NCBI GenBank assembly: GCA_964637115.1
Contig: CAZWVL010000004.1
Span: forward strand, 1 to 64,000
Length of the DNA: 64,000 bases
Direction of reading: 5' to 3'
From: an uncultured Methanosarcinales archaeon
GTDB lineage: Archaea > Nanobdellota > Nanobdellia > Woesearchaeales > ARS49
The position numbers were made by a program, and so were the translations under genes. Shown here piece after piece: positions 1-64,000 of this stretch. Every line of letters begins with the position of its first letter. The stretch's first letter is position 1. The notes under the pieces were generated by a model. That model had not been told where the DNA came from. It searched no databases and saw nothing but the letters and a program-made list of their open reading frames with translations.

Positions 1-482
1 TCTGTTCTCATGTCAAGCACGCCTTGTTCCAATTTGTCTATTCGAGAAGTGAGCAAGTCTTTCCATTCGTTTATCTTGGCAAGGTCTTTTTGCAAATCTT
101 GCCATTTTTCCTCTATTATTTGTTCAACAACTGCTTCTGATTCCGGGTGTGTTGGCGCTCTGATTTCTGTTCTTGGTGCCGTTTCTCTTGGCGCTTCCAT
201 TGGTTCTATGCTTCTGTGCGCTTCTGCTTGTGCTAACGCATCGTAAATTTGAGTTGGTTGGAATCCTTGTCTTTGTAATGTTTGAATTATCTGATTATTA
301 GTAAGCCCTTGTGTTTGCATGCTGGCTACTTGTGCGATTGGAACTTCAGAAGGCATTGGTGGTGGCATTTGTTCGCCCATCATTGGAGGCATTCCTTGCG
401 GACCTGCCGGCATTCCTGGCGTTCCAGGCATTGGATAGGGTGTTTCTGGTTGTTTTTTCTTGAAAATATCCATTAATGCCAT
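1..482 (-). CDS. Hypothetical protein with Pro/Met-rich N-terminus and coiled-coil; runs off the left window edge (absent from ORF track)
   Basis: Manual translation from ATG at 482: MALMDIFKKKQPETPYPMPG...VASMQTQGLTNNQIIQTLQRQGFQPTQIYDAL...VEQIIEEKWQDLQKDL...; no stop before position 1. Confidence 0.8.
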   Translation of the reverse strand, partial: MALMDIFKKKQPETPYPMPGTPGMPAGPQGMPPMMGEQMPPPMPSEVPIAQVASMQTQGLTNNQIIQTLQRQGFQPTQIYDALAQAEAHRSIEPMEAPRETAPRTEIRAPTHPESEAVVEQIIEEKWQDLQKDLAKINEWKDLLTSRIDKLEQGVLDMRT

Positions 483-536
483 TGTGTTCAACTCTTTTTT
501 ACAGCTTTAAGAATTGGTGATTTTTAAAGGTTTGTA

Positions 537-1010
537 TTAAGAAGGACTGTCATAATTCGGCTTTTCTGTTTCTTCGTGTCTGCCGAGCTTTTCATCAATA
601 AGTTTTTCCACTCTGTCTGCTGTGATGAATTTGACAGGGTCCCATAGTTCCAAATATCTTTTCATTACGTCTATGTCTTCTTTTCTGGCCGTTAATCTGA
701 GTTCTTTGATGACTGTAATCATTTTGTCTTCTACTGCCTGTATAGTTCTGCGCATTTCTGTAACATCATTCTGCAGCAGTTTAACTTCCACCATTGCCTT
801 TTTCTGGTTGCTAAGCATATTTTGCTCTACAAAAAGTAGTTTTTTGCGGAATTCTGAATAACGTTCTTCGCTGATGCGGACTCTCGCCGCCATTAGGTTC
901 ATCTGCTCAGTCATCCCGCTGATATCCGGCATTGGCTGTGCCTTTGGTCCGCCAAAAAATCCTGTTTTTGCAGGTGCTGGCGGCTCTGTTGCGTAGGCTT
1001 CTTCTGGCAT
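537..1010 (-). CDS. Hypothetical coiled-coil protein (157 aa)
   Basis: Clean ORF with heptad-like content, co-oriented with the truncated ORF to its left. Confidence 0.7.
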   Translation of the reverse strand: MPEEAYATEPPAPAKTGFFGGPKAQPMPDISGMTEQMNLMAARVRISEERYSEFRKKLLFVEQNMLSNQKKAMVEVKLLQNDVTEMRRTIQAVEDKMITVIKELRLTARKEDIDVMKRYLELWDPVKFITADRVEKLIDEKLGRHEETEKPNYDSPS

Positions 1011-1097
1011 AGTAAACGTTTATATATCCTCAGCAATTTAATTGCATCGTAATATCATAAATTTGCGTGACTCTAAACTAGTAGTAAAAGAGGGGAA

Positions 1098-3353
1098 ATG
1101 GCAGAGTGTGGGAAATACGACATAATTCGTGAAGGCGAAGACATTATTCTAAGAGTAGACTGTGAAGGCTGCCCGTTTTTTCCGAGTTTGGAAGATGAGC
1201 CAAGATTAATGTCCATGACTATGGACATGCTGGCAGAAGCTGGCACTGTTACAAAGATTGTCTACATACAAAAACGTGACTTTGAATATGATGAAGCACA
1301 AGTTGTAATGTTATCTGAACTTGCAGCGATTTACAAAAGTCTTGTTGCGCAAAAATTCGCATACGAAATGCTTGCAAAGCCTGTTTGCGCCAAATGGATA
1401 AATCAAAGGTACGTTCAGATTCAGGATATTCTTTACAGGCAGTTCAAGGCAGATCCTATTGGAGCGTATGTTGAGCTGATTAGGCTTGCCAGAGATGAAA
1501 AAAGACAGATTGACGCTGGCTTAACAACACAGGAAGGCATGCAGTGTTTGCAGAATTATTTCAAATTGTTGCAGGAAGCGGTTAATATGCTTGAGCAGAC
1601 AAGGATGGTTAAGCTTTCTCAGCCTTATTTGCCTGGATTCCAGCTGGGCGATAGGACTGTTTACAAGCGCCTTTTTACTCCTACTATCAAGCCTGATTTT
1701 ATGTTTACAAAGCTGATGGCTTCCTTTCCACCAGAAGGCGAGGAATTGGCAAGTTATCAGGTTGGTAATACGGAGATTACTATTTTTCAGATGCCTGAAA
1801 GTGTGCAGTATTTGTACCATATGGTGCCGGCTGAATTTAAATTAAGTGAAGAAAAGTATGATTTGCTTGATGCTGCCAGAAAAATTATGTCAGAGCATAA
1901 GCCCAAGCGTTCTGAGTTTGTTGATCCTGAACGTATGCGCCAGGTGTTTACTTCTGTTGGCACTGATTTGTTGGAAGAGCTTGCGAATAATCGCGGGATG
2001 CACTTGCGGGGCAAGGATAGGGATGAGCTTGCCGAGATTCTCGTGCGCTATACTGTTGGTTTTGGTTTGATTGAGGTTTTGTTGCAGGATGACAAGGTGC
2101 AGGATATTACAATTAACTCTCCGATGGGCAGGATTCCTATGTTTATCGTGCACGACGAGTTTGGTGATTGTACTACGAACATTATTCCGACTGCGCCTGA
2201 GGGCGAGAGCTGGGCTTCAAAGTTAAGGATGATTTCTGGCAGGCCGTTGGACGAGGCTAATCCGATTCTTGACACAGAGCTTATTTTGCCTAATGCGCGC
2301 GCAAGAGTTGCTGCGATTACTGCTCCTCTTAATCCAACAGGACTTGCATACGCTCTCAGACGTCATCGTGACAAGCCCTGGACTTTGCCTTTGTTCATGA
2401 ACAATCGTATGCTGACACCTTTGGCTGCCGGTGTACTGAGCTTTTTGATTGACGGCAGCAGGACGATATTGATTGCCGGAACAAGAAGCAGCGGTAAAAC
2501 TTCTTTGCTTGGAAGCGTTATGGTTGACATTATGAGGCGTTCGAGAATTATAACGATTGAAGACACTCTTGAACTGCCTGTTGAAGCATTGCGCAAAATG
2601 AATTATAACATTCAAAGCATGAAAGTTGCTTCTGCGTTGACAAGGGGAACTACAGAAGTCAGTGCAGATGAAGGCATCAGGACAACTTTGCGTTTGGGTG
2701 ATTCAAGTTTGATTGTTGGTGAAGTCAGAAGCGTGGAAGCTCGTGCTTTGTACGAGGCTATGCGTGTTGGTGCTTTGGCTAATGTTGTTGCAGGAACGAT
2801 TCACGGTGATTCTCCTTATGGCGTATTTGACCGTGTCGTGAATGATTTGGGTGTTCCAAGAACCAGTTTCAAAGCAACTGACTTGATAGTTGTTGCAAAT
2901 CCGGTTAGAAGCCCCGATGGCATTCACCGCTTTAGACGCATCACGCAGATTACTGAGGTGCGTAAGCTTTGGGAAGAAGATCCTTTGACTGAGAACGGCT
3001 TTGTTGACTTGTTCAAGTATGATCCCCAAGTTGATGCTTTAGTTCCCACAAATGATTTGTTGAGGGGAGATAGCGATGTCATCAAGGCAGTTGCCGGCAA
3101 TGTCAAGGAATGGGCTGGCAATTGGGATGCTGTTTGGGATAACATTAATTTGCGCGCGAAGATGAAAGAAACATTAGTTTCTTCTGCTAATAAGCTGAAG
3201 AATTTTGACTTATTGGAAGCGGAATTTTATGTTCGCGCAAATGACGAATTCCATCGTATTTCTGAAAAAGTGCGTGATGAAGTCGGCAAGTTGGACAGCG
3301 AGCGCATATTTTTTGAATGGAATGAATGGCTGCGGAGTGCTGTTAAGCGATGA
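1098..3353 (+). CDS. Type II/IV secretion or type IV pilus assembly ATPase (VirB11/TadA/FlaI family)
   Basis: Walker A AGTRSSGKTS, Asp box TIEDTLEL, Walker B LIVGEVR, His box TIHG; RBS GAGGGG. Confidence 0.92.
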   Translation: MAECGKYDIIREGEDIILRVDCEGCPFFPSLEDEPRLMSMTMDMLAEAGTVTKIVYIQKRDFEYDEAQVVMLSELAAIYKSLVAQKFAYEMLAKPVCAKWINQRYVQIQDILYRQFKADPIGAYVELIRLARDEKRQIDAGLTTQEGMQCLQNYFKLLQEAVNMLEQTRMVKLSQPYLPGFQLGDRTVYKRLFTPTIKPDFMFTKLMASFPPEGEELASYQVGNTEITIFQMPESVQYLYHMVPAEFKLSEEKYDLLDAARKIMSEHKPKRSEFVDPERMRQVFTSVGTDLLEELANNRGMHLRGKDRDELAEILVRYTVGFGLIEVLLQDDKVQDITINSPMGRIPMFIVHDEFGDCTTNIIPTAPEGESWASKLRMISGRPLDEANPILDTELILPNARARVAAITAPLNPTGLAYALRRHRDKPWTLPLFMNNRMLTPLAAGVLSFLIDGSRTILIAGTRSSGKTSLLGSVMVDIMRRSRIITIEDTLELPVEALRKMNYNIQSMKVASALTRGTTEVSADEGIRTTLRLGDSSLIVGEVRSVEARALYEAMRVGALANVVAGTIHGDSPYGVFDRVVNDLGVPRTSFKATDLIVVANPVRSPDGIHRFRRITQITEVRKLWEEDPLTENGFVDLFKYDPQVDALVPTNDLLRGDSDVIKAVAGNVKEWAGNWDAVWDNINLRAKMKETLVSSANKLKNFDLLEAEFYVRANDEFHRISEKVRDEVGKLDSERIFFEWNEWLRSAVKR

Positions 3354-5482
3354 ATGAAGACCTTGTTGCTAAATATAAGCAAAAGTTGTCTGAGCAGCTT
3401 GAATTGCAGGCAAGCATGCCGAGTTCTCAGTTGTACAGCCGTGAGTATCAGATGTTTAGAAAGGAAATTCTGCCTCCTCACGCTACTGCTTTTGAAAAGA
3501 TATGCAATTTCTGCGGTAAATTGTTGAAGACTAAAGTAAAGCCTGAAAAATCTGCCCAAATGCAGGACGCGATTAATGCTTCGCATCTGCAGACTTCTCC
3601 CTCTGCCGTTATGGCTGCGAGTTTCATACTTCCGATTGTTTTCCTGATAATCGGGGTTTTCTTTTCTTTGCTCGTGCTGAACAGTATGTTCTTTGCCATG
3701 TTCAGTTTGCTGGTTGGCCTTGCCGGTATTTTCTTGTTGCAGAACGTGCCGTTTTTCCTGGCTAATCAATGGCGTATGAAAGCAAGCAATCAGATGGTTT
3801 TGTGTGTTTTTTACATCGTAACTTACATGCGGCACACGTCAAACTTGGAAAATGCTATTGAATTCGCTTCTGAGCATCTTGCGCCACCTTTGAGTCTTGA
3901 TTTAAGAAAAGTCATATGGGATGTTGAGAGTGGAAAGTACGAGAACATCAAGGATTCTTTGGAAGTTTATCTTAACGGCTGGCGCCAGTATAATATGGAA
4001 TTTGTTGAATCACTGCATTTGGTCGAGAGTTCTTTGTATGAAACTTCAAATGACCGCCGTTTGAGCCTGTTGGACAAGGCTTTGGATGTCATTCTTGATG
4101 AAACGTATGAGAAGATGTTGCATTACGCGCAGAATTTGAAAGGTCCAATTACAATGCTGCACATGCTTGGTGTTATCTTGCCTATTTTGGGCCTTGTCAT
4201 CTTGCCTCTTGTTGTCAGCTTTATGGAGGGTGTCAAGTGGTATCACATTTCTGCTTTGTACAACATTGCCTTGCCAATTATTGTTTACATTATGGGCAAA
4301 CAAATTTTGGCAAAGAGGCCGACTGGTTATGGTGATACTGATGTTGCCGAGATTAATCCCGCATTGAAAAAATATCGTAATGTGATCTTCAAGATTGCAG
4401 GTGTTGAGCTTACCATTCACCCTGCTTTTATTGGCATTGTTATAGGAATTATTTTTTCTCTAATCGCGCTTTCTCCTTTAATTATGCATTTGTTTAATCC
4501 AGATTTTGATTTCCAGATTGGAGGTTTTGACTTTTTGGGCTACAAGGAAAGCACGCTGTTTGAAGGTGTAGAAATTGGCCCGTTTGGTCTTGGCGCGAGC
4601 ATTATTTCTCTTTTCTTTCCATTAGCTTTGGCTTTTGGCTTTGGCCTTTTCTTCAGATTGCGAAGCCAGAACGTGATTAAGATTAGGGAAGAAGCAAAGA
4701 AACTGGAGGACGAGTTTGCTTCTGCGTTGTTCCAGCTGGGCAACAGGTTGGGTGATGGCTTGCCTGCAGAGATTGCTTTCCAGAAAGTTGCTGACGTGAT
4801 GGAGGATACCATTTCTGGCCGGTTTTTCAAACTTGTTTCTATAAATATCAGCAAGATGGGTATGAGCGTGAAGGAGGCTATCTTTAATCCGACTAGTGGC
4901 GCGATTGCTTCCTATCCAAGCGCGATTATTCAGTCTTCGATGAAAGTGTTGATTGAGAGCGTTAAGAAAGGCCCGATTATTGCAGCCCAGGCATTGCTTA
5001 ATGTTGCGCGTTACATTAAGGAAATTCACAAGGTGAACGAGCGTTTGAAGGATTTGATGGCCGACATCATTTCTGATATGAAATCGCAGATTTCCTTCTT
5101 GACTCCTGCTATCTCGGGCATTGTTATTGGTATTACTTCCATGATTACGTTTATTTTGGGCAGTTTATCAAAAAACATTACTAATTTGGGAGCCGAGCAG
5201 GCCGGCTCGCAGATTGGAACTTTGGCAAACTTTTTTGGTGATGGCGTTCCTACTTATTATTTCCAGGCTGTTGTCGGAATTTATGTTTTCCAGATAGTTT
5301 ACATCTTGACCATTCTTTCTAATGGAATTGAGAATGGCGCCGACAAACTGGAAGAAAGGTATTTGCTTGGCCAGAATTTGATTAGGAGCGTGGTGTTGTA
5401 CTGCCTAATTTCGCTTGTCGTGATGATTGTCTTCAACATGATTGCTTTGAATATTGTTGGCGTTGTGCCATTGATAGAATAA
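3350..5482 (+). CDS. T2SS F-domain membrane platform protein (TadC/FlaJ-like)
   Basis: Multiple TM segments alternating with cytoplasmic helical domains (LGDGLPAEIAF, LSLDLRKVIW); ATGA overlap with the ATPase. Confidence 0.85.
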   Translation: MNEDLVAKYKQKLSEQLELQASMPSSQLYSREYQMFRKEILPPHATAFEKICNFCGKLLKTKVKPEKSAQMQDAINASHLQTSPSAVMAASFILPIVFLIIGVFFSLLVLNSMFFAMFSLLVGLAGIFLLQNVPFFLANQWRMKASNQMVLCVFYIVTYMRHTSNLENAIEFASEHLAPPLSLDLRKVIWDVESGKYENIKDSLEVYLNGWRQYNMEFVESLHLVESSLYETSNDRRLSLLDKALDVILDETYEKMLHYAQNLKGPITMLHMLGVILPILGLVILPLVVSFMEGVKWYHISALYNIALPIIVYIMGKQILAKRPTGYGDTDVAEINPALKKYRNVIFKIAGVELTIHPAFIGIVIGIIFSLIALSPLIMHLFNPDFDFQIGGFDFLGYKESTLFEGVEIGPFGLGASIISLFFPLALAFGFGLFFRLRSQNVIKIREEAKKLEDEFASALFQLGNRLGDGLPAEIAFQKVADVMEDTISGRFFKLVSINISKMGMSVKEAIFNPTSGAIASYPSAIIQSSMKVLIESVKKGPIIAAQALLNVARYIKEIHKVNERLKDLMADIISDMKSQISFLTPAISGIVIGITSMITFILGSLSKNITNLGAEQAGSQIGTLANFFGDGVPTYYFQAVVGIYVFQIVYILTILSNGIENGADKLEERYLLGQNLIRSVVLYCLISLVVMIVFNMIALNIVGVVPLIE

Positions 5483-5488
5483 GAAAAA

Positions 5489-5562
5489 TGGGGGTGGCCA
5501 GATTTGAACTGGCGATTCTACCGTCTTCAGCGGTATGTTCTCCCAGGCTAAACTACACCCCC
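5489..5562 (-). tRNA. trnF: tRNA-Phe (GAA)
   Basis: Reverse complement folds as a cloverleaf: acceptor GGGGGTG/CACCCCC+A, D stem GTTT/GAAC, anticodon arm TACCG-CTGAAGA-CGGTA, T arm GCCAG-TTCAAAT-CTGGC; CCA not encoded; TTTTTAAA box about 25 nt upstream. Confidence 0.97.
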
Positions 5563-5598
5563 GGGTAATATAAGAACAAAAGAAGCGCTTTAAAAATC

Positions 5599-5886
5599 TT
5601 ACTGAACAATCTCTAATCTTCCAAACTTTCCCGTGCCTAATTGCTTTTCTCCTCTGAATTCTGAAACATAGCCGTTTATGATGTGCACTTTCATTCCTGC
5701 TTTTACTAAGTCGCATTGTTCGTTCCAGAGTGTTAAAGTGATTTCTCCTGATGCGTCTTTTGCTTTTGCGTTCGCGACTTTTCCTGATTTACCGAATTTG
5801 TCAAATGCACGAGGCTCCTGCATGCTGATTACTTCCACGACTATGTCGATTTTTCCTTGTCCTGCTTGTAAGTCTTTGATTTCCAT
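5599..5886 (-). CDS. ssb: Single OB-fold single-stranded DNA-binding protein
   Basis: OB-fold signature DASGEITLTLWNEQ...INGYVSEFRGEKQL; ATG at 5886 after GGAGATG. Confidence 0.85.
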   Translation of the reverse strand: MEIKDLQAGQGKIDIVVEVISMQEPRAFDKFGKSGKVANAKAKDASGEITLTLWNEQCDLVKAGMKVHIINGYVSEFRGEKQLGTGKFGRLEIVQ

Positions 5887-5938
5887 GTTCACATCTCCGA
5901 GTTACACGAGGAGGCCCGCCGAACTTGTTCGGCGATGC

Positions 5939-7417
5939 CTATATGTGCATCTTTCCAGTCATCAATTGATATAGCGTATCGCGTAATTCGCTTATTTTTA
6001 CTCTTTTCTGTGCTGCAGTATCGCGAGCTCTGATCGTTACATCGTTATTAGTTAAAGAATCAAAGTCTATTGTAATGCAAAATGGCACTCCAACTTCGTC
6101 TAACCTTGCATATCTTTTTCCTATGCTTCCTGTTTCATCATACATTACTTCGTAGCATTCTTTCAAGTCATCAAATACTTCTGTCGCTTTTTTGACTAGT
6201 TCTGGTTTGTTTGAAAGTAATGGGAATATTCCTGCCTGTAATGGCGCGATTGCTGCTGGCAGTGATAGCCATGTTCTGTCCTCTTTTTGTTTATACGCCA
6301 TTTCTAGTGCTACATAGAATGTTCTGTCTAATCCGATTGAGATTTCCCAAATGTGCGGGATGAATTTTTTGCCTTCCGGCGTTACAAATTGCAAGTCTGT
6401 TTTGCTTCCTTCCATGTGTCCTTTCAAATCATAATCTGTTCTGTAATTATTAGCAATTAACTCTACCCAACCTAATGAGGTTTCTACTTCAAAGTCCCAG
6501 CCCTCTTTTGCGTAGAATGCGCGTTCTTTGTCATCTAATTGTCTAAATCGCATTTTGTCTATTGGAATGCCGTATCGTTCAAACAATTGTTGTGTTCGCG
6601 CGAGATAGTAAGCTATTAACTTGCCGCTGACTAATTTATCTTTGACAAGCTTTTCTGCAGGCACGTATTCTATTTTGTCGCTGTCTGCTTTTTGTATGCG
6701 TAATGCATAAGCTTTGACTTCATCCCATCTTTCTATTTCGTTTATTTGTGTTGGGTCAAAGAATACTTCTGTTTCCATTTGTGAGAACTCTACTTGTCTT
6801 AACAATGTCTGTCTTGGTGAGATTTCGTTTCTGAATGATTTTCCTACTTGGCAGATTCCTTTTGGAAGTGTTACTCTCATTGTTCTTACCATTCTGCTCC
6901 AGTCTGCAAATATCGTCTGGCAGGTTTCTGGCCGGAGATAACAGGCTGCTTTTGTAGAAACGCCAACATCTGCTTTTACCATCATGTTGAAGCGTTTTAC
7001 GTCCATTAGTTCTCCTTTGCACTTAGAGCATTTTACTTTGTGTTCTCTCAGTGCAGCAGTCAGTTCTTCTACTGGTGCTGACTCTTTGAACGGTTTTTTC
7101 GTGATTTCTTCAAGCAGTTTGTCTACTCTATGGATAGTATTGCACTTTTTGCATTGTGTGACCGGGTCATTGAAGTTTGCCAGATGCCCTGAGCTTTTGA
7201 ATACGTCTTCTGGCATTATTACTGCGCCGTCTAATTCCAAGAATTCTTCTTTTTGCACGAGGTGTTTTCGCCATACTTCCACAACCTTTCTTCTTATTGT
7301 TGCTCCGTATGGTCCGAAATCATAGAATCCTGCTGGTGCATTTGCGTAAATCTCGCTCGCTGGATAGAAAAGGCTTCTTCTTAGTGCTAGATTAACGACA
7401 TCTTCATACGTAACCAT
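5939..7417 (-). CDS. glyS: Glycyl-tRNA synthetase (alpha2, archaeal/eukaryotic type)
   Basis: GFYDFGPYG, YLRPETCQ, motif 2 FRNEISPR...EFSQME, motif 3 EISIGLDR, anticodon domain IGKRYARLDEVGVPFCITID. Confidence 0.96.
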   Translation of the reverse strand: MVTYEDVVNLALRRSLFYPASEIYANAPAGFYDFGPYGATIRRKVVEVWRKHLVQKEEFLELDGAVIMPEDVFKSSGHLANFNDPVTQCKKCNTIHRVDKLLEEITKKPFKESAPVEELTAALREHKVKCSKCKGELMDVKRFNMMVKADVGVSTKAACYLRPETCQTIFADWSRMVRTMRVTLPKGICQVGKSFRNEISPRQTLLRQVEFSQMETEVFFDPTQINEIERWDEVKAYALRIQKADSDKIEYVPAEKLVKDKLVSGKLIAYYLARTQQLFERYGIPIDKMRFRQLDDKERAFYAKEGWDFEVETSLGWVELIANNYRTDYDLKGHMEGSKTDLQFVTPEGKKFIPHIWEISIGLDRTFYVALEMAYKQKEDRTWLSLPAAIAPLQAGIFPLLSNKPELVKKATEVFDDLKECYEVMYDETGSIGKRYARLDEVGVPFCITIDFDSLTNNDVTIRARDTAAQKRVKISELRDTLYQLMTGKMHI

Positions 7418-7462
7418 AAGAAAAAGCTATCGAGAGTGCTTTTTAAAGGTTTCTGACAATAC

Positions 7463-7483
7463 TTATATATAGAATATATTTCT
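7463..7483 (+). promoter_or_regulatory. TATA box (TTATATA) followed by candidate operator AGAATATATTTCT upstream of SBP1
   Basis: Imperfect palindrome AGAA-TATAT-TTCT at 7471-7483; the same 12-mer AGAATATATTTC occurs at 26496-26507 upstream of the third SBP operon. Confidence 0.5.
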
Positions 7484-7506
7484 CTATACTCTATCACTCA
7501 TGGAGG

Positions 7507-8667
7507 ATGGATACTATGAATAAGACATTGTTAGGAATTTTAAGTTTGTTATTTGTGTTTTTGGTCGCGTGTGCTCCTGCACAGGAAATGAAAGCAGAGC
7601 CAAAGGTGGAAGAAAAGAAAGCGGTTGCACCGGCTGAAGTAACATTTGGCTGGATTGGCGCTTTAACTGGTGGTGCGGCTACGATTGGAGAACCAATCAG
7701 GAATGCTGTGGTATTAGCGGTTGAAGAAATTAATGCAAATAATGTAATTCCAGGCAAGAAATTGAATATCATCTACGAAGATGATGCCTGTGATGCGAAG
7801 AATAGCGCAACAGCCGTGCAGAAGTTATCAAATGTTGATAAGGTCACAGCAATTATCGGTCCGATGTGTTCTGGTGCAACACTTGCTGATGCACCAATTA
7901 TAGAGGAAGCAAAGATGTTGACGGTTTCTTATTCCGCAACAAACCCATCAATTAAAGATGCCGGCGACTACTTATTTAGAAACGTTCCTTCTGATAATGG
8001 CCAGGGCGTTCAGGCCGCAGCACTTATTAATAAGCTCGGCTCAAAGAAGATCGCCATTATCCACATCCAGAATGACTGGGGTGTTGGTTTGCTGAAAGTG
8101 TTTAAGTCCGAAGCTGAAAAACTTGGTCTTAAAATTGTCGCGACTGAAACGTACAGTCCTGACGCCACCGACTTCAAAACTCAGTTGGCAAAGATAAAGG
8201 CTGCAAAGCCTGAAACCTTGTACATGTTGTCTCATCCTACAGATGCCGGTATTGTTCTTAAGCAAGCGTCTGAAGCTGGCTTGAAAATACAGATTATTGG
8301 TGCAGATGGATCAAAGGACGACGCAGTAATTTCAGCCGCCGGTGCTGCTGCAGAGGGATTTATTGTAACTCTGCCTGGAGTGCCAAAGTCGTCTGAGCTT
8401 GACAAGTTTGCAACTGCGTACAAGGCTAAGTATGGCAAAGAATTCAGTGCATACACGCCTGAAGCTTACGACGTTGCGTACATTCTTGCCAAGGCTTGTG
8501 CTGCAACTGATTGCACTTCAACTGCTATGAAGGACTACTTGTACAAGATGGGACCGTACACGGGCGCATCTGGAACGTACGAGTTTGACCAGAATGGTGA
8601 AGTCGACAAGCCGTATGATTACTTTACGGTAAAAGACGGCAAGTGGGAAGCATATATTGCCTCCTGA
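7507..8667 (+). CDS. SBP1: branched-chain amino acid-type ABC substrate-binding lipoprotein (LivJ/K, Peripla_BP_6 fold)
   Basis: Lipobox LVAC; GWIGALTGG, AVEEINANN, EDDAC, GPMCSG, SYSAT, DFKTQLAKIK, AYDVA. Confidence 0.93.
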   Translation: MDTMNKTLLGILSLLFVFLVACAPAQEMKAEPKVEEKKAVAPAEVTFGWIGALTGGAATIGEPIRNAVVLAVEEINANNVIPGKKLNIIYEDDACDAKNSATAVQKLSNVDKVTAIIGPMCSGATLADAPIIEEAKMLTVSYSATNPSIKDAGDYLFRNVPSDNGQGVQAAALINKLGSKKIAIIHIQNDWGVGLLKVFKSEAEKLGLKIVATETYSPDATDFKTQLAKIKAAKPETLYMLSHPTDAGIVLKQASEAGLKIQIIGADGSKDDAVISAAGAAAEGFIVTLPGVPKSSELDKFATAYKAKYGKEFSAYTPEAYDVAYILAKACAATDCTSTAMKDYLYKMGPYTGASGTYEFDQNGEVDKPYDYFTVKDGKWEAYIAS

Positions 8668-8711
8668 TTATTTTTTATTTATTTTTTTATTATTAAAATG
8701 GAGGGATACAT

Positions 8712-9827
8712 ATGAAAAAATTGCTTGTAATAACAACGGTCGCATTATTGTTCTTAGTGGCATGTGCTCAGGTTGAGCAAAAGCCGTTCAAAGTTGGTAT
8801 AGTCGCTCCAATGACTGGTCCAAATGCGTGGATTGGAGAATTCGTCGTTGGCTCATTGGAAATTGCAAAAGACGAGCTTAATGCTCAAGGCGGCGTGAAT
8901 GGAAAAGCTGTTGAATTTGTTCTCGAGGACGCTGACAATGCGGCCAAGAGTACAACAGGCACGACAAAACTTATTCAGCAGGATAATGTTGATTTGATAT
9001 ACTCTGTGACAACACCAGTGACTGCCGGTGCAAGCGCGATTGCTGAGCAAAATGGCGTTCCGTTGTTCGGCTTTACGGCTGTTCAGACATTTGCCAAGAA
9101 AAACACTTGGGTGTTCAGCGATTTGCGTGATATTGTTAACGAGTGCACATTGTTGGCGCAGACTGCATTAAAGAACAATCATTTGAAACTTGCGTTTCTC
9201 GGTAATGACGCAGATTTTAGCGTTGAATGCCTTGAGACATTGAAGAAAGAGTTCGTACCAAATGGAGGCACAATTGTTGCGAATGAAATGAAGGTAAGTA
9301 ATGACCCTGATGCACGCACGAGTGTTACCAAGCTGAAGAACGCACAGCCTGATGGTGTTTTACTGTTGTGCTGGCCTCCTGATTGTAATCTTATTTACAA
9401 GCAGATGGTTGAGTTGGACTTTATTCCGCAGTTCTATCTTCCGGTTGGAGCTCCATTGGCTGCTAATCCGGTATCAGTTAAGGATTTAGACAAGAATCGC
9501 ATCCTGAAGAATGCATTTGCGGGCGACCAAGGAGTTTCCGCAGATAACCCTTCACCAGAACTTGCAGCGTTTTTCAGTAAACTCGACGCAAAGCTGAAGA
9601 AGACTATTCGCTATGTTGACGCTGCGGCCGCGTATGATAATATGCACGAAATTGCTGTTGCAGCCGGTAAGTGTCCTGAAATAACGAAGGACTGTTTGCG
9701 TGAAAAACTTGCAGAGACTGATTATACTGGAGTTGCAGGCCACGTTGCATTTGAAGGCAGGCATTTTGCTGCAAGACCCCCGCGCATCATACAATATAAG
9801 GTTGACAAGTGGGTGCCGTACTCATAA
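8712..9827 (+). CDS. SBP2: Liv-type substrate-binding lipoprotein (close paralog of SBP8)
   Basis: Lipobox LVAC; KVGIVAPMTGPNA, ELNAQGGVNG, AAYD. Confidence 0.9.
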   Translation: MKKLLVITTVALLFLVACAQVEQKPFKVGIVAPMTGPNAWIGEFVVGSLEIAKDELNAQGGVNGKAVEFVLEDADNAAKSTTGTTKLIQQDNVDLIYSVTTPVTAGASAIAEQNGVPLFGFTAVQTFAKKNTWVFSDLRDIVNECTLLAQTALKNNHLKLAFLGNDADFSVECLETLKKEFVPNGGTIVANEMKVSNDPDARTSVTKLKNAQPDGVLLLCWPPDCNLIYKQMVELDFIPQFYLPVGAPLAANPVSVKDLDKNRILKNAFAGDQGVSADNPSPELAAFFSKLDAKLKKTIRYVDAAAAYDNMHEIAVAAGKCPEITKDCLREKLAETDYTGVAGHVAFEGRHFAARPPRIIQYKVDKWVPYS

Positions 9828-9828
9828 A

Positions 9829-10239
9829 TTATTTTTCTTTCATTAATTGGCGGACATGCTCGAGTAATTTCCGCTGGCCTTGTTTGAGCAGTTTCTTCTG
9901 TTTTTCTTGAAGTTCTCTTATTCGTGCACCGGCTTGTTGATAATGCATTTCATATATGCGCTTATAAAACACTTCCACGCGCGGGTCACCAACGTTTGGC
10001 CCGGAAAATGTCTTCGTTTTATATTCGCTTACTCCAAGTTCAACCCGAAAACAAAAAGCAGAAATGCAAAAAATAGGATCGCAATCACCAAGTCTGGAAT
10101 CTTTGCTTACCTGAACAGATATGTCTTGATAGGTACCGGTATAAGTAAACTCATTGTTAAAACAATTGTGCCCGTACCTCCATTCTTTCACTTTCTTCCC
10201 AAGCTTCAGAAGCTCGTCCAAGGAGAGTTCGTCGGTCAT
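9829..10239 (-). CDS. Hypothetical protein, 'MTDELSL' family member (136 aa)
   Basis: Begins MTDELSLDELLKLGKKVKEW; ATGA overlap with upstream gene. Confidence 0.75.
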   Translation of the reverse strand: MTDELSLDELLKLGKKVKEWRYGHNCFNNEFTYTGTYQDISVQVSKDSRLGDCDPIFCISAFCFRVELGVSEYKTKTFSGPNVGDPRVEVFYKRIYEMHYQQAGARIRELQEKQKKLLKQGQRKLLEHVRQLMKEK

Positions 10240-10676
10240 TTCAGCATTCTCTTGACATACCTAAGTAATTCCTGAGGGCCTTTTTTGAGTAATTTATTTT
10301 GCTCTTTGTCAATTTCTCTTTGTTTCATTTCAAATTGTTTGCAATACGCTGTCTCCACACTTTCATAAAATAGATAAACCTTTTCATCACCTTTGAATTT
10401 TTTAGGTACAGCGTGCCGATAACGCTTGCTCTCACCTAATTTGACATGACGACAAGAAGCAGAAATACGGTATACTGTTGTACCCAAGGCACATCCATGA
10501 AATGCAGTAATGATTATGCCATTGTATAATCCGGAATATTTAGTATAATTTAAACCCGGATCATCTAAATCGGACAGTTTACCTAAAGATGCATCAACTA
10601 CATCTGAATTTCTGCTCCATTCTTTCACTTTCTTCCCAAGCTTCAGAAGTTCGTCCAAGGAGAGTTGATCGGTCAT
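10236..10676 (-). CDS. Hypothetical protein, 'MTDELSL' family member (146 aa)
   Basis: Begins MTDQLSLDELLKLGKKVKEW; ATGA overlaps at both ends. Confidence 0.75.
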   Translation of the reverse strand: MTDQLSLDELLKLGKKVKEWSRNSDVVDASLGKLSDLDDPGLNYTKYSGLYNGIIITAFHGCALGTTVYRISASCRHVKLGESKRYRHAVPKKFKGDEKVYLFYESVETAYCKQFEMKQREIDKEQNKLLKKGPQELLRYVKRMLK

Positions 10677-11323
10677 TGTGCCAATTCTCTCACCATTTTT
10701 AGAGTTGCTCTTCTGTGTTCTTCTGTTTTCTGTATTAGCTTTTCGTTTTCCTTTTTTACAAAATCATAGAATTTTTCTACTGCACCATTATTGCATCTAT
10801 GGCCGACAATAGTGACTGTGTCAATTTCAGTCCTAACACTATAATAATCATCTCGATATCCGATTTTAAAGGCAACTCCTTGCAGAGCTCCCATGAAAAT
10901 GCCAGTATATTCTCTGTCAGCTCCACGCTTCCATGATTCATACCATTTATCGCATTTTTTTCCAAGATTGATGATGTTATCAACACTTGTTTTTGCATCA
11001 ATTTTGAGAATTTCCCACGCACGTCCGCGTGCTACCATTTCGTGTTTTATTTTTACAGAATGAAAGAAGGCTTCAATTTCAGTATTGCTCTTGTTTTCTT
11101 CATAGGTATCGCGTTCATACTTTCCTAGCTCTGTTTTTTCTAATCTTGCCGAAATTTTATAAACGAAGTGTTCCATCCAATTTGAAGGTGCTAAATCCGT
11201 CCTAAAATCTATTCCTTCGTAATTTCCCTCATAACGAAGGCCTTCACGTATGCGGCTTATCTTCCATTCTTTCACTTTATTCCCAAGCTTCAGAAGTTCG
11301 TCTAAAGAGAGTTGGTCGGTCAT
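10673..11323 (-). CDS. Hypothetical protein, 'MTDELSL' family member with two tandem domains (216 aa)
   Basis: Begins MTDQLSLDELLKLGNKVKEW; second copy starts SVDNIINLGKKCDKW. Confidence 0.75.
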   Translation of the reverse strand: MTDQLSLDELLKLGNKVKEWKISRIREGLRYEGNYEGIDFRTDLAPSNWMEHFVYKISARLEKTELGKYERDTYEENKSNTEIEAFFHSVKIKHEMVARGRAWEILKIDAKTSVDNIINLGKKCDKWYESWKRGADREYTGIFMGALQGVAFKIGYRDDYYSVRTEIDTVTIVGHRCNNGAVEKFYDFVKKENEKLIQKTEEHRRATLKMVRELAQ

Positions 11324-12390
11324 CTGTACAACTCTTCGAATTTGCCATTCTTAACCTGCTTCATTACTTGTTCTTTCTGCGTAATTCTGCCATCATTGTC
11401 AAACGTGATAATGTTAGAAACGCCAGCATAGTCCTTGATTGAGTGCAAATACTGGGAAATCTCGTCTGGTGTTGTTTTTCCATCACGCAAAGCCGTAGCA
11501 ACGAGCATAACTGCGTCATATGCATACGCTGCAGAAGGCGAAGGTGGCAATCCAAACTTCTCAGTGTATTTCTTTGCAAATTCTATTTCACCGGGTCCTT
11601 TCGCAGGATACGGATAAATTGTTCCTTCAATTGATGGATATGCTTGGAGAAGCACCGGATTATCAGTTCCAGAGCTTGAGTACAACGGAATCTTGAGTCC
11701 GAGCTCTTGTGCTTGTTTGCTGAATGCACCTTGGCTTGGATAGAACGCAAAAGGTGCGTACACCGCATTAACATTCAATTCTTTAATTTGTGAAATCACT
11801 GTCTTGAAGTCAGTTTCATCTGGATTTGTTGGGAATTCCTTGACAATTGTCAGTCCTTTTGCTTCATTGACAAAGTTATCACGCATTGACTGCGACCAGT
11901 CATTCAGACTGTAAACGATAGCTACTTTCTTTATGCCGTTTTTCTTCATATATTGTATTTCGGGCATCACTTCTGCCCGCTCCGTGATCCATACGTCAAA
12001 GAAATACGGCGATGGTTGTGGAACAACGCCTGCTGATGGTGATATAATCAGGACTTTTTTCTCGTTTGCAATAGGGCTTGCTACCTGGCCAAACCAGGTT
12101 GGTCCAACAACGACTTTAAGATTATCCACTTCAGCAAGTTTGTTGATTGCTGTAGCCGTACCCTTGAAATCAGTTTTACTATCCTCAACAATTAACTCAA
12201 GAGGCCTTCCATTTATGCCGTTGTGAGCATTAATGTCATCAGCCGCCAGCAGTGCGCCGTTTTTCTCTCCTTCTCCCCAGAACGAAGCCGGGCCGGTGAG
12301 ATGGAATACACCGCCTATTTTGACTGTGTCAGGAGTTGTTTGTATGCAGGCTGCGAGCAATAACAAAATGATAACTGCAATCTTTTTCAT
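11320..12390 (-). CDS. SBP3: Liv-type substrate-binding lipoprotein
   Basis: Lipobox LAAC; KIGGVFHLTGPAS, DINAHNGING, DFKTVISQIK, YAYDAV. Confidence 0.92.
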   Translation of the reverse strand: MKKIAVIILLLLAACIQTTPDTVKIGGVFHLTGPASFWGEGEKNGALLAADDINAHNGINGRPLELIVEDSKTDFKGTATAINKLAEVDNLKVVVGPTWFGQVASPIANEKKVLIISPSAGVVPQPSPYFFDVWITERAEVMPEIQYMKKNGIKKVAIVYSLNDWSQSMRDNFVNEAKGLTIVKEFPTNPDETDFKTVISQIKELNVNAVYAPFAFYPSQGAFSKQAQELGLKIPLYSSSGTDNPVLLQAYPSIEGTIYPYPAKGPGEIEFAKKYTEKFGLPPSPSAAYAYDAVMLVATALRDGKTTPDEISQYLHSIKDYAGVSNIITFDNDGRITQKEQVMKQVKNGKFEELYR

Positions 12391-13514
12391 TTCTGCACCA
12401 TCTCAAACTTGCCATCTTGCACAACTTTCAGCTTGAATCCAGTCTGAACATTGCCTTTTTCATCAAAGCTGAAATTTCCCATGAAGCCATCATAGTTCTT
12501 AACGTTGTTTAGCAGCCAATCATGCACTTTTTCGCCATCATTGCCAACTGCACGTATCGCATCAACCAAAATTCTGACAGTGTCATATGTTGCTGCTGTG
12601 TGGAACGGCACTGCCGGGTCTTTTCCATAGCGTTCTTTGTACTTTGCAAGGAACGCTTTGAATTCAAGTTTGTCAGCGTCGTAATTTGGATCGTAGAAAT
12701 ACACGCCTTCAAGTGCATCGCCTGCTATTGTTTTTGAATTCTCATTGGCAACAGTCGTGAATGTGGTAAACATAGGCGTTTTAAAGCTGAGTTCGCGTGA
12801 TTGTTTGATGAAGTGTGCTCCTGTTGTGCCTAGCTGGCTTAAAATCAGTATTGCATCTGGTTTTTCTCGTTTTACTTTCAAGAGTGTTGTTCTGAAGTCT
12901 TTTGTGTCTGGAATGAATTCTTCATCCAGAACTATTTCTCCGCCTAATTTTTCAAATTCTTTCTTGAAATGGTCGCGTATGTCAATTGTGTACTCTCTTT
13001 GTTCCGTAATTATGGCTGCTTTGGTAAAATTAAACTTCTCGATAAAGTCACGCGCTGGCTGTATTCCAGCTTGTACATCTGCATTTCCTGTTCTGAAGAC
13101 GTATTCTCCTGCATTGTCAATATTGCTTCCGCCTGTAACGGGTGTGATATACACAACTTTTGCTTCATTGACGTATGGCGCAGCTGCCATTGTGTCGTCG
13201 CTGCACGTGCCGCCAATGATTACTTTGACATCATCTACTTCAACTAATTTCTTGATTGCTGTAAGGCCCTGATTTTGCCCGCATTTTGCATCTTCAACAA
13301 CAAATTCAATATTCAAATCAGACGCGAGTTCTTCTGCTGCAAGTTTCGCACTATCCACAATATTCTGTCCAAGAGAAGCAAAATCTCCTGAAAGAATTGT
13401 TGAGATGCCGATTTTCATTAAGGGTTTTTCTACTGGTTTTGTTTCTGTTTGTATTTCTGGTTGTGCACACGCTGCCAATAGTAACAGCATAATAATCGCA
13501 AATACTATTTTCAT
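12387..13514 (-). CDS. SBP4: Liv-type substrate-binding lipoprotein
   Basis: True start MKIVF at 13514 (ATGA overlap); lipobox LAAC; GISTILSGDFA, EDAKC, DFRTTLLKVK, TYDTV. Confidence 0.92.
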   Translation of the reverse strand: MKIVFAIIMLLLLAACAQPEIQTETKPVEKPLMKIGISTILSGDFASLGQNIVDSAKLAAEELASDLNIEFVVEDAKCGQNQGLTAIKKLVEVDDVKVIIGGTCSDDTMAAAPYVNEAKVVYITPVTGGSNIDNAGEYVFRTGNADVQAGIQPARDFIEKFNFTKAAIITEQREYTIDIRDHFKKEFEKLGGEIVLDEEFIPDTKDFRTTLLKVKREKPDAILILSQLGTTGAHFIKQSRELSFKTPMFTTFTTVANENSKTIAGDALEGVYFYDPNYDADKLEFKAFLAKYKERYGKDPAVPFHTAATYDTVRILVDAIRAVGNDGEKVHDWLLNNVKNYDGFMGNFSFDEKGNVQTGFKLKVVQDGKFEMVQK

Positions 13515-13924
13515 TTCCGCCCTTCTGCAATTAAGCATTCTTTTACATTCTTGCACAGTTCGTCAAGCTCCTCTTGATTTTGCACAGCCATACTGCAAGT
13601 GTATGTGACCTTTACACAATCGGGTTCTCGATCTATCCACATTTCTTGAGAACGAGAAGTATTATGTCCTGCTTTTTCAAGGAAGATACGGCGGTTTCCA
13701 ATCAGCAGGCATTCGTTAGCAAGTGCTTCTTCAAAATTTCGCTTGTTGATTACTCGATACATTCCGAGCGTTATGGATCGGCGCTCGTCAAAATACAATA
13801 ACTCAACATTATTATATGGTGTTGAAATTACAAAATGTTCATTAAAGTTATTATGGCGCTTTCCAACATTCTCCCACTTGCCCCAGAATTTTTCCATGCT
13901 TTTTTCAAGGTTGATTTCTGTCAT
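13511..13924 (-). CDS. Hypothetical protein, 'MTEI' pair member (137 aa)
   Basis: ATGA overlaps at both ends; ends LCKNVKECLIAEGRK. Confidence 0.7.
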   Translation of the reverse strand: MTEINLEKSMEKFWGKWENVGKRHNNFNEHFVISTPYNNVELLYFDERRSITLGMYRVINKRNFEEALANECLLIGNRRIFLEKAGHNTSRSQEMWIDREPDCVKVTYTCSMAVQNQEELDELCKNVKECLIAEGRK

Positions 13925-14280
13925 TTTCTTTCCTCCGCCATCACTTTTTTGATGTCTCTGCAGAGTTTTGTTAGGTAAGTTTGAGAAGAAACTTGAATGT
14001 GATACACATTCCTTAACCCACTACGATCATTAAATCCCATCGTATATAAGTTTCTGATATCATATCCACGTTTTCTAAGAACATTAATACGATCCAATTC
14101 CTTACCTAAATCATGTTTTTTAAATAGAACTATAACAGATAGTTCTAATTCTCTGACGTTATCATAGTAACAAATAGTTGTACGGGCGTTTATGTCATAT
14201 GCACCAGATCCCTGAATATACCCATGGAAATGTTTCCTAAACACGTCCTTTATAGATTCGTCAAAGCTGATTTCTGTCAT
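13921..14280 (-). CDS. Hypothetical protein, 'MTEI' pair member (119 aa)
   Basis: Start at 14280 overlaps the SBP5 stop (ATGA); ends LCRDIKKVMAEERK. Confidence 0.7.
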   Translation of the reverse strand: MTEISFDESIKDVFRKHFHGYIQGSGAYDINARTTICYYDNVRELELSVIVLFKKHDLGKELDRINVLRKRGYDIRNLYTMGFNDRSGLRNVYHIQVSSQTYLTKLCRDIKKVMAEERK

Positions 14281-15365
14281 CCCGTTTTTCTCCACATGCC
14301 GTTCTCAAATTTCGTCAACATGATCTCGCGGTCTATAATCTGATCACCATTATAGCTCACCACACCACTTACTCCGTTCATGGTCAAGTTGCGCATGTTG
14401 TTGGCAACACACAGTGTTTCCGTGCACCCTTCGTATGCTTTTGCCATTGTCATTGCGTCATCATACAATACTGCGCTTCCTCGCAAGAAATAAGCCTGCT
14501 TCTTGTCTTCCAGTTTTTTCTTGAACGAAACAAAAATAGGGTCAGTGCTCGCTTCATCAACTGCAATATCCGCGCCCAGAGCATCTTTCAGCACTTCTGG
14601 ATAATCACGGCTGTTCTCAGAGCTTCCGCACCCAAAACTCTGGAAAGGTATTAGGATTTGAGCGGTAATTCCAAGCTCTTTTATCTGCTTATACGCGTTC
14701 GGGCAATCAGGTGCATACATTGCCAAGATGATAGCAGTGCTCCCTGAATTTTTTATCTTTGTGAATTGTGTTCTGAAATCAATGCTTCCCTGATCGTACA
14801 TCTCAGCTGCGGCAAGTTCGCCAATCTGCTCAACACCCTGCTTGCACAGCAGCGTAAACTCGGCATTTGTGCCGAACAGCGCAATTCGCTTGTTCTTAGC
14901 TTGCGTATACAATTTCTTGCACGCTTCAAAGCCGTCAAGCTGGTCTTTGAACACATAAGTTTTATTCGCTGAAAACGAATTGACAACATTTACATAAATG
15001 AACGGCACTTTTGCATCTTCAGCTAATGGCGCTATAATGCCAGTGGGCATAACTGTGATGGTAAAAAGTGCATCGACGTTATCCACGTTGATTAGCTTCG
15101 CAGTCGCCGGTGCTACTTGCTTTTTATCGCTTGCAAAATCCTCATACAGCACTTCAACAGGCTTTCCGTTTATTCCACCCGCGGCATTAATGTCTTCCAC
15201 TGCTAGGTCTATTCCATATTTTGAAAACTCGCCATAAAACGCATTCGAGCCCGTTAATGGCAAAACTGCGCCGAATTTGTATGGTTTTATTTCAGCTTTT
15301 TCTACTTTAGCGCATGCTGATAGGAACAATAATGCTACAATTGTAAAGACCAAGAATTGTTTCAT
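14277..15365 (-). CDS. SBP5: Liv-type substrate-binding lipoprotein (paralog of SBP9)
   Basis: Lipobox LSAC; KFGAVLPLTGSNAFYG, EDINAAGGINGK, DFRTQFTKIK. Confidence 0.9.
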   Translation of the reverse strand: MKQFLVFTIVALLFLSACAKVEKAEIKPYKFGAVLPLTGSNAFYGEFSKYGIDLAVEDINAAGGINGKPVEVLYEDFASDKKQVAPATAKLINVDNVDALFTITVMPTGIIAPLAEDAKVPFIYVNVVNSFSANKTYVFKDQLDGFEACKKLYTQAKNKRIALFGTNAEFTLLCKQGVEQIGELAAAEMYDQGSIDFRTQFTKIKNSGSTAIILAMYAPDCPNAYKQIKELGITAQILIPFQSFGCGSSENSRDYPEVLKDALGADIAVDEASTDPIFVSFKKKLEDKKQAYFLRGSAVLYDDAMTMAKAYEGCTETLCVANNMRNLTMNGVSGVVSYNGDQIIDREIMLTKFENGMWRKTG

Positions 15366-15367
15366 CT

Positions 15368-16444
15368 TTACTCTCCAGCAAACAATGTCTTTTTGCCGTT
15401 CTCAATCTTGTAAATCGGCACTGGTCTTGATGCGTCTCCGTTCGTATTAAAGTAAGAAGAACCTTGCAGCCATTGTCTTACTGTTTCAGTATCTGTCGTT
15501 CTTGTTTCTCTATAAGCCTGTGCTAACACCTTGACAGCCATATGAGCAGCGTCAGATGAAATGCCTGGCTCCTTGCCGTACTTTTCTGTGTACTTCTTTA
15601 CGAATTCTTCATCGTATGGAAGCATGTCTATATAGTATGAAATCGCAAAATCATCTGTAGTAATCGCATTTCTTGTTAATGCTTCACCAAAGTTGCCTTC
15701 TGCGTTGAGCAATATGGCATCAAACTGTTGCTCTTTCATTTTTTTTACTATGTGTGCGGTGTCAATCGGGCCAACTGCGAGAAAAACAACGTCTGGCTTG
15801 AGTGATTTTGCTTTGGTTACTTGTGTTGCGAAGTCATTGCCGTCAAATGCTGTGCCGACAAAGTCTGCAGTCAATTCTCCGCCGTTTTCTTTCATTAATC
15901 GTTCAAAATTTTCTTTGTATGAATCTGACCAGGACCCAGGGGCTCTGAAAATTACAGCATGCTTAATTTTTTCCTGTTTAATCACCAGTCTATACGCTCT
16001 GACATGATTTGGAACTGGTGGCCAGGTTCTGAATAAATACTGGCTTAAGCGGGAATTGTCTTTTGTATTTCCGGTTGACGGGTTTATTAGTATTAATTTG
16101 GCAGCGTCAGCAATCGGAGCCATTGGTTCAAGCGAGTAGTCCCACGTACCGCCTATAATCGCGTCAATTTTGTCAATTTCCATCAGTTTTGTAAGTGCAG
16201 TAACCGCTCTTTTTCCGTCCGTGCCGTCGTCTTCGTAAATAACAACAATTTTCTTGCCATTTATGCCTCCTGCAGCATTTATTTCTTCTACGGCAAGGTC
16301 CATTCCGTTTCTCGAGCTTTCACCATAGAATGCTGCAACGCCTGTTAAGCTCAAAACTGCGCCTATCTTGATTTGTTCGCTTTGCTGAGGCGTGCAAGCT
16401 GCTAAAAGCAGCAAAGCTGCTAAAAGAACAAAAAATCCTTTCAT
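15368..16444 (-). CDS. SBP6: Liv-type substrate-binding lipoprotein
   Basis: Start MKGFF at 16444; lipobox LAAC; KIGAVLSLTGVAAFYG, EEINAAGGINGK, DFATQVTKAK. Confidence 0.9.
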   Translation of the reverse strand: MKGFFVLLAALLLLAACTPQQSEQIKIGAVLSLTGVAAFYGESSRNGMDLAVEEINAAGGINGKKIVVIYEDDGTDGKRAVTALTKLMEIDKIDAIIGGTWDYSLEPMAPIADAAKLILINPSTGNTKDNSRLSQYLFRTWPPVPNHVRAYRLVIKQEKIKHAVIFRAPGSWSDSYKENFERLMKENGGELTADFVGTAFDGNDFATQVTKAKSLKPDVVFLAVGPIDTAHIVKKMKEQQFDAILLNAEGNFGEALTRNAITTDDFAISYYIDMLPYDEEFVKKYTEKYGKEPGISSDAAHMAVKVLAQAYRETRTTDTETVRQWLQGSSYFNTNGDASRPVPIYKIENGKKTLFAGE

Positions 16445-16445
16445 T

Positions 16446-17528
16446 TTAATCTTCCAGCGGAACAAATCCGCCATTCTTGACCTGCATCAGTATGAGCGGT
16501 CTGTCAACATCGCCTTTTGAATCAAAGCTGAACGTTCCGCTGACTCCATTGTAGTTCTGCGTTGCGTACAGCTGTTGTTTTATGCAGTCGGTATCATCGT
16601 TGCATTGCTCAACGATTTTTGATATCAATTTCAACGCATCATACGCATTGGCTACAAACCACGAGAAGTTCGGATCGTTGTACACGTTTGCATATTTCTG
16701 CTTGAATTCTTGTGCTTGCTGCGTGCCGGGATTAAATCCTGACGTGTAGACTATTCCTTCTCCTGCGCCTTGGGCAGCAGTTAAGAATGCTTTATCCTCC
16801 ATTGCTGGTGTTGTCAAGAATGGTCCTGTATATCCCATTTCTCGGGCGATTTTCAGGTTAATCCCTATGTCTTTTGCAAATCCTGACGTATAGATGACTT
16901 CAGGTTTGGAATCGATTACTTTGCTAATCTGGGTGCGTGCATCGCCTGAGTCTTTGTCATATAGCTCTTGTGCGACAAGTGTTCCTCCTAATTCTTGGTA
17001 GCGTGTGGCAAATGGATTCGCATAAGCAAGCGGCCCTTCTGCATTTGCATTTAGCATTGCTGCTTTTTTCCAGCCTTTTGAAATGGCATATTCAGCCATT
17101 GTTTTGCCATGGCCAGTCGCTGTTTCACGGTTTCTGAATGTGTAATCGCCTGCATCGGTAATCTTTCCTGTAACTGCAGTTGAGCTCAAAATTATGACTT
17201 TCTTTTGTTCTGCAAGTGGCGCGACTGCAAGAACTGAGCCTGAAAGGACAGGGCCGATGATTATCTTCACTCCGTCAACATCAGTGAGCTTGTTGAACGC
17301 AGTAACTGCTACTTTTGTGTCGCTCTGCTCATCTTCGAATATAACGTCGACGTTGCTGACTTCTTTGAGCGCGAGATTGATTCCTTTGGTAATTCCTTCT
17401 CCATAATTTCCTTGCGCGCCGGTTAACGTCAAAATAATGCCGACTTTGACTTTTTCTGTTGGTTGTTCAACTTGTACGCATGCGCCCAAAAGCAACAATG
17501 CTAATATGACAAAGATTATTTTTTTCAT
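16446..17528 (-). CDS. SBP7: Liv-type substrate-binding lipoprotein
   Basis: Lipobox LGAC; KVGIILTLTGAQG, GPVLSGS, DAGDYTFRN, NAYDAL. Confidence 0.92.
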   Translation of the reverse strand: MKKIIFVILALLLLGACVQVEQPTEKVKVGIILTLTGAQGNYGEGITKGINLALKEVSNVDVIFEDEQSDTKVAVTAFNKLTDVDGVKIIIGPVLSGSVLAVAPLAEQKKVIILSSTAVTGKITDAGDYTFRNRETATGHGKTMAEYAISKGWKKAAMLNANAEGPLAYANPFATRYQELGGTLVAQELYDKDSGDARTQISKVIDSKPEVIYTSGFAKDIGINLKIAREMGYTGPFLTTPAMEDKAFLTAAQGAGEGIVYTSGFNPGTQQAQEFKQKYANVYNDPNFSWFVANAYDALKLISKIVEQCNDDTDCIKQQLYATQNYNGVSGTFSFDSKGDVDRPLILMQVKNGGFVPLED

Positions 17529-17529
17529 T

Positions 17530-18648
17530 TTATACCTCCACGTTTACCCATTTACCTTCGTTGTACTGAACAATACGAATGGGACGAGTGGCATAATGAT
17601 TACCGTCGAATGCCACGTGTCCTGCAACACCAGTGTAATCGGTTTCTGCGAGCTTGTCGCGTACGCATTCCTTGGTTATTTCAGTGCACTTGCCTGCCGC
17701 AATAGAAATCTCGTGCATATTATCATAGGCGACTGCTGCGTCTACAGGACCGACAAGTTTTTTGCCAATGCGTGTTTCAATTTTCTGCATAAATTCAGCG
17801 AGTTTTGGTGTTGGCTGTGCTGGGTTGGCTGCTTGGTCTGCGGCATAAGCGTCTTTGAGAATGCGGTTTTTGTCCAGGTCCTTGACTGCCATTGGGTTTG
17901 CAGATAATGCAGTGCCGATGGGCAGGTATAATTGTGGAACAAAGTCCAGCTCAAGCATTTGTTTGTAAATCATGTTGCAGTCTGGGGGCCAGCAGACAAG
18001 AACAACAGCATCTGGTTGTATGCTCTTGAACTTGGTGACAGAAGTTCGCGCATCAGGGTCATTGCTGAGCTTCATTTCATTTGCAACAATAGTACCGCCC
18101 TTTGTGACAAATTCTTTTTTGAGTGTTTCAAGACAGTCTGCGCTGAAGTCAGCGTCATTTCCGAGGAAGGCAAGGCGTTTGTGGCCGTTTTTCAGTGCCG
18201 TTTGTCCTAATTGTTTGCATTCATTTGCAGCATCACGCAAATCGCTAAATATCCAGGTGTTCTTTCTCGCATAGGTTGGGACACCAGTAAACCCGAACAA
18301 TGGGACTGCATTTTGTTCCGCTACTGCGCTTGCGCCGCCTGTAACAGGCGTTGTTATCGAATAGATAAAGTCGACGCCATCCTGCTGTATTAGTTTTGTA
18401 GTCGCAGTAGTGCCTTTTGCAGCATTATCTGCATCTTCTAGAATGGTTTGAATCTGCCTGCCGTTGATGCCGCCTGCTGCATTGATTTCTTCCTTTGCCA
18501 TTTCAAGGGCTGAAACGACATATTCGCCAATCCAGGCATTTGGCCCGGTCATGGGCGCCACAATGCCGACTTTGTATGGCTGTGATTCTGTTTGTACGCA
18601 CGCTGCCAAAAGCAGCAGCGTCAAAATTATCATTATTGTTTGTTTCAT
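17530..18648 (-). CDS. SBP8: Liv-type substrate-binding lipoprotein (close paralog of SBP2)
   Basis: Lipobox LAAC; KVGIVAPMTGPNAWIGE, EEINAAGGINGR. Confidence 0.9.
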   Translation of the reverse strand: MKQTIMIILTLLLLAACVQTESQPYKVGIVAPMTGPNAWIGEYVVSALEMAKEEINAAGGINGRQIQTILEDADNAAKGTTATTKLIQQDGVDFIYSITTPVTGGASAVAEQNAVPLFGFTGVPTYARKNTWIFSDLRDAANECKQLGQTALKNGHKRLAFLGNDADFSADCLETLKKEFVTKGGTIVANEMKLSNDPDARTSVTKFKSIQPDAVVLVCWPPDCNMIYKQMLELDFVPQLYLPIGTALSANPMAVKDLDKNRILKDAYAADQAANPAQPTPKLAEFMQKIETRIGKKLVGPVDAAVAYDNMHEISIAAGKCTEITKECVRDKLAETDYTGVAGHVAFDGNHYATRPIRIVQYNEGKWVNVEV

Positions 18649-18657
18649 TTTTCCACC

Positions 18658-19698
18658 TCAAAACTCCTTCTTCCACTCGAGCATGACAGCATGGCTGTCA
18701 TCCCAGTGATTTGTAATTGGATTTTCGTTCAGATCTGCTTTGTACCAGATACGCAATCCGCTGTTGCCGAGCTCAAATCGTAAACCGAGCATTGCACCAT
18801 TGGTATCAGTTGCAAAGTTTCTTCGATATTCGATGCTCGGCGTAATGTCATTCAAGAATGCAAAGTCACCTATGTTGAGTGCGCCGCGGATTGATGCTTT
18901 TTTATCATGGGTGTAGGTTGCATCAATGCCGTAATCTCCTGTATCTTTGTCTACATAAATTTCGGCGTTGCCGAAGCTGAATGTTTTGAAGGATAATGGG
19001 AATGTTAAATCGCCCAAGACGCTAAGGGTGTTATGGTCCTCGTCATCAACGCCGAACACTTTTGCACGTTGTGCCCACTGCTTTGAGCCGAGAGTAATAC
19101 GGGCTTCTCTGAAATCGTTTTTACCGATTTTAATGTAGCTCCAGAGTGCTGCACCGTCTAATTTCAAGCTGTATGAAGCGTTTGCTTCCCAGTTGTTTCC
19201 GTTGTTAATATGTCCACCGGCGTATACTAAAGAGTCTCCAATTTCTGCTGTTAGCACACCGCTGGAATTGCCTTTGCTGTCAAATGCTGCTTCTAAGCCG
19301 AAATTGTCATCAAGTTTTAATCCGCCGAGCCAGATTACTTTGTGTTCATTGTTTTCTCTGTCTAACACATCAAATTCCAGTCCTGCAAATCCTTGTTTGG
19401 TATTGTATGAGAGGTATGCTTTGCCTTGGTCTAATGTTGCAGTATCGCGCCAGCCGAGATTAAGCCTGAAATTATCATAGTAAAGGTCTGCACCTATTGC
19501 GGAATTGTCCTTGGAAGTTTCACCCATGACTTTGTTTCCTGCATACGAAACAATAGTCTGAGCTGCTTCATCGTGCCATGTTTCTGCGTATACGCGTGTT
19601 TCCATTTTGACTGGTTTCACGTCCTGCGCAAACGCTCCAGTATAGAGCGCCAGCGCGGAGAGTGATGTCATCACTGCATGTTTGAGTCTCTGTAACAT
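18658..19698 (-). CDS. Secreted beta-strand-rich protein resembling an outer-membrane beta-barrel/porin
   Basis: Sec-type signal ending AFA|Q; many alternating amphipathic strands separated by Gly/Asp/Asn turns; C-terminus AVMLEWKKEF with terminal Phe; no helical TM anchor; ATG at 19698 after GGTGG. Confidence 0.55.
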   Translation of the reverse strand: MLQRLKHAVMTSLSALALYTGAFAQDVKPVKMETRVYAETWHDEAAQTIVSYAGNKVMGETSKDNSAIGADLYYDNFRLNLGWRDTATLDQGKAYLSYNTKQGFAGLEFDVLDRENNEHKVIWLGGLKLDDNFGLEAAFDSKGNSSGVLTAEIGDSLVYAGGHINNGNNWEANASYSLKLDGAALWSYIKIGKNDFREARITLGSKQWAQRAKVFGVDDEDHNTLSVLGDLTFPLSFKTFSFGNAEIYVDKDTGDYGIDATYTHDKKASIRGALNIGDFAFLNDITPSIEYRRNFATDTNGAMLGLRFELGNSGLRIWYKADLNENPITNHWDDSHAVMLEWKKEF

Positions 19699-19735
19699 TT
19701 CCACCACCTATGTTCAGTAGTGACATGAAACTAAT

Positions 19736-19783
19736 TTATACTTTTTTATTAAACTATATATACTAGTATAAAGTATAAGTATT
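19736..19783. promoter_or_regulatory. Operator-like array of AGTATA half-sites between the divergent beta-barrel/SBP operon and regulator 1
   Basis: Perfect palindrome TATACTAGTATA (19759-19770); inverted pair TTATACTTT (19736-19744)/AAAGTATAA (19770-19778); further AGTATT. Confidence 0.5.
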
Positions 19784-19826
19784 AAAGAAAAGGTTTAAAT
19801 ATAAGCCATTGCATCGACGATGTAAT

Positions 19827-20738
19827 ATGAAAAGAAAAGTTGTCCGGCAGGGCGCGGCGACATTAATGGTCTCCCTGCCAAGCAAGTGGGCGCATAAAGT
19901 GCACCTGAAGAAAGGCGATGAGATTGACATAGAGGAATCCAACGGCAATCTAGTGATTTCCAAGGAAAAAGTTGAGACCAAAAAGCAGACCACTATCAAC
20001 ATTTCCAGTTATTCAGAATCTTCTATCCGTGTGGCGCTGTGGAACACGTACCGCGCAGGTTACAGCCGCATTGTTGTTAATTTTTCTGATGAAAAACAGT
20101 ACAAAATTGTGAAGGACGTAATTAAAAATTACGTCGTTGGCTTTGATGTTACTAAGAAAGAGAAGAATTCGTGCATTGTTGAAAATATCACAGAGCCCGC
20201 AGAAGAACAATTTGACGTTCTTTTCAGGAAAATCCTGTATAATATCTCTTTGTTAATCAACATTACTGAAGAACGGCTGAGAAATAAGCAAACGAGCGAC
20301 AATTATAATGAAATTGTACTGAAAATCCACCAATATGACAACTTTTGTCGTCGGGTGATTGCGAAAAGGAATTTGTCCGGCAGTGAGGCATATTTGTTAT
20401 GGTCATTCCTCACGTTGCTAATTCACGGACAGAGAGAACTGTACCATTTAAACAGGTACTTAGATAAGAACAAGGTAAAATTCACGAATTTTGAATTTTA
20501 TGGCAAATTGAGAAAAATATTTGATTTATTGAACGAAGGATACGTCAAAAAAGACTTATCAAAATTTGAAAAGATTCATGAATTGGAAAAAGATATCCTA
20601 TATCAGGAATTTTATGGTTTGATTCAGAAAAATCAGAAAGAGAATATAGTGCTTTATCACATTGCTGCTGCAATAAGACAGTTTTATTTGTCAGTAAGTC
20701 CTTTAGTGGGTCTATTATTGGAATCCAATAAGTCGTAG
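19827..20738 (+). CDS. AbrB/SpoVT-domain, PhoU-like transcriptional regulator (copy 1)
   Basis: N-terminal AbrB motif RKVVRQGAATLMVSLPSKW..KGDEIDIEE followed by helical PhoU-like repeats (YDNFCRRVI). Confidence 0.8.
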   Translation: MKRKVVRQGAATLMVSLPSKWAHKVHLKKGDEIDIEESNGNLVISKEKVETKKQTTINISSYSESSIRVALWNTYRAGYSRIVVNFSDEKQYKIVKDVIKNYVVGFDVTKKEKNSCIVENITEPAEEQFDVLFRKILYNISLLINITEERLRNKQTSDNYNEIVLKIHQYDNFCRRVIAKRNLSGSEAYLLWSFLTLLIHGQRELYHLNRYLDKNKVKFTNFEFYGKLRKIFDLLNEGYVKKDLSKFEKIHELEKDILYQEFYGLIQKNQKENIVLYHIAAAIRQFYLSVSPLVGLLLESNKS

Positions 20739-22444
20739 TGAATTCTTCCTTCATTGTCAGTTATGTGATACAATGCGATTGCCCTGTTAATCAGGTTCCT
20801 TTTCGTTCCTGAAAGGAACTCTGAATAGCCTGATATTTCTTGGCCGTTTTTATTTGTTTTAGAATAATTCAGACTGTTTGCTTTTTTGCGTGCTTCAAAT
20901 AATTCTTCTTTGTCACAGAAATATTCTGCACTGACATCAGCAAGTGTTTTATTGGTTCCAAGTTGATTTTTTAAATACAATATTGCATAGAAACGGTATC
21001 TGAATTCATCAGGAGTGGTTTTATCATTAAATTTATTCACAAAATCATTCGGCACTAAAACTGAATTTGTGCGCATTTCTTTGTACTCATCTTGTTTTAA
21101 TTTTTCGTCTTCCATGAGAGCGCTGCGCATTATTGAATAACATAAGCGCTTGCTCATTCTCCTCATATCCATTGTATTGTCAAGTGGGTCTGCAAATATT
21201 CCTTTTTTCGCCTCTTTTAACGGATTTTCTTGTTCCTTGATTTGCTTGAAATAGGGAATAAACTGTTCTGCAATGTCAGAATTTTGTAAAAGATAGTCTA
21301 ATCCGCTGTCAGGATATATTCCTGTCCTTAAGGTTTCGTGTATTGCAGGTTCTTTGAATCGGTCTGCTTTTTCTTGAATCTGCATTAATTTAAGGCCGCC
21401 AAAAATACCGGTTATAATACCAGCAATAGTTGTAAAACCTACTGCATATTTCCTGATTTTTTGCCACGGAACAATGCGCCTGTTGACAGCATCTTCAAAG
21501 TCTCCTTCGAAATTAAAATGTGCCATATTATCAATATACTTCGGATGTTGGACACTGAGGCAATTGCGGAGCATTTTTCTGTATTGTCGTGGAACAAGGG
21601 CGAGGCGTTTTTCCAGAGCAGCGTCGTGTTCATCAAGATTGACATTTGCTATTTGCTTGCCATCCTGTTTAAGTGTTGCTTTGAGTATCTTTCCATCGAC
21701 GAAAATTGGTGTTCCATCTTCATCAGCTACCAATTCAATTTTAAATAGCGGTTCTCCGGTTAAAGCATAGAACATTGTTGCACCTAATGCATAAAACTCG
21801 CTTTGTATTGTTGCCTTGGCTTCTTTTTTGTCAAGGAGTGCATTGAGTATGTTTGGCGCAGTAAATTGTGTTCCACCTCTGGTCGGCAGGAATGATTCTG
21901 TAATGTCTCCGATTTTACCTGCTGTCTGCAGGTCTGAAAGCTTGGCGCTCTCATCACGTATTCCAATGAGTATATTTGATGGCTTGATGTCTCTGTGCAA
22001 AAGGCCTTCGCGCCAGTGTAAATGTTTCAAGCCTGCTGCAACTTGAGAGAATATGTATTTGAACTTCTCTGGTTCGTTTATTTTACCAAATCGAACACGT
22101 TGCTCTAACGAAATGGCTTCATAATATTCTTCAACTGTGATTGTCTTGTCGCCCGTCTTGAACGCATCATTAATCTCTACAATGTTCGGATGCTTGACTT
22201 TGTTCAGTGCTAGGACTTCGCGTTCATCCAGGTCACCTTTTGAGCGGTTAATGGCTGTCGTGATTGAATTCTCATCAATGTGCTCTTTGGGAATCTTGAC
22301 CACACGGACCTTTTCCACGCTGCCGTGCTTGTAAAGTGCTTCGTAAACGTCTCTGGTGTGGCCTTCTCCAAGTTTGCGAATTATCGTATACCCGTTTTCC
22401 TTGAGTAATTGCTCTACTTTAGAGTCGAGTTTAGTTGCTGCCAT
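20684..22444 (-). CDS. Membrane-anchored Hanks-type Ser/Thr protein kinase with C-terminal extracytoplasmic domain
   Basis: LGEGHTRDV, VVKIP, HPNIV, LHRDIKPSNILI, DLQ in place of DFG, GGTQFTAP; TM AVGFTTIAGIITGIFGGL. Confidence 0.85.
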   Translation of the reverse strand: MAATKLDSKVEQLLKENGYTIIRKLGEGHTRDVYEALYKHGSVEKVRVVKIPKEHIDENSITTAINRSKGDLDEREVLALNKVKHPNIVEINDAFKTGDKTITVEEYYEAISLEQRVRFGKINEPEKFKYIFSQVAAGLKHLHWREGLLHRDIKPSNILIGIRDESAKLSDLQTAGKIGDITESFLPTRGGTQFTAPNILNALLDKKEAKATIQSEFYALGATMFYALTGEPLFKIELVADEDGTPIFVDGKILKATLKQDGKQIANVNLDEHDAALEKRLALVPRQYRKMLRNCLSVQHPKYIDNMAHFNFEGDFEDAVNRRIVPWQKIRKYAVGFTTIAGIITGIFGGLKLMQIQEKADRFKEPAIHETLRTGIYPDSGLDYLLQNSDIAEQFIPYFKQIKEQENPLKEAKKGIFADPLDNTMDMRRMSKRLCYSIMRSALMEDEKLKQDEYKEMRTNSVLVPNDFVNKFNDKTTPDEFRYRFYAILYLKNQLGTNKTLADVSAEYFCDKEELFEARKKANSLNYSKTNKNGQEISGYSEFLSGTKRNLINRAIALYHITDNEGRIHYDLLDSNNRPTKGLTDK

Positions 22445-22623
22445 CGTTCTCCTTCAGAAGCTTGTTTACGGCAAATTCTACAAAATGAGACTTGTTGCGA
22501 AAAGCCCCGTTTTGTAGTTTTTCCTCTACCTGCTTGATGGTATTCTCGTCTATGGATATGCTGACTTTGACCTTCATACGGGGTAGTAAGAATTGCCACC
22601 TTTATAAACCTTTCTCTTTTTAG

Positions 22624-22667
22624 CCACTATCAAGTGGTAACATTTATATACAGGTTATACATAACCT
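22624..22667 (+). promoter_or_regulatory. Promoter (TTTATATA) flanked by two palindromes
   Basis: CCACT-ATCA-AGTGG (22624-22637), TATA at 22643-22650, AGGTTAT-AC-ATAACCT (22652-22667) just before the micro-ORF. Confidence 0.6.
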
Positions 22668-22673
22668 ATCCAT

Positions 22674-22817
22674 ATGAAACAGTTCATAATCACCAAGAAG
22701 ATTGCCAAGCACGGCTCTCAGGCTATTATTGTAGTTCCGAGAGTTCTTGAATCTTATCTAAAGCCAAAGACGTTGGTAAAATTGACGATTGACGTGTTGG
22801 AGGAGCCAGATGAATAA
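22674..22817 (+). CDS. 47-aa AbrB-like/DUF2080-like microprotein (absent from ORF track)
   Basis: MKQFIITKKIAKHGSQAIIVVPRVLESYLKPKTLVKLTIDVLEEPDE; swapped-hairpin pattern KxxKxGxxxxIxVP; overlaps the next start. Confidence 0.7.
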   Translation: MKQFIITKKIAKHGSQAIIVVPRVLESYLKPKTLVKLTIDVLEEPDE

Positions 22818-23334
22818 TCCTCTAACTATTGACTTCAAACTGCAAAGAGAACATTTTGGTCAACTAATTGATATTGACAGAATTGTTTTCCGGCAAGAAC
22901 CTCATCCTAATCAGGTTGCAATAGCAGAGAGGCGACCTGAATTGTACACGGTTATCAGACGCGGAGACCATGTTGTTGGCTATGGTTTAGTTTTGCCATT
23001 GCGAAAAGCTGCGTTAACGGCTTTGAAAGAAGGAAAAATATGGGAAGATGAACTAAACATCGGCTGTCTAACCGACCGGTTGCCAGCTGGCTTTTACATT
23101 TCTTCAATTGCTGCAATACAAGATGCTTCTGAACGAGAGCGCGCAATGATTGTTGGAAGCACAGTCAGCCCTCCATTCCGCACACCTTTTGAAACAATTG
23201 CAATTCCTATTTCAGAAGCTGGTAACAGAATTTGTAGAAATCTGCTTCGTATGATTCCTGTACGAGCACGCACCGAAGTGAAAGGAATCGATGGCTATAC
23301 GCCGACAACATACCAGCGTGGAGGAGCCAAATGA
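22810..23334 (+). CDS. GNAT-fold acetyltransferase-like protein
   Basis: VVGYGLVLPL, FYISSIAA, AIPISEAGNRIC patterns; acetyl-CoA motif A looks degenerate; start MNNPL at 22810 after GGAGG. Confidence 0.5.
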   Translation: MNNPLTIDFKLQREHFGQLIDIDRIVFRQEPHPNQVAIAERRPELYTVIRRGDHVVGYGLVLPLRKAALTALKEGKIWEDELNIGCLTDRLPAGFYISSIAAIQDASERERAMIVGSTVSPPFRTPFETIAIPISEAGNRICRNLLRMIPVRARTEVKGIDGYTPTTYQRGGAK

Positions 23335-25526
23335 AACCGCTTGAACTCCAGCTGAAAGAAATTCTTGGTGTTAAGGAATACAACCGTTTTGCAGATACTG
23401 TGCTTTTCCCTGCTATCGAGCAGCTTGCTGAGAGCGGAAAGCTGAGCAATTCTGATCTTGCCAAATTGGCTAAATTGACAAAGACCTATGGAGCAGGAAT
23501 TTTTGACGTTGCCGCTTCAGACGTGGGAGAGGCAACCAAGCATAATCTGTCAGACGGCTTCTCAATTATTGCAAAATACAAGTTGAATGAGGATTTGGAA
23601 TTCAATCTGTTCGTGAAGAAATTCAGCGACAAAAAAAGCTTTGACCGGGGTGTTCTCATACAGGAAGAAATTGCGCAGCATTTGAGAAACACTGATTTGG
23701 CAGGCGTCGTTCCAGAACAGCTATATAAAAACCGGGGCAAGCGCATTGTTGTTATGCCGCTGGTCGAGGCAAAATCACTCAATGCCGTCTTGCCTGAATC
23801 GAAAGACAAGGAAGAATTGCTTAGAAAAACAATAACAGAATATTTGAAAATAACTGATCATATTGGAGCTAAAAAAGTCTTTGTGCCTCCAAAAAGAAAC
23901 GCCCTCGGAAAACTCTGGTATGATGATTTCAAACTGCCTTCATTGCAGAATTTCGACAGATTTTTTGCAAAGGGCTTTGGTGCTGATGAAAAAATTACAG
24001 AAAGCTACAAGCAGCACATAGGCAGCCGTTTGAACGGAAATACAGGCGATTTCATCCACGGTGATTTGCACCCAGGCAACATTCTGATTAATGACAAGAC
24101 CCATTTCATAGACTGGGAGCTGGCCGCAAATGGTTTTACTGAATTTGACCTTTACAAATTGTTCACAAAATCCAATGTGTCTGATGACCTCGAAGACCGT
24201 TTGCTTGCATATACTGTTATGACTAAGGAAAAACTGCGTGCAAAGCGCGAAAACAGGCAGCCAGCCAGCGCTGACACGCACAGATTGCTATTTGAAGCAT
24301 CTAAGACACGATACAGGTTAAATCAGATTACTCAGGACTTGTTGACTGCTGAACGCTACAACAAGAATGCGCAAAAAGATGTAAAACGCCACGACAAACT
24401 TGAAAAAATGGCATTAACTGCCTATAATATTGCCCTGCGCCATATAGAAAAAGCTGAAAGTGAGGGAATTCTCAGTGCTGATTTCAGGCTGACAATTGAA
24501 GATTTTGTACAAAAGAACAAGCCATATAACCGTATTAATAATGTTGAATTCGCTCAATTATTGAGCGTATATAATCCTCACACAACTCTTTCACAGGATA
24601 ATCTTGTTTCGCACGGCACTGAAATAGGAGCGCCCGTTGACAAAGAATCCAAGCAAAAGAATTTAGAAATTATAAGGAAGAGTTTGCACAAGAAGGATTG
24701 GGGCAAGATTGCAAAACTTGGAATAGCTGCAGCAGTGTTGCTCTGTAGTGCAAGTTATGGTGGACGGAAGTATTTGGAGAGTGAACTTGCAAGAATAAAA
24801 CTCGAGGAAAAGGCTAAACAGGAAGACGCCGATAGTTGGTTTAGAAATGATTTCTGCAAAATTTACGAGACGCGTATTGAGGCTGAGCTGCATGGTGGAA
24901 AGATTCGATGGGCTTATACAGAAGCTGACAAGAGACCGTTGGGAAAAGTGCGGTTAATCGAAGATCGTGAGTTGATCAAAAATACCTGTGACAAGTATAA
25001 TCTTGACTTACAATTTACCAGGAGAATGTATAAGATAAATGCTGCTTTTGCTAACGTTGAAAATAATAAAATGAGTGATAGAGGCATAAATTTCCTTGAT
25101 CCATATAGATTCGTATATACCAAAGGTTCTGAGGCTGATCATTATGATCCAGTAATCAATCTTGAATTTGGTGCAAAAAGATTATCGCGATTGTTTGATA
25201 AGTATAAAGTGGATAGAAATATGATTAAAAATGGGCATCATGTCAATAATGGCAACGATGCAATAAAGAATAATGATTCTTCTTTACAACCATTGATTCG
25301 GGCATTAAAACAGTTTTATACCTTTCAAAAGAATTATACCGAAGATGAGGAAGATAAAAGATATGAAGAGCAGCTAAGCGATGATAAAAAATATAATAAA
25401 AAGCTTGCACGTGGCGTACGTGAAATCATATACGCCTTGTTGACAAATGGTCCCCAATCTGATTTTAATGGTGATATTGTATACTTGGAACAATCAGGAA
25501 TTCCTGACAATTTCATGCGAGAGTAA
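23331..25526 (+). CDS. APH/choline-kinase-family phosphotransferase fused via one TM helix to a lysozyme/SLT-like domain
   Basis: Brenner motif FIHGDLHPGNILI and FIDWE; TM IAKLGIAAAVLLCSASYG; YDPVINLEFGAKRLSRLFDKY resembles the SLT motif. Confidence 0.75.
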   Translation: MKPLELQLKEILGVKEYNRFADTVLFPAIEQLAESGKLSNSDLAKLAKLTKTYGAGIFDVAASDVGEATKHNLSDGFSIIAKYKLNEDLEFNLFVKKFSDKKSFDRGVLIQEEIAQHLRNTDLAGVVPEQLYKNRGKRIVVMPLVEAKSLNAVLPESKDKEELLRKTITEYLKITDHIGAKKVFVPPKRNALGKLWYDDFKLPSLQNFDRFFAKGFGADEKITESYKQHIGSRLNGNTGDFIHGDLHPGNILINDKTHFIDWELAANGFTEFDLYKLFTKSNVSDDLEDRLLAYTVMTKEKLRAKRENRQPASADTHRLLFEASKTRYRLNQITQDLLTAERYNKNAQKDVKRHDKLEKMALTAYNIALRHIEKAESEGILSADFRLTIEDFVQKNKPYNRINNVEFAQLLSVYNPHTTLSQDNLVSHGTEIGAPVDKESKQKNLEIIRKSLHKKDWGKIAKLGIAAAVLLCSASYGGRKYLESELARIKLEEKAKQEDADSWFRNDFCKIYETRIEAELHGGKIRWAYTEADKRPLGKVRLIEDRELIKNTCDKYNLDLQFTRRMYKINAAFANVENNKMSDRGINFLDPYRFVYTKGSEADHYDPVINLEFGAKRLSRLFDKYKVDRNMIKNGHHVNNGNDAIKNNDSSLQPLIRALKQFYTFQKNYTEDEEDKRYEEQLSDDKKYNKKLARGVREIIYALLTNGPQSDFNGDIVYLEQSGIPDNFMRE

Positions 25527-26415
25527 GCGTTTGCCCCATCATTCTTACTATTAATTCTGTCATCTCCCGCAAAAAGCGCAGGACATATGTCTCCTTTGCC
25601 GATTTAGTGCTGTTTAGTTTTCTATCGATTTCAAAAGCAATGCTGTCACGCTCTTTTGCGAGTGCAGCTGCTGCTTCATACGAGAATTCATAGAATAATC
25701 CTTCAAATTTCTTGAAAAGGCGCTGTATTCGGTCATAGAGGGCAATTACCGATGATTCTAATACAACCTTGTTTTTGGTGATATAGCCGGTCAGCAGCTT
25801 GTATTCGTCGCCAAGCTGCTCAAGAAGCATAACAACAGCATACATGACTGGAGTCTTCGAATATTCCGGATACCCATATTTGTTTAGAATACGAAAACAA
25901 TGGTCCGTTACCCTGTTTATGTTGGCTTCCATATCCTCAAGATAGGCGAGGTCTGTTTCTTTTCGTTTTAAGGTTTGAAGGCTTTCGTCAGCTACGGCGC
26001 TTATCATGAAAAATACCCGCCGAAGTATTGGGTCGAATGCGTTTTCAGACACACCCGAAATATCTTTGATGATAAGATAATTTTTGCCTTGCTGGATTAC
26101 TTCCATTCCTATCATTTCCCTGACGCGCTGCTGAATGAGTCTTGCCTTGTTTAACGAGTCAAACTTCACTTCCAGTTCATCAACGCCTTCCAAGTATTTT
26201 GCAGCAACAATTCTTTTGAGCAAATTGTCAAGCTTGCTTAGATCAATGGTCTCCCGCATATGCTTGGGAACGGTTGGCGGGGTCATTACAAGCGTCGTAT
26301 CTTTCTCTTCCAGTTCTATTTCATCACCCGCTTTCAGATTAAGCTTCTTTGTCCACTTGGCAGGCAGTGAAATAGTCAGTGTTGCCGCTCCCTGCTTGAT
26401 TATCTTGCGTCGCAT
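25513..26415 (-). CDS. AbrB/SpoVT-domain, PhoU-like transcriptional regulator (copy 2)
   Basis: MRRKIIKQGAATLTISLPAKW..AGDEIELEE; EANINRVTDHCFRIL and LEQLGDEY PhoU-like motifs; start at 26415. Confidence 0.82.
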   Translation of the reverse strand: MRRKIIKQGAATLTISLPAKWTKKLNLKAGDEIELEEKDTTLVMTPPTVPKHMRETIDLSKLDNLLKRIVAAKYLEGVDELEVKFDSLNKARLIQQRVREMIGMEVIQQGKNYLIIKDISGVSENAFDPILRRVFFMISAVADESLQTLKRKETDLAYLEDMEANINRVTDHCFRILNKYGYPEYSKTPVMYAVVMLLEQLGDEYKLLTGYITKNKVVLESSVIALYDRIQRLFKKFEGLFYEFSYEAAAALAKERDSIAFEIDRKLNSTKSAKETYVLRFLREMTELIVRMMGQTLTLA

Positions 26416-26455
26416 ATCGTCGATAGTCGCTTTCAAGTATATAAATTTTGCCTTT

Positions 26456-26507
26456 AGAATATAAGAATATGCTAGAATATATTCTATATGAAAAAAGAAT
26501 ATATTTC
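26456..26507. promoter_or_regulatory. Operator-like array: four AGAATAT copies including the perfect palindrome TAGAATATATTCTA
   Basis: AGAATAT at 26456, 26464, 26474, 26496; 14-bp palindrome at 26473-26486; lies between divergent regulator 2 and the third SBP operon. Confidence 0.6.
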
Positions 26508-26552
26508 CGATAAGTTGTCACTTGTAGAGTAAGACAAGATTTGGGTGGTAAA

Positions 26553-26972
26553 ATGAACAAAAGAAACGATAACGGTCATGTCAAATATTCACCGGATGCT
26601 TCATTAGTTAACAAGCTCAAGGTTGGAGATCATTATACTGAGATTTGGCAAGGTTTGCCCGATCACCCATTCGAGCCTTCTGCAACAACAGGTGGCAAGT
26701 CAGGCTTAAAGTATGAAACAAATGATAAATACGTCTGGGTTACGCCAAATACTGCTCGTGCACTGGAACAAAATCCGGATGAAATTCTGTATGCCAGTAT
26801 TAAGAAATCTAAAGACAAAGAGTATTGCGCCAGATGGGTAGAATCCATCAGCGGAACTTCCTTTGGAAATACTCTTGAAAGTGCTATTTCTCGAGCTCAA
26901 GAACTGAATATCGAAGAGTTACATAACAGAATCGAGAAGGATCGAAGAAAGAAATTGGAGGCCAAAAAATGA
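26553..26972 (+). CDS. Hypothetical protein; C-terminal half HicB-like
   Basis: YCARWVESISGTSFGNTLESAISRAQE resembles the HicB GxTxEEA pattern; ATGA overlap with SBP9. Confidence 0.5.
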   Translation: MNKRNDNGHVKYSPDASLVNKLKVGDHYTEIWQGLPDHPFEPSATTGGKSGLKYETNDKYVWVTPNTARALEQNPDEILYASIKKSKDKEYCARWVESISGTSFGNTLESAISRAQELNIEELHNRIEKDRRKKLEAKK

Positions 26973-28054
26973 AAACAGCAATAATTGCAATTCTAGTGCT
27001 GTTTCTAGCAGCATGCGTGCAAATAGAAGAAACAAAGCCATTCAAATTAGGTGCACCACTGCCTTTGACTGGCTCAAATGCGTTCTATGGCGACTTTACA
27101 AAGTATGGTATAGAGCTTGCTGTTGAAGACATTAACAAAGCAGGCGGAATCAATGGTAGAACAGTCCAGGTTATCTATGAAGATACTGCTGGAGATAAGA
27201 CAAAAGCCACAACCGCGGCACAGAAGCTGATTCACATCGATGGTGTGGACGCTCTTATTACCTCCACGACTCCGATGAGCGGTGCGATTTCTCCGGTTGC
27301 TGAAGAGAACCGCATTCCGTTAATTTATGCTTCTGCAACAAATTCATTCACTATAAACAAAACGTATGTTTTCAAAGATTATACAGATGCAGCCGGCATC
27401 TGTGAGCTTCTGATGAAACAGGTGAAAAAGGATGGGCATGAAAAAGTGGCCGTCTTTGGTACTGATGCTGAATTTACTCAGCTTTGTAAGAAAGGAGCAG
27501 AAAAAGTTGGAAAACTCAACTCATTTGAGGTTTATCCTGGCGGCGAAACTGATTTCAAAACACAGTTTGCCAAGATTAAGAATGCTGAAAACACTGCTTT
27601 GATTCTTTCGGTGTTCGCTGGAGATTGCCCGCATGCGTACAAGCAGATTCGCGAACTTGGGTTGAAGGCAAAATTGTACACAGCTTTCCAGAGTTTTGCG
27701 TGCGGCAGTGCCGACAACACAAAAGCAAATGCCGACTTGCTTGAGGGCGCATATGGTGCTGATGTTGCTTTAGATGAAGAAAGCGATGATCCTGATTTTC
27801 TCGCTTTTAAGAAGCGCCTTGATGAAAGAGGCTGGACTACGCAAATTCGCGGAAGCGCCATTATGTACGATAGCACAATGGAATTCGCAAAAGCCTTCCA
27901 GGATTGCCAAGATGCTCTTTGTGTAGCCAATAATCTCAGAGCTCTGCAGATGAATGGAATTTCTGGACACATCAGTTATGGTGGAGACCAGATTGTTGAG
28001 CGCGAAATAATGTTGGTGAAATACGAAAACGGCAAATGGAGGAAAGTACAATGA
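26969..28054 (+). CDS. SBP9: Liv-type substrate-binding lipoprotein (paralog of SBP5)
   Basis: Lipobox LAAC; KLGAPLPLTGSNAFYG, EDINKAGGINGR, DFKTQFAKIK. Confidence 0.92.
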   Translation: MKTAIIAILVLFLAACVQIEETKPFKLGAPLPLTGSNAFYGDFTKYGIELAVEDINKAGGINGRTVQVIYEDTAGDKTKATTAAQKLIHIDGVDALITSTTPMSGAISPVAEENRIPLIYASATNSFTINKTYVFKDYTDAAGICELLMKQVKKDGHEKVAVFGTDAEFTQLCKKGAEKVGKLNSFEVYPGGETDFKTQFAKIKNAENTALILSVFAGDCPHAYKQIRELGLKAKLYTAFQSFACGSADNTKANADLLEGAYGADVALDEESDDPDFLAFKKRLDERGWTTQIRGSAIMYDSTMEFAKAFQDCQDALCVANNLRALQMNGISGHISYGGDQIVEREIMLVKYENGKWRKVQ

Positions 28055-29145
28055 AAACGGCAATATTCACAATAATTGCATTGCTGCTTTTGGCAGCGTG
28101 CGCAACGCAAGAATCAGTACAAACAACGCCTATTGCAAAAGAACCGGCAGTTGTCAAGATTGGGGTAACAGTGCCATTGACTGGTGATGTTGCATTCTTA
28201 GGAGAAGCAACGCGAAATTCCCTCGAATTGGCATTAAAAGAAGTGCAGGGAACAAAATACAAGTACGAGCTTGTGTTTGAAGATGACAAGCTTGATGCAA
28301 AACTGGCTTCCACAACTGCAACTAAATTGATTCAAGTTGACAATGTTGATGCAATCATCAGTTTGAGCTCTGGCACGGGGAATGTAGTTACCCCTCTTGC
28401 CGAGCAGAATAAGGTAATTCACTTTGGCATTGCTTCTGATGCAAATGTTGCAAAAGGAATGTTCAATTTCATCCATTGGACGCCGCCTGATGAGGAAGCT
28501 CGTTTATGGGTGCAAAAAGCACAGGAACATGGCTATAATCGCGTCGCAATTATTGTATTGCAGCATCCAGGTGCAATAGCAGTGGTTGATGCTGCAAAGA
28601 AACACGCAAAAGGTACCGACATCGAACTACATGAGGAGTTCTTTAATCCGGGCGAGAAGGATTTCAGAACAGTTCTGGTCAGGTCCAAGCAATTTAATCC
28701 TGATGCTTATATGCTCATGGCGTTCTCTCCTGAACTTGACATATTGCACAAGCAGTTGAAGGAATTAGGCATTAAGGCACCTTTGACATCCATCGAGGCA
28801 TTCGAACTTAGCAATGACCCTTCTCAGTTTGAAGGTCACTGGTATGTCAACGCTGCAGACCCGACAGGCGCATTTGCTGACAAGTATAAGGCTGCGTACA
28901 ACAAAGAGCCGGTATTTGGCGGACCAAATGCATACGACATCTTCAAGATGATCGTGAAAGGCTTTGAGGATTCAGGCAAAGATGCATCTGTAAAACCTTC
29001 ACCTGAAGAAGTTGCTGCTGCACTTATGCAGATAAAGGACTTCGATGGTGCACTGGGCAAATTGACTGTCGGCGAAGATGGTATTGTCTGGAGCCCGGCA
29101 GTTGTCAGAACGATTCTGAACGGCAAGCCGGTGACTATCAAATAG
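28051..29145 (+). CDS. SBP10: Liv-type substrate-binding lipoprotein
   Basis: Start MKTAIF at 28051 (ATGA overlap); lipobox LAAC; KIGVTVPLTGDVA, DFRTVLVRSK, NAYDIF. Confidence 0.92.
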   Translation: MKTAIFTIIALLLLAACATQESVQTTPIAKEPAVVKIGVTVPLTGDVAFLGEATRNSLELALKEVQGTKYKYELVFEDDKLDAKLASTTATKLIQVDNVDAIISLSSGTGNVVTPLAEQNKVIHFGIASDANVAKGMFNFIHWTPPDEEARLWVQKAQEHGYNRVAIIVLQHPGAIAVVDAAKKHAKGTDIELHEEFFNPGEKDFRTVLVRSKQFNPDAYMLMAFSPELDILHKQLKELGIKAPLTSIEAFELSNDPSQFEGHWYVNAADPTGAFADKYKAAYNKEPVFGGPNAYDIFKMIVKGFEDSGKDASVKPSPEEVAAALMQIKDFDGALGKLTVGEDGIVWSPAVVRTILNGKPVTIK

Positions 29146-29170
29146 TTTTTTCTTTTTATGAGGAAGCAAA

Positions 29171-29557
29171 ATGACTGACGAACTTTCTTTGGAAGAAGTA
29201 ATTGCTTTGGGATGTAAAGTAAGACCATGGAGCAAGAACAAAGACGAAGAAGATGAAGATGGCTATGTCGGTTGTTACAAAGGAGTTCATATAAGCGTTT
29301 CCCGTCATCGATTGTTTATTGGAGAAGACTCTTTTGTATCATACAATCTGAAGATTGAATATAAAGGCACAACAATAGGAGAATTTTTTTATCAGGCGTT
29401 TGACCATTCATCTGCAAGAAATAGAGATGATGTTATGAAGTTCTATAAATTTGCCAAGTCACAAAATGAACAAGAATATATCGCAAGGGTATGTGATCGT
29501 AACAGAGAAAAGCGATTTGAAGGAACCGTGAACTATGTGCGTGGTTTGTTAAAATAA
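29171..29557 (+). CDS. Hypothetical protein, divergent 'MTDELSL' family member (128 aa)
   Basis: MTDELSLEEVIALGCKVRPW...YVGCYKGV...VMKFYKF. Confidence 0.72.
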   Translation: MTDELSLEEVIALGCKVRPWSKNKDEEDEDGYVGCYKGVHISVSRHRLFIGEDSFVSYNLKIEYKGTTIGEFFYQAFDHSSARNRDDVMKFYKFAKSQNEQEYIARVCDRNREKRFEGTVNYVRGLLK

Positions 29558-29603
29558 ATAGTTTATAGCAACCTTTAAAAGTAAAAAAGATGAGTAACTC
29601 ACC

Positions 29604-30476
29604 ATGGGCATCGCAACGCAGTTAATATTGAACGGTATCATTGCGGGCGCCATATACGCGTTGGTTGCGTCTGGGTTCTCATTAATCTACTCTGTTACCA
29701 AATTTATGCATTTGGCGCACGGTGGAGTGTTGGCGTTAGGCGCCTATCTTATGTACACTTTCGCTGTTGCAAGTGGATTGAACTTCTGGTTTGCCATTCT
29801 GCTGACATTAATCTGCAGCAGCGTTGCAGGAGAATTGATGAATTGGTTGGTCTACAAGCCTTTGAGAAAACGTAAGGCTTCTGGTGCAGTATTATTAATA
29901 GCAAGCATTGCTGTATTAATATTCGTTAACTCGTTGATTCTCGCCGTCTGGGGTGCTGATGTGAAGACCATTCACACCAGAAACCCTGTTTTTGACTTTA
30001 TTGGTGCCAGAATCACTTTTATTCAAGTCACAATCATTATTGTCTCTGTAATTCTTCTTTTATGCTTGTGGTATTTGATGAAAAAAACAAAATTGGGCAA
30101 GGCAATGCGTGCTGTTGCTGACAACAAGGATGTTGCGCAGACTGTTGGCATTAATCCAGAGAGAATTTACACATATACTTTCCTTATTGGCAGTTTTTTG
30201 GCTGGTGTTGCCGGAATTCTTATTGGAATCGAACAGAATTTGTTTCCAACAATGGGCCTTTCATTAGTTATTAAGGGATTTACTGGTGCAGTTATTGGCT
30301 CTTTGGCATCTGTTCCTGGCGCAGTATTGGGCTCATTCATTCTTGGTCTGGTGGAAAACATCGGCATCTGGTGGCTTCCGTCTGGTTACAAGGATGCAAT
30401 TGCCTTCGTATTATTGTTCATTTTCCTCTTATTCAGGCCTTCCGGCCTATTGGGCGTTAAAGTGAGGGAGGCTTAA
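29604..30476 (+). CDS. livH: Branched-chain amino acid ABC permease LivH
   Basis: GAIYALVASGFSLIY, HLAHG, TKLGKAMRAVADN, GINP. Confidence 0.95.
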   Translation: MGIATQLILNGIIAGAIYALVASGFSLIYSVTKFMHLAHGGVLALGAYLMYTFAVASGLNFWFAILLTLICSSVAGELMNWLVYKPLRKRKASGAVLLIASIAVLIFVNSLILAVWGADVKTIHTRNPVFDFIGARITFIQVTIIIVSVILLLCLWYLMKKTKLGKAMRAVADNKDVAQTVGINPERIYTYTFLIGSFLAGVAGILIGIEQNLFPTMGLSLVIKGFTGAVIGSLASVPGAVLGSFILGLVENIGIWWLPSGYKDAIAFVLLFIFLLFRPSGLLGVKVREA

Positions 30477-31333
30477 TGGCATTTGTAAATTATCTGATTC
30501 ATCTTGGAATTTTGGCGGCAATTTATAGTATTCTCACAATTAGTTTGAACTGGGCTGTTGGTTTTACTGGCTTGCTTAATCTTGGCCATGTTGGATTTTT
30601 TGGTATCGGCGCTTATGTGAGCGCTCTATTAGCTATTAATGGTGTCCCTGTCTGGATTAGTATTATTATTGGCGGTCTTGCAGGCTTGATTGCTGGTTTC
30701 TTGCTTTCCCTGCCTACTTCAAGGTTGAAAGGTGATTATCTTGCTCTGGCAACGCTTGGTTTTTCGTTTATCATGGGAAGTATTGCAAGAAACTGGACTG
30801 ATGTTACAAGAGGCGCGTTAGGTATTCCTGGCATTCCTAAGATTGTGAGAGGTAATACAGAGTTTCTCGTCGTTGTTTTGATTGTTGCAGTTATTACTTA
30901 TTTCATCTTCTGGAAATTATCGCGTTCAAGATTTGGAAAGACGTGTGAAGCAGTTAGAGATGACGAATTGGCTGCAAGAATGCTTGGAAAAAATACTTTT
31001 ATGACGAAAATTATGGCTTTGGGCATTAGTGCGTTTTTTGCCGGCATTGCTGGAGGTTTATTTGCGCATTACATTACTTTTATCGACCCGTCTATTTTCG
31101 GTATTGATGACTTGATTTTACTTTTCAGCATGTTGATTGTGGGCGGTCTTGCCAGTGTGAAAGGCGCTGCTTTCGGCACGATTATTATTTTCTTGATTCC
31201 TGAGCCTTTGCGCTTTATCGGCTTCCCCAGTTCTGTGCTTGGTCCAATGCGTGCAATTATCTACGCGTTAATCTTGTTATTAATCCTTATCTATAAGCCA
31301 AGAGGCTTATTTGGGAAGGTGGATTTGGCATGA
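30476..31333 (+). CDS. livM: Branched-chain amino acid ABC permease LivM
   Basis: GFTGLLNLGHVGFFGIGAY, RLKGDYLALATLGF, SRFGKTCEAVRDDE, VGGLAS. Confidence 0.95.
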   Translation: MAFVNYLIHLGILAAIYSILTISLNWAVGFTGLLNLGHVGFFGIGAYVSALLAINGVPVWISIIIGGLAGLIAGFLLSLPTSRLKGDYLALATLGFSFIMGSIARNWTDVTRGALGIPGIPKIVRGNTEFLVVVLIVAVITYFIFWKLSRSRFGKTCEAVRDDELAARMLGKNTFMTKIMALGISAFFAGIAGGLFAHYITFIDPSIFGIDDLILLFSMLIVGGLASVKGAAFGTIIIFLIPEPLRFIGFPSSVLGPMRAIIYALILLLILIYKPRGLFGKVDLA

Positions 31334-32013
31334 TTAGCGTGCAAAAATTGGACAAACATTTTGGTGGAGTTTATGCAGTTCATAATTGCAGCTTCACAGT
31401 TAAAGACAATACAATCACGAGTATTATCGGCCCGAACGGCGCCGGTAAAACAACGTTGTTCAATCTTATCTGTGGCATTATCAAGCCGGATGCTGGCAGC
31501 ATTTTCTTGAAGGGCCAGGAGATTACTGACCTTCCAACATACCGCATTGCTCGTTCTGGTATTAGCAGAACGTTCCAACAGGCAAGATTGTTCAAAAATA
31601 TGTCAGTAAAGGACAATTTGTTGTTAGCAAAGCAGACAACCGATGCAGAATTAAAGGAAATACTAAAAAAAGTGCGTTTTCCTCTTGATATAAACACAAA
31701 AGCAAGCGAACTGAGCTACGGCCAAACGAGATTAGTGGAAATTGCTAGAGCATTACTTAAACCTCACAAATTATTAATGCTTGACGAGCCTACTGCTGGC
31801 GTGAATCCAAAAGTCCGCCAGGAATTGAAAGAAATTCTTCTAAATCTCAAAAAGGAAGGCAATACTATTGTGCTGATCGAGCACGATATGGAATTCGTGA
31901 TGAGTATTAGTGATGATGTTATTGTGATGACAGAAGGTACTGTGTTGACAAGAGGAACGCCTAAACAAGTTCAATCTGACAAGCGTGTTTTGGAGGCATA
32001 TCTAGGCAAATGA
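31330..32013 (+). CDS. livG: Branched-chain amino acid ABC ATPase LivG
   Basis: GPNGAGKTTLFN, ISRTFQ, LSYGQ, LDEPTAGVNP, IEHDM. Confidence 0.95.
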   Translation: MISVQKLDKHFGGVYAVHNCSFTVKDNTITSIIGPNGAGKTTLFNLICGIIKPDAGSIFLKGQEITDLPTYRIARSGISRTFQQARLFKNMSVKDNLLLAKQTTDAELKEILKKVRFPLDINTKASELSYGQTRLVEIARALLKPHKLLMLDEPTAGVNPKVRQELKEILLNLKKEGNTIVLIEHDMEFVMSISDDVIVMTEGTVLTRGTPKQVQSDKRVLEAYLGK

Positions 32014-32729
32014 GCTTCCTTACTGTGAAGAATTTGGAATCCGGATATGGAAAATTGCAGATTTTGTTTGGCGTAAATATGGACATTAAGCCGGACGAGA
32101 TTACGGTCATTATTGGCCCTAATGGTGCAGGTAAGAGCACTGTGCTGAAGAGTATTTTCAAGTTGAATGACATTTACAGCGGCCAAATAATCTACAAGGG
32201 CAAGGATATTACTAACTTGCCAACTTACGAGCGTATTCAGATGGGCATTTCTATTGTGCCACAGGGCAGGCAAGTGTTTTCAGGTCTTACAATCAAAGAA
32301 AATTTGGAAATGGGCGCTTTTATGACAAAAGATAAAGACTTGATTCAGAAGCGCATGGATGAAGTTCTGTCTCATTTCCCTGCTCTTAAAGAAAAACTGC
32401 ATCAAAATGCTTATAGTTTGTCCGGCGGCCAGCAACAGATGCTCGCTATTGCAAGAGGATTGATGCAAGACCCTCAAGTTCTTCTGCTAGACGAACCTTC
32501 TTTAGGTCTGGCACCTAAGACTATGAAGGAAATATTCGAAAAAATCCAGGAAATCAACAAAGAAGGCACTGCCATCATCATGGTCGAGCAGAATGCCAAG
32601 GCAGCGTGTGAGATTGCCGACCATATTTACGTTCTAGAAGAAGGCAGAGTTGCCTTGCACGGTGACAAGAAAATAATGAAATCAGAAAAAATCAAGCATA
32701 TTTATCTTGGCGGGCACGGGCATAAATAA
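32010..32729 (+). CDS. livF: Branched-chain amino acid ABC ATPase LivF
   Basis: GPNGAGKST, VPQGRQVF, LSGGQQQML, LDEPSLGLAP, VEQNA. Confidence 0.95.
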   Translation: MSFLTVKNLESGYGKLQILFGVNMDIKPDEITVIIGPNGAGKSTVLKSIFKLNDIYSGQIIYKGKDITNLPTYERIQMGISIVPQGRQVFSGLTIKENLEMGAFMTKDKDLIQKRMDEVLSHFPALKEKLHQNAYSLSGGQQQMLAIARGLMQDPQVLLLDEPSLGLAPKTMKEIFEKIQEINKEGTAIIMVEQNAKAACEIADHIYVLEEGRVALHGDKKIMKSEKIKHIYLGGHGHK

Positions 32730-32891
32730 TTACTTTTTCTGGAATGCATTAACTATTATGCCGATTGCCACTACGATTAGTATCAATGGTATCCACGGAA
32801 CCTTTACTATAACTACACCAAGCTCGTTCAGCAGCCATACAACGCCAATAACGAGCAATATCACTCCAAATGTTGGAAACTTCTTTGCCAT
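32730..32891 (-). CDS. 53-aa two-TM membrane microprotein (absent from ORF track)
   Basis: MAKKFPTFGVILLVIGVVWLLNELGVVIVKVPWIPLILIVVAIGIIVNAFQKK; RBS GAGGTG. Confidence 0.7.
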   Translation of the reverse strand: MAKKFPTFGVILLVIGVVWLLNELGVVIVKVPWIPLILIVVAIGIIVNAFQKK

Positions 32892-32933
32892 ATGTTCACC
32901 TCTATGAATAAGAATGTAAAGAGTGTTTAAAAA

Positions 32934-34124
32934 TTATTTGTTCAGCCACTCCAATTCTTCTTCATCCAGCTTTAGTTCTTCTGTTATCATTTCCGCGCTT
33001 GGATGTTTCAATTGGTAGAGTCTGTGTACGTATGGCAGTGTGTCTTGTAATGCTTTTTTCTTTGAACAATGAGTGGCCGCAGCCAGTTTCTCAGCTACCC
33101 TTTTTCGTCGTGCATATTTTTGGTTTGCCATCCAGTGTTTAAGCAATCGTGTCGTTCTTTGGTAAGAGACAAATGCTGTTGATTTTTTGTCTTTTGCTAC
33201 TGCAACACCTGCTGTTATGAGAACATCAACGTATGCCAAATATCTCCAGTATTGCCATCTTCGAATTCTGCCTCGGTAAACATCTGCTTTTGACAATGCT
33301 TCATATGCGCGTGCCAAATCTTGTGGATTCTTATATTCTCTTGGCATGTTTTCGTCTATCCATAGGAAACATTCGTCGATATCTTCGTCAACCAAATCTA
33401 AAGCGCTTACTGCCACTGCAGGGTCTGTTGATTTCAGTATCTTGACTAGTGCTTGCATTATGCTTTCTGAATGCTCGCGATCGTGCAAAGTTTCAAGTCC
33501 ATTGACCGTTAGTGCACCCGCTTGTGCGAGCATTTGCATGTCTGTTATTGCTCCTCTTAAGTCTCCGCCGCTTCTGCGCGCGAGTGTTTTCAAGATTACA
33601 TCTTCTGAAATTATTTTTTCATTGTCTAGAATTCTCTTGAGTGCCGGCACCATTGCAGTCATCGTAACTGCCGGAAATTCTATCATGATGCTTTTCGTGC
33701 GTAATGTGTTGAATTTGCTGTCCCAGGGGTCGTTTGCTGTTAAAAATATGGGAAATTTTGATTCTGATATCAATTCTGCTAGTGCTGAAACTCCTCCTCT
33801 GTCTTCGTTGCCTGCAATGCCGTCAATTTCATCTACCAAAACTATTTTTCCTTGCGAAAACAAGCTTTGTTGTTTCAAAGCATTGCCGATTTTAGAGTTT
33901 ATCTCGTCAGCATTGCGGTGATCTGATGCATTGACTTCTACTAATTCAAACCCCAGTCGTTTGGCAAGTGCGTGTACTACCGTTGTTTTGCCCGTTCCAG
34001 TTGGCCCATACAGCATCATTGCTCTTTTCTTTTGTTTAGAGTAATTTGTGGCAAAGTCGTACAACGGCTTAGTATCATGCGGTATGTGCTCTAGCTCTGG
34101 TTTGTACTTTTGAACCCACAACAT
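32934..34124 (-). CDS. rfcL: Replication factor C large subunit
   Basis: WVQKYKP, GPTGTGKTT, EVNASD, LVDEIDG, GDLRGAI, WRRWQYWRY-like motif IRRWQYWRY; true start at 34124. Confidence 0.93.
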   Translation of the reverse strand: MLWVQKYKPELEHIPHDTKPLYDFATNYSKQKKRAMMLYGPTGTGKTTVVHALAKRLGFELVEVNASDHRNADEINSKIGNALKQQSLFSQGKIVLVDEIDGIAGNEDRGGVSALAELISESKFPIFLTANDPWDSKFNTLRTKSIMIEFPAVTMTAMVPALKRILDNEKIISEDVILKTLARRSGGDLRGAITDMQMLAQAGALTVNGLETLHDREHSESIMQALVKILKSTDPAVAVSALDLVDEDIDECFLWIDENMPREYKNPQDLARAYEALSKADVYRGRIRRWQYWRYLAYVDVLITAGVAVAKDKKSTAFVSYQRTTRLLKHWMANQKYARRKRVAEKLAAATHCSKKKALQDTLPYVHRLYQLKHPSAEMITEELKLDEEELEWLNK

Positions 34125-34202
34125 GGCATTAAATGATTCAAAATCGTATATAATCTTTTGTGTGGCATAATATTTATATAGAGATTTGTGTGAAAAACAG
34201 GT

Positions 34203-34643
34203 ATGAAAGCTGTTGACGTTGATTTCAAGAAGATTGACATCGTTGACTATTATTCTCAGTTGGACCAGGTGAAGGTCCGCGTTTTGTTCAGTGATGCTTG
34301 CGTTGACGATAGTCAAGGCAAGCTCAGCAACAAAGTTGCCGTTGGCAGGGAGAAGGCATTAATCCGCCAGTTTTCCATCACTGACCCTGGAACGCAGGCT
34401 TTGGAGATGATTTCTGAAATTAGAACTAAATTGAAAGAGCAGCACAAAGAGCATACACTTGACGATCATCCGTTGGCAGGCGCATTGATATTGAGGTTCA
34501 AGCAGGAAGATGGCTTGGTTCACGAGAGGATGGCAAAGTTTTTGGCACAGACCAGAGAGCGTATTCGTTCTGGCAAAATGGCAAAGTTGAGTTATTTGGA
34601 TTTGGAAAAGAAGGTTGTTGGCTTTAGTTCTTCGTTTAATTAG
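34203..34643 (+). CDS. Hypothetical protein (146 aa)
   Basis: Fills the gap divergent from rfcL; TATA-like TTTATATA upstream. Confidence 0.65.
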   Translation: MKAVDVDFKKIDIVDYYSQLDQVKVRVLFSDACVDDSQGKLSNKVAVGREKALIRQFSITDPGTQALEMISEIRTKLKEQHKEHTLDDHPLAGALILRFKQEDGLVHERMAKFLAQTRERIRSGKMAKLSYLDLEKKVVGFSSSFN

Positions 34644-37027
34644 AATTCCACAGTTATCTTGATATCCGGTGTTACTTCTTCTGTTCCTTTGCCCATTTCT
34701 ATTTTTTCTGAAGCTGTTGTTGCTCTCAAATCGTCAAATACTCCTATTAGTGGAACTTTCGTGTCTATTATCAGTCGTTTGACTGGAGATTTCATTGACA
34801 CCTTCATTTCTGATTTCTTTTTGCGCACTGCTGCAAGTATTGCAACTGCGGCATTGCCTTCCTGTTCGGCTTTTTCATTGACAGCAGGGGCTTTTGGCCA
34901 TTCTGCAAGATGTATGCTTTTGTGCCCTTCGTGTGTCAGGTATAAATTATAGACTTCCTCTGTGATGAATGGCGTGAATGGCGACATTAATCTGACGATG
35001 GCAGACAAACATATTGAAAGTGCGTATTGCGCGCTTTTCTTTTGTTCCGGGCTTTTCGGCTCATACATTCTGGTCTTTATCAGCTCAAGATAATTGTCGC
35101 AGTAGTCTTTCCAGAAGAATGATTCAATTGCTGTTTTTGCGCGGAAATATTCGTAAGAGTCAAATGCTATTGTTGCTTCTTGTATCGTTTTTGCCAGTCG
35201 TGTTAATATCCAGACGTCCAGGACTTCTGTTGCATTGCCTTTGTAATCATAGCCTTCAAGGTGCATATTGACGAATTTGGCGGCATTCCATAATTTAGTA
35301 ACGAATTTATCGCCAGCAACTAATTCTTTTTCTTGATATACAAGGTCTTCTCCTAATTTGCTTCCGCCTGCCCAGTATCTAAGAGCATCTGCGCTGTATT
35401 TTGCGAGAATCGCTTGTGGTTCTAAGGCATTTCCTTTGCTTTTGCTCATTTTCACGCCAAGTGGGTCTGTAACATAACCTGATAGTGCAACGTCTTTCCA
35501 CGGGTTTTTGCCATAATGTAGCTGACTTTTAACAAGTGTGTTGAACAGCCAGAAGCTGATTATCTCGTGCGCTTGTGGTCTTAGACTCATCGGGTATAAT
35601 TTGGCACGATGTTTTTCCGGCACTAACTGTATTGCCAGTTGTGGTGTCATGCTGCTTGTTGCCCATGTGTCTAAAACATCTTTTTCTGGCACAAATTCAT
35701 CAGATTTGCATTTCAAGCAGGCTTTTGCTGATGGCGGGTCTTTTAATGGGTCTATTGGCAGTTTTTTCTCGTCCGCAAAGATTGGCTCGTCGCATTTTCT
35801 ACAGTACCATACTGGGAATGGTACTCCAAAGAATCTTTGTCTAGATATTAACCAGTCCCATTGCAATCCTTTGACCCAGTTGTTGTATCGGTGCTTCATG
35901 AAGTCTGGATGCCAGTTTAACTCAGCACCCCATTCGAGAAGTTTATCTTTTAAGTCAAGATACTTGATGAACCATTGTTTGCTTTGGATTATTTCTATTT
36001 CTGTTGCGCATCTTTCGTGAACCTTAACTGCATGTTTTATTGGTTTTTGCGCGCGTAATAGGCCTTCTATTTTCAAATCTGCAATGATTGCCTTGCGTGC
36101 TTCGTGTATTTTAAGTCCGTGATACTTGCCTGCCGCATCTGTCATCGTGCCGTTTTTGTTGATTGCTTCTTTCAAAGGCAGGTTATATGCAAGATACCAT
36201 GCTATGTCTGTTTGGTCTCCAAAGGTGCAGCACATCACTATTCCCGTTCCTTTTGTCGGATCTGCTCTTTCGTCGGGCATTATTGGTACTTCAGAATTAA
36301 ATAATGGAGTTGTTGCTTTTTTGCCGAACAGTTTTTTGTATCTGTCATCATTTGGGTGTGCAAATACTGCAACACAGGCAGGAATTAGTTCTGGTCGTGT
36401 TGTCGCAATAAGCAACTCTTTGCCGTCTACTTTGAATACGATATCATTGAAAGTGCTGTCTTTTTCTGCGTCTTGGCATTCTACTTGTGAAATTGCTGTT
36501 TCACACAATGGGCACCAGAGTGCTGGCGCGTTTTTCCTGTAAACTCTGCCTTTTTTCTGTAAGTCTAAGAAGCTCCATTGCGAGATTTTTCTGCTATGGG
36601 CGTTTATTGTGCTGTATGCTAGCTTGAAGTCGCAGCTCATTCCTATTCTTTTCCAGTCGTGGATAAAGGCAGGCATTATTTCTGCCACTGTTTGTTCGCA
36701 GAGTTTGATGAAGGCTTGCCTGTCCATCTTGCTGCCCTTAACTCCTTTTAATTTCTCAACTAATCGCTCTGTTGGCAGGCCATTGTCATCTGTTCCCCAT
36801 GGATAGAATACGTTAAATCCTCTTAGCCTTTTGTAGCGTGCAACAATATCTTGTTGCGTATAGGAAAAGGCATGGCCGATGTGCATTTTGCCAGAAACTG
36901 TTGGCGGCGGAGTATCTATGCTATAGACATCTCCTTTCTGTTCAGGATTGAAAGTAAAGATGCCTTCTTTTTCCCAGAACTGCATCCACTTATCTTCTTC
37001 GATTTTGGAGTCATATCTGTCAGCCAT
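34640..37027 (-). CDS. valS: Valyl-tRNA synthetase
   Basis: IDTPPPTVSGKMHIGH, DWLISRQR, DTWATS, KMSKSKGN; start MADRY at 37027 about 25 nt after a BRE/TATA. Confidence 0.96.
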   Translation of the reverse strand: MADRYDSKIEEDKWMQFWEKEGIFTFNPEQKGDVYSIDTPPPTVSGKMHIGHAFSYTQQDIVARYKRLRGFNVFYPWGTDDNGLPTERLVEKLKGVKGSKMDRQAFIKLCEQTVAEIMPAFIHDWKRIGMSCDFKLAYSTINAHSRKISQWSFLDLQKKGRVYRKNAPALWCPLCETAISQVECQDAEKDSTFNDIVFKVDGKELLIATTRPELIPACVAVFAHPNDDRYKKLFGKKATTPLFNSEVPIMPDERADPTKGTGIVMCCTFGDQTDIAWYLAYNLPLKEAINKNGTMTDAAGKYHGLKIHEARKAIIADLKIEGLLRAQKPIKHAVKVHERCATEIEIIQSKQWFIKYLDLKDKLLEWGAELNWHPDFMKHRYNNWVKGLQWDWLISRQRFFGVPFPVWYCRKCDEPIFADEKKLPIDPLKDPPSAKACLKCKSDEFVPEKDVLDTWATSSMTPQLAIQLVPEKHRAKLYPMSLRPQAHEIISFWLFNTLVKSQLHYGKNPWKDVALSGYVTDPLGVKMSKSKGNALEPQAILAKYSADALRYWAGGSKLGEDLVYQEKELVAGDKFVTKLWNAAKFVNMHLEGYDYKGNATEVLDVWILTRLAKTIQEATIAFDSYEYFRAKTAIESFFWKDYCDNYLELIKTRMYEPKSPEQKKSAQYALSICLSAIVRLMSPFTPFITEEVYNLYLTHEGHKSIHLAEWPKAPAVNEKAEQEGNAAVAILAAVRKKKSEMKVSMKSPVKRLIIDTKVPLIGVFDDLRATTASEKIEMGKGTEEVTPDIKITVEF

Positions 37028-37061
37028 ACTTTGTCGTCTTGGGAGTGCATTTAAAAACGTT

Positions 37062-37117
37062 TCGAGAAGCCGCGCTTCTAGAAAACCAGCCGAATAATCG
37101 GGATTCGGCTTGGTTTC
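37062..37117. repeat. Two adjacent palindromes between the valS and 37175 promoters
   Basis: TCGAGAAGC-CGC-GCTTCTAGA and AAACCAGCCGAAT-7nt-ATTCGGCT(T)GGTTT. Confidence 0.55.
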
Positions 37118-37174
37118 GAGAACAATCAAAACCTTTTTATATCTCTTAACTTAGCTTCGAACTGGGGGAGTGTT

Positions 37175-37510
37175 ATGACAAAAACAGCAACAATAAACGG
37201 AAAACTGGGCGATGTAAATGACGTTCGCTACACGCTTAACAGCGATATCACCGTGACATTCGATATTGATGACGGCGGATATTCTAAAGTGCATTGCGCA
37301 GATTTGGGCATCGTAGGTGTTGATACAACTGACGCCAAAGCGCTCGACGAATTTAAAAGGAACTTAATCGCATCTTACGAAACACTGCGCTTGCGCAGTC
37401 AGTCCAAACAATTGAATGCAGGCGAAATTATAAAGTTTGAGGACCTTTCAAAGCTTGTTGACAGAAAAGCGTACGATCCGCACAGCGGGCTTGAATTGTC
37501 CGTTAGATAA
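37175..37510 (+). CDS. Hypothetical protein (111 aa)
   Basis: ORF with RBS GGGGAG and upstream AAAACC-TTTTTATAT promoter. Confidence 0.6.
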   Translation: MTKTATINGKLGDVNDVRYTLNSDITVTFDIDDGGYSKVHCADLGIVGVDTTDAKALDEFKRNLIASYETLRLRSQSKQLNAGEIIKFEDLSKLVDRKAYDPHSGLELSVR

Positions 37511-37976
37511 ATTTTACTTTTTTGCTTTTTCGTTCTCTTCTAAGCAGGTCGCCTATGTCAAACAGTCTTTTTATTACTACTCTTTTGCCGTCTAAAGGCG
37601 CTATAACATTGCCATAGCCGAGGCATTCTTTGTGCTGGTTGAGTATGACTACCCTGTCATTCATTGCGGGATTGTTGTGTGATGCAATGCCTTTTGCGAA
37701 TATGTCTCTGCCGCAGATAAAGAGCCATTCTGCTTTCTCGTTCACAATTATATGCTTGCGTGCTTCTTTTGCTATCTGTTGTAAGAAGTCAATTGATGGA
37801 ATTAATACTGGACCTCTGATGTGCGCTATGCATTCGCCTGAATAAATCGGGTTCTTGCCTAGAAAATTCCTGTCCTTGACAATAAAGTATGATCTGCTGA
37901 CTATTTGTGCGTCTATTGTTCTTTTGATGCCGAATGGCTTGAGAAATTCTTCAATATTCATTGTTTTATTATTCAT
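37503..37976 (-). CDS. Nip7-like PUA-domain ribosome biogenesis protein
   Basis: KAEWLFICGRDIF, VVILNQHKECLGYG, DIGDLLRRE; directly downstream of the NOP2 homolog. Confidence 0.75.
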   Translation of the reverse strand: MNNKTMNIEEFLKPFGIKRTIDAQIVSRSYFIVKDRNFLGKNPIYSGECIAHIRGPVLIPSIDFLQQIAKEARKHIIVNEKAEWLFICGRDIFAKGIASHNNPAMNDRVVILNQHKECLGYGNVIAPLDGKRVVIKRLFDIGDLLRRERKSKKVKFI

Positions 37977-38866
37977 ATTCTCACCAGTTTTGCGATGAAG
38001 AATCCTTCTGTTCCTGTTTTGTGCGGCCAGAAACGTTTACAGAGTGAAATATCTGGGTGAAGTTTCTTGCCAAACACATTTGTTAGTCCAGGTTCACCGA
38101 TTGATATGTTGACTTTCTCTAGTCTTACTGGCAGATTTTGCAGCGCCCAGTCAATATTCATCTCGTTTTCTTCAGGTTCAAGTGAGCAGGTGCTGTAAAC
38201 TAGCTGGCCTCCGGACTTTAACATATTTACGCAATCGTGCAGTAATCTTCTTTGTATGTTGCTGCTTGTTTGTATTCCTTCCATTGTTCTTTTCTCAAAC
38301 CATCCTGCTTCTGTCATGTAGTTTCCTGCACAGGGTACGTCGAGGAGTATTTTGTCAAATTGTATGCCTAGTCTGCTTGCAAGGACTGCATTTCCTTCAA
38401 AGACTGTCGTGTTTGTAATGCCGCATCGTTCTAAGTTCATCAATAAGCTTGGTATTCTGTGCGGCTTAAGCTCATAAGCTACGATTGTTCCTTGATTTTT
38501 CATTTGTGCTGCTAATTGTGTTGTTTTGCCGCCTGGCGCCGCGCAGGCATCTAATATTATGTCTGTTGGCTTGGGGTCTAGTATTTCTACTGGCAGTTGT
38601 GCTGCTGCTTCTTGCAAATAATAGTAACCAAGCAGACATTCTGTTATTGCTCCGAGTGAGAATTTTGACTGCACTATAGAATAACCGTTTTTGGTGAATG
38701 GAATTCTTTCCAGTTTTACGCCTAATTTCTCAAGTCGTGCAATTAGTTCTTTGGCTGTTATCTTTAAAGTATTTACGCGCAGTGTTGGAAGAATCTTTAC
38801 GTCTGCTATTTCCCCGCCGATCTGCTCGTATCGCTTACGAAAGAATTCTTTTCCAGCGCTGTCCAT
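37973..38866 (-). CDS. RNA (cytosine-C5) methyltransferase, RsmB/NOP2/NSUN family
   Basis: YYLQEAAAQ, DACAAPGGKT, DVPCAG, YSTCSLEPEENE. Confidence 0.93.
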   Translation of the reverse strand: MDSAGKEFFRKRYEQIGGEIADVKILPTLRVNTLKITAKELIARLEKLGVKLERIPFTKNGYSIVQSKFSLGAITECLLGYYYLQEAAAQLPVEILDPKPTDIILDACAAPGGKTTQLAAQMKNQGTIVAYELKPHRIPSLLMNLERCGITNTTVFEGNAVLASRLGIQFDKILLDVPCAGNYMTEAGWFEKRTMEGIQTSSNIQRRLLHDCVNMLKSGGQLVYSTCSLEPEENEMNIDWALQNLPVRLEKVNISIGEPGLTNVFGKKLHPDISLCKRFWPHKTGTEGFFIAKLVRI

Positions 38867-40271
38867 GTGGTGTGTCCTCTACTGCTATTCCTTTGTTTTT
38901 AAGTTCGTCTCGTAATTCGTCAGCGCGTGCAAAATTCTTTATTTGGCGTGCTTTTTCGCGTTCGTCTACTAATTTCTGAAGTTCTGATGTTAATTTTTCT
39001 TCTTTTACCAGTACGCCAAGCACTGTGTTGACATCTTCCATGAATTTAGCAACGGCTTCCGCGTCTTGTTTACTGAGCTCGTGCGAATCAAGATGCCTAT
39101 TTATGATATTCATCAATTCAAAAATAGCGGCGAGTGCTGGACTCATCTCCAAATCATCGTCAAGTGACTGCTCGAATTGTAATCGTGCTTTTTGTATGGC
39201 ATCGTGCACTTCTGCGTTGTTCTTGCTGCCGTGCGCTTCTCTGAGGCGCAGCATGAAGTCATTTAGTCTTTGGATTGCAACAGTTGCTGCGTCTAGTGCT
39301 TCAAGTGTGAAATTCATCTTTTGCCTGTAGTGGGTTGACAATAGCAAATATCGAACAGCTATTGGGTTGTATCCTTTTGCAATCAAGTCGCGCAAGGTAT
39401 AGAAATTTCCAAGCGATTTTGACATTTTCTTGCCGTCTACTAGCAAAAATTCGGAATGTAACCAGTAATTTGCGAATTTCTTGCCAACACATCCTTCTGT
39501 CTGTGCTATTTCATCCTGATGGTGTGGGAAAATATTGTCAACGCCGCCGGTATGAATGTCTATAGTAACAAATTTTTCTGGATGGAACGCACTATTTGAA
39601 AACGCATCAGTAAGGTTTTTTGCACTCATGGCTGAACATTCGATATGCCATCCTGGTCTGCCTTTGCCTATTTCTGTTTCCCAGAAGACATCGCCATCTT
39701 TTTCGTCCCAGAATTTCCATAAAGCAAAGTCTGCGACGTTTTCTTTTTCATATTCATCTGCTTTGACTCTGCCTGACGCGCCTGCTTCAAGCTTGGCAAC
39801 ATCAATATTTGCCAATTGCCCGTAGTTTTTGAATTTTGCAATGGAGAAATATATGCCGTCGTCTGTTTTGTACGCTAATCCTTTTTCAAGAAGGCATTGT
39901 ATCATTGCGACCATTTCAGGAATGTAATCAGTTGCCTTTGGATATGCCTCTGCTGGTTCAATATTGAGTGCTTTAATGTCTTCAAAGAATGCCTTTGCAT
40001 ACATTTCTGCGAATTCTTTGAGAGACATGTTATTCTTCTGGCTGTCGCGGATAGTTTTGTCATCAACATCAGTAAGATTCATGACTTGCTTGACTTGATA
40101 GCCTCGATATTTTATCCAGCGTCTAAGCAAATCTTCAAACAGGAACGTTCTAAAGTTGCCTATCTGTGCAAAATTGTACACAGTCGGCCCACACGTATAC
40201 ATTCTGACGAGTTTTTTGTCTACCGGCTTGAATTCTTCCTTTGTTCTAGTGAGCGTATTGTAAAATTTCAT
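38835..40271 (-). CDS. cysS: Cysteinyl-tRNA synthetase
   Basis: CGPTVY, QIGN (HIGH variant), DFALWK, GRPGWHIECSAM, FPHHQDE, KMSKSLGN. Confidence 0.96.
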   Translation of the reverse strand: MKFYNTLTRTKEEFKPVDKKLVRMYTCGPTVYNFAQIGNFRTFLFEDLLRRWIKYRGYQVKQVMNLTDVDDKTIRDSQKNNMSLKEFAEMYAKAFFEDIKALNIEPAEAYPKATDYIPEMVAMIQCLLEKGLAYKTDDGIYFSIAKFKNYGQLANIDVAKLEAGASGRVKADEYEKENVADFALWKFWDEKDGDVFWETEIGKGRPGWHIECSAMSAKNLTDAFSNSAFHPEKFVTIDIHTGGVDNIFPHHQDEIAQTEGCVGKKFANYWLHSEFLLVDGKKMSKSLGNFYTLRDLIAKGYNPIAVRYLLLSTHYRQKMNFTLEALDAATVAIQRLNDFMLRLREAHGSKNNAEVHDAIQKARLQFEQSLDDDLEMSPALAAIFELMNIINRHLDSHELSKQDAEAVAKFMEDVNTVLGVLVKEEKLTSELQKLVDEREKARQIKNFARADELRDELKNKGIAVEDTPHGQRWKRILS

Positions 40272-40316
40272 GATTTGTCGTGCATTATGATGCTTTAAAT
40301 ACCTTTCGAGAATAAT

Positions 40317-40354
40317 GAGGACCGCCCTGCCCAGTTTCCCGAGCGGGCGGCCTC
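40317..40354 (-). other. GC-rich 16-bp RNA hairpin with GAAA tetraloop, 3' of the ABC permease
   Basis: Minus strand: GAGG-CCGCCC-GCUCGG-GAAA-CUGGGC-A-GGGCGG-U-CCUC; the G-U pairs form only on the minus strand. Confidence 0.7.
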
Positions 40355-40364
40355 TGGACGACAG

Positions 40365-42152
40365 TTATTTCTTTTTGAATTTCGCAAACACTGGCGCTAA
40401 ATCCTTTCCTAACTGTTGCATTGAATATCTGCGTGTTGCCATGTATATGCCATATGCGAGCAGTGCTGCCGCAACAATGTAGCCGAGCATTATTGTGATG
40501 TCTCCCATTAAGTCTATAATGGATGAATCAAACAATAATGCTCTTCTTAATAGCGAACTGGCTAAAACGTATGGATTGAAGCGTGCGATGTACGCAAATG
40601 CTTCCGGCATGCTTTCTATTGGGATTATGACGTCGCTTATGAAGAGGAATATTGCTCCTACGCTGACTGCTGTTAGGGTTGCTGTTTCTTCGTTGTTGAA
40701 GAAGTATCCAATCATCATTCCGATGAGTATGAAGAGCGAATTAACTATTAACAAAAGCAAAAACGCTTCTGGCACGTTTGTTATTATCTGGCTTGAGAAG
40801 AACACGCTTGCGATTGCAAGTATGATGATTGTTTGGAAAAACAGCAGTATGAATGCTGTGATGAAGTTTGAAATGACGTAACTTGAATCTCTGACTGGGG
40901 TCATGTATGTTCTGAAGCTTGCCGGAGAATGTTTGTCAAGCAATATGAGTGTAGGAGTTATGAGCAGTGACGTGAACATGATGACAAGTACAATCAACAC
41001 TGGGAAGAGATAGTTCAAATACGTTTTTTGTTGTACAAGTGGTTTGATTGACGTAACTATCGGCTGTGAAACTGCGCTTGGGTCTTTTATCTCTATTGCG
41101 CTGATTCTGTTATCGATGTCGTTCATGGCTTGTTGGATTTCTAGAATGTTCAGCAAACTCTTGTCAAGGAGGGTATTAACTGCGTCTAATACGCGCAAAC
41201 TTAGCTGTCTGCTCGTGTCTGCTTCTTGCAAACGCGATTTGGTATTGGAGATTTGTCCGGCAAGTGCGTCAAGGTCTTTTGAGAAATCAGCAAATGATTG
41301 CATGGTGAGATTTTTTGTTTCAGCCATTTCTGCCTTAATTTTTTTGATCTCATCTACGCTTTTTTGGAAGCTCGCAAGAAGATTGTCTTTGGTTTGTCCG
41401 CTGGCGCCCGATGTTTTGACAAGTGCGTCTGCAGCGTCGATGAATGATGTGGCCTTGCTGAGTCCTTTATCGCCAAGTGCTAGTGCACTATCCACCCATT
41501 GTTTGACTTGTGTCTTGGCTTTTGTAAGGTTTTCAAGAGGAAACGCACTTTCGTCAAAGGTTAAATCAACGTCGCTTAATTCTGCCATTAACTGTTGTGT
41601 GTTCTTTGAAAGTAAATCGTTTTGTGTTGTGAGCTTGATAACTACTTGTCTTTGGTCTCCTATGCGCTGGTGCGCGTATTCGAGCGTGTCAAGCAGCACT
41701 TTCGTGAAGTTTCTGCTTGCTTGGAGTGTTTTTTCGCCTACTTTTTCAGTCATTACTTGTAAAACTGTCCAGACGAGATTTATTCTGGAGTAATCAACGT
41801 GGAATGTGATTTCGTTCATGGGCGGCTTGCCGACTGTGAAATTTGAAGAGAATACCATGCAAGTGTTGATGTCTGTTTTTCTTATGGCGTCAACGCATTC
41901 ATCTTCAGTTATGTATTCTATTACTTTGAATTGTTCTCTTAATTGGTCTAGGAATGCTGTTGTGACTTCATTTGCATCAGGTCTGTAGCTGCCTATCTTG
42001 ACTGCATATACGTTGCTGTTGTCAAACGCTAATCCTGCCAGAAAAACGACAAGAAGAGGTCCAAGAATTACTACTAGTGAGCTTGCTTTTGCCCTGACTA
42101 GGTTTTTGAGATTTTTCTTTACAAGTTCTAAAACTTCCTGGGCAATGTTCAT
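40365..42152 (-). CDS. ABC-2-type exporter permease with long coiled-coil extracytoplasmic domain
   Basis: N-terminal TM, long helical region, C-terminal multi-TM ABC2 domain (YLFPVLIVLVIMF, IIPIESMP, NPYVLA). Confidence 0.85.
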   Translation of the reverse strand: MNIAQEVLELVKKNLKNLVRAKASSLVVILGPLLVVFLAGLAFDNSNVYAVKIGSYRPDANEVTTAFLDQLREQFKVIEYITEDECVDAIRKTDINTCMVFSSNFTVGKPPMNEITFHVDYSRINLVWTVLQVMTEKVGEKTLQASRNFTKVLLDTLEYAHQRIGDQRQVVIKLTTQNDLLSKNTQQLMAELSDVDLTFDESAFPLENLTKAKTQVKQWVDSALALGDKGLSKATSFIDAADALVKTSGASGQTKDNLLASFQKSVDEIKKIKAEMAETKNLTMQSFADFSKDLDALAGQISNTKSRLQEADTSRQLSLRVLDAVNTLLDKSLLNILEIQQAMNDIDNRISAIEIKDPSAVSQPIVTSIKPLVQQKTYLNYLFPVLIVLVIMFTSLLITPTLILLDKHSPASFRTYMTPVRDSSYVISNFITAFILLFFQTIIILAIASVFFSSQIITNVPEAFLLLLIVNSLFILIGMMIGYFFNNEETATLTAVSVGAIFLFISDVIIPIESMPEAFAYIARFNPYVLASSLLRRALLFDSSIIDLMGDITIMLGYIVAAALLAYGIYMATRRYSMQQLGKDLAPVFAKFKKK

Positions 42153-43237
42153 CTTCGCACCACAGATTCGAATACTTTGCCTAGGCTTGGTCTTGCTACG
42201 TGCAGACTTTGGACGTCTTTTTTGCGTTCGAGATATTCGGAAATGACTGGCAGTATTTTTTCAGGCATTGGTGTTTGTATTACGAGTTCGCCTGATTCTT
42301 GTGTTACTTTGCTCAGGTATCGTTTGCGCTTGCTGAGTTCTTTTAGAATATTGCTATAGTCTTTTGATGCTGTCTGGAAGTAAATTTCATAGTTGCGTGA
42401 GTAAATGTTCCTTAATTCTTCTGCCGTGCCGAGTTCTGCTATTTTCTTGTTTTGCAGTATGCCTATTCTGTCGCAAAGGAGTTCTATTTCTGCAAGGAAG
42501 TGTGATGCCAGGATTATTGTGGTGCCTTTTTCGTTTATCTGCTTGATTAACTCCCAGAATTGTTTTCTTAATATCGGGTCTAGGTCTGCTGTTGGTTCGT
42601 CAAGCACAAGGATGCTTGGGTCGTGCAGCAATGCGCAGGCTATGTCAAGTCTTTTTTGCATTCCTCCTGACAAATGTGATGAAGTGGCATCTCTTGCATC
42701 TTTTAATCCAACTAGTTCGATGAGCGCATTTGCTCTTCTTATCAAATCTGTCTCTTCCATGCCGTATAATCTGCCGAAGTGTTCAAGGTTTTCCCGCACT
42801 GTGAGCTTGCCGTAAAAGCTTGGTGTTTGTGTTGAGAATCCTACGTATTTTTTGATGAGTTCTGGATGCTTGAACACGCTTTGTATGCTGCCGTCTGGCA
42901 GTGCAAGCAATACATCTCCCTGGTCGGGTTTGAAAAAGCCGACAAGCAGATTGAGAAGGGTTGTCTTGCCTGCTCCGCTTATGCCTATTAGGCCGAAAAT
43001 TTCTCCTGCTTGGACGTCAAAGTCGACATTTTCGAGAATTGTGTTCTGGCCGAATTTTTTGGCAATGCCTTGCACCCTTATGATTACGCCTTTTTCGAGT
43101 TTTTTGAATGCCTTGTCGATGTAGTTCGTAACTTGTGATTCAGGCCATCCTGCTTTGAGAAGGAGTGCTCTGATTTCTTGCCTGGACAATCCTTGTTGTG
43201 CTGTCAGCTGTATGTGCTCTGCCAGTGTGTCGTCCAT
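42149..43237 (-). CDS. ABC exporter ATP-binding protein with extra N-terminal helical module
   Basis: GISGAGKTT, LSGGMQKRL, LDEPTADLD, ASH. Confidence 0.93.
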   Translation of the reverse strand: MDDTLAEHIQLTAQQGLSRQEIRALLLKAGWPESQVTNYIDKAFKKLEKGVIIRVQGIAKKFGQNTILENVDFDVQAGEIFGLIGISGAGKTTLLNLLVGFFKPDQGDVLLALPDGSIQSVFKHPELIKKYVGFSTQTPSFYGKLTVRENLEHFGRLYGMEETDLIRRANALIELVGLKDARDATSSHLSGGMQKRLDIACALLHDPSILVLDEPTADLDPILRKQFWELIKQINEKGTTIILASHFLAEIELLCDRIGILQNKKIAELGTAEELRNIYSRNYEIYFQTASKDYSNILKELSKRKRYLSKVTQESGELVIQTPMPEKILPVISEYLERKKDVQSLHVARPSLGKVFESVVRR

Positions 43238-43394
43238 AGGGCGTTAGTACGCCAGTTTGTTTAAAAATAAAAGCAACTATTCGATAGTGGGAACTTCGGG
43301 GTTCGAGGGGACCGGGAATTAAGGCCTCTTCGTTATGATTGCGTAGCCTATATTGCAATAATCTTTTTATATGATTGCCAACAATGTTTCTGTT

Positions 43395-43835
43395 ATGGGA
43401 CGCTGTGAGTTGTGTGGCAAAGAGACGCCGTTGATTACAGCTATTGTTGAAGGCACGCAGATGTCTGTTTGCCAGGATTGTGGTAAGTTCGGAAAGGTCA
43501 TTCAGAGGCCTGTTGCACGTTTTGCCAAGCAGTCAATTGCAAAAGAGACTGAACCTGCCGAAGTTGTTGTTTCTGATTATGCACAGCGCATCCGTCAGGC
43601 AAGAGAGAAATCTGGCATGACGCAGAAGGAGTTTGCAATGATGCTCAATGAGAAGGAGAGCATTATTCATAAGATTGAGAACAGTCAATTCGTCCCTCCC
43701 ATCAGCATGGCGAGGAAATTGGAGAAATTGTTGAAGATAACTCTGATTGAGATTGAGGAAGAGGAAAAGACAGAGGCTGCGACTAAGAGCTCTGGTCCTT
43801 TGACGATTGGAGATATTATTAACCTGAAGAAATAG
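43395..43835 (+). CDS. Archaeal multiprotein bridging factor aMBF1 (Zn-ribbon plus HTH)
   Basis: CELCG...VCQDCGKFG, YAQRIRQARE..GMTQKEFA, LTIGDII. Confidence 0.9.
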   Translation: MGRCELCGKETPLITAIVEGTQMSVCQDCGKFGKVIQRPVARFAKQSIAKETEPAEVVVSDYAQRIRQAREKSGMTQKEFAMMLNEKESIIHKIENSQFVPPISMARKLEKLLKITLIEIEEEEKTEAATKSSGPLTIGDIINLKK

Positions 43836-44913
43836 CTGCATACTTTTCAATTATTTTGTTTTGCATTCCCGTATTTAGTGCAATTAAGCCATTTTCGCAA
43901 GATTGCAATGCCTGATTGATCCCAATAAGAAGAAGTGAGCGAGTTAGCTGAATTTTTTCTGGGGGAACATTGTCTTTGTTTCCATCAAAATTGATTGGAA
44001 AGCCGCTATTGAGAAGGTTTATTTCGTTTATTGAGATTGTTTTATGGCAGACGGTATAGCGTGGAAGCTGTTTTCTCAAGAAAATTGCAGGAAATTCTAT
44101 GTCAGAAGATGAGGCGCTTGCTAATACAACGCCTTTTTTGCATTCTTCCAGCTGTTTAGGCTGTAAAATTGTATTTCCTGTGCATCCAACAATAAGATCA
44201 TAGGCATCAAGTTTTAGTCTTGATTCTGAGAATAATGCTTGCTTATTTCTTGATATGTCATAGCTTGTAACAGAATAATGCCTGCCAAGCAATTCGTAGA
44301 CACAATTTCCAATGGCGCCATTTCCCACAACAAGTACATTTGAATTCTCCCGCAAATATGGCTGAATTTTTTCTGCCACGACTCCGGCAATCATAGGAGA
44401 TTCTAATCTCAATTTGGCTTCGCATCGTGCCACGTTCACAACAGGATACTTCAAAGAAGCTTCATTCAGCTTTCTATACCCTGAAGATGTTTGTTCAACA
44501 CCAAACGTGTTCTTGAAAGCTCCATTTGCCGCGAGGAGCAGATCTCCCCCATCATCTATTACAAGTACTCGTTCAAGATTTGACAATGATGAATGAGAGA
44601 ATGCAAGCAGTTCTTCTATGGCTTGTTGAGTCTGTTCATCAAACGTTCTATAACTGTCGAAGGTGTCGGAATGGGGACTGACATAAGCGCCGCTATTTAT
44701 GAAGCGGTTAAGTACATCTTTATTTGTTGAATAGCATTTTCCTAGAAGGAAGACATGCTTTGGATTGAGATTCTTCTTGAAGAGTTTTTCAAATAAATCG
44801 TAAGTTGTTGAGAGCAGATGCTGCCTTGCAAGAACTCCCGTGTGCTGCATATCAAATCCGCACAATTCTGCTGCGTAGTCCAAAACCGGCAATGTGTACT
44901 GATTCGCCACCAT
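43819..44913 (-). CDS. Divergent S-adenosylhomocysteine hydrolase-like NAD-binding protein
   Basis: QHLLSTT, YST, IDDGGDL, EQTSSG, PVVNVA..AK, VGNGAIG, LLNSGFPINF. Confidence 0.65.
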   Translation of the reverse strand: MVANQYTLPVLDYAAELCGFDMQHTGVLARQHLLSTTYDLFEKLFKKNLNPKHVFLLGKCYSTNKDVLNRFINSGAYVSPHSDTFDSYRTFDEQTQQAIEELLAFSHSSLSNLERVLVIDDGGDLLLAANGAFKNTFGVEQTSSGYRKLNEASLKYPVVNVARCEAKLRLESPMIAGVVAEKIQPYLRENSNVLVVGNGAIGNCVYELLGRHYSVTSYDISRNKQALFSESRLKLDAYDLIVGCTGNTILQPKQLEECKKGVVLASASSSDIEFPAIFLRKQLPRYTVCHKTISINEINLLNSGFPINFDGNKDNVPPEKIQLTRSLLLIGINQALQSCENGLIALNTGMQNKIIEKYAAISSG

Positions 44914-45007
44914 AGAGTGGTGGTATTATTCGGAATTTAAAGATTATTCTACCAGATTTTACGTAGAAAACGCATAATTTAAATAGAAAACCAGATAAAT
45001 AGGTAAA

Positions 45008-45991
45008 ATGCTGGATAAAGTTGACAAAAAGCTCCTACACCGTCTGCACGTTAATGCGAGATCTCCAGTCAGCCAAATAGCAAAAAGCACAGGTTTGACA
45101 CGCGAGGTCGTATCGTATAGAATGAAACGTCTTGAAGAAGAGGGAGTAATCAAGTCGTACATAACAAGAATTAATCAATCATTCTTTTGTGAAGGCATTG
45201 GAACAATAGCATTCAAGTTGACTAAGTTCGACGAAAAAAGATTTAATGAAATACTTGATTTCCTGAAGAAGCACAGGGCTGTTAACTGGGTGGCGGAACT
45301 TTCAGGAACCACAGACATTGTTGTCACCTTGCTGTACAAGAATTCTCAAGATCTTGCAAATACAATATCTGAAATAACCATTTTCATGGGAAACAATCTC
45401 AAGGAGCACCATCTGTCCTTATACATTACTGAATATAAGTTTGAAAGGCAGGGCATCATTTATGGAAAGCAGTCCGAGCATCCGCTTGAACGGGTTGTTT
45501 CTTTTGGGGAACAGAAAGCAAAAGTAAAGATTGACGAAAATGACATGATTATTCTAAGGGAACTTGCCAAGAACTGTAGAATTAAAAATATCGAATTGGC
45601 CAAGGAGACTGGACTGAGCGAGGATATGGTGCGCTTAAGGATAAAAAAACTTGAAAAGCAGAAAATAATTCTCGGCCATACTATTGCCTTAGATATCAAC
45701 AAATTCGGTCTCGAGGCTTATTATATGGCGTTTCAGATTGAAAAAATGACAAGGGAAACAATTGCGAAACTTTCATACTATGCGCATATGAATCCTTATA
45801 TTGGCTATTGTGCGAGAGCTGCTGGAAAATATAATGTTATTCTTGCGCTTTACGCATTTGATAGAAAACACTTTAATGATCTTTTGCACGATATAAGGAA
45901 GCATTTCGGGGATAAGCTTGCTGATTATGAGTTCCAATTGAATCTTCAGGAACATAAGGAAGTTTTTGTTCCTGAAAATTTTATTTCTTAG
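45008..45991 (+). CDS. Tandem Lrp/AsnC-family transcriptional regulator (two HTH-RAM units)
   Basis: LDKVDKKLLHRLHVNARSPVSQIAK and IDENDMIILRELAKNCRIKNIELAK. Confidence 0.88.
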   Translation: MLDKVDKKLLHRLHVNARSPVSQIAKSTGLTREVVSYRMKRLEEEGVIKSYITRINQSFFCEGIGTIAFKLTKFDEKRFNEILDFLKKHRAVNWVAELSGTTDIVVTLLYKNSQDLANTISEITIFMGNNLKEHHLSLYITEYKFERQGIIYGKQSEHPLERVVSFGEQKAKVKIDENDMIILRELAKNCRIKNIELAKETGLSEDMVRLRIKKLEKQKIILGHTIALDINKFGLEAYYMAFQIEKMTRETIAKLSYYAHMNPYIGYCARAAGKYNVILALYAFDRKHFNDLLHDIRKHFGDKLADYEFQLNLQEHKEVFVPENFIS

Positions 45992-47378
45992 CCCAAATTC
46001 TATACCAGCACTTTCCAGACTGTTCATCAAATACTCTCATAAATTTCTCGTCGACTTGTGCGAGCATTTGTTCTGTTTTTGCTGGACATTCTGCATCATC
46101 AGGCGGGCAGATTATTCCTCCGCCGCAGTTATCAATAAGTATTGCGCCGATTTTGTCTGAATGTTTTTTGACATATTCAAAAAAGTCTCTTGAGACGTTT
46201 GTTCCATAAACTGGATAGTATATTTTTTCTAATTTAGTATCAATATATGTTGCAATGATGGGATTCGCCGTCCAAATTTCTCCAGATATTTGTTTGTCTT
46301 GAACATAACCGAAGTATCGTTCTGCAACTTCATCTGGTTGTTGCAGTTCATTTTCATAATAGTATCTAATGCTTGTATTTAGCATCCAGAGACCGAGAAT
46401 AATTGCAATAATTGCAAACACCCATTTATTTTTTGTTTTTAATAAATCATATATCCAAACGATGCCAAGTGCAGTTAGCATTGCAGCAAATGGCAGTATT
46501 AATGTCAAGTAGCGGTAATCATGGCAGTGAATCTGTATCAGGTAAGCTGCAGGCAGCACTAAACTGAGCGCATAGAGTATGTGTTGCTTTCTCCATCTTT
46601 TGTAGAGGGCATATAGTCCTGGAACTGCCATGAAGTGGAGTACGGTCTCGCTGAAAACAAGCCACCATCCGTAGTACCACCACGGCCGGTATCGTAAAAC
46701 ATTGCAGCCAAGTACTTTTGAGATTGCGTCTTGTGCCGCTGCTGTTGTGGCAAGTGGACTGCCGTATGCAATCCAGCTGTACAAAATATATGGGATGATA
46801 ATGGTTGCAAATCCTGCAAGTGCAGGCATTATCTTTTTCTTTTTGGAAAATACAAGTGCCGCAATTATGACTATGATGAAAATTCCTGCTGTGAATTTTG
46901 AGATGTATGCTAGGCCGACAGCCAGTCCAGACCAATAATATTTTTCTTTGGTGAACAACCACAAGGCTAGCAATGCAAAGAACACGTGTGGAATTTCTGT
47001 GTATTGATGAAAGCTTAGATAATAGAATATTGGGCTTACTGCGATAATTAGAGAAGCCAGTATTGCAACCTTTTCATCCCACCAATATCGTGCGAGCTGA
47101 TACGTTAGCCAAACTATGCCGAGCATCAGCAGAATTTCAAATAGTCTGCCGAAAAGTGCAGGGTCAAGGCCAATCTTCCAGAATAATCCTAGAATTATTG
47201 GTACAAATGGCGGCCTGATGTGCTCCCAGAGACCGTTTTCTCCTCCGGAGAACAAATATTTTCCCATGCCGACGTATACTCCTGCATCCCACCAGATTTC
47301 GTGCCAGCCAAAGGCAAACATGAGGCGAATAATTAGAGCAACCGCGAGAATTATAATTAATGGATAGTTCCTTCTCAT
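45981..47378 (-). CDS. GT-C fold membrane glycosyltransferase (PMT/ArnT-like)
   Basis: Multi-TM; WWDAGVY and HIRPP loop, YTEIP, HDYRYL. Confidence 0.8.
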   Translation of the reverse strand: MRRNYPLIIILAVALIIRLMFAFGWHEIWWDAGVYVGMGKYLFSGGENGLWEHIRPPFVPIILGLFWKIGLDPALFGRLFEILLMLGIVWLTYQLARYWWDEKVAILASLIIAVSPIFYYLSFHQYTEIPHVFFALLALWLFTKEKYYWSGLAVGLAYISKFTAGIFIIVIIAALVFSKKKKIMPALAGFATIIIPYILYSWIAYGSPLATTAAAQDAISKVLGCNVLRYRPWWYYGWWLVFSETVLHFMAVPGLYALYKRWRKQHILYALSLVLPAAYLIQIHCHDYRYLTLILPFAAMLTALGIVWIYDLLKTKNKWVFAIIAIILGLWMLNTSIRYYYENELQQPDEVAERYFGYVQDKQISGEIWTANPIIATYIDTKLEKIYYPVYGTNVSRDFFEYVKKHSDKIGAILIDNCGGGIICPPDDAECPAKTEQMLAQVDEKFMRVFDEQSGKCWYRIWAKK

Positions 47379-49501
47379 ATAAATACCGGATTTGGATCGT
47401 CGAATGATGCTCTGTTCGCATATTCTCTGAATATTTTTTGTCCGTATGGATAACTGGCGCTGTGGAAAAGTATTACTTTTCGTAATTCGTCTTCATCCAT
47501 CCATTTCTTGATTGTTTCATAGTCGTGTTTGTTGAATACCCGTGTTGCAATAATGCTGGAATTGATTTCTCGTGCTTTGCCTGTTACTAAATCCATCTGT
47601 CCAAAGTCGTCCATGCTTACATACGTTACATCAAGTGGAATTGCTTTTGTTAACGCATCAAAATATGATGCTGGTGTTTGGTAATACCATAGTGCATAGG
47701 CTGCATCTGTTGCGTTTGCAATTACGATTTTGTCATTTAGCGTTATTTTTATTGGCCTATTTCCTATGACTGCTTTGTCAGCATAGAAAGTTGTTGGAGC
47801 GCTGCCTGTAAGCGATAAATTATGCCCCAGTGCAAGATAGGCGTATTTGTCTGGGAAACACGCGACTGATATGTTGTGTTCGCTTAAGTATTTGGCGGCG
47901 TAAACTTTTCCCGGGTGATCGCAGTCGCTGATTACTGCCGAGGCGTTGTAGCGTATTGCCTGCTCTACCAGCATGTTTACTCCGTGTGTGTCAATGATGA
48001 CTGCTAAATCTCTTCTCAAAAAGCGAGTGGTTGGATAACTTAGCTTGTCTAGTGGCACTTCAAATCTGAAAGTGTTATTATTATCTATTGCAAACCAGCG
48101 ATCGCCTTTTCGTGCTACTAGTGTGCCGACGGCAGGAATGTGGGTTATGTTGAGATATTTCAAGTCTTTGACGCGTGCTCCTTCGTGCCAGCCGATTTCG
48201 GGCAGCAGTTCAGATGCATTCCAGCTTAGTCGTTCTGAGAATGTGACAAGAATTTTTGGCCCGTATGGATTTGCGAGTTGTCCGCTTAGCCAGTCTCTGT
48301 ATACCCTGTCTTCTTGTGAAATAACTGTGCTGTTTCTGTTGATTGTGATGCTTGTTCTGCCGATAATGGCTGTTTCTGCGTTGGTTTTGTTTAGTGCAGG
48401 AATTATTGGTGTTTGATATCCGCTTATAACTGTTTCATTTGCTGTTATTGCGTGTTTGTCAAAATCGAGTCGGGGCCTGACTCCGCGCGAGAGTCTTTCC
48501 ATTAAGTCTGCGCGGTATGTATTGCCCACAGATTTCCATTCTTTTGCTGCCGCTCTTAGAAATGCCGCTCTATTTCTGCCGCAGCCGATTGAAGCGCTTG
48601 TTTCGTAAATTAACGCCATTTCTTCGCGGTTTGTGCTTTTTATCTGGTCGTAATATTGCAGGCTCTGGCAGATGATGGTATCATTGTGTGTAAGCCTGCC
48701 GATGATCATCAGTGCATCTCCGCGCACCCATTTGTCTGCACTGTCATTTGCTGCAATTGCCTCAAGTTGTTTTATGAATCTTGTAACGTTGATGCCTGCC
48801 GCTTCTGGAGTGATGAGGAAATTGATGTCTTGTGCGTATGGGTCTGCTTTTCTGAGGAACTTCTGGACGCTCGCGTTTAACATGCCAGTATATACAAGTC
48901 CTGTGTATGGTGTTCCGTCAACAATTATTGTTGGTGCGGATGTAACATTGTAGTTTTCTGCCAGTAATTTGACAAGAGGCTCGTCTTTGTAGTCTTTGTC
49001 AAGAGTTAGGATGATTAATTGTTGTTCGTAGTCTTTGCTCAGGTCTTGCAGAATGAAGCCCTGTCTTTCGCTTTCATCTTGGTCTATTTCGTAGAAGAAG
49101 ATTATTGGCAGGTATGGCTTGTCGCATTCCTTGTTCAGTCTTTCAATTAGGGCCAGGAATCTGAGTTCAAGCAGGAAGTATTTTCTTTTCAGGTAGTCAT
49201 AGTCTTTTCGCCTGAAAAAACTGAAGCGCGAATAGCTTCCCAAATCCTCTCCTACTTTTCTGATTTCATTTTTCAGGTCTGAAATTCTTGACACCATTGC
49301 CTCGCATTGTTCGCCTCCAAAGGTTTCTGTGAAGAACTTTTCCACTCTGTATGCTTCGCTGTCTATTTCGTGTGCAATCATCACATCCTCAATGATTGAA
49401 ATTCTAAAAGCGTCAAATACGTGGTTAATCAGTATGCCGGCTGCAAATATGAGGATTGTAAGCAGCAGGCTTCTTAGGAGAATTGTTTTGCGTTCATCCA
49501 T
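47375..49501 (-). CDS. Exported protein: N-terminal TM, thioredoxin-like domain without CxxC, large unknown C-terminal domain
   Basis: ERQGFIL...YNVTSAPTIIVDG; paralogous to the adjacent 208-aa ORF; start MDERK at 49501. Confidence 0.6.
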   Translation of the reverse strand: MDERKTILLRSLLLTILIFAAGILINHVFDAFRISIIEDVMIAHEIDSEAYRVEKFFTETFGGEQCEAMVSRISDLKNEIRKVGEDLGSYSRFSFFRRKDYDYLKRKYFLLELRFLALIERLNKECDKPYLPIIFFYEIDQDESERQGFILQDLSKDYEQQLIILTLDKDYKDEPLVKLLAENYNVTSAPTIIVDGTPYTGLVYTGMLNASVQKFLRKADPYAQDINFLITPEAAGINVTRFIKQLEAIAANDSADKWVRGDALMIIGRLTHNDTIICQSLQYYDQIKSTNREEMALIYETSASIGCGRNRAAFLRAAAKEWKSVGNTYRADLMERLSRGVRPRLDFDKHAITANETVISGYQTPIIPALNKTNAETAIIGRTSITINRNSTVISQEDRVYRDWLSGQLANPYGPKILVTFSERLSWNASELLPEIGWHEGARVKDLKYLNITHIPAVGTLVARKGDRWFAIDNNNTFRFEVPLDKLSYPTTRFLRRDLAVIIDTHGVNMLVEQAIRYNASAVISDCDHPGKVYAAKYLSEHNISVACFPDKYAYLALGHNLSLTGSAPTTFYADKAVIGNRPIKITLNDKIVIANATDAAYALWYYQTPASYFDALTKAIPLDVTYVSMDDFGQMDLVTGKAREINSSIIATRVFNKHDYETIKKWMDEDELRKVILFHSASYPYGQKIFREYANRASFDDPNPVFI

Positions 49502-50120
49502 GGAGAAGTGGCAGTAATTGTTCTTTGGAAACAAGGCCTGGCAGCGTGTTTTCGTAATTTACAACAAGTGTGGGCGTCTGGTGAATGTCATAATAATCTT
49601 CCAGAAACTCAAGTTCTTTGGAATATTTGTATTCGATGGCGAATACGTGTAAATTGTGCTTCTCCACAAGTTCATCAAGTATTTTTCCTTGTTGTTCGCT
49701 AGCCGGGTCTTGCTGTCTGAAGTAGTAGAGGATGACATTTATTGTGCTGCCGCAGTCTTGCTGGAGTTTTTTGTCAAGAATGTATGTTCTTATTTGCATT
49801 AAATGGTATTTTCTTTTTAAGAAAGCGTAATTTTCTTCTCCGAGTTTTTGTTTTGCATCGCCTGCTCCGAGGACTTTGCCTAATTGCCAGAGTTCATCGC
49901 CCAGGCTGCCAAGTCTTTTTGCTGCAAGCGGGCAGTTTGTTTCAAAGCTTTCGAACAATTCCTGCTCGACGAGGAAGCTTTCTGCATCTAGTTCTGATTG
50001 TCTGAGAACTTTTGAGGCTTCTGCTGAGCTTGAGCTTTTCCATTGGTTGCCCAACAAAACTCCGATTGAGAAAACAACTGCCAGCAGTAAAATCGTTATG
50101 ACCAAGACTTGTTTTTTCAT
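49494..50120 (-). CDS. Membrane-anchored thioredoxin-like protein lacking CxxC
   Basis: EQQGKILDEL...YDIHQTPTLVVN; same scaffold as the N-terminal part of the 47375 ORF. Confidence 0.6.
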   Translation of the reverse strand: MKKQVLVITILLLAVVFSIGVLLGNQWKSSSSAEASKVLRQSELDAESFLVEQELFESFETNCPLAAKRLGSLGDELWQLGKVLGAGDAKQKLGEENYAFLKRKYHLMQIRTYILDKKLQQDCGSTINVILYYFRQQDPASEQQGKILDELVEKHNLHVFAIEYKYSKELEFLEDYYDIHQTPTLVVNYENTLPGLVSKEQLLPLLHG

Positions 50121-51472
50121 TTGACTTCCCACACGCCTATGTTCGAGCCGGTATTCAGTTTTTTAAACGTTTCGCTGTTTTTGACGAGGAAGTCAAGGCC
50201 TTGTTCTTCTCTTTCCCAGAGCAGCCCGTGCTCCATTTCAGATGTGATCAAGATATGGGTAATATTGTATTTGTTGAACAGTTTTTCTGCTTGCGCGAGG
50301 TCTGTTGTCTTGAATAATGCTGCTGCATCCCATGTTTGTTCACCTGGCTCTGCGAGTTCGCGCCAGAGCGGGTCAAGAATCGCTGTATGCCCTGCCGATT
50401 CTACCCAGAAGCCGTAATTTTCATGGGTTAGCACTATTCCTGGCTGGAATTCTAGTGCTTTGAAAAAGGCTGGTGTTGGTGGAGTGTCTGCAGTGCTGAC
50501 TGCGTGCGAAATACTGCTGAACAATAATCCGCAGAATAGTACTAGTAATGCTGCTTGTCTGAGGAAAGTTAGTTCCCATTTTCTCTGTGAAAGTTTTGCA
50601 AGTGCAGCTCCTGCAAGAGCAGAAACAACTACATTGGCGAATACCAAAAGGTGAGGGAAAAAGAAACTTGCTATCAAGAATGCTGTGAAGATTGAGTATG
50701 CTGCATAGATTTTTTTCTTGTGTTTCCATACGAGTACTGCTCCTACTATTGCCAGTAATAATGCAAATATGCTGAATCCGTACACGCCGCCTAAGTCGCT
50801 GATGTATTGTGGTAAGCCTTGCTGAAGTCCTACAAGCGGAGGATTGTGCCCAAGTACGAGCGCGCCAATGCTTAGGAATGCGGTGATTACGAATCGGTTA
50901 GTGTCTTTTTGGGCTGTGAGAAGCAACACTATGAGGAATCCTAGCGCGGTGATGTTGTAGATGAATCCTGAAAGGCATGCGATGACGTAGAATATGCTGC
51001 CAATTAGCCATGCTCTGCCCAGTAAAAGCCACGTGCCTGCCATGAGCAGGAAGAGTATGAAGGCGTGTGGCGTTCCTATGGTGCCGACTGCGATTAGTGG
51101 TGGTGAGAGTGCGTAAGCTAAAAGCATCCAGGGCTGTGTGTTTTTTGAAATGTTGAGTTTTCTGAGTAAAAGCCAGAAGAAGACAAAGCTGAGTATTGCA
51201 AAAATGCCTGGCAGCAGATTGAATGCTAATGGTCCAATAATTGCATAAGCTCCTGCTAATGCAATATGGTATGGGTGCAGGATGTATGGTCTGCCATTTG
51301 CAATGGCAGTGTCCATTTTTGGTATGCCGTCGAGCAATTGCATGGCCATTCTGCTGTGGTAATATGGCTCTGTTCCCGCGAGTGTTTGATTGTGGTGTGC
51401 AAAACGCAAATGGAGCGGCAGTGCTATCATAAAGACTGCCAAAATGAATATGGCAAATAGATGTCTATTCAT
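50117..51472 (-). CDS. GT-C superfamily membrane protein (STT3/AglB-like layout)
   Basis: EPYYHSRM first loop, many TMs, soluble tail VLTHENYGFWV...AILDP. Confidence 0.6.
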   Translation of the reverse strand: MNRHLFAIFILAVFMIALPLHLRFAHHNQTLAGTEPYYHSRMAMQLLDGIPKMDTAIANGRPYILHPYHIALAGAYAIIGPLAFNLLPGIFAILSFVFFWLLLRKLNISKNTQPWMLLAYALSPPLIAVGTIGTPHAFILFLLMAGTWLLLGRAWLIGSIFYVIACLSGFIYNITALGFLIVLLLTAQKDTNRFVITAFLSIGALVLGHNPPLVGLQQGLPQYISDLGGVYGFSIFALLLAIVGAVLVWKHKKKIYAAYSIFTAFLIASFFFPHLLVFANVVVSALAGAALAKLSQRKWELTFLRQAALLVLFCGLLFSSISHAVSTADTPPTPAFFKALEFQPGIVLTHENYGFWVESAGHTAILDPLWRELAEPGEQTWDAAALFKTTDLAQAEKLFNKYNITHILITSEMEHGLLWEREEQGLDFLVKNSETFKKLNTGSNIGVWEVK

Positions 51473-52947
51473 GCTACCACCTTGACTTTGCACTTGCGGT
51501 CTTTTTCATATATTTTTATGCTGTTTGAATGGATTTTTTTGAAGCATTCGCCATCCGCATATGGCAGATCTTTAAAGCCCGGCGGAACGATGATGTAATC
51601 CGCTGAGTACTTGTCGACCAGTTGTACTGCCTCTGTTTCAAAGGTTGTTTTGTAGACGCGCAGGACGTCTTGATATCGTTCATTTGTACGGGGCTGTAGG
51701 AAGAAGTAATCGTCTATGATGTTTTTTCTCTTTGCAAGCGCAGTGATGTAGTTTCCGTACGAAACTGGCGCCATGATCGAGGCATCTGCAGATGTTTTTT
51801 TGCTGAGCATTTCGAGTGCATTAACTTCCTCCTGCGTTATTGTGTGTCCAAGTTGTGCAGTTACTTCAGTGTATGTTGGATAGGCAGTGGTGTAAATGGC
51901 CAGAATTATGGCTACTGCAGTGAAAATCCATGTTGCTTTCGCGATTTTTGTTTCTTTGAGCCAGCTTGAGAAATATAATAGCCATTTGGCAAACAGGAAT
52001 GCCAGGGAAATTCCCAAAAGCATCAAGCCTGTGTAGATGTTTATGAGTCTGAACCAGAGCATTATCTTGGCGACCAGCGTGATTGAAAGCAGGATGAGTG
52101 TTTCGCGCTGTGGTTCGATGAATGATGCTTTGTACAATGCATACGTTCCTCCAATAAGTGGGAAAACGCCAATTTGCCAGAGCGCGCCTAGGATTGTGAT
52201 GTTGGAGAAATATTGTGACAGGAGTTCTTTTGGAACGTTCTGCCAGATGACTGCCGGTCCGTGGAATAAGATTAATTTTTTGTAGATTAGGAATTGGGCC
52301 CATAGCGCGAAAAATATTGCAAATAATCCTAGTTCGTATTCCGCAATTCTCGGCTTGAGTTTTTCCAGCTGTAAAAGAATTATGTATACTCCAATGCTGA
52401 GGACAAATACGATTGACAACGGGTGCATGAACACAAACAACAAAAGGGCTGACAGGAAAATCATAATCCATTTGCGTTCTGGGCATTTCAGCCATGCGTA
52501 AGTTAGAAAGAAGAACAGCGGAACGGCCAGTGTCAATTGTGAAACTTGGTTGAACGTATGTGCAAAATATGCAGGCACAAGTGAAGTTATTAACGCTGTG
52601 AATTCTGAAAAGAGCTTGTGTTTCGTTAACAAGAATGATATGAGGTATGCTGGGATGACTAACAGGCTTGCAAAGACGTTTGGGATGATTTTGTACACTA
52701 ATGGCAAGGGCATAAACCATCCGAAGAAGGCTAATATTGCGTCAAATATTGGGCTTCTGATTAACGTTCTTCCTCCGTAACCAAGCGGGTCGTGCCAGAG
52801 CAGTTTTCCGTTGTACAGGCTGTCTGTGGCACGTACTTCCAGATAGGCGCTGTCTGAGCTGAAATAAGGTGTTTGGAATGCGAAATATAGTCGAATAGCT
52901 AATACGAATAGAAATACGACTGTTAGCCCCACCCACGGTTTACTCAT
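51469..52947 (-). CDS. GT-C superfamily membrane protein (STT3/AglB-like layout)
   Basis: SDSAY...HDPLGYGG first loop, many TMs, tail IMAPVSYGNYITALAKRKNIID; start MSKPW at 52947. Confidence 0.6.
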   Translation of the reverse strand: MSKPWVGLTVVFLFVLAIRLYFAFQTPYFSSDSAYLEVRATDSLYNGKLLWHDPLGYGGRTLIRSPIFDAILAFFGWFMPLPLVYKIIPNVFASLLVIPAYLISFLLTKHKLFSEFTALITSLVPAYFAHTFNQVSQLTLAVPLFFFLTYAWLKCPERKWIMIFLSALLLFVFMHPLSIVFVLSIGVYIILLQLEKLKPRIAEYELGLFAIFFALWAQFLIYKKLILFHGPAVIWQNVPKELLSQYFSNITILGALWQIGVFPLIGGTYALYKASFIEPQRETLILLSITLVAKIMLWFRLINIYTGLMLLGISLAFLFAKWLLYFSSWLKETKIAKATWIFTAVAIILAIYTTAYPTYTEVTAQLGHTITQEEVNALEMLSKKTSADASIMAPVSYGNYITALAKRKNIIDDYFFLQPRTNERYQDVLRVYKTTFETEAVQLVDKYSADYIIVPPGFKDLPYADGECFKKIHSNSIKIYEKDRKCKVKVVA

Positions 52948-53003
52948 ACTATAGTAGCAAAGGAGAGGGTTTATAAAGGTTATTGGCATTGGTATAGACG
53001 GGT

Positions 53004-53684
53004 ATGAACACAAAAAGAGTGCCTACGGGGGCTGATTTTTTGGATGATTTCTTGGAAGGTGGATTTGAGACAGATGCCATTACGACTATTTATGGCCCTG
53101 CTGGCGCTGGAAAAACTAATCTTGCCTTGCTGGCAGCTGTCGAGGTTGCCAAACAGGGTAAAAAAGTTATTTATATTGATACTGAGGGTGGTTTTTCTGT
53201 TGCTCGTTTGAAGCAGATCTTGCCCGATTACAAGAAATTGCTTGACAAGTTTGTGTTTCTAAGGCCCACTACTTTCGAAGAACAGAAAAAAGCTATTGAG
53301 ATGTTGAAACAGCTCGTTAATCAGCGCATTGGCTTGATTGTTGTTGACACGATTACAATGCTTTACCGCTTGCAGAGGAGTTTCAAGGAAGATGATAATT
53401 TCAATCGTGATTTGAGCTTGCAGATGCTTGCTTTGAACGAGATTGCCCGAAAGCACAATATTCCTGTTCTTTTGACATCGCAGGTTTACGCGTCTTTTGA
53501 AAACAGCAAGGTTAAGATTGTTGGCGGGGATATTTTGTTGTACACGAGCAAGTGTTTGCTTGAGCTTGAGCCGTTGCACTCTGGAAGAAGAAAGATTGTT
53601 CTTAAAAAGCACAGGAGTATTGCCGGCGAGAAGGAAGCTTTGTTTGAAATTGTAGAAAAGGGCGTGAAAGAAGTCAAAATCTAG
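53004..53684 (+). CDS. radB: DNA repair and recombination protein RadB
   Basis: GPAGAGKT, YIDTEGGFS, VVDTIT, TSQVY, KHRS basic patch; no N-terminal HhH domain. Confidence 0.92.
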   Translation: MNTKRVPTGADFLDDFLEGGFETDAITTIYGPAGAGKTNLALLAAVEVAKQGKKVIYIDTEGGFSVARLKQILPDYKKLLDKFVFLRPTTFEEQKKAIEMLKQLVNQRIGLIVVDTITMLYRLQRSFKEDDNFNRDLSLQMLALNEIARKHNIPVLLTSQVYASFENSKVKIVGGDILLYTSKCLLELEPLHSGRRKIVLKKHRSIAGEKEALFEIVEKGVKEVKI

Positions 53685-53719
53685 AAAAATTTATTTACTC
53701 TGAACCTTAATTTACAATT

Positions 53720-54532
53720 ATGGGCCTGCTCAACCGATTGTTTGGTGGAAAGAAAAATCTTGCTAAGGAGATTTCTTTAGACGAAGAAAAGATCCAACAG
53801 GTTTGGGCTGATTATCTTGCAACGTATGAAACAAAGGCAAACCTGGCCAAAAATAAATTAAACGTAGAAGAAATGACTCCTGAAGTCATGCAGGCACTTC
53901 AGCAGATAGAAAGCCTTATCGCGAAAGAGCTTGTCTATATTGAAGATGAACAGAAGGCTGAAAAAGAGGTTTTAAGGGATTTGGACAGCCTTACTGAGGG
54001 TGAGTCCGCTGATAAAATTGAAGATTTAACAAACGACGTCACCATGTCAAATCGACTTAGTGAATACAAAGTGCAGGCCTTGCTTGAACAGCTGTTCTCG
54101 GTTCTCCAGACTGAATTGCAAATAATTCAGCTTATTAAGAGGGATCCGTCGCACGCCAAAGATACGGCCATAAAGTTGCGTGACCTCATCAAGTATACCG
54201 AGAACGTGATTCAGGACGGACTCAATTCTTCATATACCAATGAAAAAAGACAAAAACAAATATTGGATGCAGTGCATAAAGTCCTTGCAGGAAATCTAAC
54301 TAACCCGCCGAAAGCATCATCAAAAGTCCCCGCAATTAAAAGTGTGGTGAAACAATTCGCAGAGGATTTATTAGAAACGAACTTCGCAGGCCAAGGGTCT
54401 CTGGAAAAAGTCGTTGAAAATGAGGCGCTGCTCACCAAACTGATTGCGGAGTATCATCCAAAGTTCTCTCCAGCGCAAATCAAGACAGTCATTAAGGCCT
54501 TCCGCGAGGCGTATTACAACGCAGAGTTTTAA
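53720..54532 (+). CDS. Hypothetical helical protein (270 aa)
   Basis: Long clean ORF, acidic/helical; N-terminus MGLLNRLFGGKK. Confidence 0.65.
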   Translation: MGLLNRLFGGKKNLAKEISLDEEKIQQVWADYLATYETKANLAKNKLNVEEMTPEVMQALQQIESLIAKELVYIEDEQKAEKEVLRDLDSLTEGESADKIEDLTNDVTMSNRLSEYKVQALLEQLFSVLQTELQIIQLIKRDPSHAKDTAIKLRDLIKYTENVIQDGLNSSYTNEKRQKQILDAVHKVLAGNLTNPPKASSKVPAIKSVVKQFAEDLLETNFAGQGSLEKVVENEALLTKLIAEYHPKFSPAQIKTVIKAFREAYYNAEF

Positions 54533-54548
54533 AATTAAAAAAATAAGT

Positions 54549-55151
54549 TTACTCTTCCGTGAATTCGTCCAGAGTAAATGGTGGTTCTTGGTCCGCACTA
54601 AGAACGCCTCTTATTTTCAAATACTCGCGTGCGAGGATGTAGAACAATAGGCCGAGTGATTTCTTGCCTTTGTTGTTGCACGGCACAACCAGGTCTATTT
54701 CGTTGCTCTGGTTGTTTGTATCGCACAATGCAATGACTGGCAGACCGATTTGAATTGCGTCTTTGATGGCGTTTCTGTCCGGCCAGCTGTCTGTTGCAAG
54801 GATTGCTTTTACTTCGATGAACGTATCCAGTTTTGGATTTGTCAAAATTCCTGGTGGATATCTGCCTGCAAATACTCTGATGCCTGTGTGTTTGCCGAAT
54901 GCTTTGACTGCTTTCCAGCCGTTTTCTCGTCTGCTGCAGATTAGAATTTCTTCTGGTGAGTATTGTGATAGCAAATTTGCAGCCATTCTGATGCGCTCAT
55001 CAATTTTTTGCAGGTTGAGAACGCTTAAACCGTCTGGTCTTGTTTTGTAGATAAACGAGTCCATGTACTTTGTTCTGAACTTTGTTCCTATGTGTATACC
55101 TGACTTCAGATATACGTCTTGTGGTACTAAAAATGTTCCTTCGGTTGACAT
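54549..55151 (-). CDS. rps2: 30S ribosomal protein S2 (uS2)
   Basis: YLKSGIHIGT, RYPPGILTNP, DAIQIGLPVIALCDTNN, PCNNKG. Confidence 0.97.
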   Translation of the reverse strand: MSTEGTFLVPQDVYLKSGIHIGTKFRTKYMDSFIYKTRPDGLSVLNLQKIDERIRMAANLLSQYSPEEILICSRRENGWKAVKAFGKHTGIRVFAGRYPPGILTNPKLDTFIEVKAILATDSWPDRNAIKDAIQIGLPVIALCDTNNQSNEIDLVVPCNNKGKKSLGLLFYILAREYLKIRGVLSADQEPPFTLDEFTEE

Positions 55152-55258
55152 ATTTCTTTCTCCCGGTGTTTTTTATTGCCTCACACCGTGTTTGTTCGTG
55201 CCAAGCTGGCATAAACTGTTGGCAATACATTGTCGTCGAGAAGGGTTGTTTATAAAGC

Positions 55259-56320
55259 TTATGGTCCATAGCCGAAACGCCGTCTGAGATTAGTAAGGCG
55301 TTTTATTAGCTCGGGATCCATTGTTCTTTTTTTTGCTTTTTCCAAACCTGCTAGAAGGGGCAAAAAGAGATCTAGTCTGGTCTTATTGATGACTTCTTGC
55401 GCTTCGCCGGACAGTTCTATTTTGTTGAAAATGAATTGCAATGGGAAAACGCTATAGCCTGGCGGCAGCGTTATTACTTGTTGTTGTTCTGGATGTTCTT
55501 TTGCAAAGACGTAGTCAAGGGTTATAGCATCATGTTCTTTTTGTTCATATGGTGCGCTGAGGAAGCTTGCATGTCTTTCTATTTCCCCTGGCCAGAATAT
55601 CATTCCTGTCAGAGTGTCGATTGAAAATACGCGATGCGATTGCAACATGCCTGGAACATCGTAATACCTGCCAAGAGTCATTCCTGTGCCGATATTTTCG
55701 CCTGGCAATTCTTCGAATTTTCCTTTGAGGAATTCAACATTTTTTTGAACGCGATGTTCTACGGACAAATCATAACCCCGCAGACTGCGTTCTTCAGGAT
55801 TCATGGGTTTTTCAATTCTTTGCAGTGCTACTTGTGATGCAGTTATTGCATCACCTATTTCTTGTATTTTGCTGTAAAGTACGACTATATCGTTCATAAG
55901 TCCGCTGTAATGAGATTTTGATTCGACTATTGTTGCTTCACCCGCTTTTTTTCGGTATAGTGCTTCCAGTTCGCTGCGTGATAGCATGAAATCTTGTGCT
56001 AATGCTTCTTTTCCGCCTACGAGAAAATATAGGTCGAATTGCCCCTTGTAGTTTTTGATTGCTTCTTTTATTATGTTCATTTCACTTTGTGAAATGGCCA
56101 CTTCCTGCATTCTGGCTATATCTGTGAGTGCATGCACCAGGCGCACGATTGATGAAAGAAGTTTTGTTAATTCATTCGCGCGTGTTTCTCGTGCTAATCC
56201 TTGAACTGTTTTGAGAAATCCTGATAGACTGGCGTACTTGCCGTCAATACTTACAACAACATTTTGGTTTCCGCACGGCCCAATGCATCGTTGTGATACC
56301 TCTTTAAGCGATATCGCCAT
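55259..56320 (-). CDS. Hypothetical protein (353 aa)
   Basis: Long ORF filling the gap between rps2 and thpR; no recognised motif. Confidence 0.6.
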   Translation of the reverse strand: MAISLKEVSQRCIGPCGNQNVVVSIDGKYASLSGFLKTVQGLARETRANELTKLLSSIVRLVHALTDIARMQEVAISQSEMNIIKEAIKNYKGQFDLYFLVGGKEALAQDFMLSRSELEALYRKKAGEATIVESKSHYSGLMNDIVVLYSKIQEIGDAITASQVALQRIEKPMNPEERSLRGYDLSVEHRVQKNVEFLKGKFEELPGENIGTGMTLGRYYDVPGMLQSHRVFSIDTLTGMIFWPGEIERHASFLSAPYEQKEHDAITLDYVFAKEHPEQQQVITLPPGYSVFPLQFIFNKIELSGEAQEVINKTRLDLFLPLLAGLEKAKKRTMDPELIKRLTNLRRRFGYGP

Positions 56321-56352
56321 CGTATCTGAAATAGAAAGTTTGCTTTTAAATG

Positions 56353-56865
56353 TTACTTGTAGGCCGCAACATCCTTGTAAATCGGCCCTTCAGAAGTGAG
56401 CTGGCTTTCTATTAACTTAAATTCTTTTATGTCAAAAGTAAGTTGTTCAACTTTCAGATTTTTGACATTTTCTGCAAATTTTTTGTCTTGAACTTCTTTG
56501 ACACGGGCAAGAGTTATGTGTGCTTTGAAATCTTTTTCTTTTGGAAAATTTAGCGCTTCATCAATATTTTTCTGAAGTTCGCAAATGATGTCTCTTGGTT
56601 CTATGCCTATCCATACAACTCGCGGCGTGCCGTTTTCTGGAAATACTCCTATACCGTCTAATTTTGCAGTAAATGACTTGAATGATATTTTCGTAAGTCG
56701 TTTTTTTACCTCATCTGCCTGAACGGGCGTGATTTCGCCCAGGAACTTGAGTGTCAAATGAAAACTTTTGGTGAATGTTAGTTTGGCGCCGATTAATTTT
56801 TTCTGTAGAGTGAGAAAATAGTCGTGTACTGCCTGCGATACATCAAACGCGATAAATAATCTCAT
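56353..56865 (-). CDS. thpR: RNA 2',3'-cyclic phosphodiesterase (2H family, LigT/ThpR)
   Basis: MRLFIAFD, two HxT motifs FHLTLKFLG and AHITLAR; true start at 56865. Confidence 0.92.
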   Translation of the reverse strand: MRLFIAFDVSQAVHDYFLTLQKKLIGAKLTFTKSFHLTLKFLGEITPVQADEVKKRLTKISFKSFTAKLDGIGVFPENGTPRVVWIGIEPRDIICELQKNIDEALNFPKEKDFKAHITLARVKEVQDKKFAENVKNLKVEQLTFDIKEFKLIESQLTSEGPIYKDVAAYK

Positions 56866-56896
56866 TGTAAAGAAAAAAGATAATAAAAATAAAAAC

Positions 56897-57343
56897 TTAT
56901 TGTTCGTCAGATGGTTCTTCAGCTGGTTCCTCGGCTGGTGCTTCCTCTGCAGGAGCTTCTTCGCCAAAGCTTTCAGAGTCCTCTGAAGATTCTGCAGGTG
57001 CTTCTTCTGCTGGAGCTTCTGCAGGCGCTTCTGCTGGTGCTTCTTCGCCAAAGCTTTCAGATTCTCCTGCTGGAGCTTCTGCTGCTGGTGCCGTGCCTTG
57101 TCCGACGACTTCTGCAAAACCGACTTTGCGCAACACTTTTGTTACGCGAATTTTGATTTGCTGTCCTTCTTTGACGCCCGGAACGAACAACACGAAGCCA
57201 TTTTTCTTGGCTATGCCGTCGCCTTTTTCGCCAACTGCTTCTATGGTGACGTCTAATTCGTCACCAACTTTGACTGGTGGGGTTTGCATCCCCATGCCTC
57301 CGCCTTGTGGTCGGAAGCCTCCTGATCTTCTATCTCCGTACAT
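56897..57343 (-). CDS. Single TRAM-domain RNA-binding protein with acidic Ala/Pro/Glu tail
   Basis: PVKVGDELDVTIEAVGEKGDGIAKKNGFVLFVPG. Confidence 0.9.
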   Translation of the reverse strand: MYGDRRSGGFRPQGGGMGMQTPPVKVGDELDVTIEAVGEKGDGIAKKNGFVLFVPGVKEGQQIKIRVTKVLRKVGFAEVVGQGTAPAAEAPAGESESFGEEAPAEAPAEAPAEEAPAESSEDSESFGEEAPAEEAPAEEPAEEPSDEQ

Positions 57344-57437
57344 ATTTTATTTCACCTACCTGTATATTGTATGCCCCGCATACAAAGTGTTTTGCTCGAG
57401 GAAAGTATTTAAATGTTGTGCATGATTGCTCGTGAAT

Positions 57438-57893
57438 ATGTTGGTTCCGATTACTGAACGACGAAGGCAGATTCAAGACCTGTACGATAATAAAGCATGG
57501 GATGACTTGAGCAAATTAGGCATTATGATGAAGGAAGGGCCAAGCTCGATTGATTGTGGTGGGTATGTTCTAAAACAATTGGGATATACGTCTTCGCGGG
57601 AAACGCTTTCTATTTTATGGTCAGAGCCGCGTTCACCGGCGCCGTTAAGGACTAAGTGCATCATTGTATACCGCTTTGAAAGCAAGCCTGTAATCCAGCA
57701 GCACGGCATTTATCAGTCCGACGGCAAAGTACTTTCAAAGTGGGGCCAAAACGAGCCCGTTTTCCTGCATGAAATTCAGGACGTGCCAACTAAGTATGGC
57801 GACCTTGCTGAGTTTATTGAAATTTCTGAAGGACTTCTTTTAAAACTGCACCATTCAATTCAGGAGCACAGGATGGGCCCTGAAGATTATTAA
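57438..57893 (+). CDS. Hypothetical protein with possible papain-like Cys/His dyad
   Basis: DCGGY...QQHGIY...SKWGQ...HEIQDVPTKYG. Confidence 0.5.
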   Translation: MLVPITERRRQIQDLYDNKAWDDLSKLGIMMKEGPSSIDCGGYVLKQLGYTSSRETLSILWSEPRSPAPLRTKCIIVYRFESKPVIQQHGIYQSDGKVLSKWGQNEPVFLHEIQDVPTKYGDLAEFIEISEGLLLKLHHSIQEHRMGPEDY

Positions 57894-57897
57894 AAAT

Positions 57898-58029
57898 TCA
57901 GCTGCAGAGCTGAGCGTGCATGAATGAGATGCATTCTTTGCAGAGCGCTTCTGCTTGCACGAGTTGTGCCAGTCTGCCGCTGGGTGTTTCTCCACCTCTG
58001 TGGCCGCATATCACACAGGGCTTATGCAT
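57898..58029 (-). CDS. 43-aa CxxC...CxxC zinc-finger microprotein overlapping the radA stop
   Basis: [43 protein letters not shown]; ATGCATAA overlap. Confidence 0.55.
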
Positions 58030-59071
58030 CCTTGACTCCTGCTTCCGTAACTTGGAATATTGCTTCGCCTTCTGGCATGCATGGTGAGTCGACCATCTTG
58101 GCAACTCTAGTACCTTTCTTGCCTCTGCGCAAGTACAATCTGTACGTGCTGTTGTGCGCTACAATATGGCCGCCGATTGCTTCTGTTGGGTCGCCAAAGA
58201 ACTGGTCTGGCTTTGCCATTACTTGGTTCGTGACGTAGACCGCAATGTTGTGTTTGTCTGCAACCTTCATCAGCACGTGCATGTGTTTGTTGATTCTTTG
58301 CTGTCTGTCTGCGAGTGTTCCTCTGCCGATGAATTCTGCTCTGAAGTGTGCTGTCAAGCTGTCAACAACAAGGAGCTTGACATTCACGCCTTGTTTAATT
58401 AGGTCGTCAATTTTTTCTGCTAAAAGCATCTGATGGTCTGAGTTGAATGCTCGTGCTACTTTTACGCCTTTGAGCGCTTCCTGTGGGTCAAGGCCGCAGT
58501 CTTCTGCTATGCTTTTGATGCGTTCTGGTCTGAACGTGCCTTCAGTGTCTATGTAAACGCAAACTCCGCTTGCTCCTCCTTTTTCTGGTGGTAATTGTAC
58601 TCTGACAGCTAATGTGTGTGCAATTTGTGATTTTCCAGAGCCGTATTGACCGTATGCTTCTGTTATTGCTCCTGTTTCAAATCCGCCGCCCATTAGTTTG
58701 TCTAGTTCAGCGCTTCCTGTCTTTATTTTCACCATTTTCTCGCGTTTTTTCATTATTTCTTCGCCGGATGTGAATTCCATTTCGAGGTTTGCGCGTGCTA
58801 TTGCAATGATTTTCTTGGCTGTTGCTTCTGACATTTCTGTTGCGCCGACTATTTCTCCTGGTGTTGCTACAGCAATGCTCATCAAGTCGTGGAATCCTGC
58901 TGCTGCCAGTTTTTCAATTGATGCCGGCCCTACGCCTGGCAGGTCTTCAACGCTTGCTATTTTCTTTTTTGGTATTTCTTCCATTTTTTTCGCTACCTCG
59001 AAAACTCCTTCTGATGTTTCGACGCGTGCAATTGTTTCTTCATCATAATCTATTGTTCTTTTGTTTGCCAT
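58022..59071 (-). CDS. radA: DNA repair and recombination protein RadA
   Basis: N-terminal Hh[14 protein letters not shown] polymerisation motif, [32 protein letters not shown]; RBS GGTGA. Confidence 0.97.
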
Positions 59072-59127
59072 GTTTATCACCTTTTTAGTTTTATTGATTG
59101 ATTTGTTGGAAATTTTACGGAGCTTAA

Positions 59128-59170
59128 TAAATAAAATAAAAAATTACCCGCAGCAGGGTTGCTGCTGGGG
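59128..59170 (-). terminator. Hairpin plus T-tract downstream of the 59200-59475 gene
   Basis: GCAGCA-GGGT-TGCTGC stem (59150-59165) extended by CCC/GGG, followed on the minus strand by TAATTTTTTATTTTATTT. Confidence 0.55.
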
Positions 59171-59199
59171 CGGGGTAGTTGTGGCTTCTTTCTTTTTCT

Positions 59200-59475
59200 T
59201 CAAATGGTCACCTCTGTTTTTGGTTGTTCATCTGCATGGCCGTTAAGCACTAGATATCTGAATGCTTCTTCTATTACAAGTGCTACTTTCGGCAGGTCAT
59301 TTACTCGTAACGAGTCTGTGCTTTTCCATTCGCCTGTCTTGTCTTTGTACCTTCTTTGCAGGCTTACCGAGTGGCTCTCGAATGTTTTGCCATCCTTGCC
59401 TACTCCGGTGTTTTTCCATATTGTTGCACTGATTGCTCCAGTGCTGAACTTTTTTTCTGGTTTATTTCCTTCCAT
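59200..59475 (-). CDS. Small PC4/Whirly-like putative ssDNA-binding protein
   Basis: KKFSTGAISATIWKN...SVSLQRRYKDKTGEWKST...DLP pattern. Confidence 0.5.
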   Translation of the reverse strand: MEGNKPEKKFSTGAISATIWKNTGVGKDGKTFESHSVSLQRRYKDKTGEWKSTDSLRVNDLPKVALVIEEAFRYLVLNGHADEQPKTEVTI

Positions 59476-59587
59476 TTTTTTACCTCTTGCTATTCGCGTT
59501 TTGTTTCAGCCCACGACTTTGCCGTGAGTGAGGTGCTCGCATGTTTACTCTTAGAACAGGCAGGGTTTAAATAGCTCAGGAAGGTGG

Positions 59588-59944
59588 TTGTCCAGTGTCC
59601 AGTGGGGGTTTATCGACGATAATAATATAAAGCCGGAATTATTCCGACATTGTATGCCTTGGTATGAAGCTGTTTACCGTGTATCAGAAAGTAGTTTTGG
59701 TGGCGTTAGATATGATCATTGGACTGGGCGGCTTAAATTTGAAGCACGAAATCATGATCATGCAACTCTGCTTGCCAGAGAAGACAGAGAACGTATGTGC
59801 GATATGTTCACGCGTTATTCTTTGATTGATGTAATCGAAAGCAAACCGCCCAAGCCAGTAAAGTTGAAAATTGTTAAAGTTGATGGTGGCAAGCTTTATT
59901 TTAATAAGGATACAAAGGAGTTGGTTGGTGCGGCCTTTCGCTAA
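59588..59944 (+). CDS. Hypothetical protein (start uncertain)
   Basis: ORF fills the gap; non-ATG start. Confidence 0.4.
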   Translation: MSSVQWGFIDDNNIKPELFRHCMPWYEAVYRVSESSFGGVRYDHWTGRLKFEARNHDHATLLAREDRERMCDMFTRYSLIDVIESKPPKPVKLKIVKVDGGKLYFNKDTKELVGAAFR

Positions 59945-60267
59945 TATCTGAATGTCAGCTGACCCGTATAACCGTTTCTTCCGCTGCTGTCTTTCATGAC
60001 TACAGGTATTGCATATTCCGAACCGATCATTTTGAGAAACTCAGTCGCCATACAACCATTAAACATACTTGGCATTTCAAATTCTTCGCCTGCTTGGGCG
60101 ATAACTTCAAGTGATGATGGTGGAAGACCTGCAAAGTTGCGTGCTCTGCAGTTTTCAAGCAGCCGCACTCTAAGTGTGCCGTTGTTTTCTGAAACAACTT
60201 CTACTGGAACGCTAATTCCAAGCACGCTCTGTGGTTTCGCTACACTAAGATATAACCTCTTTTCCAT
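59941..60267 (-). CDS. Hypothetical protein (108 aa)
   Basis: ATG-started ORF, convergent 4-nt overlap. Confidence 0.5.
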   Translation of the reverse strand: MEKRLYLSVAKPQSVLGISVPVEVVSENNGTLRVRLLENCRARNFAGLPPSSLEVIAQAGEEFEMPSMFNGCMATEFLKMIGSEYAIPVVMKDSSGRNGYTGQLTFRY

Positions 60268-60306
60268 CGTTTGTACAAAACTAAATTCCTAGCTTATTAA
60301 ATTTTA

Positions 60307-60768
60307 TTAAAAAATATGCCTCACGAAGATAAGCACGTCCAACACAAGCACCCCTCCAAGCGTCAGCAGTTCCATTAACCCATCTGTCATTATCGGCCCT
60401 TGTATTCTGAAAGTGCTGACTGGGTGCAATAAATTGCAGCCGAGTCTTGTGAAGCAATCAGATGCAAGATGTGATGTATATCCAATTGCCAGTGGAATGC
60501 CAATAATATCTAATTTTGCAAAGTGGAATCCAAAATATATGATGACTGCCGGAAATATGCTGTGGAAGAATCCTCTGTGTTCAAAGACTGCTGGAATCCA
60601 GCGTGTTATTGGCAGCATTCTGTTAATTTTGCTGTTCTTATGATCAACATCCGGCAGCAATGCTCCCAAGATGACAAGTGGGATGAAAATATACCATGAT
60701 TGATGCAATAATGGAAAGAGTATGAGTCCCGCAAGCAGTCCTATTGCCATGTGCGTTCTGCCCATCAT
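60307..60768 (-). CDS. Membrane-bound metal-dependent hydrolase (YdjM-like)
   Basis: RTHMA, LPDVDH, HRGFFHS, SHLASD. Confidence 0.88.
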   Translation of the reverse strand: MMGRTHMAIGLLAGLILFPLLHQSWYIFIPLVILGALLPDVDHKNSKINRMLPITRWIPAVFEHRGFFHSIFPAVIIYFGFHFAKLDIIGIPLAIGYTSHLASDCFTRLGCNLLHPVSTFRIQGPIMTDGLMELLTLGGVLVLDVLIFVRHIF

Positions 60769-60810
60769 CTTCAGTCACCTTTTACAGCAAGAGAAATAGC
60801 GTACTATAAA

Positions 60811-61788
60811 TTACTGCTGGCTTACTCTTGCCAGTTCTTCTTCTGGGTTTGCTTTGTAGACTTGGTTTACGATGAATTCTATTCTGTCAAAGAACGTGTT
60901 TTTCTTCGCACGGCCGATAAATCTGAATTGTTCTCCCAATAATTCTGTTTTAAGAGGTTCAAATGTTTCTGGATTGACTCTGTAAGCTACCATTTGCTCT
61001 TTGTTTTTGCTGAGTAATCTTTCTGCTTGGTTTCTGAACAATACTATTCTCATATTCTCCGTGCCATCATCTAGAAACACATTAACTAAGTAACTATAGT
61101 CAGGCATTAATGCCGAGTGTTCTTCACACACCCATTGTCCTTCTACTTCTTTCAGTCTTGATGAACATTGTGGGCAGACTTCGAAGAACTTAGGATCAAA
61201 TACTTGTACGATTGTGCCTACAACTTCTACTTGTTCGTCGCTTTCTGTTAGTTCTTTCAGGGTTTTGCGTGTTGCTTTGTTTGGCTTTACTTCTGGCACG
61301 GTTTCTTTTGGATTTAAGTTTACTCTGCTTCCTTCATTGAGATGTACTTCTTTGTAGCCTCTTTGATTCTCGCGTACCATTCCTCCTGATACTTTGACTG
61401 GCGCGCCTGTGCTTATCTGAGCAAGTAAATCTGCTTGATTTCCCCAACAGACTATTCGCACAACGCCTGTATCGTCTCCCACTAAGAAGCTGCCAACTTT
61501 TCCTGCGCTGCCGTCTGCGCGTTTGAATTCTTTGACTTCGTAAATTTGTGTTACTCTGCCAAGGATTTCTGCATTTCTCATGCCTGGCAGTAAATCTTTT
61601 ATTTTGCCGCCGCCTTCAAAGAGCTTTACTCCTAATTCATTTGCAATTATGTGTGCCGCGCCTTCTTTAGAAATGAGTCCTGCAAGTGCTACGCATTTGG
61701 CGTCTATTCTTGTCATCAAATCTGCTTCTGCAAGACCTGTTTTTTCTTTTATGCGCGCCAATATGTCTGGCAATGGCATTCTAATCAT
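60811..61788 (-). CDS. Replication protein A-like OB-fold protein with Zn finger
   Basis: VGDDTGVVRIVCWG and LDDGTENMRIVLF OB motifs; CPQC...CEEH. Confidence 0.82.
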   Translation of the reverse strand: MIRMPLPDILARIKEKTGLAEADLMTRIDAKCVALAGLISKEGAAHIIANELGVKLFEGGGKIKDLLPGMRNAEILGRVTQIYEVKEFKRADGSAGKVGSFLVGDDTGVVRIVCWGNQADLLAQISTGAPVKVSGGMVRENQRGYKEVHLNEGSRVNLNPKETVPEVKPNKATRKTLKELTESDEQVEVVGTIVQVFDPKFFEVCPQCSSRLKEVEGQWVCEEHSALMPDYSYLVNVFLDDGTENMRIVLFRNQAERLLSKNKEQMVAYRVNPETFEPLKTELLGEQFRFIGRAKKNTFFDRIEFIVNQVYKANPEEELARVSQQ

Positions 61789-61863
61789 GTTTTACCCCAT
61801 TGTTGGCAGAAATTGGTGTTTTATAAATATTTGTGTGGTGCGGTGTAAGTCAAATTAGTATAT

Positions 61864-61959
61864 CTAAGCCGCCGCGCCTCAATTACACTGAGGTGAATTT
61901 TTTTCTCCCCTTGCAAATGCAGGGGAGAAAAAATTCAGTCAAAAACCGCGGCGGCTTAG
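61864..61959. repeat. 96-nt nested inverted repeat (candidate structured ncRNA or palindromic element)
   Basis: Perfect 13-bp outer stem CTAAGCCGCCGCG/CGCGGCGGCTTAG; inner ~19-bp stem TGAATTTTTTTCTCCCC(T)TGC/GCAGGGGAGAAAAAATTCA; side hairpin CTCA...TGAG. Confidence 0.8.
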
Positions 61960-61996
61960 TAAAGCAGAACCAGCGCGTCGCTGTTCAGAAAGACAG

Positions 61997-62536
61997 TTAC
62001 GGCTTGCACGCGCTTAGGTCTGTTTTTGTGTCTATAGTAAAGCTCGGGGCAAACCATATGTGTCCGATATTTTCAAGAACTAATCCTTTTAGTGTCAGGT
62101 CTTGTTTGACGGGCAGGATTGCAATTGCGTGGATGTTCTTGCCCTCCAAATAGAGTTCATAATTGTTTTTTGGGATTTTTGTGACGGGCGATTGTGCATT
62201 GTAAGCATCTATGTATTTGTCGAGTTCTTGGTTGAATCTTGGTGTTAGGCCTGTTGTGCACGCAGTAAGTACGTCAGGCATAGAAAGTTCTGCTGATTTT
62301 TCAAGATATGTTATGATGTTTTCTTTTACATATGGCGCTTTTAACAGCGCCATTTCAGTATCTCCCAGCGTTGTCTTGTTTTCCGCAACTTTTGTGGTGA
62401 GCTGCAAGAACAGGAACGAAAGTGCCATAACTACCACAACTATCATGCTGAGTGCATAATCTAGTCCGCGCTTCGAAAAACGAAGTTTTTTGAAGCTAGA
62501 AAATGCCGTGCATTTTCTTTGTTTGTTCATCCCCAT
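61997..62536 (-). CDS. Pilin-like/class III signal peptide protein
   Basis: RFSKRG|LDYALSMIVVVVMALSFLFL: basic-G then hydrophobic helix. Confidence 0.55.
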   Translation of the reverse strand: MGMNKQRKCTAFSSFKKLRFSKRGLDYALSMIVVVVMALSFLFLQLTTKVAENKTTLGDTEMALLKAPYVKENIITYLEKSAELSMPDVLTACTTGLTPRFNQELDKYIDAYNAQSPVTKIPKNNYELYLEGKNIHAIAILPVKQDLTLKGLVLENIGHIWFAPSFTIDTKTDLSACKP

Positions 62537-63514
62537 TTCACCTTCATGGTCAGCTTGAATTTTATTGCCTTGCCTGGTTTTACCGGCAGGTATGCTTCTT
62601 GGCTTGTGTCTTGAAGAACGTTAAGTCCAATTGCTTTTATGAGCCGCCAGACAGGATCGACAGCTATTGCAAGACTCCAACTGGCAATTACGTGCAGTGG
62701 TTCATTGCTTGTAACTGAGAGCGTGCAGTCTTTTGTCGAAGTGCAGCTGGCACTGTAGCTTCCTTTTGGCAGCGCAATATAATTTTTTGCATAGTTTTCA
62801 ATTATTGTTGCGGCAGTGCTTGCATCTTTGTCGGCTATTTCTATGCCGTGTTTATCGATGAGCTCAGCAAAGAAGTTTTGTAGTTCTACATTTGCTGCTA
62901 TGCTTTCTGCCTGATTTTTCTCTGCTGCCGTAATATTGTTTCCAACCCAGATGTAGAAAATGATGATTAAGATTGCTATGATGAATATTGAAAGTATTAG
63001 TTTTGCCCCTTCCAATGCTCCGCGTTTATTTTTTGAGTTCATATTTTCTTGGATAATATTCTTCTATGGTTAAATTCTGGATTGTGCCTTCTGCCATTAC
63101 TTTGCGTTGTTCTATGTAAGTTTCATACTTGAATTTGGCAAGGGGTTTTGCGCGTTTGTAGAATAGTTCATCGTAAACCGCACTTTTTCCGTCGAGTGAA
63201 ACATTGTAAGTGAGAAGTTTTGTCGTGTAGAGCTTATCCAACCCAGCCAAGTTTGCAGTATAAAGGAATGGGCTTGTTTGCCCCGTGTATTCACTTGTAA
63301 TCCAAAGTCTGCTTTTTATCTGTTGTGCTAGGACTGCTTGGTCTATTGATATCGGTTGCACACTGGATTCAACAAGGTTTTTTGGAATTATGACCATTGA
63401 TAACGCTACACACGCAGTGAGGAATGCGTACCACGCTGCAAAAAGGAGAAGATTTCTGGGTCCATTCGCTCTCCTTGAAAAGCGTAGCTTTTCGAGGCTC
63501 GAAAATGCCGTGCA
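62471..63514. repeat. 42-bp in-frame palindromic element, two copies (62471-62512 and 63473-63514)
   Basis: 34/42 identical by hand; 11-bp stem with 3-nt loop and two compensatory pair changes, followed by CT(A/C)GAAAATGCCGTGCA. Confidence 0.85.
62527..63042 (-). CDS. Pilin-like/class III signal peptide protein
   Basis: KNKRG|ALEGAKLILSIFIIAILIIIFYIWV. Confidence 0.6.
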   Translation of the reverse strand: MNSKNKRGALEGAKLILSIFIIAILIIIFYIWVGNNITAAEKNQAESIAANVELQNFFAELIDKHGIEIADKDASTAATIIENYAKNYIALPKGSYSASCTSTKDCTLSVTSNEPLHVIASWSLAIAVDPVWRLIKAIGLNVLQDTSQEAYLPVKPGKAIKFKLTMKVKWG

Positions 63515-63535
63515 TCGTTGCTTATACCACGCCAT
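63026..63535 (-). CDS. Pilin-like membrane-anchored protein
   Basis: RFSRRA|NGPRNLLLFAAWYAFLTACVALSMVII. Confidence 0.45.
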   Translation of the reverse strand: MAWYKQRCTAFSSLEKLRFSRRANGPRNLLLFAAWYAFLTACVALSMVIIPKNLVESSVQPISIDQAVLAQQIKSRLWITSEYTGQTSPFLYTANLAGLDKLYTTKLLTYNVSLDGKSAVYDELFYKRAKPLAKFKYETYIEQRKVMAEGTIQNLTIEEYYPRKYELKK

Positions 63536-64000
63536 ATTTTTTCACCCCTTCAAATATCGCGTTTGCTAGGTTGCCCGTGCTGCCCAGTATGCTTGTTTTT
63601 TTCTGCGCATTGCCTATTTCAAGTATTACTGCCGGCCTTTTTCCTTTGAGCACTTGTTTTGCATCATCTGCTGCTAATCTGCTGACATCTATTGGTATTG
63701 GTCTTACCGGCAGGTTGAATTCTGTTGTTATTGTGTTAAGTATTTCGCACGCTAATCTTTTGCTGTTTTTGTTTTCTGGATTATAGTATGCTTTGACAAC
63801 CTCTAAATCGTCTGCTCTGCTTCCTACGTGCAGTGAAAGTAAAGCATCTCCTGCCTTGTTTTGTCTTACGTCAATTGATGCAACACTGTCCGCATCTAAT
63901 GCGCGTGTTGGATTTACAATCACTCCTCCTGCTGCTATTGTGAATGATTTTGCAAGCCGCATTGTGTATTTGCTTTCTTTCAAACCCACACTGTCAATTG
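63522..64000 (-). CDS. N-acetylmuramoyl-L-alanine amidase-like protein (Amidase_3 fold), 5'-truncated by the window
   Basis: ESKYTMRLAK, NPTR, DALLSLHVG, SKRLACEIL, PAVILEIGN, LANAIFEGV; frame stays open to position 64000. Confidence 0.72.
   Translation of the reverse strand, partial: IDSVGLKESKYTMRLAKSFTIAAGGVIVNPTRALDADSVASIDVRQNKAGDALLSLHVGSRADDLEVVKAYYNPENKNSKRLACEILNTITTEFNLPVRPIPIDVSRLAADDAKQVLKGKRPAVILEIGNAQKKTSILGSTGNLANAIFEGVKKYGVV

Follow-up and report, generated by a model that had tools for sequence, protein, structure and literature searches.

Gram-positive bacteria have PASTA-domain Ser/Thr kinases of the receptor type, such as PknB, PrkC and StkP, in which a cytoplasmic kinase is joined through one transmembrane segment to an extracellular module that binds muropeptides without cutting them. 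Glycoside-hydrolase folds that lack the catalytic Glu occur in the chi-lectins and in tobacco, where such a fold is the ectodomain of CHRK1, a chitinase-related, single-pass receptor-like kinase. In Caulobacter, the kinase DivJ is localised and activated by SpmX through a reused lysozyme-like domain. For the DPANN archaea, which depend on other cells, wall-cutting enzymes are known, but we know of no described sensor for host material. Giant surface proteins of DPANN archaea that carry lytic transglycosylase domains have been described as enzymes with a possible role in binding and degrading the bacterial cell wall (2021, PMC8204110).

Here we describe a DPANN gene, located in a window of 64,000 nucleotides (the whole stretch of DNA analysed), whose product, P0001, resembles a receptor, of a kind not described before, more than it does an enzyme. 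P0001 consists of an APH-fold kinase, one predicted transmembrane segment, a helical stalk and a C-terminal, diverged homologue of the SLT/GH23 domain (Table 1). It is a testable candidate for the recognition of other cells: a conserved receptor-like kinase with a predicted outer domain that derives from an enzyme cleaving peptidoglycan and whose active site has been rebuilt. Searches of the literature on DPANN kinases and lytic transglycosylases, on archaeal AbrB or PhoU proteins with kinases and on lytic-transglycosylase pseudoenzymes found no description of a kinase joined to an SLT tail.

The predicted layout of P0001 follows the same logic as that of the PASTA kinases, with a cell-wall-derived outer module, except that the proposed sensor has a predicted lysozyme-like fold in place of PASTA and that the kinase has the APH fold in most members of the family. 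Further, the archaeon that encodes P0001 has no wall of its own, so that wall material, if sensed, would have to come from other cells, unlike in the PASTA kinases. With CHRK1, P0001 shares a Glu-less glycoside-hydrolase-type ectodomain on a single-pass kinase, but the two are evolutionarily unrelated, with a GH18 TIM barrel on a eukaryotic receptor-like kinase in CHRK1 and a GH23-type domain of predicted lysozyme-like fold in P0001. SpmX also places a lysozyme-superfamily domain in a non-lytic, kinase-signalling role; unlike that of P0001, its domain is GH24-like, keeps its Glu, is separate from the kinase and belongs to a bacterium with its own wall. The giant DPANN proteins stem from the same archaeal group and display the same bacterial-type domain superfamily at the surface, and they and P0001 both point to an interaction with bacterial walls. 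These proteins are giant and have no kinase, whereas P0001 carries a Glu-less variant on a kinase, in a genome without a canonical SLT.

Table 1. Features of the P0001 locus (window coordinates; residues refer to P0001)
Feature	Position (nt)	Strand	Evidence or remark
P0001, whole gene, single-pass membrane kinase, 731 aa	23331..25526	+	ORF call, relatives
APH-fold kinase core, residues 94-291	23610..24203	+	Pfam APH, E 7.6e-11
HGDLHPGN, His243-Gly-Asp245...Asn250	24057-24080	+	Catalytic loop
IDWE, metal-binding Asp261	24108-24119	+	Kinase core
Helical region of kinase C-lobe or linker, residues 292-459, conserved	24204..24707	+	Alignments
Conserved motif NPH(T/S)TxSQ(E/D)NLVS	24573-24611	+	Within residues 292-459
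Predicted single transmembrane segment, residues 460-478, Gly/Ala-rich	24708..24764	+	Kyte-Doolittle
Long helical stalk past the membrane, residues 481-520	24771..24890	+	AF2 helix 2-41 of tail; alignments
SLT/GH23-derived core, about residues 542-669	24954..25337	+	Profiles, fold searches, language-model features
Conserved C-terminal extension, residues 670-731, VRxIVYxxLxGGP ... PxxF	25338..25523	+	Alignments
AbrB/SpoVT-type regulator, ~300 aa, convergent	25513..26436	-	Pfam MazE_antitoxin/AbrB fold, E 6.1e-09
47-aa ORF, same direction as kinase	22674..22817	+	80-94% identical in four related loci
181-aa ORF, no known family, translationally coupled to kinase start	22789..23334	+	Counterpart in L005 only

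The gene runs from an ATG at 23331, which lies in an ATGA overlap with the stop codon of the preceding ORF, to a stop at 25526. A sequence-only reading of this DNA had picked out a series of strings that all lie within the 731-residue frame: HGDLHPGN (residues 243-250), IDWE (260-263), the hydrophobic segment IAKLGIAAAVLLCSASYGG (460-478), LIKNTCDKYNLDLQFTRRMYKINAAF (548-573), RGINFLDP (584-591), YDPVINLEFGAKRLSRLFDKY (605-625) and ALKQFY (658-663). The receptor-like order that it proposed, of kinase, helical region, one predicted transmembrane segment and tail, was borne out. Its concern that the fusion might be an assembly chimera was settled by six full-length relatives (38-66% identity) and about a dozen more distant ones, which lie on separate contigs and in separate samples with the gene order conserved; because relatives on many independent contigs keep the full length, a chimera is ruled out. 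Kinases bearing this type of tail number 22, and a whole-protein profile of the APH type matched 7 of the 301 genomes of the phylum in the sample searched. The tail profile found a single copy in the genome of P0001 itself.

Residues 94-291 match Pfam APH (PF01636) at 42.7 bits (E 7.6e-11), above the cut-off of 23.2 bits. Judging from its sequence, the kinase domain keeps the ATP-binding Lys, the HGD...N loop and the metal-binding Asp: among 18 family members, G244, D245 and D261 do not vary and K96, H243 and N250 hardly do, which agrees with the earlier view that HGDLHPGN and IDWE are intact. K96, in the FVKKF of the kinase core, is assigned as the ATP-binding residue by position only. The substrates of APH-fold enzymes are mostly small molecules, as the same reading held, rightly in general, and one alternative is that the domain is a small-molecule kinase that the anchor and tail only place at the envelope, with no protein phosphorylation and no signalling to a regulator. 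Such a role would fit the matches to Pfam APH and Choline_kinase and the NCBIfam matches to methylthioribose kinase, thiamine kinase and macrolide phosphotransferase, the last three all scoring far below their cut-offs. However, the best NCBIfam match is to the YihE/SrkA-type APH-fold protein kinases (PRK11768, E 9.7e-07, far below the family cut-off), in which this fold is able to phosphorylate proteins, although those kinases, unlike P0001, are soluble and have neither a transmembrane helix nor an ectodomain. Compared with the PDB, the kinase-domain profile gave a weak match to 1zyl (E 0.024). Further, the role of a soluble enzyme gives no reason for a conserved transmembrane segment, stalk and ectodomain.

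The class of kinase also varies within the family. In other genomes, tails with Asn in place of the catalytic Glu are fused to the Hanks-type kinases P0019, P0023 and P0025, so that the earlier proposal of two unrelated kinase classes carrying such a tail holds. In the tail tree, a 100/100 branch sets the family tails apart, as a single group, from the canonical SLT set. Within this group, the Hanks-fused tails occupy three separate places; the Hanks-fused members also have the stalk motif of P0001. This shows that APH-fold and Hanks kinases can be swapped within one module. Since Hanks protein kinases replace the APH domain at these three places in an otherwise unchanged module, with the same tail and convergent regulator and with a small upstream ORF, we argue that the APH domain of P0001 probably acts as a protein kinase, and we regard the small-molecule alternative as improbable.

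The segment that links kinase and tail is the best 19-residue Kyte-Doolittle window of P0001, only moderately hydrophobic at 1.48; in 22 family members it lies at the same position, with values of 1.3-2.1. A Lys/Arg-rich stretch directly precedes it. In P0001 and six close relatives, the 15 residues before the segment contain 5-8 Lys/Arg and 0-2 Asp/Glu, and the residues after it are charge-balanced; across all rows scanned, 2-8 Lys/Arg precede it, and only a few of the 26 proteins scanned lack a positive-inside bias. By the positive-inside rule, the kinase is probably cytoplasmic and the tail outside. Near the stalk, F508 and G523 are conserved. The tail might instead have no ligand and serve as a structural or oligomerisation module that keeps the kinase within a dimer or a complex at the surface. 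The long helix of the stalk and the Gly/Ala-rich membrane helix, of a kind often found in dimers, would fit this, as would the transmembrane-anchored tails without a kinase (P0036 and P0044). We consider it highly improbable, given that conservation is concentrated at the positions of the canonical SLT substrate cleft and not at a helical interface.

By profile comparison, the tail of P0001 is a true but diverged homologue of the family-1 lytic transglycosylases (PF01464/GH23), which include Slt70, MltC, MltD, MltE and MltF, and it has the same predicted fold. Unlike these enzymes, it is linked through a predicted membrane helix to a probably cytoplasmic kinase, in an archaeon without peptidoglycan genes, and scores below the Pfam cut-off: Pfam SLT alone gave 14.4 bits against a cut-off of 21.3 (E 0.029, residues 599-630, profile positions 57-88), and the whole-genome Pfam scan likewise left the tail below threshold. 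Because the family is missed by Pfam SLT at the curated threshold, it is annotated only as 'phosphotransferase' or 'hypothetical'. A profile built from the tail retrieved 63 matches from 1.84 billion proteins, and 37 of the 57 matches that were scanned carry PF01464. Comparison with the canonical SLT set by hhalign gave 97.8% probability (E 7.1e-13, 120 columns), rising to 98.4% (E 5.6e-15) with 22 family tails, and SLT accounts for 19 of the 30 language-model matches. The extension at residues 670-731 has no counterpart in the canonical set. A cadherin/Ig-repeat protein of 3176 aa with 5 matching stretches (P0035) was left out.

An AF2 model of the tail, built on 7 sequences (pLDDT 76.5), was compared with 48,161 chains by VIA-align, and ranks 1-19 were all lysozyme-like, led by MltD (Z 5.8, rmsd 4.8, 130 aligned), MltF (5.3) and T7 gp16 (5.3), within a range of Z, 4-5.8, where helical folds may match by arrangement alone. 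The E-to-Q mutant structures 4hjy and 6fc4 were among the fold matches. In an ESM Atlas shape search, the top three rows were SLT clusters (TM 0.31-0.56 in the top rows). Foldseek of the same model against the PDB returned no match with E below 0.5, and the tail profile had no match among PDB sequences at E up to 10. The lysozyme-like fold that the sequence-only reading had expected was ranked first by VIA-align and the Atlas and gained no significant match from Foldseek, and its assignment draws on VIA-align, the Atlas and the sequence profiles. The fold results are consistent among themselves, each being weak.

Within this framework, Gly585 (the Gly of GLMQ), the following Pro591, and Asp606-Pro607, Asn610 and Gly614 of DPxxN(I/L)xxG, together with a Leu, are common to the tail and the canonical domains. 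The catalytic Glu of the canonical 'ES' aligns to Asn570 (nt 25038-25040) and the Ser to Ala571, a position held by Arg, Ala or Lys in the family tails. At position 570, Asn occurs in 26 of 28 family tails, and 39 of 42 canonical domains have Glu there. Asp590 (nt 25098-25100) and Arg617 (nt 25179-25181) are present in all 28 family tails, where the canonical domains mostly have Met (32 of 42) and Tyr (28 of 42), respectively. GLMQ becomes G-(V/I/L)-N-(L/I), with Asn-(Leu/Ile) at positions 587-588 in place of the Met-Gln of 40 of 42 canonical domains; the Asn itself stands at the Met position in 18 of 28 family tails. In the alignment to canonical SLT, AYNAG has no counterpart, and the region reads VDR.... 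The earlier claim of an SLT-derived tail without the catalytic Glu therefore stands. Its description of ES replaced by IN/AA is off by one residue in register, and ALKQFY, which it had taken for an AYN-type motif, aligns instead to a late ETxxYV helix.

Because the other cleft positions have changed to conserved residues of their own (Asp590, Arg617 and the Asn of the GLMQ motif), the cleft is, on this alignment, remodelled and not decayed. Asn570, Asp590 and Arg617 are conserved as strictly as catalytic residues usually are, which would also fit a tail that is still an enzyme, cleaving or modifying glycans through new residues (for example, with Asp590 as acid/base) and coupling remodelling of the envelope or of a host wall to the kinase. 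Replacement of the catalytic Glu abolishes activity in Slt70, MltE and related enzymes, and both substrate motifs, GLMQ and AYNAG, are lost here too. We hold an enzymatic tail to be very doubtful, even among DPANN of a group that carries extracellular lytic transglycosylase domains (PMC8204110).

The genomic surroundings suggest where a signal might go. The 3′ end of the convergent AbrB/SpoVT-type regulator gene overlaps the kinase gene by 14 nt; Pfam detects only the AbrB/MazE-type N-terminus of its product, and a profile of the regulator found nothing useful among PDB sequences. A convergent AbrB-type regulator adjoins the kinase at every locus read (L002, L005-L009 and the P0019 contig), with both kinase classes, and at all these loci but L008 the kinase is preceded by a small ORF; in related loci, such ORFs are 58-78 aa long. 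The 181-aa ORF is, from the loci compared, a variable part of the operon. The pairing of kinase and regulator is a candidate kinase-to-transcription pathway, in archaea without classical two-component systems at the locus. In this window, the binding-protein operon is preceded by an intergenic stretch at 26437-26968. LIV-type amino-acid binding proteins and transporters lie beside the module in five loci, PEP-utilising enzymes lie downstream in L009, and the P0019 contig has other genes; with downstream operons that vary in this way, the module has no fixed output.

These neighbours also bear on what the cleft would bind. The same architecture could sense a non-glycan ligand, such as an amino acid, a peptide or a charged small molecule, with the SLT fold as a scaffold. 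The acid/base pair of Asp590 and Arg617, invariant where canonical SLT has Met and Tyr, would suit such a ligand, as would the loss of the Gln of GLMQ and of AYNAG and the nearby LIV-type proteins. By contrast, the framework of the glycan cleft is kept (Gly585, Pro591, Asp606-Pro607, Asn610 and Gly614), and the tail is constant while the downstream operon varies, which fits poorly with a ligand tied to one transporter. We therefore think a non-glycan ligand unlikely.

We lean, with moderate confidence, towards P0001 being a single-pass receptor-like kinase of a DPANN archaeon (Nanoarchaeota/Woesearchaeota-type) that senses through its remodelled SLT tail. The conserved cleft would bind its ligand without cutting it. 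In the 98%-complete, 1.27-Mb genome, we found no FtsW/RodA, PBP transpeptidase or canonical SLT; mcrA was likewise not found, and a methanogen origin of this genome was rejected on that ground. Because wall-synthesis genes are absent, the ligand would most probably be a glycan of the peptidoglycan or chitin type that stems from another organism; the sequence-only reading had proposed the sensing of bacterial cell wall or other beta-1,4 glycans. The stalk and membrane helix would relay binding to the kinase, which would work as a protein kinase. Its target may be the convergent AbrB-type regulator, a link suggested by gene order only, and the regulator may in turn control the adjacent LIV-type binding-protein/ABC uptake operon.

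A broader proposal is that some DPANN archaea possess a modular signalling system in which a dead lytic-transglycosylase ectodomain detects the wall of a bacterial host or prey and can be paired with either an APH-fold or a Hanks-type kinase, which phosphorylates a dedicated AbrB-type regulator and so switches nutrient-uptake and metabolic operons on contact. We offer this tentatively, as a scheme that is probably not correct in full. If true, these archaea would have, for host sensing, a system that parallels two-component or PASTA-kinase signalling.

Finally, the window holds a Hanks kinase next to P0001 (20684-22444), which had been proposed to carry the same kind of inactivated tail. NCBIfam PknB_PASTA matches only its catalytic domain. 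The tail of this neighbour (residues 356-586) has no detectable sequence relation to the P0001 tail or to canonical SLT (0.2-0.5% by hhalign; BLASTP between the two tails), its profile found only a chance row among PDB sequences, and Foldseek of its model against the PDB gave no significant match. The two tails in the window were accordingly rejected as one sequence family, and only a predicted fold is common to them. For the neighbour, VIA-align placed MltF at Z 10.3 (rmsd 3.5, 149 aligned), with nearly all of the top 25 rows lysozyme-like, so that part of the proposal agrees with a predicted lytic-transglycosylase fold. The term 'inactivated' fits less well, as this tail may keep a Glu: E445 is invariant, and its spacing is what one would expect of a catalytic Glu.

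The kinase gene runs through an uninterrupted frame, and every string that the sequence-only reading quoted from its product, the 731-aa APH-type membrane kinase P0001, was found at its place in the protein. Judged only by Pfam, the kinase assignment is secure, and for the SLT half, the C-terminal tail that follows the transmembrane segment, there is no more than a hint. Among 5.8 billion proteins, a word-indexed search found six full-length relatives (708–730 aa, 38–66% identity) that align with P0001 over their entire length, tail included, and an exhaustive tail-profile search followed by local HMMs of both kinase types added around 20 more representatives with the same layout. These relatives sit on separate contigs from NCBI, JGI, ENA and Logan assemblies, which excludes an assembly chimera, one of the outcomes that the sequence-only reading had named as refuting it; the fusion is genuine. 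The module is rare and patchy in our sample of the phylum, as the whole-protein profile matches 7 of 301 genomes, scattered over several families.

Homology of the P0001 tail to SLT/GH23 is well supported when profile statistics and predicted structure are combined. First, a profile of residues 480–731 from seven relatives, scored against 1.84 billion representatives at E values up to 0.001, gave 63 matches, and those outside the family itself are regular SLT proteins of bacteria and phages; PF01464 is present in 37 of the 57 matches scanned (best E 2e-63). In hhalign, this profile aligns with 26 canonical SLT domains over 120 columns at 97.8% probability (E 7.1e-13), and an alignment of 22 family tails, the Asn-variant tails like that of P0001, reaches 98.4% (E 5.6e-15), with the mild circularity that the canonical set was drawn from the matches of the profile, yet its members are SLT by Pfam independently.

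Second, an AF2 model of the P0001 tail (built from 7 sequences; pLDDT 76.5, pTM 0.80) was compared exhaustively with 48,161 chains by VIA-align, and ranks 1–19 are lysozyme-like enzymes, including MltD (Z 5.8, rmsd 4.8, 130 aligned), MltF (5.3), T7 gp16 (5.3) and LtgA (5.2). The top three rows of an ESM Atlas shape search are SLT clusters, and SLT proteins account for 19 of 30 language-model neighbours. Foldseek of the model against the PDB gave no significant match, its weak list consisting of MltF, MltC, MltE, LtgA and goose-type lysozyme. Each of these structural results is weak taken singly, and all point in the same direction.

The cleft of this domain is remodelled. With all matches aligned to the tail HMM, 28 family tails and 42 canonical domain instances share the framework residues Gly585, Pro591, Asp606-Pro607, Asn610, Gly614 and Leu618. 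The catalytic Glu (39/42 canonical instances) is replaced at position 570 by Asn in 26 of the 28 family tails, P0001 among them, confirming the loss of the catalytic residue read from the sequence. The following Ser (position 571; 40/42) is Arg, Ala or Lys, the Met-Gln of GLMQ (587–588; 40/42) is Asn-(Leu/Ile), and the next Met (590; 32/42) and the Tyr of GxxYL (617; 28/42) are Asp and Arg, respectively, in all 28 family tails, in which no counterpart of AYNAG was found on alignment with canonical SLT. These changed residues are kept across family tails that are only 20–30% identical, which argues for an active site that was rebuilt and did not drift. Such a pattern marks a domain that has taken on a new function, either binding or possibly another chemistry, and would not be expected of a relic. 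A 100/100 branch in the maximum-likelihood tree separates the family tails, themselves in two subgroups, from the canonical set.

The APH-fold domain should be catalytically active, because 18 members all have G244, D245 and D261 and nearly all have K96, H243 and N250. Its closest curated family is that of the YihE/SrkA-type APH-fold protein kinase, with a match that falls far short of the family cut-off (E 9.7e-07), and profile searches of the PDB give weak matches, to protein kinases and small-molecule kinases alike. In three proteins from other genomes (P0019, P0023 and P0025), Hanks-type Pkinase domains carry a P0001-type tail, so that the pairing of two kinase classes with the same ectodomain, proposed in the sequence-only reading, holds there by homology. 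Hanks-fused tails occupy three separate places in the tail tree, one of them within the subgroup that holds P0001, and P0025 has a kinase domain closely related to the Hanks kinase that neighbours P0001 in the window (E 1.2e-70). Since a bona fide protein kinase replaces the APH-fold domain in an otherwise unchanged module, we infer that the latter also phosphorylates protein.

Within the window, the same proposal stands for the predicted fold and fails for sequence similarity. Neither BLASTP nor hhalign shows any similarity between the tail of the neighbouring Hanks kinase and that of P0001, or between it and canonical SLT. The AF2 model of the Hanks kinase tail (pLDDT 66.6) matches lytic transglycosylases more strongly than the P0001 tail does (VIA-align Z 10.3 for MltF, with rmsd 3.5 and 149 aligned; Cj0843c 9.4, LtgA 9.4, MltD 9.0), and lysozyme-like chains fill almost the whole of the top 25 rows; Foldseek of this model gave nothing significant. 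The term 'inactivated', applied to both ectodomains, is borne out only for P0001 with its Asn570; in the Hanks kinase, an invariant E445 (tail residue 90) lies at a C-terminal helix end, 35 residues ahead of a long 'YL' helix, the spacing of Asn570 in the P0001 tail. Given this spacing, E445 may be a retained catalytic residue, and the domain in the Hanks kinase may be active or modified in another way.

Between kinase and tail, all 22 family kinases have exactly one outstanding hydrophobic segment, at the same place (Kyte-Doolittle mean 1.3–2.1; 1.48 in P0001). In P0001 and its six closest relatives, 5–8 Lys/Arg and 0–2 Asp/Glu lie in the 15 residues that lead up to the segment, and the next 15 residues beyond it are charge-balanced, a pattern consistent with a helix whose N terminus is inside and whose C terminus is outside. 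A 40-residue stalk helix follows in the AF2 model of the P0001 tail, and the stalk motif is conserved across both kinase classes. Short membrane-anchored proteins with the Asn-variant tail but no kinase exist as well (P0036, 274 aa; P0044, 294 aa), arranged as N-terminal Met, short cytoplasmic stretch, transmembrane segment and tail.

Features of the kinase loci (window positions unless stated otherwise)
Feature	Position	Strand	Remarks
AbrB-type regulator	19809-20738	+	beside neighbouring Hanks kinase
Neighbouring Hanks kinase	20684-22444	-	
Tail of Hanks kinase	20687-21379	-	residues 356-586
47-aa ORF	22674-22817	+	upstream of P0001 gene
181-aa ORF	22789-23334	+	translationally coupled to kinase start (ATGA)
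P0001 kinase ORF	23331-25526	+	open for 731 codons
APH phosphotransferase domain, P0001	residues 94-291		Pfam E 7.6e-11, over cut-off
SLT match, P0001	residues 599-630		Pfam E 0.029, 14.4 bits versus cut-off 21.3, sub-threshold
307-aa regulator, AbrB/SpoVT-type N terminus	25513-26436	-	convergent with P0001 gene
Overlap of P0001 and regulator genes	25513-25526		14 nt, 3′ ends
Regulator, L009	4703-5701	+	
Regulator, L009	7663-8568	-	

The order of kinase and convergent ~300-aa AbrB-type regulator recurs in six related loci on other contigs (L002 and L005–L009) and on the P0019 contig, with kinases 66% (L005), 44% (L006 and L007), 36% (L002) and 28% (L008) identical to P0001; in L009 the regulator adjoins the Hanks-type member P0023. 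A small ORF precedes the kinase in L002, L005, L006, L007, L009 and the P0019 contig, but not in L008. That of the window encodes a 47-aa protein, AbrB-like by eye and without a Pfam match, which is 80–94% identical in L002, L003, L005 and L006, making it much better conserved than the kinase (36–66% identical). The 181-aa ORF, without a family match, is an optional member of this operon, being present in L005 (81% identity) and missing from L002, L006 and L008. Beyond the regulator, the window continues with an operon for LIV-type binding proteins, permeases and ATPases. Five loci have a LIV-type operon downstream, L009 has one for PEP-utilising enzymes, and the P0019 contig has unrelated genes there. 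Because the order recurs while these operons differ, kinase and regulator, with the small ORF in most loci, form the constant core and the regulated genes are variable. The 3′ overlap of kinase and regulator genes is also 14 nt in L005 and L006/L007, and 7 nt in L008; expression of the two genes may be linked in this way, by transcriptional interference or antisense effects.

P0001 most likely works as a receptor-like kinase. Its SLT-derived domain with the remodelled cleft would stand on its stalk outside the cell and bind a ligand. Our preferred candidate is a foreign glycan of the peptidoglycan or chitin type, given that the domain has the fold and framework residues of a glycan cleft and that the cell builds no wall of its own: in the 98%-complete genome (1.27 Mb), no FtsW/RodA, PBP transpeptidase or canonical SLT was found. 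The genome also lacks mcrA. The inner kinase would then phosphorylate the neighbouring AbrB-type regulator, which would set expression of the adjacent uptake operon.

The principle of this architecture is already known from PASTA kinases, which are receptor kinases with wall-binding ectodomains, and from CHRK1, a plant receptor kinase with a dead glycosidase ectodomain. In Woesearchaeota and Pacearchaeota, large extracellular lytic-transglycosylase proteins were reported by Castelle et al. 2021 (PMC8204110), who propose that these serve attachment to bacterial walls; that paper describes neither kinase fusions nor Glu-less variants. The other literature searched contained no description of them either. 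The combination seen here in DPANN archaea also appears undescribed in that literature: a sensor derived from SLT that lacks the Glu and has a conserved, rebuilt cleft, joined to a kinase of the APH-fold or Hanks type and accompanied by an AbrB-type partner of its own.

Finally, the ~300-aa AbrB-type regulators, to which the convergent regulator of the window (A7) belongs, form two subfamilies. In L009, two regulators, one per subfamily, flank a single Hanks kinase, and in the window one regulator lies beside each of the two kinases.

Follow-up and report, generated by a model that had tools for sequence, protein, structure and literature searches.

A retained, probably non-catalytic Amidase_3 domain on a candidate pilin-like carrier in a Woesearchaeales-type archaeon

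Why does an archaeon keep a gene resembling a peptidoglycan amidase next to three genes whose products begin like pilins? The question arises at one end of a 64-kb window, the whole stretch of DNA analyzed here, which opens a 142-kb contig in a 1.27-Mb genome that is 98% complete. Relatives of the Amidase_3-like gene are named "Candidatus Woesearchaeota" at source, and the host order is that of Woesearchaeales-type DPANN archaea. An earlier note, made from the window sequence, had proposed a pilus-associated apparatus that opens bacterial cell walls, in a host devoid of peptidoglycan. The latter point agrees with the genome, which is without a murein synthesis set: we found a single Mur_ligase_M match and no transpeptidase, and a Pfam search for SLT domains returned none from the genome or from the four genes at the end of the window. 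With a lone Mur-ligase-type gene and transpeptidases lacking, the organism very probably does not produce murein. On these three observations, synthesis of murein for its own use was rejected as an explanation of the locus.

Organization of the locus

Positions 61997-64000 contain four minus-strand ORFs with successive overlaps of 14, 17, and 10 nt. The features used below are as follows, in window coordinates, with the gene starts at the locus uncertain by a few codons.

1098-3353, plus strand: FlaI/TadA-type ATPase of type IV filaments; no second T2SSE-family ATPase was found in the genome
3350-5482, plus strand: 710-aa polytopic membrane protein, an ORF whose start overlaps the ATPase stop
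61864-61959, no strand assigned: inverted-repeat element immediately following the gene +3 stop
61997-62536, minus strand: gene +3, 179 aa, carrier domain only; likely start at the ATGA overlap at 62530
62527-63042, minus strand: gene +2, 171 aa, of no known family; leader NKRG/ALEG ahead of a hydrophobic helix
63026-63535, minus strand: gene +1, 169 aa, leader, hydrophobic helix, and a domain of no known family
63522-64000, minus strand: 3' part of the amidase-like gene (C-terminal 158 aa), identified from the ORF, Pfam, an AlphaFold (AF2) model, and fold matches

The three overlapping downstream genes with basic and hydrophobic N-termini described in the earlier note are thus seen both as ORFs and by their leaders. 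The archaeal genes radA and rpa adjoin the locus. The amidase-like gene itself is found toward the end of a long minus-strand gene run and not at the head of a four-gene operon. Beyond gene +3, the inverted repeat is built from perfect outer arms of 13 nt and an inner 13-nt hairpin, and may mark the end of the transcript. Nearly all genes of the associated island, which include four K-G-Q proteins, begin with [KR][KR]G followed by a hydrophobic helix, and [KR][KR][GA] ahead of the helix is common to about 15 consecutive island genes. The island also holds small Cys-rich proteins resembling major pilins. Recent transfer or contamination was rejected in view of the even GC content, the adjoining radA and rpa, and the conservation of the locus across the order.

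The genome encodes parts of a filament machinery. One Peptidase_A24 (prepilin peptidase) was found on contig C3, at 52-55 bits, and the single T2SSE-family ATPase is located 57 kb from the pilin-like island. Positions 1098-5482 had earlier been read as an ATPase/TadC pair that might assemble the pilus. The ATPase part of this reading stands, the gene being the only type IV ATPase in the genome. The TadC part found no family model: the 710-aa protein has no Pfam or NCBIfam match, and from its position alone it is presumed to be a TadC/FlaJ-like platform protein.

The Amidase_3 domain and its metal site

The whole amidase-like gene occupies positions 63522-64544 of contig C4 and encodes 340 aa from a start that forms an ATGA overlap with the preceding gene; the longest ORF extends to 64577 and encodes 351 aa. 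In the 340-aa numbering, a leader and a hydrophobic helix (residues 17-40) are followed by an amphipathic helix (residues 43-61), a beta domain (residues 70-140), and an Amidase_3 fold (residues 160-340). The 158 residues visible in the window score 25.5 bits against Pfam Amidase_3, just below the 27-bit cut-off. The full protein reaches 33.6 bits against this model (PF01520), above the cut-off, and residues 175-346 of the 351-aa form match profile positions 1-173 of 174. An AlphaFold (AF2) model built on 32 homologs has a mean pLDDT of 87.3. Structural comparison of residues 160-340 against 14 solved Amidase_3 structures, whose fold is a six-stranded sheet flanked by helices, gave Z scores of 17.7-21.7 and rmsd values of 2.1-2.7 Å over 158-169 residues. 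The best fold outside Amidase_3 gave a Z score of 10.7, and Foldseek yielded TM values of 0.73-0.75 for the head. Judged from the predicted model, the Amidase_3 domain is genuine and no chance match. A phmmer search of the PDB sequences with the single protein gave no match; the family profile did match.

Alignment of the family profile to Staphylococcus aureus LytH (7tj4) places KES at the Glu ligand, SLH at the second His ligand, and ILEIG at the conserved Glu, in line with the assignment made in the earlier note. The residues E190, H239, and E309 are accordingly present at the positions of the zinc Glu, the second zinc His, and the conserved catalytic Glu of LytH. The first zinc-binding His had been expected just beyond the window edge, and its absence had been named as a finding that would refute the proposed apparatus. 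In the retrieved upstream sequence this His is absent. Its position is occupied by Lys170, encoded by AAA, within the segment IAIDPGKGYDG, compared with LDPGHGG in LytH. A sequencing error at this site was ruled out: a His codon would need two base changes, and Lys is also found there in independent assemblies of relatives. Two His residues and a Glu are the conserved ligands across the Amidase_3 family according to the LytH paper (PMC9245657). From the sequence, cleavage at MurNAc-L-Ala by the head has most likely been lost in this genome.

We further asked how the site varies among homologs. A scan of 1.84 billion representative proteins yielded 362 clusters, most of them 270-380 aa long and with the same two-part build. 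The H-E-H-E set is kept in 64 of 178 family members and the K-E-H-E set of the window protein is found in 11, the rest being variously degenerate or devoid of the ligand segment. Better conserved among these 178 members than any ligand is a pair of Cys residues, Cys153 in the linker and Cys266 in the head, a probable disulfide of an extracellular protein. On a 127-tip tree, at least 38 changes between intact and degenerate sites and at least 10 changes involving Lys at the first metal site were counted, both numbers being rough given the FastTree topology. In the closest clade, whose members are 67%-75% identical, the sites read KEHE, KEYE, KEYE, REYE, KENE, KEHE, and KEHE, so that the second His is replaced by Tyr or Asn in four of the seven. 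In the same clade the head is conserved at 75% versus 72% for the N-terminal domain. With these replacements in an equally conserved head, the metal site is disappearing from a domain that is itself retained.

Could the head nevertheless remain a murein amidase acting on bacteria, as the earlier note had proposed, with zinc held by Glu190, His239, and a water molecule or another residue? The head retains three of its four catalytic residues and is under constraint, and the modules of relatives, as described below, are clearly murein-directed. Moreover, Lys has arisen at the first metal site at least 10 times independently, and this recurrence could indicate a working alternative site. Against continued activity stand the conservation of the coordinating His across the Amidase_3 family (PMC9245657) and the Tyr or Asn found for the second His in four of the seven clade members. 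Degenerate sites also occur in half of 34 species, some of which lack the whole ligand segment, and no other wall hydrolase was found in the genome as a co-worker: searches with the SLT, M23, Amidase_2, and M15 heads of relatives gave no match. We consider a still-active amidase unlikely. A six-frame search of the genome with PF01520 returned no match and missed the window gene as well; it is too insensitive, and therefore blind to other copies.

The N-terminal half and the pilin question

Two helices, 17-40 and 43-61, and seven short strands after them make up the N-terminal domain, which reached a pLDDT of 90.2 when modeled on its own. A comparison with 48,161 chains gave EpsI, Thermus thermophilus PilA5, Streptococcus sanguinis PilB, GspI, and EpsG as the best matches. 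These pilin and pseudopilin matches are weak, with Z scores of 3.1-3.9 that fall below the trust level of the tool itself, and Foldseek gave no pilin match for this domain, only weak OB-like and coiled-coil rows. The modeled structure is thus suggestive of a pilin fold.

The leaders bear on the same question. The consensus N-terminus of the amidase-like family is K-K-[AG]-Q followed by a few polar residues, L-P-P, and the hydrophobic helix; in the window protein the basic leader ends with K-R-A. Inspected by eye, the leaders of the amidase-like gene and of genes +1, +2, and +3 are all basic and end with [KR]-[GA] ahead of about 20 hydrophobic residues, those of the three downstream genes ending with [KR][KR][GA]. 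As candidate class III signal peptides, the leaders are non-canonical, with three to eight polar residues between the putative [KR][GA] site and the hydrophobic helix. The leader of gene +1 carries an in-frame palindromic insert, FSSLEKLRFSRRA, which is missing from the ortholog in genome G159. In-frame leader inserts are tolerated in both +1 and +3, which fits a leader that is cut off. Comparison by hhalign found similarity among +1, +2, +3, and the N-terminal domain confined to the leaders; the four represent distinct families.

The same features bear on a different reading, in which these proteins are membrane-anchored ectoproteins with a plain signal anchor as in LytH and CwlD. They would never polymerize, and would work at the archaeal membrane surface where a partner cell is touched. 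LytH and CwlD, the closest solved relatives of the head, each have an N-terminal helix as membrane anchor and depend on partner proteins. The weakness of the pilin fold match and the non-canonical leaders agree with such anchoring, as does the lack of an ATPase in or beside the island in the loci with listed flanks. Against a plain anchor stands the occurrence of [KR][KR][GA] in some 15 consecutive island genes, including the small Cys-rich proteins that resemble major pilins. The tolerated leader inserts of +1 and +3 also speak against it, as does the fact that the top structural matches of the N-terminal domain are pilins and not random folds. We regard permanent membrane anchoring as somewhat unlikely, and retain the pilin-like carrier as the preferred reading.

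A four-gene module with exchangeable heads

Surveying co-occurrence, as the earlier note had suggested, showed that the four-gene layout recurs in 34 loci from many families. In these loci the island is followed by the amidase carrier, two small genes, a second carrier, and often rpa and a YdjM-type gene. The two middle proteins mostly have 130-200 aa, and the third downstream protein ranges from 156 to 1452 aa. Gene +1 has a positional ortholog, 144-278 aa long (mostly 144-192), in every compared locus whose contig extends that far. Genes +1 and +2 are represented in the Atlas by unnamed Woesearchaeota clusters only; the nearest named clusters, DUF7287/7288/7262 with scores of 0.77-0.86, are no more than leads.

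The third downstream protein is itself a carrier. An N-terminal carrier of about 180 residues is common to all 34 loci, including that of the window, and alignment of gene +3 with all 34 positional orthologs shows homology over residues 17-175. In relatives, this second carrier bears SLT, Peptidase_M23, Amidase_2, M15/VanY, M15_4, M74, or canonical Amidase_3 domains. The head starts near residue 205 in five of the first seven head-bearing proteins, and the five heads inspected have intact catalytic motifs (ES and GLMQ; HxxxD and HxH; H-E-H-E). Among 201 genomes sampled from the order, 173 matched the second-carrier profile, the open frames being about 170-1430 aa long, and 154 had the carrier of the amidase gene, about 55 of them with an amidase-like head. 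With a narrow profile of close relatives, all 33 matches in a 301-genome sample of the phylum fell within this order. These tallies include unpublished genomes, namely G112 in the layout and the 201-genome counts, G121 and G183 in the 201-genome counts, and G354 in the 301-genome sample; all remaining claims are independent of these four genomes. A word-index search for longer carrier homologs retrieved two proteins only.

Murein hydrolase heads on the modules of relatives imply a module built for bacterial cell walls, and at the family level their sequences argue strongly that it is directed at murein. A head that acts on an amide of the archaeon itself or on another non-murein target has also to be weighed. 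Examples would be a glycan-peptide bond in the archaeal surface layer or the pseudomurein of a methanogen partner, the connection to bacteria then being incidental. Such a target would be compatible with the gradation of Amidase_3-like folds toward other amidohydrolases, poly-gamma-glutamate hydrolase (Z 10.7) being one. However, true Amidase_3 structures match the head at Z scores of at least 17.7 and other folds at no more than 10.7, a large gap. The heads on the neighboring carrier of relatives (SLT, M23, M15, M74, and Amidase_2) are all murein-specific, and the genome itself has only one Mur-ligase-type gene, with no transpeptidase and no SLT. We consider a non-murein target very improbable.

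Decay of the amidase site is not coupled to a head-less second carrier, and a tie between the two was dismissed. Of 11 loci whose second carrier bears a head, 5 have an intact amidase site; of 21 head-less loci, 11 do.

A reduced apparatus in this genome and a putative model

In the present genome, the product of gene +3 is among the shortest of its kind, with 179 aa and no Pfam domain behind the carrier. One head thus lacks a metal ligand and the other is absent. Therefore, we hold with moderate confidence that the amidase-like gene encodes a retained, probably non-catalytic pilin-like subunit with a binding or structural role. The pilus-linked anti-bacterial wall apparatus proposed earlier is supported at the family level, by the island, the single type IV ATPase, the swapped murein heads, and the murein-free host. 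It is not supported for this genome, in which the first zinc His is absent, gene +3 is head-less, and no other hydrolase was found.

These features enable us to propose a putative model. The amidase-like protein would be a surface protein built as a modular pilin, in which an amphipathic helix prolongs the hydrophobic one and packs against a small beta sheet, and a short linker leads to the Amidase_3 head. It is encoded by the first gene of a four-gene tail module composed of a head-bearing carrier, two small pilin-like proteins, and a second carrier. In relatives, the first carrier bears Amidase_3, and the second SLT, M23, M15, M74, or Amidase_2. The single A24 prepilin peptidase would cut the leaders. 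The FlaI/TadA-type ATPase and its membrane partner (1098-5482) would then raise these subunits into a pilus or short pseudopilus, and the heads would thereby be presented to the wall of a bacterial partner. In the organism studied here, the head has probably been kept as a wall-binding or purely structural subunit, with binding to murein as the presumed function in the former case.

A more specific version may be put forward tentatively. By analogy with bacterial minor-pilin tip complexes, the four-gene module might form the tip complex of an archaeal type IV filament with exchangeable murein cutters, in which a zinc-less head would serve as a murein-recognizing adhesin. If so, it would be the first archaeal pilus adhesin aimed at the bacterial cell wall, and these Woesearchaeota would be partners or predators of bacteria.

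The locus is of interest for several reasons. Domains directed at murein are borne by pilin-like carriers whose places in a near-universal island of the order are fixed, and the heads are swapped between lineages. The Amidase_3 head is kept even after decay of its metal site, providing a natural series from hydrolase to binding module. In addition, the locus offers concrete, testable parts with which the bacteria touched by these archaea, and the manner of contact, might be found: the carriers, heads with intact or decayed sites, and the one peptidase and one ATPase.

Comparison with known systems

The head is matched best, in sequence and in fold, by LytH of S. aureus (7tj4) and CwlD of Clostridioides difficile (7rag), LytH sharing 31% identity with it at a Z score of 21.1. 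The Glu ligand, the second His, and the conserved Glu occupy the same places in all three, and an N-terminal helix is likewise present. The window head differs from both in having Lys for the first metal His and in lacking an Asp two residues after the second His. Furthermore, the N-terminal helix of the window protein is joined by a beta-sheet domain, the gene belongs to an archaeal pilin island, and no partner of the ActH or GerS type is evident.

Catalytically dead wall-hydrolase domains serve as binders or regulators in EnvC, NlpD, and SpoIIQ, which have LytM (M23) folds. The window protein resembles them as a hydrolase fold under selection after loss of a metal ligand. However, these three proteins are bacterial and act on the machinery of their own wall, whereas the present case concerns an Amidase_3 fold in an archaeon.

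As to the N-terminal half, S. sanguinis PilB (PMC8179133) similarly combines a small pilin-like module with a functional module on a short linker, and matches the N-terminal domain with a Z score of 3.6. Modular type IV pilins of this kind are proposed to expose the head on the filament. Only bacteria were surveyed in that paper, and no amidase module turned up in a term search of its main text. The window protein differs from these pilins in its archaeal host and its Amidase_3 head, and is pilin-like by a weak fold match.

Large SLT-domain surface proteins have been described in Woesearchaeota and Pacearchaeota and proposed to bind or degrade bacterial walls (PMC8204110, PMC9723730). These proteins (fam00969) come from the same lineage as the module and have the same proposed target, bacterial murein, and the SLT-bearing second carriers of relatives are probably members of this group. 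By term search, the two papers mention neither pili nor amidases, and are without pilin-like carriers, an Amidase_3-bearing gene, or head swapping; the window genome, in turn, has no SLT domain at all. Archaeal peptidoglycan hydrolases have also been reported to kill bacteria, and Nanoarchaeota are rich in such enzymes (PMC12352652). As in our case, murein hydrolase domains in murein-free archaea were there read as anti-bacterial tools. That survey required a known wall-binding domain together with a catalytic one and sought Sec/Tat signals; the window protein lacks both, and its head, unlike those hydrolases, is probably inactive as judged from its ligands.

By term search, none of PMC8204110, PMC9723730, PMC12352652, and PMC8179133 describes pilin-like carriers for such enzymes, a carrier bearing Amidase_3, or the recurrent decay of its site. 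As regards the hosts and lifestyle of Woesearchaeota, published work had pointed to large SLT-domain proteins and to contact with bacteria; the present locus adds an island-encoded module whose pilin-like carriers bear exchangeable murein-directed heads in relatives.

Among the 201 sampled genomes of the order, the Amidase_3 head of the amidase gene has been lost outright, many times over. In many of these genomes, the profile search aligned the pilin-like carrier of this gene over positions 1–140 only, with open frames of 130–200 aa, and in several of them in-frame stops lie right behind the carrier. In locus L035 of the relative G024 (2779–8142), the Amidase_3 head has a degenerate set of sites that reads Y-A-D-E, whereas an Amidase_2 domain is found on the second carrier and an SLT domain in the gene that follows this carrier. 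One amidase type might here have been replaced by another. In locus L056 of the relative G400 (2935–4104), the protein at the position of gene +2 is 389 aa long and contains DUF2272 (45.9 bits); thus, the small middle genes, too, can bear heads.

Gene +3 (window 61997–62536, minus strand), the second carrier of the window, matches residues 1–171 of its 259-aa orthologue in the relative G159 and ends there, and it is missing the GG...CG..GY.W segment present in most carriers. It is a reduced version of the carrier. Immediately 3' of its stop, inside the 208-nt gap ahead of rpa, sits an inverted-repeat element:

Window 61864–61959: perfect 13-nt inverted repeats around an inner 13-nt hairpin

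The corresponding gap between the gene +3 orthologue and rpa in G159 is 22 nt, against 208 nt in the window. This element is possibly a small mobile insert and the transcript end.

Genes +1 and +3 share, within their leaders, an in-frame stretch of about 45 nt, rich in palindromes, which encodes (T)FSSxEKLRFS[RK]R. The G159 orthologues begin immediately past the position of this stretch (MRLNKKG... and MKRAQG...). The stretch looks like either an insert tolerated in a presumably cleaved leader or an RNA-level signal between cistrons.

Copies of the leader stretch, a possible insert
Window 63460–63535: gene +1, minus strand
Window 62460–62536: gene +3, minus strand
Contig C4 67800–67882 (L003 7800–7882): one small pilin-like gene

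Past the tail of the pilin island come rpa, the gene for a YdjM-type membrane hydrolase, a short PC4-like ORF and radA (window 58022–61788). The same order, from island tail to radA, is seen again in many families of the order, and rpa lies within a few kb in 13 of 20 loci. The adjacency of surface genes to DNA-repair genes is unexpectedly stable.

At the front of the island, a large protein (contig C4 76435–78000+; L003 16435–18000) contains Cys-rich repeats and thrombospondin-type-3-like, Asp-rich calcium-binding motifs; behind these lie a transmembrane segment and a tail rich in Lys and Glu. The genome's only type IV ATPase is coupled to a polytopic protein of 710 aa (window 3350–5482), which had no match among the Pfam and NCBIfam models. 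Provided that it is the platform protein, its sequence would be very divergent from those of TadC and FlaJ.
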